From NCBI RefSeq assembly GCF_000315625.1, contig NW_005434400.1, positions 1-36,229 of the forward strand: a DNA stretch of 36,229 bases, written 5' to 3'. Numbering within the stretch: position 1 is the stretch's first letter; each line of letters opens with the position of its first letter. The translations under genes and the position numbers were made by a program. This document shows, one piece after another, positions 1 to 36,229 of this stretch. Origin of the DNA: Guillardia theta CCMP2712 (taxonomy: Eukaryota > Protista > Cryptophyta). Below the pieces are notes generated by a model. It did not search any database. It was given only the letters and a program-made list of their open reading frames with translations, and was not told where the DNA came from.

Positions 1-207
1 TCCCCGCGCTCCCTCTCCCCGTGCTCCCTCTCCCCGTGCTCCTTCTCCCCGTGCTCCTTCGTCACCGTGCTCCTTCTCCCGCGCTCCCTCTCCCCGCGCT
101 CCTTCTCCCCGTGCTCCCTCTCCCCGTGCTCCTTCTCCCCGTGCTCCCTCTCCCCGCGCTCCTTCTCCCCGTGCTCCCTCTCCCCGCGCTCCCTCTCCCC
201 GTGCTCT
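1..207. repeat. 15-bp minisatellite (TCCCCGYGCTCCYTC)n, ~14 copies, truncated by window start
   Basis: Directly visible tandem units tccccgcgctccctc / tccccgtgctccttc. Confidence 0.95.
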
Positions 208-984
208 TTCCTTTCCATACCCTTCCTCCCGCATTTCTCCGAGCAGGATCGAGGACAAGCATTCTGAAAGGTGATGGAAGCAAGGCAGAGGGAGTGACAG
301 GCAGATCAATCTCGACACGATGGCACAGATGAAAGCGAGATAATCAAGATAATCGAGTAGGATGAGGACGCGAAGAGATGCGCAGGAGAACGCAAGGGAA
401 GAAAAATGAGGGAGAGGAGGAGTATGGGCCCCTTTTCCCCATTTTCCCTCCTCCCTCCTCCCTCCTCCCTCCTCCCTCCTCCCTCCTCCCTCCCTCCCCC
501 CCCCCTCTCTCCCTCTCATCTCTCCCTTCCTCCCCTGCCCTTCCGTCCTCTCTCCCCTACCCCCCAACCATTTTCTCCATCCCTCCTTTCCCATTCCTTC
601 TTCTTATCCACGACCCTTTCCCTTTCCCATCTGCCTCTCACCAACCCTCTCCCTTCATCTCCATAGGCAAACAGGGGTGACAGCTTGCTTATTATTAGGA
701 AACGAAACGTGAAACCCAAGTGAGCAAGAGCAAAGATGTTTGTCAAAGTATCAAAAATCTGACCAAGACCAGATACAGTTCACTGTTGCAATACAAAGGA
801 TAAAGCAAGCTTGCTTTAGGAAAAAACCATCCCAAGTGATTAATGGGAGAGCAAGGAGGGATTGTGCTGGGAGAAGACTTCCTGTTTAAATTTCTCGACT
901 CCACTTCCGAGAGATACAACAGTTTGAGCTTGACGGCCTTACGAGTGGCAAAAGAAGGGAGAAAAGATGCATAATTCACATGGT

Positions 985-1532
985 TTATTCACTGGCACGC
1001 CTATCCACCGCTATGTACACGTCAACTTCTCATCGCAACACTTGACATAACCACTTGTTCTCGCCTCTTCAAACAATCTTCGAAGGTCTGCTATCTCCTG
1101 ATCCACTTGGGAGACGCTAGAGTTCCATGAGTGGGTGGTCTTGATCTTGTCTTGTGAGCCCGTTCTGCGGATGGGGAAGGAGGACCCCTGCTTCAACTTG
1201 AACGTGGAGGTCTGCCTCACCGCTAGGGTGGAGGAGATGCGAGTGACATTGCTGGTCTTCTCTGCGTGTCTCGTTGACCGCACTTGCTTTCTCTCCTTTG
1301 CAGGGACCCTCTTTGTGCGCCGGCCACCAAGGGGGTTGAATGAAGCTAGAGAATTGAGAACACCCATGAGTCTTTCATCCCGAAAGGCAGAGTCCCACAC
1401 GTCGACCGTGTCGATGAGGACAGGAGGGCGTTGAGTAGATGTCCTTTCGATGTCCCTATATACAGCTGCGGTGCATCGAGCGCCGCAACCAAAGAAATCA
1501 TCGAAAGCGTCCTTGCAGAGTGGTTGCACCAT
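985..1532 (-). CDS. Hypothetical protein (~170 aa), probably with one short 3' intron (~1011-1051)
   Basis: ORF 1011-1547 with ATG at 1532 (MVQPLCKDAF...). Non-repetitive, ends in a short coiled-coil-like segment (VDQEIADLRRLFEEA). Candidate GT..AG intron gives a stop at 985. No recognisable domain. Confidence 0.4.
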
Positions 1533-3396
1533 GCCGCAAACAATCAATCAAAGTGAGAGGAAGGGAAGAAGGAAAGAGGAGGAGAAAGTCGAACAGAAGG
1601 GGACGCAGAAGGGTCAGGTGAGCGTGAGGGAGAGAGCAAGCGGACGCGAATAACCACGATGGCGGAGAGGAGGGTCAAAGCGGGGAACAAGAGAGGATAT
1701 GGAGTATAAGTACCCCTCAAGGTACCCACCCCCAAACAGAAATCCAGTTCATGGCTCAAATCCCACCCCCTTGATCCTCTAAGGATACACAGAATCTTGA
1801 GGGAATGGTACCGGTACTACGAGCACCTACCCTATTCCCAATGCAACTCGAAAGGTCCATGGACTCCTAGTGCCCAACAGCAGCCGTTGGAGGATTCCGT
1901 AGTAAAAAACAATCCATACCGGAGAAATATTACTTTTAAATATTAATACTAATATTGGGGCTCGAGCACAGTAAAATCATCTGAATGTCAGCGGCCGTGA
2001 CGAAATCTTATAACAGTTTATAACCATCACAGCTTACCTCTACTAGTGTTTTTATTTTGAGATTTTTCGAAAGTTCCTTAGAGAACTTCATTCGTCGCTA
2101 TAATTCAGAACAGTTTACAATCAATATGACAATTTCAAATGATATCGAATGATTCAGAAGCATTTCCTAGAAACTTTCTCCCATCAAGAACCTTTCAGGC
2201 TTGATGATTCTTTACAACAGCAGAGTGGCTGGTGGTAATGAATTACTACAGGCACTAGTTTTATACCTGGAATTGCAAAACCGAGGGGTAGGGGTACGAC
2301 AAAGAAGGTACAAGCAGGGTGCATCAGACGGAAATCTTCGGGAGGGAGAGGGGTACTCCGAGGTACAGGGTCACTGGATCGTTAGCAAAGGGGGTACTAG
2401 TATATGCTATTTTAATAATGTTCAATCAACATGATTCCATGACACACCACGGGTACTTCGATAGCCTCATGAGGGGGTGGTATAATGATAATCCTGTCCA
2501 TGACTTACGTAACCGCCTCATCAGTTGTACCACACGAGATTTTACTTAAATCTTCAGTCCCCACGTCATCATGTCATGTGCTCACCGTCACGGCCCGGCC
2601 GGAGCCGCGGGCCATGACACCGCCAATGAACTGAGCCTTTGAGTAATCGCATGGTACTCGAAGTTCCGTGAGGAGGCTCATAACCTAATTCATCCGATTG
2701 GCAGGAGCGGCTTGGCCGCGATCCGAGACCGTCCGATCCGACCGGCGAACCGCTCCCCCGGGCGGGCCTGGGGCCCTTCTCAGCCTCCGACGGAGAGGCT
2801 CCGAGAGCCGCACTCGGCCGCGGCTCGCGGCGGCGCGAGCGCCCGCCGGGCCGGCGCACACCGTGTCACGGTCGGCCGCCGCGGCGCGGCCGCAGTGAGC
2901 CTCGCCGCTACCGTCACGGCGTACTCAGGCGTGGCACTGGCCTGTGCGCCGGGCCGTCGGCATGATGCGTGCGTGACAGGCTGAGTCGTATCATGACTAT
3001 AATCATCGGCAGGAGGTTCGCTGAACTCCGAAGTTCAATGCCGGCCATCATCTCGGAGGCTCAGTCTGCTGAGGGCACTAGCAGTGGCCCGGGCAGTCAC
3101 AGTGCCGGGCGGCCCGGCCACCGTCACGGATCGGACCCGGTACTCCGGCCAGCCTCCGGGTGTGATCGGACTGACGGTTCAAGTTGATACAGCGCGGCGG
3201 CTTGAGCCTGAGACGGCTCCCCGGCCGGGCCCGGATTGAAAGGTTTGAAAGTTCGCAGCCTACGCCAAGGCTCACCCGTCACCGTCACCGTCTGAGCCGT
3301 CAGCGGCTGGCCCACCTACCGGGCGGCGGGTGGGCCGCCGATCATCACCGTGACACTGAGTCACTGTGACTCGTTCCCCGATGGACGGCGTCGCTG

Positions 3397-5733
3397 CTAG
3401 CCATGCCCGTACCTGACCTGCATGTAGGCTACCGCAACGCCGGCAGCGAGCTCGTGCCTTGTGTGTCTGAGCATGCTCGCAAGCGACCCGCTCCTCCCGT
3501 CGTCTGCGTCGCTGGATGCCTAAGGACGCGAGTCATCTAAAGAGAGCGACTTTTTGCATGCGTTGGTGTAGCAGGACGGAAGAGAAGGAGTGAGGGGCGG
3601 AGGGGAGGGAGCCTGAGGAAGGGTGTAGGGAGGGAGGAAGGGAGGGAGCAGAAATTAGGGGGCTCGAGAGGGAGGGAGGAGGGGACATAGGGAGCTGTGC
3701 GTGGAACTTGTGGAGCTGTGAAAGTGTGAAGTTGATAAAAGGAGCAGGAGCATGCGGATAGGCAGCGGGAGTGGGGTACGGGACGCGCCTTGGTGTGTTC
3801 AAGACTCTTGGTAGTGCGGAGGAAGAAGAGTCGCTTGTCGTCGGATTGCAGGTAGGAGATGAGGAGTGAAGCTGCATGGGAGTAGAAGGCAAGAGTCCGG
3901 ATAGCTACCGGGAGGATGAGCGAGGAGACGTTGAAGCAACAAGCACCTGACAGAGAGGCACAGGCAGCGAAGACCTGGCGCAGGAGCTTTCCACGAGTCT
4001 TGTCATGCGAGCTCGAGCTCGAGCTCTCGTGTGCTCGTAAGATGTCGATGCAGCGATCTTGGCTCAGTTTGTAACCTGAGGCAGGAAGTTGAGGAGGAGA
4101 GGAGAAGAACAGAGAGGAGAAGAACAGAGAGGAGAAGAACAGAGAGGAGAAGAACAAAGAGGAGAAGAACAGAGAGGAGAAGAACAGAGAGGAGAAGAAC
4201 AAAGAGGAGAAGAACAGAGAGGAGAAGAACAGAGAGGAGAAGAACAGAGAGGAGAAGAACAGAGAGGAGAAGAACAGAGAGGAGAAGAACAGAGAGGAGA
4301 AGAACAGAGAGGAGAAGAACAGAAGCACTACCTGCCGCTTGCTCCTCCAACGCTGACTTGAGCATCTTGAGCGCCTCCATGTCCTGAAGATACATCCCCA
4401 TCTTTCTCTCGGCTTTCCCTGTAGCAGTGTCCTCGTCCTGATCCTCGTCCTGGTCCTGGTCCTGGTCCTGGTCCTGGTCCTCGTCCTCTTCCCCTTCTGG
4501 TTCTTCATCCCCGAGTTCCTCCATCTCCCATGATGCTTCATCGCTTTGACCTCCCAAATCTTGTCCTGCTCCATCCTCCACCACGTCGAGCTCGTCGCCC
4601 TGTGGCTCGTCGCCGGACAGGATCACTCGGCAGGCGTCCAGCAGACGCGTGAAGGGCTGGTACGTGTAGGAAGCTTGCGGAGCGCATCGGAGAGGAGCGA
4701 AGCGCTTCTGCTCGTCTCCCCATCGCTTCAGCTTTGCCTTGCTGTCAGCAAGCACGCACGACCGGATCTTCGCCCACTCGTCTGGGGGGTACTGCACAAA
4801 CGCGTTCACCGTGTCGTTCATGGACCCATCTGGCTCCACGTTGTCCATCACGCAGAAGCCGTAGTTGAGCAGCAGCTCTCTGCTCCCTTTCGCTCCGTAT
4901 GCGATGTACACCTCCTCCTCCTCCCCTAGGTCCCTCAGTGACGTGAGCACGAAGCCGGCACGTGCCGGGGCCTCTTCGCGTCTGTAGCTGTACGCGGTGT
5001 CTCGGGGCCTCTTGTGGTTGAAGCAGTCGAGGATGGGGACCATGACCTCTCCCAGCTCGTCGGCGTCAAACGAGCGACTTGACACGCATGCAAGCGCCCA
5101 CAAGAACTCTCCCTTGGAGGAGGACATACGACCAGCAGCTTTGAGCTCTTCGTAGTCCTGGTCGGCATTGGACGCCATGGTGGTGGCGGCATCTGCAAGC
5201 TCAGAGGAGCCGAGCAGCTCCTCCCGCTCCTCCCGCGACCACCAGGCCGGGAGTGACGTGAAGAGATCTTGAGGTGGGAGGGTTGAGATGTAGGCGTGAA
5301 AGGCTGAGGACTCTTTGAGGTTCCGATGGTGGAGGAGGGCGAGGGCGAGGGCAACGTCTCCTGCGGTGCGGTCATGATAGGCAGGAGCTACTTTCGCAGT
5401 CTCGCTCGCCTCTATTAAGTTTCAACTTCATTCCCTCGATGTCTTCTTGTCTTCCCAGCAGGAGACAGCATGTCGGGACCTTCACAAGCTCGTGCCCCTG
5501 TCATAGTCTGAGTCAGGCCGCATTAGCAAGGAGGTCGATACCTTGTTGATCTTTGCGCTGCTCGTGAAGACGCCGCAATCCCCACCCTCACCCTCACGGA
5601 GTACGATAGGCCCCACCTCCCCTCCCCTCTCCCTTACCCACAACACGCAGGCATCGAATGCCTCTGACCTGCTCTGAAACCCTCGCACGCATCGCTTCTT
5701 GGGAGTTCTTTCCTCCCCACCATTGGTTGTCAT
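3397..5733 (-). CDS. SET-domain protein-lysine methyltransferase (Rubisco LSMT/SETD3/SETD6-like), multi-exon
   Basis: Exon 1 WVRERGGEVGPIVLREGEGGDCGVFTS; HELVKVP; SAFHAYISTLP..SLPAWWS; FLWALACVSSRSF; MVPILDCFNH; GEEEEVYIAYGAKGSRELLLNYGF. Introns include 4076-4331. Final exon ...AYMQVRYGHG* (stop 3397). 3' exon structure is approximate. Confidence 0.9.
4088..4323. repeat. 15-bp minisatellite (AGAGGAGAAGAACAG)n, ~15-16 copies, inside an intron of the SET gene
   Basis: Near-perfect tandem units lying between a minus-strand GT donor (4331) and AG acceptor (4076). Confidence 0.95.
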
Positions 5734-6167
5734 TGGCCTCCCAAGAGGTTGCTCTGATCACAGCCCACACGTCAAGAAGAAAGTTTACTCCTCCTTCATC
5801 CTCTTTCCCTCATCGGATTTCTCACATCGTTGTGATGAATCTGTACCGATACTTCCCACTCTAGTCTCCCTCCTACTCTCATTGATCATTTTCCTTCCCT
5901 TCCCTTCCCTTCCCACTTCTCCCCTCCCCTCCTTCTCTGCTCTCTTCTCTCTCCGCACCATGCTCTCGTAGCTGTCTTCACCTTCTCACTCATCCTCCCC
6001 TCCTCGCCTCTCCCGTTCCTTCCATGTCGGGCAGAGATTCGCAGAGATCCGCACATGCGGTGGGCATGAGAGGGGATGAAGGCTAAAATAACGGAACAAT
6101 ATTTATGTAACGGTCGATACCAGGGTGACACATGTGAAGACCAACGATGAAAATCGAGGAGAGGAAA

Positions 6168-6310
6168 GAGGAGGAGGAGGAGGAGGAGGAGGAGGAGGAG
6201 GAGGAGGAGGAGGAGGAGGAGAAGGAGGAGGAGGAGGAGGAGAAGGAGGAGGAGGAGGAGGAGAAGGAGGAGGAGGAGGAGGAGGAGGAGGAGGAGTAAG
6301 GAGGAGGAGG
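6168..6310. repeat. (GGA)n microsatellite abutting a 100-N assembly gap (6311-6410)
   Basis: Direct reading. Confidence 0.95.
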
Positions 6311-7046
6311 NNNNNNNNNNNNNNNNNNNNNNNNNNNNNNNNNNNNNNNNNNNNNNNNNNNNNNNNNNNNNNNNNNNNNNNNNNNNNNNNNNNNNNNNNN
6401 NNNNNNNNNNCAATTGAGGAGGTGGGTGGGGTACGGGGACGAGGACAATGAGAGAAGAGGGAGAAAAGGAGGGGAGGGGACGCGAGGAGAGTGGAGTGGA
6501 GGGAAGACGAGGAGGCGAGGAGGCTAGAGGAGGATGAAGAGGGGAGAAGAGGAGAAGGAGAAAAGATAGCAGGAAGAGGGGAAAGAAGAAGAGGAGTAGA
6601 GGAGGAATAGAGGGGAAGAGAAGAGGAAAGGAGAACTATCTCATGATAATAGATGAGGATGGGATGGAGATAGGAACAGGGAGAGGTAAGATTGTTATGT
6701 TCGCAGATGGAGGTGTAGAACATGTTTCTGATTGGAAAGAAGAGTTGAGGAATTCGAGGAAATTGAGTGATAAGGACAAGGAGTAGTCGTATACTTGCGT
6801 AGAGGAAGATGATCGTTACGATGGTGGTGGTGGCTGCGTCATTTGTGGTGGAAGTGACAGGGGCGATGTGATGGGGAGCATAATCATTCCATTGGAGAGG
6901 AGGAGGAACTTGGTGAGGGAGTTTGCGACTTCGTCCTCAGAGAGGGGCTGAGAGGAGGAAGGGGAAGGGTGTGCGTGTCTGATACGTTGAAAGGATTCTT
7001 CTGATGAGAGCGTGACGACTGAGAGGTTCGAGCATCGGCCGTGACG

Positions 7047-8342
7047 ATGAGCATGAAGATCTGCGTTTCTTTTCTCCTTCTCCTCTTCCTCCTGGTTTCC
7101 GTTGCGTTTTGGATCAGCACGTTCCTGCGCATGGACTTCCGAGAGGGCTGGGTGAAGCGAGTGGGGATAGGTGAGGGGAGGAGATGGACTGCAGACGGAA
7201 TTTCGGGGGGCTTGCGACAGGAGCGAATGCCGTCAGGCTGCATGCTCAACGCGATGGAGCCGGCAGGAGACTCGAGGATGTCGTTTCTTCTGGTGCATGA
7301 CGTGTCTGAACACATTGGGAACTTCGCGGTCACTGCCGTCTCCATCTTCAACCAGTGCGAGAAGGAAGGGTTCTCCTGTGCTGTCTACGGCATCGACTTG
7401 CCCGGGCACGGGAGAAGTGAAACGCGTGGGGAGTTCACGATGCAGGAGATGATCGCCAGCGTCGGTGAAGCGGCTTCGTGGATCAAAAACACAACGAGAG
7501 ATGGAGCCGTTTTCTTGGTGGGCAAGGGGATAGGAGGAGAGGTCGCGTTCCAAGCAGGAAGCGTGTTCGAGGAGGTGACAGGTTGGTGTCTGCTGGACAT
7601 GCTGCTTTTGTACCTCACGCTGGTGGTAGGGATGGTAGTGAACGGGGTGCTGCTGCCGAGCGAGATGAAGCATCGCCCACAGATTGAGTACGTCAAGGGG
7701 ATAGTCGGGGAGATCCTTCAAGTCTTGTTCGGGGATGCCAAGGCGAGTTTGCCTCCTCTCTGTCCCAGGCTGATGGAGCTCGACCCGCAGCTATCACTCG
7801 CCGCCTTCATCTCCTTCGAGCGGCAGTTCGACAGGATCGACTGCGGGGCAGCTGGTGCCTGCGCTTGGCACCATGATCGGGAGATGTACGAGGACAACCT
7901 GAGAGACCCTTTGAGCCTGTGGTCAGCAAGAGTCAGTGGAAACACGGCCTTCAGTTGTGACGTGATGGCAGGGCGGCGACGTTCTCCTCTCTTCGTTCTC
8001 TCTTCACATACAAGCCCGTCAAGTCTTCCTTGGAAAATGAGACACCGGCATACCGTCATGCTCCTCACATACAACCAGGATGACACCTACTGCAGATCCT
8101 CCTTTTGGCCGGCGGGCAGGATAAAGTGATCCCTTTGGCGAGCGTTCGATCAGGTGCACGTGCAAAGGAAAGGGAGAAACATGACTTGCTGTCCTCTTCT
8201 AGTCTTTGAAAGGATCGGCGGCCCGAAACTTCTCAGGATCGATATGGAAGCTGGTGGGATAAGAACGAGCAACAGTCGTGTTGTGACAGCCCTGCAGGCC
8301 ATCAAGTGCTCCAACAACATCACAAGCAAGCTGCAAGGGTGA
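7047..8342 (+). CDS. Alpha/beta-hydrolase-fold protein (lysophospholipase/Hydrolase_4-like) with N-terminal TM anchor, multi-exon
   Basis: Hydrophobic N-terminus, FLLVHDVSEHIG, AVYGIDLPGHGRS, elbow VFLVGKGIGG. Short introns in the 3' half, last exon ...ITSKLQG* at 8342. Start could lie further upstream. Confidence 0.75.
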
Positions 8343-8691
8343 GACGATCATTGAATCTGCTAGTTCGTGTGCTATGGTCCTCACTTTCCCCTTGTAGCTC
8401 ATTGTCGCTTGGTCGGCAGCTGTTCTCGATGGCAAGCTTTCTACCTTAATGCCAGAGAGTCCGTACTTGAACCTGTAGAAGGTCTTTCTTGCTTGTCGGT
8501 CTCTTCGGAAGAGGTCAACTTGTTCAGGATCTCCTCTATGCTTGTGTGATGGGACACCTTCATTGAGCATGAGCTTTATTCATATGATACACGGAGTGCT
8601 GATAACCTACATTCGGTCCCTATATACATCGTTTTCTACATCTGTACACGTCGTCGCCTCTAAGGCGGTTGGAGCTGGCCCCGTCGCCTCC

Positions 8692-8907
8692 TCACAGCTG
8701 CATAGCCACCCCGTCCGCTGACTCGATCGTCCGCTTCTGCTGGATCATGAGGATGCTCGCGCGGAGGCAGGCCAGCTGCTTGGCCTTGGAGACGGTGGGA
8801 GCGTGTCGGTGCTTGTTACTGGGAGAGATGCTGGTGCGGGAGCTAGGCTGGGATGCAGAGGAGGAGAGGGGAGCGACGATGGTCTCGAGGGCAGGTACTT
8901 GCGCCAT
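8692..8907 (-). CDS. Microprotein type A, copy 1 (71 aa, MAQVPALETIV...KAKQLACLRASILMIQQKRTIESADGVAMQL)
   Basis: ATG in gccATGg context. C-terminal motif shared with type B through mostly synonymous codon differences. Confidence 0.75.
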   Translation of the reverse strand: MAQVPALETIVAPLSSSASQPSSRTSISPSNKHRHAPTVSKAKQLACLRASILMIQQKRTIESADGVAMQL

Positions 8908-9445
8908 GGCGTGGTCGGTGGAGGAGGAACGAGAGGGTTGAGTGGAGGGGAGAGAGGGAGCTCTATTTGAGGGCAACGGGCCACGAGACCTGGGGGGGGG
9001 AGGTAACGTGACGTCCGCAAGTCAGGTGGCATCCGGGGACAGGAAGTCACATGTCAAGGTGGTTCAAACAAGCAAGAGGTAACGTGATGTCTGAAAGTCA
9101 GGTGGCATCCGGGGACAGGGCCTTACAGGCTGTTGCAAAACGTTCATCTTTTTTACCACAAGGTAACCTGCAGATGACAGGAGGTAACGCTCTGACCCTT
9201 TCAAGATCTTGCAAAATTTTCAAACGGTGTGTTTGACAATGACTGCTGACTTTCAACCCTCTACAGGTATCGTGATCGTGATATGCCCTGATCCCTCTTC
9301 ATTTTTAGCATCCACCTCTGCCAGCCTTCTTGTTCCCCTGCCGTTCCACCACGAACCTGTTGGATCAGTCTGTCTTCAAGTTCCGATTGAGTGTGTTGCT
9401 CATATCCTTGCTTTTATCTTCTTACTGCTGTTTGAAGAAGTGCCA

Positions 9446-9670
9446 ATGACTCAAGCTCTGCAACTCGACGCTTCCATCTCCTCTCGATCACATCCTCAAA
9501 TCTCCAATTCATTGCCTGTCATCGCTCCTCTCAACTCCAGCCCAGCCCGTCCATCTGCCCCCGCCATCCTGGACAAGGCCAGGCAGCTCGCATGTCTTCG
9601 CGCAAGCATCCTCATGATCCAGCAGAAGCGCGCTGTCTACACTGCCGACGGCGTACCCATGCAGCTATGA
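9446..9670 (+). CDS. Microprotein type B' (74 aa, MTQALQLDAS...KARQLACLRASILMIQQKRAVYTADGVPMQL)
   Basis: Diverged paralog of type B that keeps the MTQAL start and an identical C-terminal half. Confidence 0.75.
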   Translation: MTQALQLDASISSRSHPQISNSLPVIAPLNSSPARPSAPAILDKARQLACLRASILMIQQKRAVYTADGVPMQL

Positions 9671-10181
9671 CAAAACAATCGCGATATTCTTATGTTTATT
9701 GCTTTGGTTGTCGCATGGATGGATTGTGGACATCACAACAAGCGTTGGCATGCTGATAAGCACAAATCACATTCCAATACGATTTTGGTAAGATACAATC
9801 TAGAAAACAGGTTAAAAAAACTGGAGAATAATTCACAGTAACGTAAAACGAATAAATTAGAGACAACACATTAAACAAAAATTGACATTTGTGTGAGGCT
9901 CCAGCGATGGCAATAGCGTGTCTCGCTCTCGCCATCTCATGCATGCGCTACATGCTTGATTCACGCCTCCACCCATAACGGTACAAGGACTGTTTACACA
10001 CTCACGAGCTGTGAGCGCATGTCTAGATGCGATCCTCGCACGCGCACGCGACAGCACATTTGGCTTTACTCTCATCGTCACTAGTATACAAGCTATGCTC
10101 GATCGCGTCCCGTCTCCCTCCAACACGTACAGCATAGCCTACACCTTCCTCCCGCTCACGCAGCGAGACTGTCCGTCCTTG

Positions 10182-10400
10182 TCATAGCTGCATGGGTACA
10201 CCATCGGCAGTGTAGACAGCGCGCTTCTGCTGGATCATGAGGATGCTTGCGCGAAGACATGCGAGCTGCCTGGCCTTGTCCAGGATGGCGGGGGCGGATG
10301 GACGGGCTTGGCTGGAGTTGGCGGGGGAGGGCAGTGGGCGGGAGGAGCGGGAGGCAGGGTGGGGGGCGTAGGCGGTGTCAAGGGAAAGAGCTTGCGTCAT
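10182..10400 (-). CDS. Microprotein type B, copy 1 (72 aa, MTQALSLDTAY...ADGVPMQL)
   Basis: ATG at 10400, conserved family motif. Confidence 0.75.
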   Translation of the reverse strand: MTQALSLDTAYAPHPASRSSRPLPSPANSSQARPSAPAILDKARQLACLRASILMIQQKRAVYTADGVPMQL

Positions 10401-10923
10401 GGATGAAGCAGGGAGGGCGAGGCTAAAGAGCTGACGGATGAAGCTGACAAGGGCTGGCGTCAACCAAGTGCAAACAAGCAACGTGGAGATAGGCGACAAG
10501 ATCTGGAGGAGCGAAGTCGGGGGAGCAACCCAAGAGGTGAGGTACTGGCAGTCAAATGTCGGGAAAGAGCACGAGACGGACAAACCAGGTGTGTAGTAAG
10601 AGGTGTCAGCAAGGCCTGACCTGGGGAGAAAGCGAACTTAAGAGAGTTGTAGATGCTTCGGCTGGTAGGGCTATACCTATGCGTAACGCATCGGTTCGAT
10701 AATGTCATGGTACCACCATGGCACTCTCAACTATGTCTGTCACGATACCGCTGATTGTAAAAGCTTTGTCATATATTCCTGTAAGGCCCTGTCCCCGGAT
10801 GCCACCTGACTTGCGGACCTCACGTTACCTCCCCCCCCCAGGTCTCGTGGCCCGTTGCCCTCAAATAGAGCTCCCTCTCTCCCCTCCACTCAACCCTCTC
10901 GTTCCTCCTCCACCGACCACGCC

Positions 10924-11139
10924 ATGGCGCAAGTACCTGCCCTCGAGACCATCGTCGCTCCCCTCTCCTCCTCTGCATCCCAGCCTAGCTCCTGCACCAG
11001 CATCTCCCCCAGTAACAAGCACAGACACGCTCCCACCGTCTCCAAGGCCAAGCAGCTGGCCTGCCTCCGCGCGAGCATCCTCATGATCCAGCAGAAGCGG
11101 ACGATCGAGTCAGCGGACGGGGTGGCTATGCAGCTGTGA
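10924..11139 (+). CDS. Microprotein type A, copy 2 (71 aa)
   Basis: Near-identical to 8692-8907. Confidence 0.75.
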   Translation: MAQVPALETIVAPLSSSASQPSSCTSISPSNKHRHAPTVSKAKQLACLRASILMIQQKRTIESADGVAMQL

Positions 11140-11902
11140 GGAGGCGACGGGGCCAGCTCCAACCGCCTTAGAGGCGACGACGTGTACAGATGTAGAAAAC
11201 GATGTATATAGGGACCGAATGTAGGTTATCAGCACTCCGTGTATCATATGAATAAAGCTCATGCTCAATGACGTGGGAGTGTGTGAGACAGGAGGAAGCT
11301 TGAGGGAGGAGAGAGGGACATGAGGGGGAGGGGGGAGGGAAGGGGCAGGCGAGGTAATGGGGGTAGGGCGAGACATGCAGGGTCAAGGGCCGTTGTTTTT
11401 GGTCTTGATTCCGGTTGAAAGGAGGCTCATGGTCGACGCAGCATTTAGATTCTCAATTTACCTTGTTTGTATACTCAGTCATGTCTTGATGAGTGCAAAG
11501 CAGCACATCTCAGTGTACCTCGGATATCGAAATTGATTGTCGGATAACTTCCGTCAGATAATGAGCTGGGAACCAGCAGCTGAGAAAGTTACAAAACGAG
11601 CTCAACGACTCAGCAAGGATCCCAACGAAAGTGATGACATATCTCGCTCTCGCCATCTCATGCATGCGCTACATGCTTGATTCACGCCTCCACCCATAAC
11701 GGTACAAGGACTGTTTACACACTCACGAGCTGTGAGCGCATGTCTAGATGCGATCCTCGCACGCGCACGCGACAACACATTTGACTTTACTCTCATCGTC
11801 ACTAGTATACAAGCTATGCTCGATCGCGTCCCGTCTCCCTCCAACACGTACAGCATAGCCTACACCTTCCTCCCGCTCACGCAGCGAGACTGTCCGTCCT
11901 TG

Positions 11903-12121
11903 TCATAGCTGCATGGGTACGCCGTCGGCAGTGTAGACAGCGCGCTTCTGCTGGATCATGAGGATGCTGGCGCGAAGACATGCGAGCTGCCTGGCCTTGT
12001 CCAGGATGGCGGGGGCGGATGGACGGGCTTGGCTGGAGTTGGCGGGGGAGGGAAGTGGGCGGGAGGAGCGGGAGGCAGGGTGGGGGGCGTAGGCGGTGTC
12101 AAGGGAAAGAGCTTGCGTCAT
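11903..12121 (-). CDS. Microprotein type B, copy 2 (72 aa)
   Basis: Near-identical to 10182-10400. Confidence 0.75.
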   Translation of the reverse strand: MTQALSLDTAYAPHPASRSSRPLPSPANSSQARPSAPAILDKARQLACLRASILMIQQKRAVYTADGVPMQL

Positions 12122-12617
12122 GGATGAAGCAGGGAGGGCGAGGCTAAAGAGCTGACGGATGAAGCTGACAAGGGCTGGCGTCAACCAAGTGCAAACAAGC
12201 AACGTGGAGATAGGCGACAAGATCTGGAGGAGCGAAGTCGGGGAAGCGACCAAAGAGGTGAGGTACTGGCAGTCAAATGTCGGGAAAGAGCACGAGACGG
12301 ACAAACCAGGTGTGTAGTAAGAGGTGTCAGCAAGGCCTGACTTGGGGAGATAGCGAACTTAAGAGAGTTGTAGATGCTTCGGCTGGTAGGGCTATACCTA
12401 TGCGTAACGCATCGGTTCGATAATGTCATGTTTCCACCATGGCACCTCAACTATGTCTGTCACGATACCGCTGATTGTAAAAGCTTTGTCATATATTCCT
12501 GTAAGGCCCTGTCCCCGGATGCCACCTGACTTGCGGACCTCACGCCCTTTGCCCTCAAATAGAGCTCCCTCTCTCCCCTCCACTCAACCCTCTCGTTCCT
12601 CCTCCACCGACCACGCC

Positions 12618-12833
12618 ATGGCGCAAGTACCTGCCCTCGAGACCATCGTCGCTCCCCTCTCCTCCTCTGCATCCCAGCCTAGCTCCTGCACCAGCATCTC
12701 CCCCAGTAACAAGCACCGACACGCTCCCACCGTCTCCAAGGCCAAGCAGCTGGCCTGCCTCCGCGCGAGCATCCTCATGATCCAGCAGAAGCGGACGATC
12801 GAGTCAGCGGACGGGGTGGCTATGCAGCTGTGA
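12618..12833 (+). CDS. Microprotein type A, copy 3 (71 aa)
   Basis: Near-identical to the other type A copies. Confidence 0.75.
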   Translation: MAQVPALETIVAPLSSSASQPSSCTSISPSNKHRHAPTVSKAKQLACLRASILMIQQKRTIESADGVAMQL

Positions 12834-13596
12834 GGAGGCGACGGGGCCAGCTCCAACCGCCTTAGAGGCGACGACGCGTACAGATGTAGATAACGATGTA
12901 TATAGGGACCGAATGTAGGTTATCAGCACTCCGTGTATCATATGAATAAAGCTCATGCTCAATGACGTGGGAGTGTGTGAGACAGGAGGAAGCTGAGGGA
13001 GGATAGAGGGACATGAGGGGGAGGGGGAAAGGGAAGGGGCAGGCGAGGTAATGGGGGTAGGGCGAGACCTGCAGGGTCAAGGGCCGTTGTTTTTAGTCTT
13101 GATTCCGGTTGAAAGGAGGCTCATGGTCGACGCAGCATTTAGATTCTCAATTTACCTTGTTTGTATACTCAGTCATGTCTTGATGAGTGCAAAGCAGCAC
13201 ATCTCAGTGTACCTCGGATATCGAAATTGATTGTCGGATAACTTCCGTCAGATAATGAGCTGGGAACCAGCAGCTGAGAAAGTTACAAAACGAGCTCAAC
13301 GACTCAGCAAGGATCCCAACGAAAGTGATGACATATCTCGCTCTCGCCATCTCATGCATGCGGTACATGCTTGATTCACGCCTCCACCCATAACGGTACA
13401 AGGACTGTTTACACACTCACGAGCTGTGAGCGCATGTCTAGATGCGATCCTCGCACGCGCACGCGACAACACATTTGACTTTACTCTCATCGTCACTAGT
13501 ATACAAGCTATGCTCGATCGCGTCCCGTCTCCCTCCAACACGTACAGCATAGCCTACACCTTCCTCCCGCTCACGCAGCGAGACTGTCCGTCCTTG

Positions 13597-13815
13597 TCAT
13601 AGCTGCATGGGTACGCCGTCGGCAGTGTAGACAGCGCGCTTCTGCTGGATCATGAGGATGCTGGCGCGAAGACATACGAGCTGCCTGGCCTTGTCCAGGA
13701 TGGCGGGGGCGGATGGACGGGCTTGGCTGGAGTTGGCGGGGGAGGGAAGTGGGCGGGAGGAGCGGGAGGCAGGGTGGGGGGCGTAGGCGGTGTCAAGGGA
13801 AAGAGCTTGCGTCAT
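13597..13815 (-). CDS. Microprotein type B, copy 3 (72 aa; A->V in motif, QLVCLR)
   Basis: Near-identical to the other type B copies. Confidence 0.75.
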   Translation of the reverse strand: MTQALSLDTAYAPHPASRSSRPLPSPANSSQARPSAPAILDKARQLVCLRASILMIQQKRAVYTADGVPMQL

Positions 13816-14345
13816 GGATGAAGCAGGGAGGGCGAGGCTAAAGAGCTGACGGATGAAGCTGACAAGGGCTGGCGTCAACCAAGTGCAAACAAGCAACGTG
13901 GAGATAGGCGACAAGATCTGGAGGAGCGAAGTCGGGGAAGCGACCAAAGAGGTGAGGTACTGGCAGTCAAATGTCGGGAAAGAGCACGAGACGGACAAAC
14001 CAGGTGTGTAGTAAGAGGTGTCAGCAAGGCCTGACTTGGGGAGATAGCGAACTTAAGAGAGTTGTAGATGCTTCGGCTGGTAGGGCTATACCTATGCGTA
14101 ACGCATCGGTTCGATAATGTCATGTTTCCACCATGGCACCTCAACTATGTCTGTCACGATACCGCTGATTGTAAAAGCTTTGTCATATATTCCTGTAAGG
14201 CCCTGTCCCCGGATGCCACCTGACTTGCGGACCTCACGTTACCTCCTCCCCCCAGGTCTCGTGGCCCAGTGGCCCTTTGCCCTCAAATAGAGCTCCCTCT
14301 CTCCCCTCCACTCAACCCTCTCGTTCCTCCTCCACCGACCACGCC

Positions 14346-14561
14346 ATGGCGCAAGTACCTGCCCTCGAGACCATCGTCGCTCCCCTCTCCTCCTCTGCAT
14401 CCCAGCCTAGCTCCTGCACCAGCATCTCCCCCAGTAACAAGCACCGACACGCTCCCACCGTCTCCAAGGCCAAGCAGCTGGCCTGCCTCCGCGCGAGCAT
14501 CCTCATGATCCAGCAGAAGCGGACGATCGAGTCAGCGGACGGGGTGGCTATGCAGCTGTGA
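14346..14561 (+). CDS. Microprotein type A, copy 4 (71 aa)
   Basis: Near-identical to the other type A copies. Confidence 0.75.
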   Translation: MAQVPALETIVAPLSSSASQPSSCTSISPSNKHRHAPTVSKAKQLACLRASILMIQQKRTIESADGVAMQL

Positions 14562-15002
14562 GGAGGCGACGGGGCCAGCTCCAACCGCCTTAGAGGCGAC
14601 GACGTGTACAGATGTAGATAACGATGTATATAGGGACCGAATGTAGGTTATCAGCACTCCGTGTATCATATGAATAAAGCTCATGCTCAATGACGTGGGA
14701 GTGTGTGAGACAGGAGGAAGCTGAGGGAGGAGAGAGGGACATGAGGGGGAGGGGGAAAGGGAAGGGGCAGGCGAGGTAACTGTGGGAGGACAGGACAGCC
14801 ATATTCATGTTTGGGTGTTTTAATCAAGTATTTTACCGCAGGGATTGAAAGCACGTTACTGCGCATGTGCAACATAATTTTATTTTTTTCGTGTTACTTT
14901 GACTTACGTTTGATGTTAGAGCCTGGCACAGTTCCTTAGCATAAAAACTCGACCCGGCGCGAGCGTCTGAAGGGCATTGAAGGCTAAAACATGAACTGGC
15001 AC

Positions 15003-15175
15003 ATCTTTCATCGCCAATACACTGAAGCTTGAATCTATCATCACTAACACGCTTGAACTTATCTATCATCACTAACACACTGAAGCTTGAATCAACCTAT
15101 CATCACTAACACGCTTGAATCTATCATCACTAACACACTGAAGCTTGAATCTATCATCGCCAATACACTGAAGCT
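15003..15175. repeat. Imperfect ~24-34-bp minisatellite (ATCTATCATCACTAACACACTGAAGCTTGA), ~6 copies
   Basis: Direct reading; units contiguous, no spacers. Confidence 0.85.
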
Positions 15176-16081
15176 GTACTCAAGTTGAATCAGAAGCACA
15201 GGTCATACGGCGAGTAGAGAATTGACGGCCCGATGAGAACTAACCCTCAGTTCACAGTCAAGTTCCGATCATTTGCGAACTTGAAGGTCGGAGCGAACTC
15301 CCACCGTCTGTGCCCGGCCGCGCACATAGCCGCTGAACTTCGGAACTTCAAAAGATCCTGGACCGGATGCGTTCACAACTCGGATCAGCCGGGCCGCCAG
15401 CCCGGTCGGAGACAAGACATCTCAGTAAGTTGCCGGGCCTGTGCGAGCGATCGGTCACTTTTCACCAGTAGTACCGTCACGGAGTCCGACTCCCGATCAG
15501 CGCCGGGGCGCGGCGCGCGGCCCGGGCCGGGCCCGCCCGCACTCAGCCCCACTGAGTGTTTTGAGCGTCTGAGCCGGGGGCCGGCGGGCTCCGACCCGGA
15601 CTCCGAGCCTCGGAGCCTGTCAGTGACAGTGTGGCCGGGCCGGGCGGGGCCGGGCCGAAGCACGGCCCGGGCCCGGACACTCAGTGAGATGCGGTTTAAC
15701 CGCCGAGTGGGCGGAGTGGCAGGAAACCATGCAGAGAGACGCGAGATGCAGAAGAAGAGAGACGAGAGAAGACATGGAAGAGTAGAAGCTGATGAAATGA
15801 ATGCAATACAATGTTAGACAAGATGATTTAATGAAGTGAGAAGGGAGGATGATCACTGTTATGACCCTCGAGGAACAAATTTCAGAGCACCTGAAATCAT
15901 CATCTCACGAATGATAGGCCAAATATTTGAACAAAGTTTCATTTGCTGTTTTTTCCTCAACAAAGTTTCATTTGCTGTTGTTCCGGACTTGGTCACTTGA
16001 AAACGCAATAGTACTTCTTATTATGTACTTGCAGGTGGAGTTTGGAAATTCTCGATACAATAACCTAGTGCATGAAGAAAA

Positions 16082-16654
16082 ATGGATTTCAATGACGAGG
16101 CATCATTCTTCTGTTGTTTCAATATTTGACATTGGTTTGCAGACTGCCTTCGATAAAGATCAAATCAAAACCATCCTCAAAGAATGCGTTGAAGAGACTC
16201 TGGGACAGCATACATATGAACACTCAAAAGTGATCAAGAATGCTTGCTAGAGATCTGTCTGTGATGCAACTTGTTTAGATTGGCCAGTGGATCAATGACA
16301 TTTGTGAGAAAAGCACAAAAAGGCTGGTGACAAATCTTTAACTCTTTCTTTAGCATCGCTTGTCATACATTTTCAGATTGCTCTGAGCAAGCCCTTCAAA
16401 TATGTCGTTACTTGTGTTATAGTTCAAAGAAATGGTGCAGGTCAGAGATATGATTTCTTTGAGTAGGATCGGAGAATTGATTACTTTCTCCAGGTTTGCA
16501 CACAGCAGCCAGCTGTTTCTGGGATAGCGCTAACGATGGATCTGCCAGCTTTAGGTGACTACAACGGACTGGTTTTTGAAACTGAGAATTTGCAATTAGA
16601 TGGGAGGAGAAAACCATGTACTGTGTTGCAAAATGCTTTGCTCTAGCAATATGA
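16082..16654 (+). CDS. DYNLT1: Dynein light chain Tctex-type 1, six exons
   Basis: Spliced product MDFNDE|TAFDKDQIKTILKECVEETLGQHTYEHSK|IGQWINDICEKSTKRL|IALSKPFKYVVTCVIVQRNGA|GLHTAASCFWDSANDGSASF|RWEEKTMYCVAKCFALAI*, with classic Tctex-1 motifs (KPFKY.VTC.I.Q..GAGLHTA.SCFWD). Confidence 0.95.
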
Positions 16655-16695
16655 TTGTAAGTCTGTTTCAAAGCTTTCAAAACGCAAGAAATGCT

Positions 16696-17236
16696 TCAAA
16701 TCTCTGGCATCGCTCGAGCAAGTCCCAATTCATTCAGTTCGCGCTCGAATGCTTCTGATTCCCTAATCGACTTTTCGTTAGAATAGATTTGAGATGATCG
16801 GCCTGTCTAACTTACCGATTGTAGAGCTCGAGCATCTGCTGTTTCCTCCGCACCTTCAGCTCTTCTGATTGCAGCCGGATCTCGTCCCTGATGTCGCTCT
16901 CTCTCTGTTTCCTAATCAGGCCTCCGGACATGCTAGAGACTGCCTGTCGCCATCAGCATCAGTCGTGGCCAATAAGTGAAACATATGACTAGTACACACT
17001 TGCCCTTCGTGCCATTTTGCTGTCGCACGCAGATTCAAGGTTTCTTTCTTTGCTGTTTCCATTTTGGCATAATACGCATTTTCCCTGCAGAGACAAACAC
17101 ATAATTGAGTACATGTGTGGTTGCAAAGAACGCAAGGGTATTCGGAATAACCTGCACATTTTTGCAACATTTGCTCCAACAATCTTGGACATTTATATTC
17201 AATCCTAAGTACCTTCAAACCTGTGGAAAGTTCCCA
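16696..17236 (-). CDS. Small coiled-coil protein, CFAP141/C1orf189-like (tentative), multi-exon
   Basis: Exons ENAYYAKMETAKKETLNLRATAKWHEGQ | KQRESDIRDEIRLQSEELKVRRKQQMLELYNR | ESEAFERELNELGLARAMPEI* with GT..AG boundaries. C-terminal pattern recalls the CFAP141 family. Start uncertain. Confidence 0.55.
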
Positions 17237-18074
17237 TTTTGTTCAGAAATTCAGAACAACAAGGAACGATCAACTTTGAAGTCGCGAGCAAATTTTCACA
17301 AGGATTTCGCTCTACAGCAACTATTCTCAACGCATCCTTACACAAGGCTTCCGTCAACATGAAGCTATCTATCTTACTCTTTTAAACTCGGCAGTGATAA
17401 ACTAAAGGACGCTCAAGTCAGGCTTCGAGCAGTAACGGGTTGATCATTTCATGACTCACTAGTCATCATATCCACTGTTTTCTGATCCCAGCACTGCGCT
17501 AGCTCTGAGCCCATGTTACTCGCCGCTCGGATCAACCTTCGGCGAGCCGAGAGTCAAATTTTCAAACTTGCCCTTGGCAAGTTGACAGTGGACCGTTGGA
17601 GGCTCAGCGGCCACCGCGGCAGCGACCTGGATGGCTGATCCAGCGCTGGCTCAGATCGTCAGTTAGCGGCGGCGCTGCCAGCCGCAGCATCGCATGCCTC
17701 CGAGTCCATCATCATCATTGTACTACGGTCACTGATCATTGTGATTGCGATCGGATGATTTGCGAGTCAACGCCTCCCGGCGTCAGTTTCAACGGACGGA
17801 CCGTTATACCGTTACCATCGATTCGATCTATTTTTTACCGTTACAAGTATCCGTTATTTCAGATTCTCCCGAAATAGACCGCGGTTCGTCTGCATGCCAG
17901 AAAGCGTACAAGCAGAAGATGCGGAGAGAAGGGGGAGAAATGTCGAGGATGTTAGTTTTAGATAGATCGATGCAATGCTGCTTCATGATAGATCCTATAA
18001 TCTGACGACCAAACGTCGAAGCGCAATCGTTTTATTTCGTTTGCCAAGTTATCTCGTTCATCATTTAATCGCAT

Positions 18075-18272
18075 TCATGACTTGAAAAGGCTGTCTTGTT
18101 GATACATAGGCGATTCTTGCAACATTCCAACACCTTTGCTCAAGTATCCATTTACGTTCCTCGACCATTCACTTTGCCTCTTTTGCAAATTATCTTCTAA
18201 GCAATCATAAACGCTTCTGAAGCATTCACATACTTTTCTGAAAGCGTTTGAACACTTTTCTGAAACATTCAA
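18075..18272 (-). CDS. Possible short hypothetical protein (65 aa)
   Basis: ORF only, no motif. Confidence 0.2.
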   Translation of the reverse strand: MNVSEKCSNAFRKVCECFRSVYDCLEDNLQKRQSEWSRNVNGYLSKGVGMLQESPMYQQDSLFKS

Positions 18273-18313
18273 ATTGGCTGTTTAGCCTTGCTATTACTGA
18301 TGTATTATGATAG

Positions 18314-18590
18314 ATGTGGAGCAAGTTCGTGGAGGCACAGGGTGACAAGACCCAGAAGACTGAGCAGTTGTTTCAAGTCAAGGCGACTGAGCAGCAAACC
18401 ACCAAGCTTGACATTGGAATGGGTCTTCCATTCAACGTCAACTCCCACAGACGCCAGTAAGTTTTCACTGTAAGTTGTGAGGTTTCTGTTCTAACCTGAA
18501 CTTTCCAGATTGCCATGGCAGTCGGCTAAGGCCATGCACTTCAGCCCCAACACTGCCACCCTCTCCCCCCTGATGCCACTTGGTACCTAA
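18314..18590 (+). CDS. Small two-exon hypothetical protein (74 aa, MWSKFVEAQGDKTQKTEQLFQVKATEQQTTKLDIGMGLPFNVNSHRRQLPWQSAKAMHFSPNTATLSPLMPLGT)
   Basis: Exons 18314-18456 and 18509-18590 joined by a 52-nt GTAAGT...CTAAC...CCAG intron keep frame to TAA. Confidence 0.65.
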
Positions 18591-18687
18591 GTTTTATCAC
18601 TATTTGCTTGTGAATGAAAGAGAGACAATTTTGAAACAAATTGCTTATGTTTCATCTTTGAATTGAAATGAAAGTCTTGTTACTATT

Positions 18688-20042
18688 TCAATCTAATGGC
18701 AGGGCTGGTCCCAGAGCCATGATTGAGAAGTTCACCTGCCCTGGTTCGCGATCAAAGATTCTCTCCTTGATACTCCCGACTGCATCCTGCAAAAGGGAAG
18801 ACGGACTTGATTTTCCAAGGTTGATAGGAAAGGGCTTCCGTCCATCAAGCTCGTACATGCTGCCGTCCTACACTCCTTGTTGACATGGAGCACCATCATT
18901 CAGATTGCAAAACATACCTTATGTACGATACAGAGGAAGTGAGAGTCAACATCATCCATTTGTGGTTGTCTGTCAAACAACTCATCATGCAAAGCAAGCA
19001 AGGATCAAAGACACTTGCGTTTGGCCTTCTTCCGCTGCGCTCTGATGCAAACTTTCCAACTCAGTGTCTTCATTCAACTCATCAGCCCTGGAGAGCATTG
19101 AAAACATTAGTATTGTACTGTAAAATATATAACGTGCACCTGTCGTCAGGACTTTTTGTTTTTGTTTTCTCGTAGAGTCTCTTTGCCCAGCCTTCGATCT
19201 CCATCGATTCTTGACAGTTGAGTAACGCGTGTAGTACAGCCATCGTGCCGCAAGCGTTGCCGATCTTCTGCTTGCAAAACCAAAGACTCTCAGGGACAGA
19301 CTGTCCTTCCTTTTTGATTTTTTCAACAGAGTCTGTTGCAAACTGCTCTATTTCAGGAGTCAATGGAAATAAGAAGAGTACTGCGACGACAGGTGTTGGC
19401 ACCATTGCGAGCAGTTCAGGATCAGTGCCGAACACATCTGACAACACACCATTCAATGGCCTTCCAGGAACAAATAGTACAATACCATGAAACTGCCAGG
19501 TTGGAGGACATCCAATCTTGTGACTGAAAGTGGTTATCACCTCAGGGTTGCTTTCCTGGACATCAATAGATTGCCTCATTAGCCTTGAGATGCTATCAAT
19601 ATTGTACATTCGAATGTTCATTGTCGTTATGAATTTGTACACTCAAGTATGTAAATCATGTGATACAGAGAGCATGCACATAGTTTTAAGATTTCCCTCT
19701 CTTGCACTGGAACAAAGTGTTTAACCGAAGTTTGAATCGCGTATATTATGTTAACAACAATCATGCAACACAAACGCGTGACATATGATGAATTATCGTC
19801 CAAATGGAGTAAGACAGGATGGGTGACTTAAAATGATTCCATGATTTCTTAGCATCGAACTTTGTCAGCCAATCATTTGGAGTGTTTGAGCTATCGCTGG
19901 GTCGCTGCTATTTTCACGCCTTCACTTTTACACATTGTTTGCCCTCGTCATATCCTACATGTACACACTTATCACATGTTCTCTTCGCTCCCATTCTGTT
20001 TTGTTATCTTACCAGCGCCAACCAGAGCTTGGTTCCTGGCAT
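18688..20042 (-). CDS. Ubiquitin carboxyl-terminal hydrolase (peptidase C12, UCHL3-like), multi-exon
   Basis: MPGTKLWLAL|ESNPEV...DVFGTDPELLAMVPTPVVAVLFLFP...KQKIGNACGTMAVLHAL (catalytic Cys)...HF...YELDGRKPFPIN...NFSIMAL. Exon 1 is 20013-20042. Confidence 0.93.
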
Positions 20043-20649
20043 TGCGTACAGCGCTGGCGGTGTACCGGTTTGAAACGGTTTTTTTTATGTAACGAGCAAA
20101 ATTGCGTTCGTAACGGAACTCTTCAAACTGCAAGGATGGCAGGCTTTAGTAGAGTAGATGCTGAAAATGTTGGCGCAAGAAAGCAGGAGGAGGGAAGAGG
20201 ATGCTAGATAGAGAAAGAAACTAGAAGTTTCGACTTCTTTGATGCCAGCCGATCATCAGATGAAAGATAGAAACATGGTGAATCTTATGTCTAAGCAGTG
20301 AGTCAAGGTTTGAACTGTATCAGTTCTAGATCAAAATGTCTTCATAGCAGAAGTCAAGACCAAGTAACAAACCTCTCAAACTGGTTGAAATCACATAATG
20401 ATATAGAGAAGAGATAGAAATGTCTCTGCAGCTTTGAAGATGGTGGAGAGACAGCGACTACAGATTAGCGTTTAGTTTGACCGACGATCTCAAGCATTGT
20501 TGTTTATGTGACGTTTCAGCAGTTTTCTTTCTAAATTGTTACAGAACTATCAATTGGACAGGCTAGGATCAAAGTCAAATCTGAATTTGTTTTCTTACAG
20601 ATGTATCATTAAAAGGAATATCGAGGGTTTGGCAATCCCAAGGAAGGAG

Positions 20650-22952
20650 ATGGCAGATTCCTTGTCCTTCATATCGTTCGAAAAGTTCAAGACGGAAGTA
20701 GCGCAGAGAACAAAGAAAGCGTTACAAGAGCAGCCGAGTGTGCATGAAGATGGTGCGAGAAACCGTGTTTACGACAAACACGAGTTGTTTGATGATCTGC
20801 ATCTTGACCTGGATAAGCCGAACTTGCTTGATAAACGTCCGAAGAGCGCGAGAGGGGTTTCAGATCGTTATGTTCCCGTCCACGAAAATATTCCGGATAG
20901 ACTGAAGCATACACCTCGAAGCAATGTTGCGGAAAAGAAGACACCAACTTCCGGTCCAGTCTCTAAGAGATTGTTGAAGCTAGCCGACACCAGCAAGGGC
21001 AAAACTGTCTATCTCTATGCCAATGACGGGCATTATGACAAGGCTGGCTACAAGCTTTTGCTTCCTGAAAACATGGAGCTTCTTCTTGATACGGCTGCGC
21101 AGAAACTCTCTCTCCCCGCCGCTGCTCGGCTTGTCTTTCGGCTGCCCAGTGGAGACCAAGTGAGACATTTCTACGAGGTCGAAGATGACGATCAACTCGT
21201 CTTCTCCTGCAAAGAGCCCTTCAAGCCTCCCCCCCCCCCTGAACTCAGGCAGAAGAGTAAAACTAAGATTCCAGGTGATGTCCTTCCTCTACGAAACTTT
21301 GTTTTCTCTAAACCCTTCCGCCTTCGCTGTGCATTTTTTGACACAGTGTACATTAGTGAAACAAACTAAGGCAACCAAGCAACGGATGGCGGCCTACCAG
21401 GCAGCTCTCGCTGTTTCCTCACCGCCCTCTATATCCATGGACACGAAACTGATGCTGCAGGACACTAACCGCCTCCTCCGACACTTCCGTCTTGCCTACG
21501 GGACTCAGCTTCAAAAGAACTCAGCCTCGGAAGTCGTGGGGCCTGAACGCTCATTAGAGACTGTCAGGCTTCTCTGCGGTCTTGGAGCTGTTTCTCTCCG
21601 TAATCAGGCTCTCACCTCTCTCAAGGGCATGACTTTGCAGACGGACATGGTTGAGTTGTATCTTCAGAATAACTTGTTGACAAATTTCGAACATCTGCCT
21701 CAACAACCCAAACTCAAGGAGATCAGGCTGGAAAACAACGTGTTGTACTCTTTTCGTGGCTTCCAGCAACAACCAAGACTGGAGCAAATTTGGTTGGAAG
21801 GAAATCCAATTTTTGCTCACCCGCAATACCGTTTGATGGTCACAATCATGCAGCTGAATGGGTATCTCACCCGCATCGACAACGTGCTGGTCGAGCGTGA
21901 TGAGCGTTTGCTGGCGCAAGCCCTCGCTCCTTATGTGACCGAAGCGCTGCGAGCTGGGTGGCTGCTGGACACTGTCAGGCAGCCTGATGCTGACCTTGAC
22001 ATGTCGGTGGCTGAATTTCAAGAGTATCAATATTCCAACAACTTGAATGAGTCGTTGCTGCCATTGGGGCGGCATGCCGTCAACGGTAGATCGAACAAGA
22101 TCGTGATGGACCATGGGGAGGAAGGAGAGATCAGCGATGCAGCAGGCCGATACGTGTCGAACATGATGAAGGCTCCTTCGGATAGCGCCAACGTGAGTGC
22201 CAACGTAGACCAGGACGCCGAGATGGGAAGCCCTGGTCGCATGGCAGCGCAGATTGAGAGATTGACCGACGCCCTTGTGCGAGCATCGCAGAAGTCGAAC
22301 GTGAAAGAGAAGTTGCTCGTGGAAACATCCGCAAAGCTGAGGGCTGTGCAAGAAACGGCAGAGCGAACCAAGAAAGAGCTAGAAATCAAAGAAGAGGCTC
22401 TTAAGGAGTCTGAAAAGATTCTTTCAAAGCGAACAGAGCAATGTAGACAACTCTATGATATTGTTGGCGCGCTGGAACAGAGGCTAGCTCAGCAGCCGGA
22501 CGCAAGCTTGTCGACGCCTCACCAGGGGTCTGATCGCTCCAGGTACACCAATGCTGCTGTTCAGACAGAAGAGTGGAGCAGCTCTGAGCGAGCTGCCGCT
22601 GTTGGAGAAGAGCTGATGGCTGAGAGAAGGTAAAGTTTTACAGCTCCGTCTTGTTTTCTCACTTTTTTGCAGATCTCGAGCTAGCGAGCGAGCTGCGCTT
22701 GAAGCTAAGATTCAACGACTTGAGCTGTCCATCGCCGCCTCGGAGAACTCCTCCAACCATGTCCACCTGGCTCTTTTCTCAGGTTTGCTGCTGAATCTAT
22801 CGACAAAGGGTGTCTGACAGCTAGTCTTGCTTTCAGAGGTGCGAAGTCGTCTAATGGGAGAGCTTTCCTATTCCATCCCCGACAGCAACGTCATCTCCTC
22901 CATTGTCAAGGATATCGACCGTCACCTTGGGGAGTTCGGAGGCGATGAGTGA
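20650..22952 (+). CDS. Doublecortin(DCX)-like domain + leucine-rich repeat + coiled-coil protein, multi-exon
   Basis: DCX-like segment TVYLYAND..LLLDTAAQKLSLPAAARLVFRLPSGDQV...DDDQLVFSCKEPF; LRRs (ELYLQNNLLTNF, EIRLENNVL, QIWLEGNPI, LRRcap YRLMV...LTRIDNVLV); coiled coil. Introns near 21274, 22630 and 22783. Confidence 0.8.
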
Positions 22953-23174
22953 TGGGAGAACTAGAGGGAGTCATTGGAGTTTTGCTAGTTGATGTTTCAG
23001 GACGAATTAATTTGAACCAAATGTAAGCCAAACTTTCTGCTCCCCCCGGCACTTGTCAGTGTCTGGCCCCCTCAGGGGCGGGCCTCAGAGTCTCAGGCCC
23101 GCGTGTGATCACCGGCGGACTGACCGGCGGAGCTGCTAGCATTCAGTAACGGAAATAACGTATGTTGGTGGGGC

Positions 23175-25531
23175 ATGGGAATGGGGTGGAGAACGTGTGC
23201 AGCAGCAATGGCGATGGTGGGGGCGGCAGAGGCGCTCGTAGGAGGAGGAAGAGGAGGATCAAGACATGAAGTCATGCATGGCGCTGCGAGATTTGACCCG
23301 AGAAGCTCGAGACGACCGACAGCAAAGGGGACTGGAGATGTTTGGGCTGAGGAAAGGAAACTGGCGGCTGCCATGGAGCACATGATAGTTAGAAAGGTTG
23401 GTCTGCGACGATGGTTAGAGGAGAGGCGGGACTTCTGGCCAACTGAAGTAGCATCAGAGAGGCGACGTGTGGAGATGGAAGAGGAAAGGAAGGAAGACGT
23501 TCTAAGACGGGAAGGCTGGGGAGAAGGAGGAGGAGCAATTGACGGATTCGAGAAGCTAAAGAGAGCAAGATGGGAGGAGACAGCAATGTCAGACATCAGA
23601 GACTCTCAAGGTGATGGAGAAAGAGGAAAGGGGCTGATAAGATACATCCAAGACAACGGTGATGTAAAAGAAATCGACACTCGAAGCTGGCCGACGATTA
23701 CCCTTGGGTCGAATGACGAAACTCTGCGAATACGAGGAGGTGGAAACGAGAAGACCGAGGACAAAGAAACAAATATGGTCAAGAAAGACAATAACTTCAG
23801 GTGGAGGTCCATGTTGGATAACGTGGTGGTCATCGAAATGAAGAGGAAGGATGGTCTCGTAGACAGATTCTCAATCTCTGGAATCGTGTTGGATTGTTTT
23901 CTTGCTAGTCAGGTGTGTTCACAACCTCAACAGTTGCCCTATGTTCCTGCTTGAATCGGATTCTAATTCTTGCTGTTCAGATGCTTGTTGCTGTCCAAAT
24001 TCTTGTAGATTTCTTCATCGCTATTCCTGTACTGAAGTTGTACTCTCAAGTACGCATGTTCTTGCTCATTACCTGGAGGTTTTGTGACGACGTGTCAGTT
24101 TGTTGTGCAGCTTCTGTTGCCAAGCATGAGCGAGTTTCCAGCAATCGCAGAGATGTCTATCATGGCTTGTCACTGGGGGTTGCGGTGAGTCGACAGTTTT
24201 CTTGAGTGCCGTATGACCTGCACCAAGGTTATCAAAATCAGTCCTTTCTGCTCTGTTTGCAGGCTGGTTGATTGCTAAGTTCTCTCAATGCGGTTATGCT
24301 TTCCAGTCTCCTCTCGTTCCTGTTCGTTTGTCTCGTTTGCCTCCTTCTATCCCATCTGACATGTCTACAAGACGGTCTACGCTTCCTTCTCTTGTCTGTA
24401 TAGTACTTGGTCCTTTCTTAAACAGATGGCGGTGGATGAAAGTAAGCAGTGTTCATCTCTTTTTGCAAGACCTCACGACGCGTATCAGGATTTAAGAGTA
24501 CTCTGACTTTCTCTGGCATTTCTTTGCGGTTTCTATCGTGTGAGGTGAGGCACAGTTGCTGGTTTTTTCGTGTTGGTGACGTGAGCTGGCTCAGATTCCT
24601 GGTCTGCTTTTCTTCATTTGGGCTGCTTGCAGTAGGCGTGACGGAGAGCCGCTCACGATGAATCAGCTTGTTGGGCTTGACTCTCAAGGCCTCGGCAAAT
24701 TCCTTTCGGACTGGAAAGGAGGAAAACTTTCGCTGCCTCTCCACCTACCGATGAAGGATCTGCCTCGTCATTCAGCTTGCGACTGCTGCCCTAGTTCTCC
24801 TGCACGATCTTCAGCTAGAGTCCCCAACTTGACTCGGAGTGAAGACGCGGAAGAGTCGAGCAGTGCGCGCTACCTGCGCAAGGAGCTTGAGAGTCGACGG
24901 CAGGAGGTTGCGGAGCTGCAGGAGCTCAAGCGGCAGCTGCTGCGCTTGGAGTTGCACAAGGCGAAGCTCACGCAAGAGGTTGAGGCGTTGCGTCTTTCCC
25001 GGTTTGATGGACTCATTGGTGCTCAACAGTGCGAGAAGCTGAGAGAAGAGGCAGGAGGCGGGGGAGCAGGAGGATCAAAGGTATGCGATCATCTTGGTAC
25101 CCCTCAGTCATGCATGTTTACAGCTGTCTCGTCCCGATGCAGCCCATCTAGTCCAACAGCTCGACTCCAGCAGGCGGCCGAATGTGATGAAACTTGCTGG
25201 AGAATCTCGTCGGGATCTCAAGGTGACCAATCATACTCAGCGATCTCCCGCCCCGTCCTCCCAATTGGCAGAGGACGAGGCGCTAAGCTATGAGAGCATA
25301 TCCAATCAAACGGAAGAGGAGGAAGAAAATCTCCCGGCGAGTAGGCAAAACATGACGCTCACTGGCGGTCAACCTGAAGCCTCGTCGAGCTGTTTGGCGG
25401 CAAGGCAAGAGAGAGGCAAAGAGGCGTTGAGGGACAGGGAGAGGAGGCACAAGCCAAGGTGGAAGGGAGGACTCGGTTTCCTCCTTGCGCCTGCGATTCA
25501 ACTCGTGTCGCTTCTCAACCGTAAGCAGTAA
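23175..25531 (+). CDS. Hypothetical multi-pass membrane protein with signal-peptide-like N-terminus and C-terminal coiled coil, multi-exon
   Basis: ORFs 23175-23954, 24658-25293 and 25094-25531 can be linked through short hydrophobic exons with GT..AG introns. N-terminus AAAMAMVGAAEAL resembles a signal peptide. Confidence 0.55.
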
Positions 25532-25627
25532 AACCTTTATGAATGACATGAAGACGATAAGTCACGGATATATGAGGAGGTGCAAAAGGAGGGGTAGGGA
25601 AAACAAGGGAAGGTGATTGTTTGCAGA

Positions 25628-28438
25628 TCATTGCTGTTGAGCGAGAGTTTGCTGAGCAGGGATGCATAGAGCCTGTCGAAGTAGATCAGTTGCAATTGGA
25701 ATGAAGATGCATTACCAGGAGAGAAGAGTCGTCAGACAGGTCTTTGATGACCCGTGCAATGATTTTCTTTCCCCCGATGTCCTCTACGTGCTTCCTTACG
25801 GTCTCATTCTTGAAGATCATCTTATGTATCGCCCAACATCCAAACATCTGCACTCGAGCGTTGCTCGGGTGCTGCTGCATGGACGCGAGGATAAGATCGG
25901 TGCCGCCATGCTCGAAGATCGCCCACTTGTTCTTGTCATTGTGCGCGAGGTTGAGCAGGGCGCGGCACCCGCTGATTTGAGCTTCTTGCATGTGGAACAG
26001 CAATCGCATGCCCCTGATGATGGTCTGGACCCCCTTGCTTCTCGCGAAGACAGTCTCAAACCGTTGGTCGGCCGCCATGTTCCCCATCACCTCGCAAGCT
26101 CGCGAGAAGACCAAGACATTGAGCGGGAACCTCGAGATTCCCTCCAGCAGCCTCTCCAACCCGCCGCCAAGCAGGATGTCTTGACTTGTCCCGCAGCAGG
26201 AGGCGATATTGGCGAGGGCTAAGCTGCAGTTAGCAACCACGTTCTCATCCTTGCGGTATCGTTGGAAGGCAGAGAGGATGTTGGGGATGCCACCGATCTT
26301 ATAGATGCGCTTGATGACGGACTCGTGCATGGCCAGCACGCCCAGCACGTAACACGACCTTGACTGCACCGCCGCGCTGCCGCCATGCAGTTCCATGAGC
26401 TTGACCAGGAGGTCGATTCCGCTGCCAGCGACGAGTCTTGTCTTGCTTCCCTCGTTCCTGGTCACCAGCGTCGCGATGGTTTCCAGACAGTGATCACTGA
26501 CCTGTGCCAGATGTCATCTTGCATGATAGAGAGGAAGAGACGAACAGTCGCAGAGTTGAGGTGCATCTTGATGGCATCTAAGGCCATTTCAACTCCAGTG
26601 TCTTCCCCTTGCTTTCTCTTCGCCGATGGATCAGATCCTGAAAAAATGTCATACATGAATCATGGTGAATCATCGTATTCATATCCTACTGATCATCTTC
26701 CGCATCAGTTGACACCCAACTTCTTGTATCTACGAAAGCATTAGCAGTTCCTCCGAACTTCATCACTTCACTCACTTGTGCCTTTTCCATGTGCCTTCGC
26801 ATCGTGCTGATCAGCACCTCGTACTCTCTAGACTGCAGCAACCTTTGAGAAACAAGGGGAAAGGGCTCAATGAGAATCAGCTCGTTGAACGAGCAGCCAA
26901 CGAGCTGAAGATTGCTTGAGTCCTGAGCGACGAGGTTGATCATGTACTTGACCTTTTCTGCGGGTGTAAAATCCTTGTGCCTCATCGGCAGAAATTCATC
27001 GCAGTATCTCGATTTTGACTGCTTGACAGCCGCGTCGACCGCGTTGCGAATGTAATCTGAGTAATGGGAGAGGATGAGGAAAATGAGAAACAAGACCACC
27101 AAACTGATCATGTTTGTTCGGCGATCACTTTTGATGATTGTGATAGACTTGATCTGTTCTCTCCCTGCCATGATGTTCGACAGACGGGCTGTAGCCTTTG
27201 TATTCCCTTTTCTCTTTCGTAAGCTGCTGGAAGATTTCTGGTTTTCTCTTTGTTCATGCTGGAGTTGAGAGATTGTCTGTGGCAGGTAAGGAGCAGATGA
27301 AATTTTTTCTTCGTTAGAAATGTTTGTAAGCAAGAAAGTCAAAGAAATTTTGCTGAACTTGGGTCTTGATGCAGCAACTTGTTGGCAGCATGAAAGTATC
27401 AATTCCCAGAGGTCGGCAGGACATCTACTGGGCTTGGACAGTCTGACTCCCGATAGGATGGCGTGTTTCACTTGGTCTTCCTTGGAGCAATGAGAATAAG
27501 GCTCGATGCCATCTGACAAGATCTGCCATGTGACGACCCCGAAGGCCCAGACGTCGCTCTCAGCTGTAAACGTTGAAGTTCTGATGCTCTCAGGCGACCT
27601 GCGGCGGTAGGAAACCGAGGGCGGATCAGGAGACGGCGGCAGCAGAGAGGATACACTGGACTCTTGCGCTGGATGCCGCATGAGCAAACCGAAATCCGAC
27701 AGTTTGATGGACGTTGAAGAGATGTCTTCTTGTTCTAACCGCAAGCATAAAATGTTCTCTAGCGAAAGATTCCCATGAACTAGGCCGCCGCCATGTAAAG
27801 CTTCCATGCCTGCTACGATCTGAAGCAGAATGACCCTCATATGTGTCAGGCTTAGAGCTTTAGTTTTGATGCTTTCCTGTAACGTTTTACCAGAGCAAAA
27901 TTCATTCACCAGGTAGTTGCTGTTCTGATTGAAGCTCGTGCCAAGCACTTCGACTAGGCGGGGATGTCTGCTAATCTGCATGAGCAGCGAAACTTGCTCC
28001 ACGCAGCAGAGAGGATGCAATTTGACGACGGTGACTTGTCGTTGGCTTTGATTTGTCTTCATGCTGCCTTTGTACACCTGGTTGCCTTGCCGGACGCCAA
28101 GAAAGGTTGAGAGCTCAAGCGACGAGAATTGAATCTGCGATATCTTTTTACCTTCTAACCACTCGAGAATGCTTGTTCTTATTGCATGGTTGGGAATGAG
28201 ATTTTGATTTTGAAGCTCAAGGCCCGTCGAAGGACTCAGATTACTTCTTTTCAACCTGCGCAAACTGAGTTAGCTTGAGTGTATCCGGGGGGGTGTGAAC
28301 AAACCATTCTTCGATTGCTCGTCGCTCATAACAGTAGCCATCAGCTGTTGAAACAGGGTCTTCCATAACCTCACCTGTGATGGGACAAACAAACGAGAAG
28401 GGGAGATCTGCATCTTCCCGCTTGTGGCTTTCATTCAT
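25628..28438 (-). CDS. U-box + tyrosine-kinase-like (pseudo)kinase + TM helix + armadillo-repeat protein, multi-exon
   Basis: U-box (FVCPITGEVMEDPVSTADGYCYERRAIEEW...SPSTGLELQNQNLIPNHAIRTSILEW); kinase (HPRLVEVLG, VHGNLSLENIL, KLSDFGL, SPE, SDVWAFGVVTWQI); TM ISLVVLFLIFLIL; ARM repeats (GCRALLNLA, GGTDLILASMQQH). Confidence 0.88.
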
Positions 28439-29344
28439 CTGTCTTGTAGGTTTGCTTTGATTTATAAGTGCTCTGGGTTTTGATTTAAATAGGATAGAGA
28501 GCTTTCTTTTGATTCTTTCATTGCAAGGTTTGATGTTATTGCCTTGTTGATGTGGTTTTGTTCCTCGCTTCTTGTCCTGCTAAGACCATCTAACATGTTC
28601 ACCATTCTCCCATCGCAACTACAAATGTGACTACCTATCAATGATTTTATTTTTGACTGGATGCCTTTTACTCAAGCGCCTAGTGGCTAAGTGACACAAA
28701 CCTTCGGCACCTTTTTGCCGTTTTCAGATGGTTTTGCCTTAGAGGGGCCTGAAAATGAAGGGTGGGGGTAGTCCTACTACGGGTATTCTGAATAGATCAA
28801 AGATAGGGTGAATACTTGCCATTGCTGGGGGGGGGGGGGGTACTGGCCTTCCCGGGAAATGGCGCGCATGATATTTTTGAGTTTCTGTTCAATTTTCACT
28901 GCATTATACTATCTATCTTGATTCAACATCTCAATTGGAAAGAGTTTCTAGAATATGATATGAGCGAAATTGTGTCTTTTTCATTAGGTCTTCTCAGTTT
29001 AAAACCCAACTGTCGCAGTGGAGTACGTTCATTACTTGATTGCAGGTTTGGAGAATGAGTATTCCATCCATCACTGGTATGATCTTTCACGCTGCTCTGG
29101 TCTCCCTCGAGTTAGTAAAGACCTCAACATTTTTGGAATGCTCACTCCGCACTCCTCACATCCTCTTGCCTGCTGCGATATTGCAATGGGTTCTCCTGAT
29201 TCACCTGCCGCGTGTGCATGTCTCTGAGTAATTGTCTTGCTTCTCAGTCGAGATAGGCCTCTTCCACGCTTGAAAATGTTTCAGTGATCATCAACATTTT
29301 GGTGTGAGGTACCCCAATCACTTTCCTTACCATCTCCTTCTAGA

Positions 29345-29406
29345 GTTTAGGGTTTAGGGTTTAGGGTTTAGGGTTTAGGGTTTAGGGTTTAGGGTTTAGG
29401 GTTTAG
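29345..29406 (+). repeat. Interstitial telomeric tract (TTTAGGG)n, ~9 units
   Basis: Direct reading. Confidence 0.98.
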
Positions 29407-29473
29407 AGGGAGCCTGAGGCAGCTCAGGAGGAGAGCGAGGGAGCCTGAATTTACAGACCTGGAGAGGATCACA

Positions 29474-30055
29474 ATGGAGGCAGCATCTCCGTCAAGCCAA
29501 GAGGACATGCAGCTCGTCAGCGAGCTGTCAGCAGTCATCGAAGATGCAGCTTCTTTGAACGAGACGGGGACGAGCGAGCCGATCAAGCTGGTCCTGGACA
29601 AGGCTGTTGGCAACCTCCACGACACCTTCTACTCTCCGGGGAGCCTGGAGTTCATGTCGCTGGGAGAGTGGGCGAAGACGCCAGAGGAGCAGGGAGTGGG
29701 ACGCAACGTTCTCAAGGAGAAGCTGGGGAAGTGGCTGCAGAGCAAGCGCTGGACTCGCGTGCAAGGAGAGAGCAAGAAGGCAAGGAGGGGCAGCGCGTTC
29801 TCGCCACGGGCAACGGCAGCTGCTGAGCTTGAGCAGGAGGCGGAGAGCGACGACATCGAGCGTCGATCTCTTAGCTTCCTGTTCATAGCACTGAGTAAAT
29901 TCGCAGAGATGCATGTGCTGGCCTGCTCGCTGAAGGTGGACAAGAAGGACCGACTGCGGGTGGAGATGAGGGAAGATGATGAAGAAGAGGAAGACATTGA
30001 GGAAGAGCAAGGCGAGGGCGAGGAAGAAGACGGGGCGAGCCCGTACCGAGCTTGA
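29474..30055 (+). pseudogene. C-terminal 193-aa fragment of the telomeric element ORF (acidic tail)
   Basis: Begins with the same MEAASPSSQEDMQLVSELSAVIEDAASLNE found at the end of ORF 31559-32314, and ends like 34634-34747. Confidence 0.7.
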
Positions 30056-30082
30056 GCTGAGCTCAAGGTAAGGAGAGAAGGT

Positions 30083-30296
30083 AGGAGGCGACCGAAGGCC
30101 AAGGTGAGGAGAGGCAACTCTCCTGATTGAGGCTGAGGAAGCTGAATGGAGGAGGAGTAGGTGGCGACCGAAGGCCAAGGTGAGGAGAGGCAACTCTCCT
30201 GACTGAGGCTGAGGAAGCTGAAGGGAGGAGGAGTAGGTGGCGACCGAAGGCTCAAGGTGAGGAGAGGCAACTCTCCTGACTGAGGCTGAGGAAGCC
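30083..30296 (+). repeat. 3 x 76-bp tandem repeat in the element 3' UTR, each with an AGGAGAG-GCAA-CTCTCCT hairpin (repeated again at ~34775-34987)
   Basis: GGCGACCGAAGG recurs at 30087, 30163 and 30239. Confidence 0.9.
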
Positions 30297-30447
30297 AAGA
30301 GAAGACAGCAGAAGTAGAAAGTAGAAAGAGACCTCAGAAGCAGGGTTCGCATTGTAGGCCGTGTACTCCCAGTGCTCGCGCACCTCTTTAGACTAGGATC
30401 AAATTGCAAAAGCCCACAAGGAGGCCGAGCAACATTCTAGCATTCTA

Positions 30448-30464
30448 AGGGTTTAGGGTTTAGG
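30448..30464 (+). repeat. Short telomeric tract separating the two element copies
   Basis: AGGGTTTAGGGTTTAGG. Confidence 0.9.
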
Positions 30465-30614
30465 AGGCGCCGTTATTTTCGGCAGGCGCCGTTATTTTCG
30501 GCAGGCGCCGTTATTTTCCGGGCAGCATGGCTCCTCGCCAGGTGTAGGGGAAGCCGCCAGGGCGCCAAGGAAGCTGCAAGCGAGAGGTTTGTATACTTCA
30601 AATAGCTTTCTAAG

Positions 30615-32304
30615 TATGGTTCTTCAGTATGATGAAAATGTTCGCAACCTGCTGTATCGGAGATCATGCCAATACACGCAGAGCGGACTTGTGGATGCCT
30701 CTGTCCTCGAAGCTGATCTCGTCGAGAGGGTGAAGAGCTTCGCGAAGCGTTATCCGAACAGCAGGACAGCCCAGGCTTGCAAGGCTGTCCCCGGAGGGAT
30801 GCACCCCCGACGCTATCGCAGAAGCCATCCGCTCGACATGTCAGCAGGCACGACGTGAGCTTCTACAAGAAGCAATGACTGGATGGAGTGACGCATCCAG
30901 AGAGTGGTTTATGCAGCAGATTGAAGAAGCCAAGAAGGAGAAGGTCGAGACATACACCGCCTCAGCAGGCAACGAGGTGACTTCCTTCATCTCCATGACT
31001 CTCCTGGGCATCTCCTCGGTGTATGTCAACCATGAAGAGAAGTTGAAGAAGAAATTCGAAGAGATCGGACTGATCGTAGACTCAGTGCAAGAGAGTAAAG
31101 CAATCATGTGGAAGGCTCCGTATAGACCCGAGATAGCGAGTGCTGAGGAGATCCCGGTGACTGTTTCCTTCCTCCGCAATGCACAAGCGGAGAAGCTCTG
31201 GCAGGGAAGAGAGGACTTCGCGATCGATGGTCGCAAGACGGTTCACAGCTGTACATGTGAGCATCGTGCACGATCGATCTTTCAAGATTCGAGCCAAGAG
31301 AGGACCCTGGGGCAAAGGGGGCAGCTTGGCAGAGCTGACCCACCTGTTAACCTTGGGCGGCATGACAACGGCTGAGATAGCTGCCGTCTATCGCTATCAG
31401 CTGCTGCGCCAGTCCCTTGCAGCGGTCCAACTCCAGCCGCTGGCCGGCATGCTGGTCGCTGGGGCGCCAGCCTGAGGACAGCAAGTCCACAAAGGCTTAA
31501 GTTAGGTCAGAAAGGCTTCGTCGCTGTAGGGGCCAACGTCATCTGGAGACAGAGGGAGGTGGAGTGGATCGTCTCCTCGAGCTGCCCAGAGGCGAATGAT
31601 ACAGCATTTCGAGCTTTCCGAGAGAGCGAAGCGATGGAGGGAGTACACCTGACTCTGTTCAGCGAGGACCCGAAGATCAGAGAGGCGCTCGCAGTCGAGT
31701 TGACAGCTGATCGCTTTGTGTCCAGAAATAAGTTGAAGAAGGCATCAAGGATGCAGAAGAAGGCAGGCGGCAAGGACGGCAAGGAGATCAAGATCATCAT
31801 CAAGTCGACGGCGGCATCTGGTCGCTTCACGAGGAAGGAGATGGAGGGGCTGTGCAACGGCGGCAACACGTCCATCGCAAGAGTCAAGAGAGTCTTGTTG
31901 GAGATCGCTAACAGGCTCGAGATCAAAGTTGAAGGCATCGACATGGAGGAGGATTTGAACACCAAGTCCTGGAACGGGTCCAAGCTATGCATCCTCCTCG
32001 GCTCCACGGAGGATGCTCGATGCATGATGAAGCAGCTGCCCTTCTCTCTAGAAGGCGCAGCAACCAAGCTCGAAGCAGTCGGCTTCGACAAGGAGCCTGA
32101 GGCGGCTGGTCAGCGGGGCACCAGCGACGCAGCGCAGCGACAGGAGGAGAGCGAGGGAGAGTGGCTGGAGTTTACAGACCTGGAGAGGATCACAATGGAG
32201 GCAGCATCTCCGTCAAGCCAAGAGGACATGCAGCTTGTCAGCGAGCTGTCAGCAGTCATCGAAGATGCAGCTTCTTTGAACGAGGCGGGGACGAGCGAGC
32301 CGAT
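30615..32304 (+). pseudogene. Frameshifted 5' part of the telomeric element ORF (ORF1/gag-like role inferred)
   Basis: Consecutive same-strand ORF pieces 30589-30858, 30875-31375, 31179-31475 and 31559-32314. Reading continues at 34280 after removing the insertion. Confidence 0.6.
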
Positions 32305-34276
32305 CATTCTGTAGGATTTTGGGCAGGTAGGCATATACGCTATCTTGTAGGGTAGTCCCTGGGAATCGAGGGGTGGTTTAGGGATTTCAGTTATTTGTAC
32401 CTGGTAATTTGAGACCTTACGAAATTGATTTGAAATGTTCACTAGAATAATTTTTATTTGTCGATATAACAGTACAAAATGAAAAATATTTTATTTTGCT
32501 GCCTCCTTGTCCTTTACCGCTGGCATGATGCAAACCATCTGCAGTGGACCATGGATGAGAAGCAGTTGAGAGAGACAATGACACAGGTGAATCAGAAGCC
32601 CAACATGCATGTGTGCTGGAAGGCTTGCGACGGATGTGTGATTCGGAAGCTTACATGTGTGCTTTGAGTTTTTCAATGAGAGTTTTCCTCCAAAATATTT
32701 TATTTTGCTGCCTCCTTGTCCTTTGCTGATGTGGACCATTGGATGAGAAGCAGTTGAGAGAGACAATGACACAGAAGGTATCGCAGATATCTGGAAGCCA
32801 TGCAGCCCAATGATCGTTGTGAGAACATTCAAACGGATAATCTCCCTGTTTCACTTCCCTTGTTACAACACTGCGCGCTGGAGAGTTCACAGATACTCTG
32901 CAGAGATGACTAGCTTCTCAAGAGACTTTCAGATAGAATTCCAGCAAGAAAAGCATGCAGGCTTGATTTTGACATATATATTCCTGAATTCAAATGAATA
33001 ATTGCTCTGTCGCAGAAAATTATTGTTGATGCAAAGCTTGACATCTGACTTGCAGCGAAAAGCAGCACACTTGCTGCTCAGATGCAGAGATGTTAAACCA
33101 ATCTTTATTTGAGAGGACCCTCAACTTTGGTTTAGTAAACTATCATTAAGCTCAAATTCAATCTACCATATTGAGTGGAGGAGGTTATCTAACATATGGA
33201 AACACACTCTGACAATCTGATTATTACGATCAGAAAATCTCAAGTGTTGCATGAATCAGTATCGTAGACCATAAATTTTATAGGAGAACATCCGCTTCGC
33301 ACCTGCCTAGAACATTTAAAATGAGGCTACCTACATCTGATTGATGGTACAATGCAGCTATGAGGAAAGCTTAACGCATTTGGGAAATTTCCTCAAATTT
33401 TTCCTGGCCCAAACTTTCTTCATTGTCACGAGTCTTTCCATACCATCTTCGAAGAAGCAACATCCTCTTCATACATTTACATGTGTCCATGCTTCTTCAT
33501 ACGTTTGCATGTGTCCATGTTAACTGTTGCAGGTTCTGACAGAAATCCTGTGTAAACCTCAGAGTAAACCTCAGAATGTGCTTCATAGGGGTTGGGAAGG
33601 TAAATATGACTGGTCATCTGCAGGAAAATCTTCAAGGCTATTCAAAACTTTCCAAACATGAGGAGGATACGATTTATCCTAGACAAACACATGACGACAA
33701 CTCCTTGCGTTGTGTTGCTCCCGGCATGTAACATGCCAAAGCCCCATTGACGGTGAAATTCGCATCCTTGCTTGCCATGCAGTGTTGCTTGTAGAAAGAG
33801 AGTGCTTGGGATCGCGAGAGACTCTGCTCAATCATCACAATCTCATGCTCTGTTGTAGAATGATGCCATTCCAAACATGAATCCTCTTTGGCTGCGGTGG
33901 GACGATTTCCACCCTCCCCACATAGATTTTGGGGTAAGCAGTACAGGTATGTTGTGACATTCTGTACGGGATTGGAAGTTCCTGGTAACAATATGTAAAC
34001 ATCATGTATGTGTTTATATATATAAAAATAAATAAAACGCAAATAATACAAATGTCTAACTGACTCATACAAAAATAGCTATGAGATATTTGAACAAAAA
34101 CACGCTGTATTAAAAACTAATTCAACGACCCCTCTCAAACAATCCAGGTACCACCACCCCCTTATTCAGGGGAAACCACCGGGTCATTAGTCATAACCGG
34201 TACTGGGAGATCGAGAACTGACAAAAAGCCACTTTTCCGAATTCCTGGTTTTTCCTGGGCGAAATCCTACAGAATG
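32305..34276. mobile_element. 1972-bp TIR DNA transposon (non-autonomous or decayed), 3-bp TSD GAT
   Basis: Left end CATTCTGTAGGATTTTGGGCAGG versus reverse complement of right end CATTCTGTAGGATTTCGCCCAGG (20/23 match). GAT at 32302-32304 and 34277-34279. Empty site GAGCCGATCAAGCTGG present in copy 1 (~29576-29591). Confidence 0.92.
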
Positions 34277-35166
34277 GATCAAGCTGGTCCTGGACAAGGC
34301 TGTTGGCAACCTCCACGACACCTTCTANNNNNNNNNNNNNNNNNNNNNNNNNNNNNNNNNNNNNNNNNNNNNNNNNNNNNNNNNNNNNNNNNNNNNNNNN
34401 NNNNNNNNNNNNNNNNNNNNNNNNNNNNNNNNNNNNNNNNNNNNNNNNNNNNNNNNNNNNNNNNNNNNNNNNNNNNNNNNNNNNNNNNNNNNNNNNNNNN
34501 NNNNNNNNNNNNNNNNNNNNNNNNNNNNNNNNNNNNNNNNNNNNNNNNNNNNNNNNNNNNNNNNNNNNNNNNNNNNNNNNNNNNNNNNNNNNNNNNNNNN
34601 NNNNNNNNNNNNNNNNNNNNNNNNNNNNNNNNNGGACAAGAAGGACCGACTGCGGGTGGAGATGAGGGAGATGATGAGAGAGGAGACATGGAGGAAGAGC
34701 AAGGCGAGGGCGAGGAAGAAGACGGGGCGAGCCCGTACCGAGCTTGAGCTGAGCTCAAGGTAAGGAGAGAAGGTAGGAGGCGACCGAAGGCCAAGGTGAG
34801 GAGAGGCAACTCTCCTGATTGAGGCTGAGGAAGCTGAATGGAGGAGGAGTAGGTGGCGACCGAAGGCCAAGGTGAGGAGAGGCAACTCTCCTGACTGAGG
34901 CTGAGGAAGCTGAAGGGAGGAGGAGTAGGTGGCGACCGAAGGCCAAGGTGAGGAGAGGCAACTCTCCTGACTGAGGCTGAGGAAGCCAAGAGAAGACAGC
35001 AGAAGTAGAAAGTAGAAAGAGACCTCAGAAGCAGGGTTCGCATTGTAGGCCGTGTACTCCCAGTGCTCGCGCGCCTCTTTAGACTAGGATCAAATTGCAA
35101 AAGCCCACAAGGAGCCGAGCAACATTCTAGCATTCTAATAAACTCACATAATAATGATAATAATAA

Positions 35167-35246
35167 TAGGGTTTAGGGTTTAGGGTTTAGGGTTTAGGGT
35201 TTAGGGTTTAGGGTTTAGGGTTTAGGGTTTAGGGTTTAGGGTTTAG
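35167..35246 (+). repeat. Interstitial telomeric tract (TTTAGGG)n, ~11 units
   Basis: Direct reading. Confidence 0.98.
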
Positions 35247-35381
35247 TTTTGCTGATATCTTCTTCTTCCTCCATGCTCTCTGTATCTTCGTGGCAGCCAT
35301 CCTCTTACGAGCTGCCGATGTCGTGTACCTTGTAACATTTGCACGACTATAGTTCTTTTTCGATCGCCAACCAAACGGCAT
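35247..35381 (-). pseudogene. Truncated N-terminus of a putative capsid protein (MPFGWRSKKNYSRANVTRYTTSAARKRMAATKIQRAWRKKKISAK)
   Basis: ATG in aaaATG context 6 nt after the Rep-frame TAA. 45 open, very basic codons run straight into telomeric repeats. Absent from the ORF track because it is under 60 aa. Confidence 0.65.
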
Positions 35382-35387
35382 TTTGTA

Positions 35388-35996
35388 TTACATCCAACGG
35401 CTGCTTATATACTCGGCAACATCTAAACGTTCACCCCAGTACTTCGCAAGCTAATGCTCACAAAGAATCTTGATGTTAGGAGGGCGCATTTTTCCTTCAG
35501 CCAGATAATACTGGAAAGCATAATAGCACACACGCTTGTGCAGCTCACCGGGCGTCCAGCTTTCAGTGTCTCCGCCGATCTTTTCAGCGATATACTCGCC
35601 AGGCTTGGATTGTAGCTCGTCTCTGTGTTCATTCGACTTCTCGTACAACTCTTGCAAATCTTCATCACTGAATCCTTGCTTATATATCACCACCGACGTT
35701 GGAAGCTCCTTGGCCATGTACTGAAACCCAACTTCATCCGCTTCTAGCTTTCGCCGCTTCACTGGCCTACTCTTCGGATCTTGTTTACGGCGATAATGCT
35801 CCATCGCAAGATCGCCAATATAGTTACGCCACTGTTCTTCCGTCTTCGGTGCCTTCAACTCTCCTTGAATGTGACAATGGTCACCTCCCTTCTTCTCAAG
35901 CATCACAAGACACTTGTTATCTCCAAACAAATCATTGCAAACTGAAGCATAATCCATGGATGGATCGTATGGCTTCACTATCAGGTGTGCCAACAT
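35388..35996 (-). CDS. rep: HUH-superfamily rolling-circle Rep endonuclease (single Tyr, no helicase). 181 aa to TAG at 35451-35453, then 20 more in-frame codons to TAA at 35388
   Basis: Motif I-like AHLIVKP, motif II with upstream Glu (VMLEKKGGDHCHIQG; H40-C-H42), motif III FQYMAKE (Y93xxK), helical C-terminus, no Walker A/B. Confidence 0.82.
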
Positions 35997-36019
35997 CTCT
36001 TGGGTTAACGCTAGTGGGT

Positions 36020-36140
36020 CCCCTTAAATAGACTTTCCCCCTGGACACGTGTCCACCCTTGTTGCGTAACGGTTCTGTAACGGCTCGCCACTTCCTCGCC
36101 ACTTCATCGCCCTCATTCACCGCAGTAAGTCACTACCTAC
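36020..36140 (-). promoter_or_regulatory. Putative promoter/origin region of the HUH element
   Basis: Minus-strand TATTTAA ~30 nt upstream of the Rep ATG, perfect 14-bp palindrome TGGACACGTGTCCA (36042-36055), short direct repeats GTAACGG x2 and CGCCACTTC x2. Confidence 0.45.
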
Positions 36141-36229
36141 TTAGGGTTTAGGGTTTAGGGTTTAGGGTTTAGGGTTTTAGGGTTTAGGGTTTAGGGTTTA
36201 GGGTTTAGGGTTTAGGGTTAGGTTAGGTT
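36141..36229 (+). repeat. Terminal telomeric tract (TTTAGGG)n
   Basis: Runs to the window end with the G-rich strand pointing outward. Confidence 0.98.

Follow-up and report, generated by a model that had tools for sequence, protein, structure and literature searches.

Eight intact open reading frames, each running from an ATG to a stop codon, are located in the window (the whole stretch of 36,229 nucleotides from Guillardia theta CCMP2712 that was analysed), approximately 21 kb from a TTTAGGG telomere. They are arranged as four head-to-head pairs, whose members lie 496-538 bp apart, and belong to three types, A (71 amino acids), B (72 amino acids) and B' (74 amino acids). An earlier interpretation made from the letters alone (the sequence-only reading) had described eight small ORFs in four divergent A/B pairs, and exactly this arrangement was found. 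Coordinates of all features are listed in Table 1.

Table 1. Features of the array. Positions are those of the window; a dot marks features without strand.
Feature	Position	Strand	Remarks
Whole array	8560..14800	.	inverted partial unit, then three tandem units of 1.69-1.73 kb
A1	8692..8907	-	71-aa family member, ATG to stop
Pair 1 intergenic region	8908..9445	.	only 8908-9043 and 9076-9129 match other pairs
GCCTTACAGG in pair 1 intergenic region	9120-9129	+	
B1'	9446..9670	+	74-aa member
B2	10182..10400	-	72-aa member
Pair 2 intergenic region	10401..10923	.	putative bidirectional promoter
Pair 2 motifs			TGTCAGC at 10443(-) and 10604(+); TTACTACAC at 10591-10599(-); GCCTTACAGG at 10778-10787(-)
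A2	10924..11139	+	71-aa member; AlphaFold2 model made
Tail-to-tail spacer	11140..11902	.	repeated at 12834-13596 (99%)
B3	11903..12121	-	72-aa member
Pair 3 intergenic region	12122..12617	.	same motifs as pair 2 at 12312-12320(-) and 12498-12507(-)
A3	12618..12833	+	71-aa member
B4	13597..13815	-	72-aa member; A-to-V change in conserved LAC (LVC)
Pair 4 intergenic region	13816..14345	.	same motifs as pair 2 at 14006-14014(-) and 14192-14201(-)
A4	14346..14561	+	71-aa member

The repeat units differ from each other by 0-2%, and the A copies are 99-100% identical over 422-484 nt. Partial repeats of the tail-to-tail spacer are present at 9921-10181, 14562-14797 and 8560-8691(-). Types A and B share much less DNA, only about 100 nt with 77-79% identity. 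In B1', the 142 nt at the 3' end are 97-98% identical to B2-B4, while the 5' half and the promoter have diverged. Indels between the units are confined to non-coding DNA, with 9-34 gap columns in the intergenic regions and none in either coding sequence. The amplification proposed for this locus was confirmed. The spacer and intergenic DNA of the array matched nothing else in the 87-Mb assembly and is found at this locus only. The description of the genes as intronless holds for the coding frames; introns in the 5' UTR are possible, as one relative, located on another contig, shows splicing of an alternative 5' exon. Reading TTACAG|G together with TTACTAC as splice acceptor and branch point of such a 5' UTR intron was rejected, because in several loci the acceptor would precede its branch point.

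All eight ORFs share a C-terminal block of approximately 35 amino acids. The motif that had been reported for it, KA[KR]QLACLRASILMIQQKR....ADGV[AP]MQL-stop, is present in 8/8 ORFs, with a single A-to-V change in B4 (LVC for LAC). The N-terminal part is variable and, as stated before, rich in Ser and Pro: Ser, Pro, Thr and Ala make up 50-64% of the first 36 residues. The window proteins are basic (pI 9.7-10.4). Direct reading of the sequence revealed no uninterrupted hydrophobic h-region in the first 30 residues, in agreement with the earlier statement that a signal peptide is absent. Types A and B start with M-[AT]-Q-...-L-[ED]-T, which contains no aromatic residue. A Q-x-x-F-x-x-L motif and an acidic tract, which occur in only one of the major family clades, are missing from A and B; these are placed in the other major clade. 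In the AlphaFold2 prediction the N-terminus is disordered, and after it come a helix and a beta-hairpin, both of high confidence (pLDDT 92-95); in the model of A these comprise residues 41-56 (helix) and 60-62/68-70 (hairpin). The same module was obtained for a 103-aa member, with the overall order helix, helix, helix, hairpin. Each protein consists of a disordered N-terminal tail that evolves fast and of a C-terminal mini-domain, which is conserved, 35-45 residues long and predicted to be an amphipathic helix followed by a beta-hairpin, with Leu at the extreme C-terminus.

Comparison of the last 31 codons of A and B' showed 10 synonymous codon differences (CTG/CTC, GCC/GCA, TGC/TGT, CTC/CTT, GCG/GCA, CGG/CGC, GCG/GCC, GGG/GGC, GTG/GTA and CTG/CTA) and six amino-acid changes, which exactly reproduces the earlier count of synonymous differences. 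The Nei-Gojobori estimates for 35 codons are dS 1.0-1.17 and dN 0.168, with a dN/dS of 0.14-0.17. For the domains of A and B, dN/dS spans 0.14-0.19; seven other paralogue pairs gave 0.14-0.28. These estimates rest on A versus B and on the paralogue pairs, since the units themselves are too alike. The domains of B1' and B2 differ by three synonymous and no non-synonymous changes. The claim of selection at the protein level is therefore borne out for the C-terminal block (dN/dS 0.14-0.28). For the N-terminal part of A versus B, dN/dS is about 0.97 in an uncertain alignment, which suggests that the tails evolve close to neutrally.

To determine the extent of the family, the genome was searched in six frames with a profile of the motif. 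This gave 110 matches with E<=1e-3, and 146 when E<=1 was allowed, on 42 contigs and mostly in tandem or divergent arrays. None of the matches contains an internal stop and nearly all end at the same C-terminal Leu. Conversely, a profile made from the paralogues identified 8/8 window ORFs with 59-71 bits (E 5e-14 to 1e-17). Each of the eight contains the family block [RK]-x-[KR]-Q-L-x-x-L-x-x-[SC]-I-x-[LM]-[IL] ... [IV]-x-x-A-x-G-x-x-x-x-L-stop, and with 71-74 aa and a non-conserved low-complexity N-terminal part they fit the small size of the family (about 50-130 aa). A, B and B' form one clade (support 100/99) that is private to this locus. HMMER searches of 1.84 billion proteins yielded 58 clusters, all with proteins of 61-240 aa, and those with a name are exclusively gene models of G. 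theta ("hypothetical protein") and transcript ORFs of Hanusia phi or MMETSP. Some of these transcript ORFs and gene models are identical to genomic ORFs and one has a canonical GT-AG splice, which shows that family members are transcribed. As judged from these searches, the family appears to be taxon-restricted, so far to Guillardia theta and Hanusia phi. A second conserved gene was found neither in the 2.0-kb units of another array nor on an environmental contig.

The known relatives include GUITHDRAFT_117223, _116959, _116451, _151699/_151700, _149125 to _149128, _113632, _140379 and _121231 as well as Hanusia phi transcript ORFs (e.g. UniRef A0A7S0HAF9). Like the window ORFs they carry the C-terminal domain (profile E 1e-9 to 1e-17), are small (61-132 aa), have single-exon coding frames and are located in arrays. 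Unlike them they belong to other family clades and are 43-54% identical to A over the 35-aa block; many have features that are missing from A and B, namely the N-terminal Q-x-x-F-x-x-L, the acidic tract and, ahead of the hairpin, an insertion of two residues ("RP"). No function has been described for any of them, and none bears a family name. The family had been called unrecognised; this has to be modified, since at least 12 paralogues are deposited as "hypothetical protein GUITHDRAFT_...", but it remains correct in that a family-level description is lacking and the eight window copies are without gene model.

Searches for known domains and folds gave no assignment. Pfam returned nothing consistent for the eight ORFs, the longer open frames, 16 domain segments, 10 full-length paralogues and eight long homologues. 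Isolated sub-threshold matches to WH2, DUF1722, DNA_primase_lrg and fungal pheromone, each in one or two members, were rejected. The domain resembles WH2 (PF02205) in its short amphipathic helix with an R...L..I pattern (sub-threshold E 0.068 and 0.48), but it scores 10.6 bits against a gathering score of 23.1 bits, only two of the 34 scanned members match, the LKKV-type (LKK[VT]-like) motif expected after the helix is absent from the family alignment, and the family helix is predicted to pack on its own hairpin. A profile search of the PDB sequences gave no matches at E<=10. Foldseek found no match with either model (weak rows with E>1 and rmsd up to 16 A), VIA-align no Z of 5 or more (best Z 3.6, driven by the long helix), and the ESM Atlas only unnamed clusters of low recognition value. 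Thus, neither a known domain nor a transposon fragment, both of which had been named as contrary evidence, was detected in the Pfam, PDB, fold and flank searches. Rfam and tRNA scans of the window were likewise empty, which indicates that the conserved block is not an RNA gene. The IMG/VR and JGI metagenome scans contained no relatives, word-based protein searches with A and with the longer frame found nothing, exact look-ups of A and of GUITHDRAFT_117223 returned no record, and literature searches on the locus tags and on Guillardia tandem arrays or small proteins revealed nothing relevant.

The sequences GCCTTACAGG, TTACTACAC and TGTCAGC recur upstream of distantly related family arrays. TTACTACA was found in 7/30 and CTTACAGG in 6/30 upstream regions, with 0.2 expected, and 76-79% of all motif occurrences are located upstream of family genes, in regions that make up 29% of the sequence. 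Together with the bidirectional intergenic regions, these recurring motifs make the proposed co-regulation plausible. Motifs common to the arrays could also be due to residual common ancestry instead of functional constraint.

Taken together, the eight ORFs are best explained as protein-coding members of a small-protein family restricted to Guillardia and Hanusia; for this explanation as a whole we estimate a probability of roughly 0.6. That the family is real, coding and under selection is very likely, and the eight window copies themselves are probably expressed and functional. The locus originated by an inverted duplication, which left two divergent genes with one intergenic region between them. 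These genes separated into types A and B (dS about 1) while purifying selection acted on the domain, and the A/B pair was later amplified into three tandem units and one inverted partial unit.

Alternatively, the eight copies might be a silent or decaying subtelomeric amplification of a once-functional member that is no longer expressed. An A/B-type gene model, transcript ORF, annotated protein or metagenome relative is indeed missing from the collections searched (a 5.8-billion-cluster collection, the exact look-up and the JGI metagenomes), the clade is private to a locus close to the telomere and the N-terminal part evolves near neutrally. However, eight of eight frames are intact, the coding sequences are free of the indels seen between the genes, the changes between the B1' and B2 domains are exclusively synonymous and the family upstream motifs are retained; in addition, the lack of small ORFs in sets of transcript ORFs says little about silence. 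We therefore regard loss of expression as unlikely. Spread of the ORF by transposition, as part of a mobile element or satellite, would agree with the high copy number and with the frequent location of the arrays on small contigs. This has been largely refuted, as the unit flanks are not dispersed in the genome, copies are locally clustered, and the searches revealed neither a transposase nor terminal repeats nor viral relatives.

The other alternatives concern what the proteins do. A and B could form heterodimers via the amphipathic helix, as the sequence-only reading had suggested; as obligate partners they would for this reason be kept as divergent pairs. Each of the four units retains one A and one B, the modelled helix has an a/d-like hydrophobic stripe, and a 30-residue module may be too small for a stable core alone. 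Yet most divergent pairs elsewhere (C102, C46, C80, C45 and C280) consist of two copies of the same type, so the two-type pair is not a rule of the family, and duplication of the whole unit suffices to explain the pairing; we consider obligate pairing unlikely. Cleavage after KR, which would release a 12-residue C-terminal peptide, had been inferred from the KR located 12 residues before the stop codon in A and B. This proposal failed: KR is restricted to the A/B clade and a few others (homologues have QKA, SGR, DKS, EHR or an RP insert there), the last 12 residues are predicted to form a beta-hairpin packed on the helix (pLDDT above 90), and without the signal peptide the protein would not reach the secretory convertases. 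The chance that such a precursor exists is very slight. Somewhat less remote, although still improbable, is a minimal winged-helix-like module with recognition helix and wing, which would make these small DNA- or RNA-binding proteins. The predicted order of helices and hairpin in the 103-aa member, weak Foldseek rows for LOTUS and forkhead domains and the basic window proteins would fit. But these rows all have E>1 and poor rmsd, the VIA-align Z of at most 3.6 stems from the long helix, many members have a nearly neutral domain, the helix in front of it is acidic, and the window copies lack the first two helices. A convincing winged-helix, LOTUS or forkhead superposition was not obtained, for a domain that is too small to rule out a resemblance.

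For the small-protein family preferred here, the shape of the 30-residue model and its conservation tentatively suggest a mechanism, which we regard as possible. The C-terminal helix-hairpin might act in docking or oligomerisation and bind to other members of the family or to a common cellular partner. Short linear motifs might be located in the variable tails, and shared upstream elements might drive the many copies. A bolder and unlikely version sees rapidly diversifying, co-regulated adaptor-like microproteins, in which the constant helix-hairpin plugs into one conserved host machine and each variable tail recruits a different target. Tail motifs such as the LIR/activation-domain-like Q-x-x-F-x-x-L would fit this, and the role could be conflict-driven (e.g. 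against viruses or selfish elements) or that of cryptophyte-specific selective-turnover adaptors. If this were true, the helix-hairpin would be a new protein-protein interaction fold.

Guillardia theta provides the reference cryptophyte genome, and a family of at least 110 copies is a visible share of its unexplained gene content. The family has no Pfam model and no solved or recognisable fold, no publication on it was found in the literature searched, and it is only partly annotated, with the eight window genes missed entirely. Its compact, confidently predicted helix-hairpin could be a new interaction domain. The locus illustrates how microprotein genes arise and multiply, from an inverted duplication through divergence to tandem amplification and concerted evolution, and the candidate family-specific promoter elements make co-regulation testable. 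Target-specific tails would make the family an adaptor system peculiar to this lineage; otherwise it is a tidy taxon-restricted family, mainly of use for annotation.

Histone gene pairs and ampliconic small-protein families are multi-copy arrays of small genes that are kept uniform by recombination. The window family is related neither in sequence nor in fold to histones or any named family and, unlike histone-type arrays, is limited to one small algal lineage. In its organisation it resembles them, with divergent pairs that share an intergenic region, amplification in tandem, near-identity within an array and deep divergence between arrays.

The eight open reading frames (ORFs) of the array are arranged as four head-to-head pairs, with 496-538 bp between the partners of a pair. 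The C-terminal motif described in the sequence-only reading is present at the end of all eight, with a single Ala-to-Val change in B4. The start codons chosen there are likewise supported, since A and B share the sequence M-[AT]-Q-x-x-x-L-[ED]-T-x-x-A-P at the very start, the only part their N-terminal tails have in common. Repeat analysis showed that the array consists of an inverted partial unit followed by three tandem units of 1.69-1.73 kb. The A copies and their flanks are 99-100% identical across 422-484 nt; A and B DNA can be aligned over approximately 100 nt only, with 77-79% identity. Spacer and intergenic DNA of the array had no match outside it, and the array is therefore the product of local amplification, not a dispersed element.

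The window comprises the entire 36,229-base contig C274 of the 87.1-Mb, 669-contig assembly of the cryptophyte alga Guillardia theta CCMP2712. Because the contig ends in a (TTTAGGG)n block, the array can be placed in a subtelomeric position, some 21 kb from the end of the chromosome. The three (TTTAGGG)n blocks flank a duplicated segment with 76-nt tandem repeats (30081-30295 and 34773-34986), and the whole looks like stacked telomere-associated elements. A 30/58-nt tandem repeat directly to the right of the array (15003-15175) may mark its boundary. Elsewhere, 15 copies of a 15-nt repeat are arranged in tandem (98% matches) beside a SET-domain-like ORF (4003-5178, minus strand); window positions 4097-4323 and 6156-6310 correspond to this repeat and a (GAG)51 tract, which adjoins an assembly gap.

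Features of the array, the contig end and the wider family
Feature	Sequence	Position	Strand	Remarks
A1	window	8692-8907	-	ATG-to-stop ORF, 71 aa
B1'	window	9446-9670	+	ATG-to-stop ORF, 74 aa
B2	window	10182-10400	-	ATG-to-stop ORF, 72 aa
A2	window	10924-11139	+	ATG-to-stop ORF, 71 aa
B3	window	11903-12121	-	ATG-to-stop ORF, 72 aa
A3	window	12618-12833	+	ATG-to-stop ORF, 71 aa
B4	window	13597-13815	-	ATG-to-stop ORF, 72 aa
A4	window	14346-14561	+	ATG-to-stop ORF, 71 aa
GCCTTAGAGG	window	8657-8666	-
GCCTTAGAGG	window	11165-11174	+
GCCTTAGAGG	window	12859-12868	+
GCCTTAGAGG	window	14587-14596	+
(TTTAGGG)n	window	29341-29406		interstitial block
(TTTAGGG)n	window	35167-35246		interstitial block
(TTTAGGG)n	window	36141-36219		block at contig end
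Array	C81			six copies, 2.0-kb spacing
Array	C62			seven copies
Array	C20			seven copies
Array	C217			seven copies
Array	C154			seven copies
Array	C79			four copies
Array	C70			four copies
Divergent or convergent pairs	C102, C46, C80, C45, C280, C78, C30			many
P0005 exon 1	L041 (G000:C102:252000-255500)	1280-1324	+	spliced to 2103(+)

Searched in all six frames with protein A, the genome yielded the eight copies of the window, and other contigs gave some 40 further, weaker matches. The profile of the 35-column C-terminal block (alignment A1, not the gene of that name) had at least 146 genomic matches at E ≤ 1 and at least 110, on 42 contigs, at E ≤ 1e-3. No internal stops were seen among the profile matches, and nearly all stop at the common C-terminal Leu or a few residues away from it. 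All the open frames are preceded by an ATG from which proteins of 51-118 aa would be read, and deposited gene models have the same lengths in all checkable cases (78, 104, 106, 112, 66 and 95 aa). Most matches are grouped in arrays; copies within one array are near-identical, and across the block, members of other arrays share 43-54% identity with A. The consensus of the wider family is [YF]-G-C-P-S-R-x-K-Q-L-x-A-L-x-x-[SC]-I-x-L-[IL] ... (R-P) ... [IV]-x-[SG]-A-T-G-E-x-[LM]-x-L-stop.

The synonymous differences counted earlier between A and B' (B1') proved exact: 10 of the last 31 codons differ synonymously, next to six amino-acid changes. Over 35 codons, the A and B types showed a dS of 1.0-1.17, a dN of 0.168 and a dN/dS of 0.14-0.17 (Nei-Gojobori). 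For the 38-codon C-terminal domain, nine pairs of paralogues were compared; in the seven for which dS was estimable and not near zero, dN/dS was 0.14-0.28. The N-terminal parts gave 0.23-0.97, with approximately 0.97 for A versus B, where the alignment is uncertain. In both coding sequences, in the intergenic region and in the spacer's 3′ part, the three tandem units differ by 0-2.3%, too little for a test of recent selection; the 5′ part of the spacer at the right edge of the array diverges by up to 5% and is only partly alignable. Between the tandem units, 9-34 gap columns were found in intergenic regions and none in coding sequences.

In a maximum-likelihood tree of the domain, built on few columns and with deeper forks not resolved, A, B and B' group together in a single clade (ultrafast bootstrap 100, SH-aLRT 99). 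Its stem is long, and neither the genome nor Hanusia contains a close relative of it; this clade is private and recently amplified. The B1' gene is a mosaic. Over the final 142 nt it is 97-98% identical to B2-B4, and the domain shows three synonymous but no non-synonymous changes. The 5′ half of the gene, encoding the N-terminal half, and most of its promoter are strongly diverged and are much older or of other origin. This suggests either that gene conversion affected the conserved domain alone or that the 5′ module was exchanged.

An AlphaFold2 model of A, built with a 69-sequence family alignment, has low confidence and no secondary structure in residues 1-36, followed by a helix (41-56) and a beta-hairpin (60-62/68-70); the last 30 residues reach a pLDDT of 92-95. 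The same C-terminal helix-hairpin was predicted for a 103-aa member of the other major clade, preceded by two extra helices (24-54 and 59-66). Conserved positions fall mostly on the hydrophobic stripe of the helix, a small residue facing the hairpin and the turn Gly. A conserved polar cluster consists of [RK]-x-[KR]-Q, where the helix begins, and of T-G-E, which lies in the turn; from the topology of the model it should sit at one end of the module. Both A (pI 9.7) and B (pI 10.4) are basic, whereas many other members are acidic. The tails of the clade including A and B are Ser/Pro-rich, several of them with [FY]-L-R-A-P. In the other major clade the tail opens with a short Q-x-x-F-x-x-L, followed by an acidic or Ser-rich tract; this motif, a four-position pattern only, we take to resemble acidic activation-domain and Atg8-interacting motifs.

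Word-index protein searches with A alone, or with a 136-aa frame at a length range widened to 75-238 aa, returned zero matches, the former not even the ORFs of the window. The word search with an alignment of 29 paralogues matched seven proteins. Among 1.84 billion representatives, HMMER detected 58 clusters at E ≤ 1e-3, of which 16 reached E ≤ 1e-10; their lengths are 61-240 aa, and in every case the match lies at or near the C-terminus. Among the 25 clusters looked up, the named sources are G. theta gene models, labelled "hypothetical protein GUITHDRAFT_...", Hanusia phi transcriptome ORFs (from EukProt, MMETSP and UniRef) or MMETSP transcripts; the unnamed ones are short ENA or JGI environmental contigs. 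Relatives of the family were not found in IMG/VR, nor relatives of the A/B type in JGI metagenomes. On present data the family is confined to the Guillardia/Hanusia lineage. One protein, on a 2,079-nt metagenome contig (L051, ENA ERZ930071), is 99% identical to a G. theta member of the C81 array, and a very close Guillardia relative was thus present in that sample.

For several G. theta members an identical transcript-derived ORF exists; one such case is P0014, which matches the C80 copy. In the MMETSP transcript P0005, a 15-codon first exon is spliced to the body of a C102 copy. The intron (778 nt, with GT and AG ends) covers the entire intergenic region shared by the divergent pair, and the partner gene contains the first exon in antisense orientation. 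Such a GT-AG splice is real splicing, and transcription is therefore real. The eight array genes are continuous frames, as the term intronless used for them implied; the P0005 splice shows that this is no family-wide rule. By the symmetry of the pair, the partner copy has a mirror-image version of the exon sequence as well. Together, these data establish a family that is real, selected, partly transcribed and lineage-restricted.

In the 400 nt upstream of 30 family genes from various arrays, the 8-mers TTACTACA and CTTACAGG occurred in seven and six regions, respectively (expected 0.2 each; the top count for any 8-mer in shuffled upstream sequences was six). Of the distinct occurrences of these 8-mers in the full 227 kb of loci examined, 76-79% fell into the 29% of sequence located 100-800 nt upstream of a family domain. 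The window contains four exact copies of GCCTTACAGG, one per divergent intergenic region, and exact TTACTACAC in three of these regions. That arrays have upstream 8-mers in common suggests common regulation; residual ancestry of duplicated promoters could also account for them. Every A gene is followed, 26 nt after its stop codon, by GCCTTAGAGG, which is one mismatch away from GCCTTACAGG.

As to function, we consider it possible, with a probability of roughly 0.3, that the helix-hairpin would serve as a docking or oligomerisation module and the tails as variable parts with effector or recognition roles, all encoded by co-regulated genes. The sequence-only reading had proposed possible A/B heterodimers, in keeping with the pairing of A with B genes in the window; these may form, but the same-type copies that make up most divergent pairs elsewhere in the genome do not favour the idea. 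Its other proposal, a C-terminal peptide released at the KR site, is contradicted on three counts: the family does not conserve the dibasic site, folding is predicted for the last 12 residues and a signal peptide is absent.

Pfam gave a meaningful match to no family member scanned, and PDB sequences gave none to the profile at E ≤ 10. With both models, Foldseek against the PDB found no match with E < 1 and VIA-align no Z of 5 or more (the top value, 3.6, came from generic long helices), a module of about 30 residues being too small for either tool to exclude a resemblance. Forkhead, LOTUS and arterivirus-nucleocapsid matches were at chance level and are kept as leads only. A literature search found no mention of the domain or the family, whose members have been public since the genome paper solely as unnamed hypothetical proteins. 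By sequence, profile and predicted fold, the domain is outside every described family tested.

Follow-up and report, generated by a model that had tools for sequence, protein, structure and literature searches.

An 894 bp insert of unique DNA, embedded in telomere repeats at the end of the window (the whole 36,229-nucleotide stretch of DNA analysed), is likely to be a fragment of a circular virus of about 1.9 kb with a single-stranded genome. The replication protein (Rep) of this virus has no SF3 helicase, and the distal end of the insert is placed directly after what is likely to be the nick site of the viral origin. On balance, it is considered that the fragment was captured from a rolling-circle intermediate of this helicase-less-Rep virus at the chromosome end of a cryptophyte.

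The insert occupies positions 35247 to 36140 and is flanked on both sides by (TTTAGGG)n tracts (35167-35246 and 36141-36229). These are in the same orientation and the distal tract reaches the end of the window. The coordinates and tract ends agree with an earlier, preliminary description of the sequence as unique DNA between two telomere tracts. The GC content of the insert is 0.475, against 0.513 for the window. Within the window, insert-like sequence is absent apart from one 15-nt match, thus the insert is present there as a single copy. No repeat is common to both insert ends and terminal direct repeats are absent. The minus strand of the insert contains 144 nt of non-coding DNA, followed by rep and the start of a very basic ORF. 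The rep gene starts at an ATG at 35996 and has 181 codons to a TAG at 35453-35451, with another 20 codons in frame to a TAA at 35390-35388. The second ORF, which had also been noted before, is present on the same strand, with its ATG at 35381, 6 nt past the TAA of rep, and has 45 codons before the telomere truncates it. The features of the insert and its flanks are listed in Table 1.

Table 1. Features of the telomeric insert and of the tracts on either side of it, by position in the window.
Feature	Position	Strand	Basis or remark
Proximal telomere tract, (TTTAGGG)11.4, last bases ...GGGTTTAG; putative former chromosome end	35167..35246	+	
Second viral gene, first 45 codons (basic N-terminal arm, likely capsid), cut by the telomere	35247..35381	-	capsid at that position in relatives
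rep, 202-codon helicase-less HUH endonuclease (E34, H40, H42, Q44, Y93, K96) with C-terminal helical domain, as predicted by the model	35388..35996	-	
Premature, derived TAG at rep codon 182; last 20 residues lost	35451..35453	-	also in 2011 run X2
TATA-like box TATTTAA upstream of rep; putative function	36024..36030	-	sequence
14-bp palindrome, candidate Rep-binding iteron region	36042-36055	-	sequence
7-nt direct repeat pair, candidate Rep-binding iterons	36066-36072 and 36077-36083	-	sequence
11-nt direct repeat pair, candidate Rep-binding iterons	36084-36105	-	sequence
Origin hairpin 3' arm; first insert base directly after conserved loop TTTTAT (likely nick site)	36131..36140	-	
Distal telomere tract, putative new telomere	36141..36229	+	to window end

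The Rep encoded in the window holds E34..H40-C-H42-I-Q44-G and Y93-M-A-K96. Conservation of these residues was counted in 158 family proteins of at least 165 aa, a set that included one cluster (P0166) later treated as a non-member. E34 is conserved in 83%, H40 in 97%, H42 in 97%, Q44 in 84%, Y93 in 97%, and K96 in 95%, with G45 also within the range of 84 to 97%. The motifs are therefore not due to chance. In the same proteins residue 4 is H in 80% and residue 92 is Q in 91%. The preliminary description had reported YMAK and HCH motifs. The former is present as Y93-M-A-K96, but the metal site is more likely to be E34/H42/Q44 (HUQ) than HCH, because H42-x-Q44-G aligns with the H-F-Q-G of nanovirus Rep, albeit weakly (E 0.044).

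The predicted structure of the Rep (pLDDT 87.7) consists of a nuclease domain with five strands, together with a long helix and a small helical domain. In this model, H40, H42, and Q44 are on strand 3 (residues 39-46) and Y93 is on a helix (residues 88-93). The top 8 structural matches are all viral Rep nucleases, with mutually consistent Z-scores of 7.3 to 8.6 that are moderate by the structure tool's own scale. The best match is AAV5 Rep (Z 8.6, rmsd 3.7, 127 aligned), and duck circovirus Rep is also among them (Z 8.2, rmsd 2.5, 88 aligned). From BFVD there are 51 matches at E<=0.001, the best 50 of these 51 being 188 to 286 aa; nearly all are unnamed short viral proteins and a few are named replication proteins. 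The Atlas places the Rep next to viral clusters, and those with a phylum assignment are mostly Cressdnaviricota. The HUH Rep fold expected from the motifs is thus supported by the model, which predicts a ferredoxin-like HUH nuclease. Sequence searches of Pfam and PDB with the protein or a close alignment gave chance-level matches only, and no family member is above any Pfam Rep cut-off. Among 142 members, the matches below the cut-offs are to Viral_Rep (6), REP_ORF2-G2P (4), and Replitron_HUH (2). Rep_OBD is unmatched among the 25 of 37 families listed and in the 124 proteins scanned.

The TAG at codon 182 of rep is a derived nonsense codon, a lesion missed in the preliminary description, because a free Rep that is 97% identical to that of the window is 202 aa with no stop at this position and because codon 182 is a sense codon in all of the environmental contigs counted there (8/8 from run X10 and 6/6 from run X11). 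The sense codon in these free relatives rules out a non-standard genetic code as the reason for the TAG.

A search with the 181-aa product identified 21 matches among 39 candidates. These are the product itself, 19 proteins on short contigs, and one protein labelled Hanusia phi. All 19 of the non-self matches for which there is a contig size are on contigs of 1.07 to 2.01 kb. A profile search of 1.84 billion representatives identified 172 matches (clusters at 50% identity), with sizes of 87 to 288 aa among the 150 that are listed. None of 7,994 longer candidates scored with the family profile, which according to the tool is weak evidence alone, and Walker A is absent from all frames of 14 out of 14 related loci. 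These short proteins, without longer scoring candidates and without Walker A, bear out the description of the Rep as helicase-less, and judging by its sequences the whole family is without the SF3 helicase. A scan that took one genome from each of 185,579 prokaryote species gave no relative, a search of viral_contigs with P0171 gave no close relative, and a pattern scan of viral_contigs gave no match to a 24-mer of the hairpin.

Some candidate matches were rejected. A 15-mer pattern has 12 matches in viral_contigs, all in contigs of 4.6 to 380 kb, and these were taken as chance. A Walker-A-like string in P0168 is outside the Rep-matching part and was dismissed. The 173-aa proteins of the P0166 cluster, whose contigs reach 48.8 kb, are similar to this Rep family in the C-terminal helical domain only. 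The cluster matches only profile positions 138-196, either by chance or through a shared domain, and was used neither in alignment A3 nor in the tree.

For comparison, 14 related loci (L001-L014) were fetched. Half of these (7/14) close as circles of 1,791 to 2,001 nt by exact terminal repeats. A complete second large ORF, on the same strand as rep or the opposite strand, is present in 12 of the 14. Of six second genes scanned, one matches Circo_capsid (L012, E 1e-24), one has a weak match to the STNV coat protein, and four match nothing. The closest complete relative is L006, which has a Rep 69% identical to that of the window and a second gene 7 nt behind rep, compared with 6 nt in the insert. 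The product of this second gene models as a jelly roll, with a low mean pLDDT (55.4), and the model matches nanovirus, geminivirus, picornavirus, and STNV capsids and many CRESS capsids. As a capsid is encoded at that position in the relatives, the second ORF of the insert is likely to be the start of a capsid gene. The 45-aa fragment alone has no capsid match. Its IQ match (E 0.0047) is under the cut-off and, like its Atlas matches (<=0.79), identifies nothing. IQ-like basic arms occur in the capsids of ssDNA viruses. The proposal of a small circular DNA virus lineage with a helicase-less HUH Rep and a capsid gene is upheld by these relatives, which are jelly-roll-capsid circles of about 1.8 to 2.0 kb.

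The 97% identical free Rep is found on contigs of up to 1,851 nt; the existence of such close free viruses had also been missed in the preliminary description. Swarms of relatives are present in the sediment run X10 (66 contigs) and the soil run X11 (44 contigs); runs X19 and X20, with insert-word shares of 0.14 and 0.06, are outside this comparison. Among the 40 differences listed, out of 142 between the insert and its free relatives, 29 are coding. Of those listed in rep, 12/16 are synonymous, and of those listed in the second ORF, 9/13 are at third codon positions. Both frames are therefore real genes. One member of the family has been deposited as AXH74352.1, 'putative replicase [Cressdnaviricota sp.]', which corresponds to P0175 in the P0016 cluster, with 55% identity to the Rep of the window. 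Its accession series is presumably that of Tisza et al. 2020.

Several other observations were made on the related loci. The Reps of L011, L012, and L013 are nearly identical (end branches of 0.017-0.03), yet the capsid of L012 is of the circovirus type and those of L011 and L013 are of another type, which points to capsid swapping among them. The layout is ambisense in L002-L005 and L014 and unisense in L001 and L006-L013. Several of the ambisense members have acidic N-terminal extensions on the Rep (250-290 aa). The L005 contig (L005:1-4611) is a tandem of units of about 1.95 kb that are 87-96% identical and contain two different rep genes; it is likely to be a concatemer or a chimera of circles.

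A hairpin with a TTTA(T/A/G) loop is present at the start of rep in 9 of the 14 loci, with no such hairpin found by the scan in the other 5. The 10 nt directly after the loop motif TTTTAT of L006 are identical to the first 10 nt of the insert. Two X10 contigs run past 36140 with the complement of the missing half-hairpin, and an X11 contig has 36056-36140 without a difference and continues for 12 nt further. Based on the 10 nt shared with L006 and the continuation of these contigs, the insert ends exactly after the conserved loop TTTTAT. The chance of one of two random ends landing in a 10-nt loop is about 1%. Viral Reps are described in part of PMC7826260 as cutting the hairpin loop with a preference for T at -4 and -1. 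TTTTAT^G has T at both -1 and -4 and is likely to be the nick site on the rep-sense strand. That the distal end is at this likely nick site was absent from the preliminary description. Packaged genomes of such viruses are closed circles, and an end positioned at the origin therefore implies replication where the capture happened. With the junction exactly after the loop, it was probably a rolling-circle intermediate that was captured, one produced in a cryptophyte nucleus.

It is possible to propose how this capture came about. The free virus would be a minimal two-gene rolling-circle replicon. Its Rep, with E34/H42/Q44 as metal site and Y93 as catalytic tyrosine, would cut the rep-sense strand at TTTTAT^G within the hairpin loop, and unwinding would be provided by a host or helper helicase. 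A helicase from the host or elsewhere is suggested, in part of PMC10288648, for the helicase-less Replitrons, IS200/IS605, and IS91. With the Rep-nicked strand present in the nucleus, the 3' end of the telomere G-strand (...TTTAG) would acquire viral sequence, beginning within the capsid gene, either through priming on the displaced Rep-nicked strand or through end-joining to a broken replicative form. Copying would pass through rep and halt at the end of the template, which would be the nick, and telomerase would re-cap the nick-side end. The nonsense codon may have been gained after capture or captured with the copy, and the insert would now be a passenger. Telomere extension of this kind would fix the orientation and both ends of the insert, with no new chemistry needed. 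The last bases of the proximal tract, GGGTTTAG, are in the phase expected from a CTAAACCCT template, although this template is that of plants and may not be that of cryptophytes. The plant telomerase template is given as CTAAACCCT in part of PMC6765143; no cryptophyte telomerase template is given in the available portion of PMC8287931.

The insert is likely to link an unclassified virus group to a cryptophyte host. Evidence for the host includes the flanking telomere repeat, TTTAGGG. In addition, frameshifted pieces of the Rep family are found in transcripts labelled Hanusia phi (P0023 and P0092, one label only), of which one is 93% identical to the free Rep P0007. This second cryptophyte link was missed in the preliminary description. 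The Hanusia phi pieces and the Rep of the window are in the same 31-row clade (SH-aLRT 95), on different branches of a quick version of the tree that has 67 chosen rows and no outgroup, is unrooted, and in which the Hanusia pieces cover about one third of the columns. The sequences of the pieces suggest two separate cryptophyte encounters, because they sit on another branch of the same clade. Being unrooted and without an outgroup, the tree is silent on the root and on Replitrons. Elsewhere in the window, an armadillo-repeat gene (25686-26513, minus strand) has Guillardia theta as the source of its sole named homologue (45%). This gene also has a 95% identical match on an environmental contig of 3,046 nt (P0178), thus close relatives of the host occur in a metagenome.

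Capture at a chromosome end, as first proposed, has in its favour the telomere flanks on both sides and the origin-precise end. As a single event is known, the telomere targeting proposed alongside it is no more than a possibility. Against capture, no independent record examined bridges either junction, with the insert-bearing contig of X1 being outside the set. Between 30 and 100% of the insert words are present in 14 runs from 2011-2021, belonging to four studies and labelled organism A or B. One of these runs is possibly the source of the window, and X1 may be that run. In run X2, from 2011, a contig of 247 nt corresponds to 35247-35493 with 0 differences and includes the nonsense codon. 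This contig has a depth of 2.2 and stops exactly at 35247, with no telomeric letters, although unitigs ordinarily continue into a repeat. It may stop there due to two continuations at this position, from a second or longer viral copy or from mixed cells, or due to the low depth.

CRESS viruses are defined by an HUH nuclease fused to an SF3 helicase, according to portions of PMC7000223 and PMC6668415. The relatives of the insert share with the CRESS-DNA viruses (Cressdnaviricota; nearest are the Arfiviricetes, with the circo-, nano-, and smacoviruses) a two-gene circle of about 1.9 kb, a Y1 HUH nuclease with Glu..HUQ, a stem-loop origin, a single jelly-roll capsid, and the occurrence of both unisense and ambisense layouts. 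However, the Rep of the family is about 200 aa and without the helicase on which the definition of the phylum depends. The loop of the family, (A/C)TTTTAT^G with its predicted cut, differs from the TAGTATT^AC-type nonanucleotide of CRESS viruses. Deposited unclassified circles (AXH74352.1 and unnamed BFVD entries) are of the same family or short-Rep fold class, but they have no host and no description of them as a helicase-less group was found. The RepB of the pE194/pMV158 family likewise has a nuclease and a helical domain with no helicase, and among the Atlas feature neighbours Rep_OBD is on 10-74% of members. However, these plasmids are bacterial and capsid-less, no relative of the family was found in the prokaryote genomes, and pMV158 RepB (Z 5.8) is below the viral Rep nucleases in the structural ranking against the Rep of the window. 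The endogenous CRESS elements of Liu et al. 2011 (PMC3198968) are similar, in the part of that paper seen, in being viral rep fragments with a stop codon that serve as a fossil record of the host. Unlike these, the insert has an origin-precise end, a telomere site, and a 97% identical free relative; 'telomer', 'nonanucleotide', and 'stem-loop' are absent from the available main text of PMC3198968.

The insert could have arisen by other routes than extension of the telomere. The Rep itself may have linked the 3'-OH of the telomeric C-strand (CCCTAA-3') to the 5' end left by the nick, with imprecise resolution of the capsid-side end, which would be the chemistry of Helitron, IS91, and Replitron transposases. 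As with rolling-circle transposases (Craig 2023, PMC10288648, in part), one end is truncated and the other is precise, at the origin. Telomeric CCCTAA occupies the place of viral TTTTAT on the rep-sense strand, and the loops of L001 and L014 end in TAA. Such strand transfer is nevertheless unlikely, given that CCCTAA is without the T-1 and T-4 preferred by viral Reps, that the freest telomere 3'-OH is that of the G-strand, where joining gives the opposite orientation, and that only one copy is known. It is also rather doubtful that, in a broader scheme, the helicase-less Rep viruses are a lineage of family or order level that infects cryptophytes and other protists, represents the capsid-bearing state of the ancestors of Replitrons, and has a Rep that joins the genome to the telomere. 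If this is true, the insert is a viral Rep caught acting as a transposase. The suggestion that the element is intermediate between CRESS viruses and Replitrons holds for the architecture. Replitrons, as described in part of PMC10288648, are present in some cryptophytes and have a helicase-less Y1 Rep with HUQ, an upstream Glu, and a helical second domain. It does not hold so well for the sequence, where Replitron_HUH matches 2/142 members (E<=0.05) against 6/142 for Viral_Rep, the best score being 16.9 bits where the cut-off is 28.5. Motifs I and III also differ. The Replitron link of the family is therefore weak. If the insert were itself a telomere-targeting, Replitron-like transposon with an unrelated basic ORF acquired, this would fit the shared architecture, with its single Tyr, and the match of P0081 to Replitron_HUH (E 0.0086, under the cut-off, over profile positions 16-122 of 128). 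Such an origin is very improbable, and the 97% identical Rep, on contigs of no more than 1,851 nt, goes far towards refuting it. The relatives are capsid-bearing circles, whereas the same part of PMC10288648 describes Replitrons as multicopy, copy-and-paste transposons with short terminal direct repeats and the transposase as their sole recognised gene, and describes no capsid for them. The insert has no such repeats and a single copy in the window, and the family has H-x-x-K and QYxxK instead of the SUTU and GYxxK of Replitrons, with no member above the Pfam cut-off.

It is also to be considered that there was no capture, the insert being a chimera made in the library or assembly from telomeric reads and a virus that persists in or contaminates the culture. 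The missing bridging record, the X2 contig that ends at the junction without telomeric letters, and the repeat-rich scaffold end with a gap would all be in keeping with this. However, it is improbable, as there is no sequence common to virus and telomere by which an assembler could be misled at the distal junction, a random join would not break at the origin, and both flanks are telomere in the same orientation. Furthermore, the nonsense allele is in both the window and the 2011 run X2, whereas the environmental contigs counted there are all sense at that codon. If the capture is real, the cryptophyte might still not be the natural host, the virus being that of a co-occurring or ingested organism. 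The closest free relatives are from soil and sediment metagenomes that are not obviously rich in cryptophytes, which is a mild point against a cryptophyte host, and the family spans many habitats, with one member deposited only as 'Cressdnaviricota sp.' Against this, the genomes are packaged as closed circles, so the origin end implies replication at the place of capture, and a second cryptophyte label, Hanusia phi, carries the same clade. Another host is thus quite improbable.

Capture of a rolling-circle intermediate at a cryptophyte chromosome end is therefore preferred. Helicase loss in CRESS viruses has been treated in two papers as unseen or nearly so, including in the part available of Kazlauskas et al. 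The literature searched, mostly open-access main texts, describes neither a CRESS-type virus group without a helicase nor a CRESS insertion in a telomere. No helicase-less group is named in the portion of PMC7000223 seen, and neither such a group nor a telomeric insertion is in the portions seen of PMC3198968, PMC12220804, PMC12911909, PMC8307498, and PMC10581178. Such genomes are already deposited in databases. As far as the searches reach, it is the combination of the helicase-less lineage, its likely cultured eukaryotic host, the 97% identical free virus, and the origin-precise telomere junction that is undescribed.

The capsid-associated helicase-less Reps, in at least 172 clusters, would be either a precedent for helicase loss or an early branch in which the helicase was never present. 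The insert provides the family with a eukaryotic host that is likely to be culturable, a 97% identical free virus, and what may be a natural footprint of the nick site. The borrowing of a helicase, the position of the Rep cut, and the descent of Replitrons from such viruses are now testable. An origin-precise viral end inside a telomere suggests a route by which rolling-circle intermediates enter chromosomes.

The remainder of the window contains other repeated sequences. Internal telomere tracts (29341-29406, about 30448-30464, and 35167-35246) lie between repeated subtelomeric units. The sequence at 29938-30448 is 98% identical to 34634-35138, and that at 29425-29585 recurs at 32141-32306. 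A 76-bp tandem repeat is present in both large subtelomeric copies and a 19-bp tandem is present at 30465-30518. Three ORFs in 29341-35166 have no Pfam match above chance and an Rfam scan of 28500-36229 found nothing. This chromosome end (29341-35166) appears to be built in layers and may have had a telomere-associated element added in rounds. Further from the end, at 8560-14821, there are three tandem copies of a unit of about 1.7 kb and, at 8560-9673, a partial copy in inverted orientation. The short ORFs of these repeats share the C-terminal motif 'QLACLRASILMIQQKR'.
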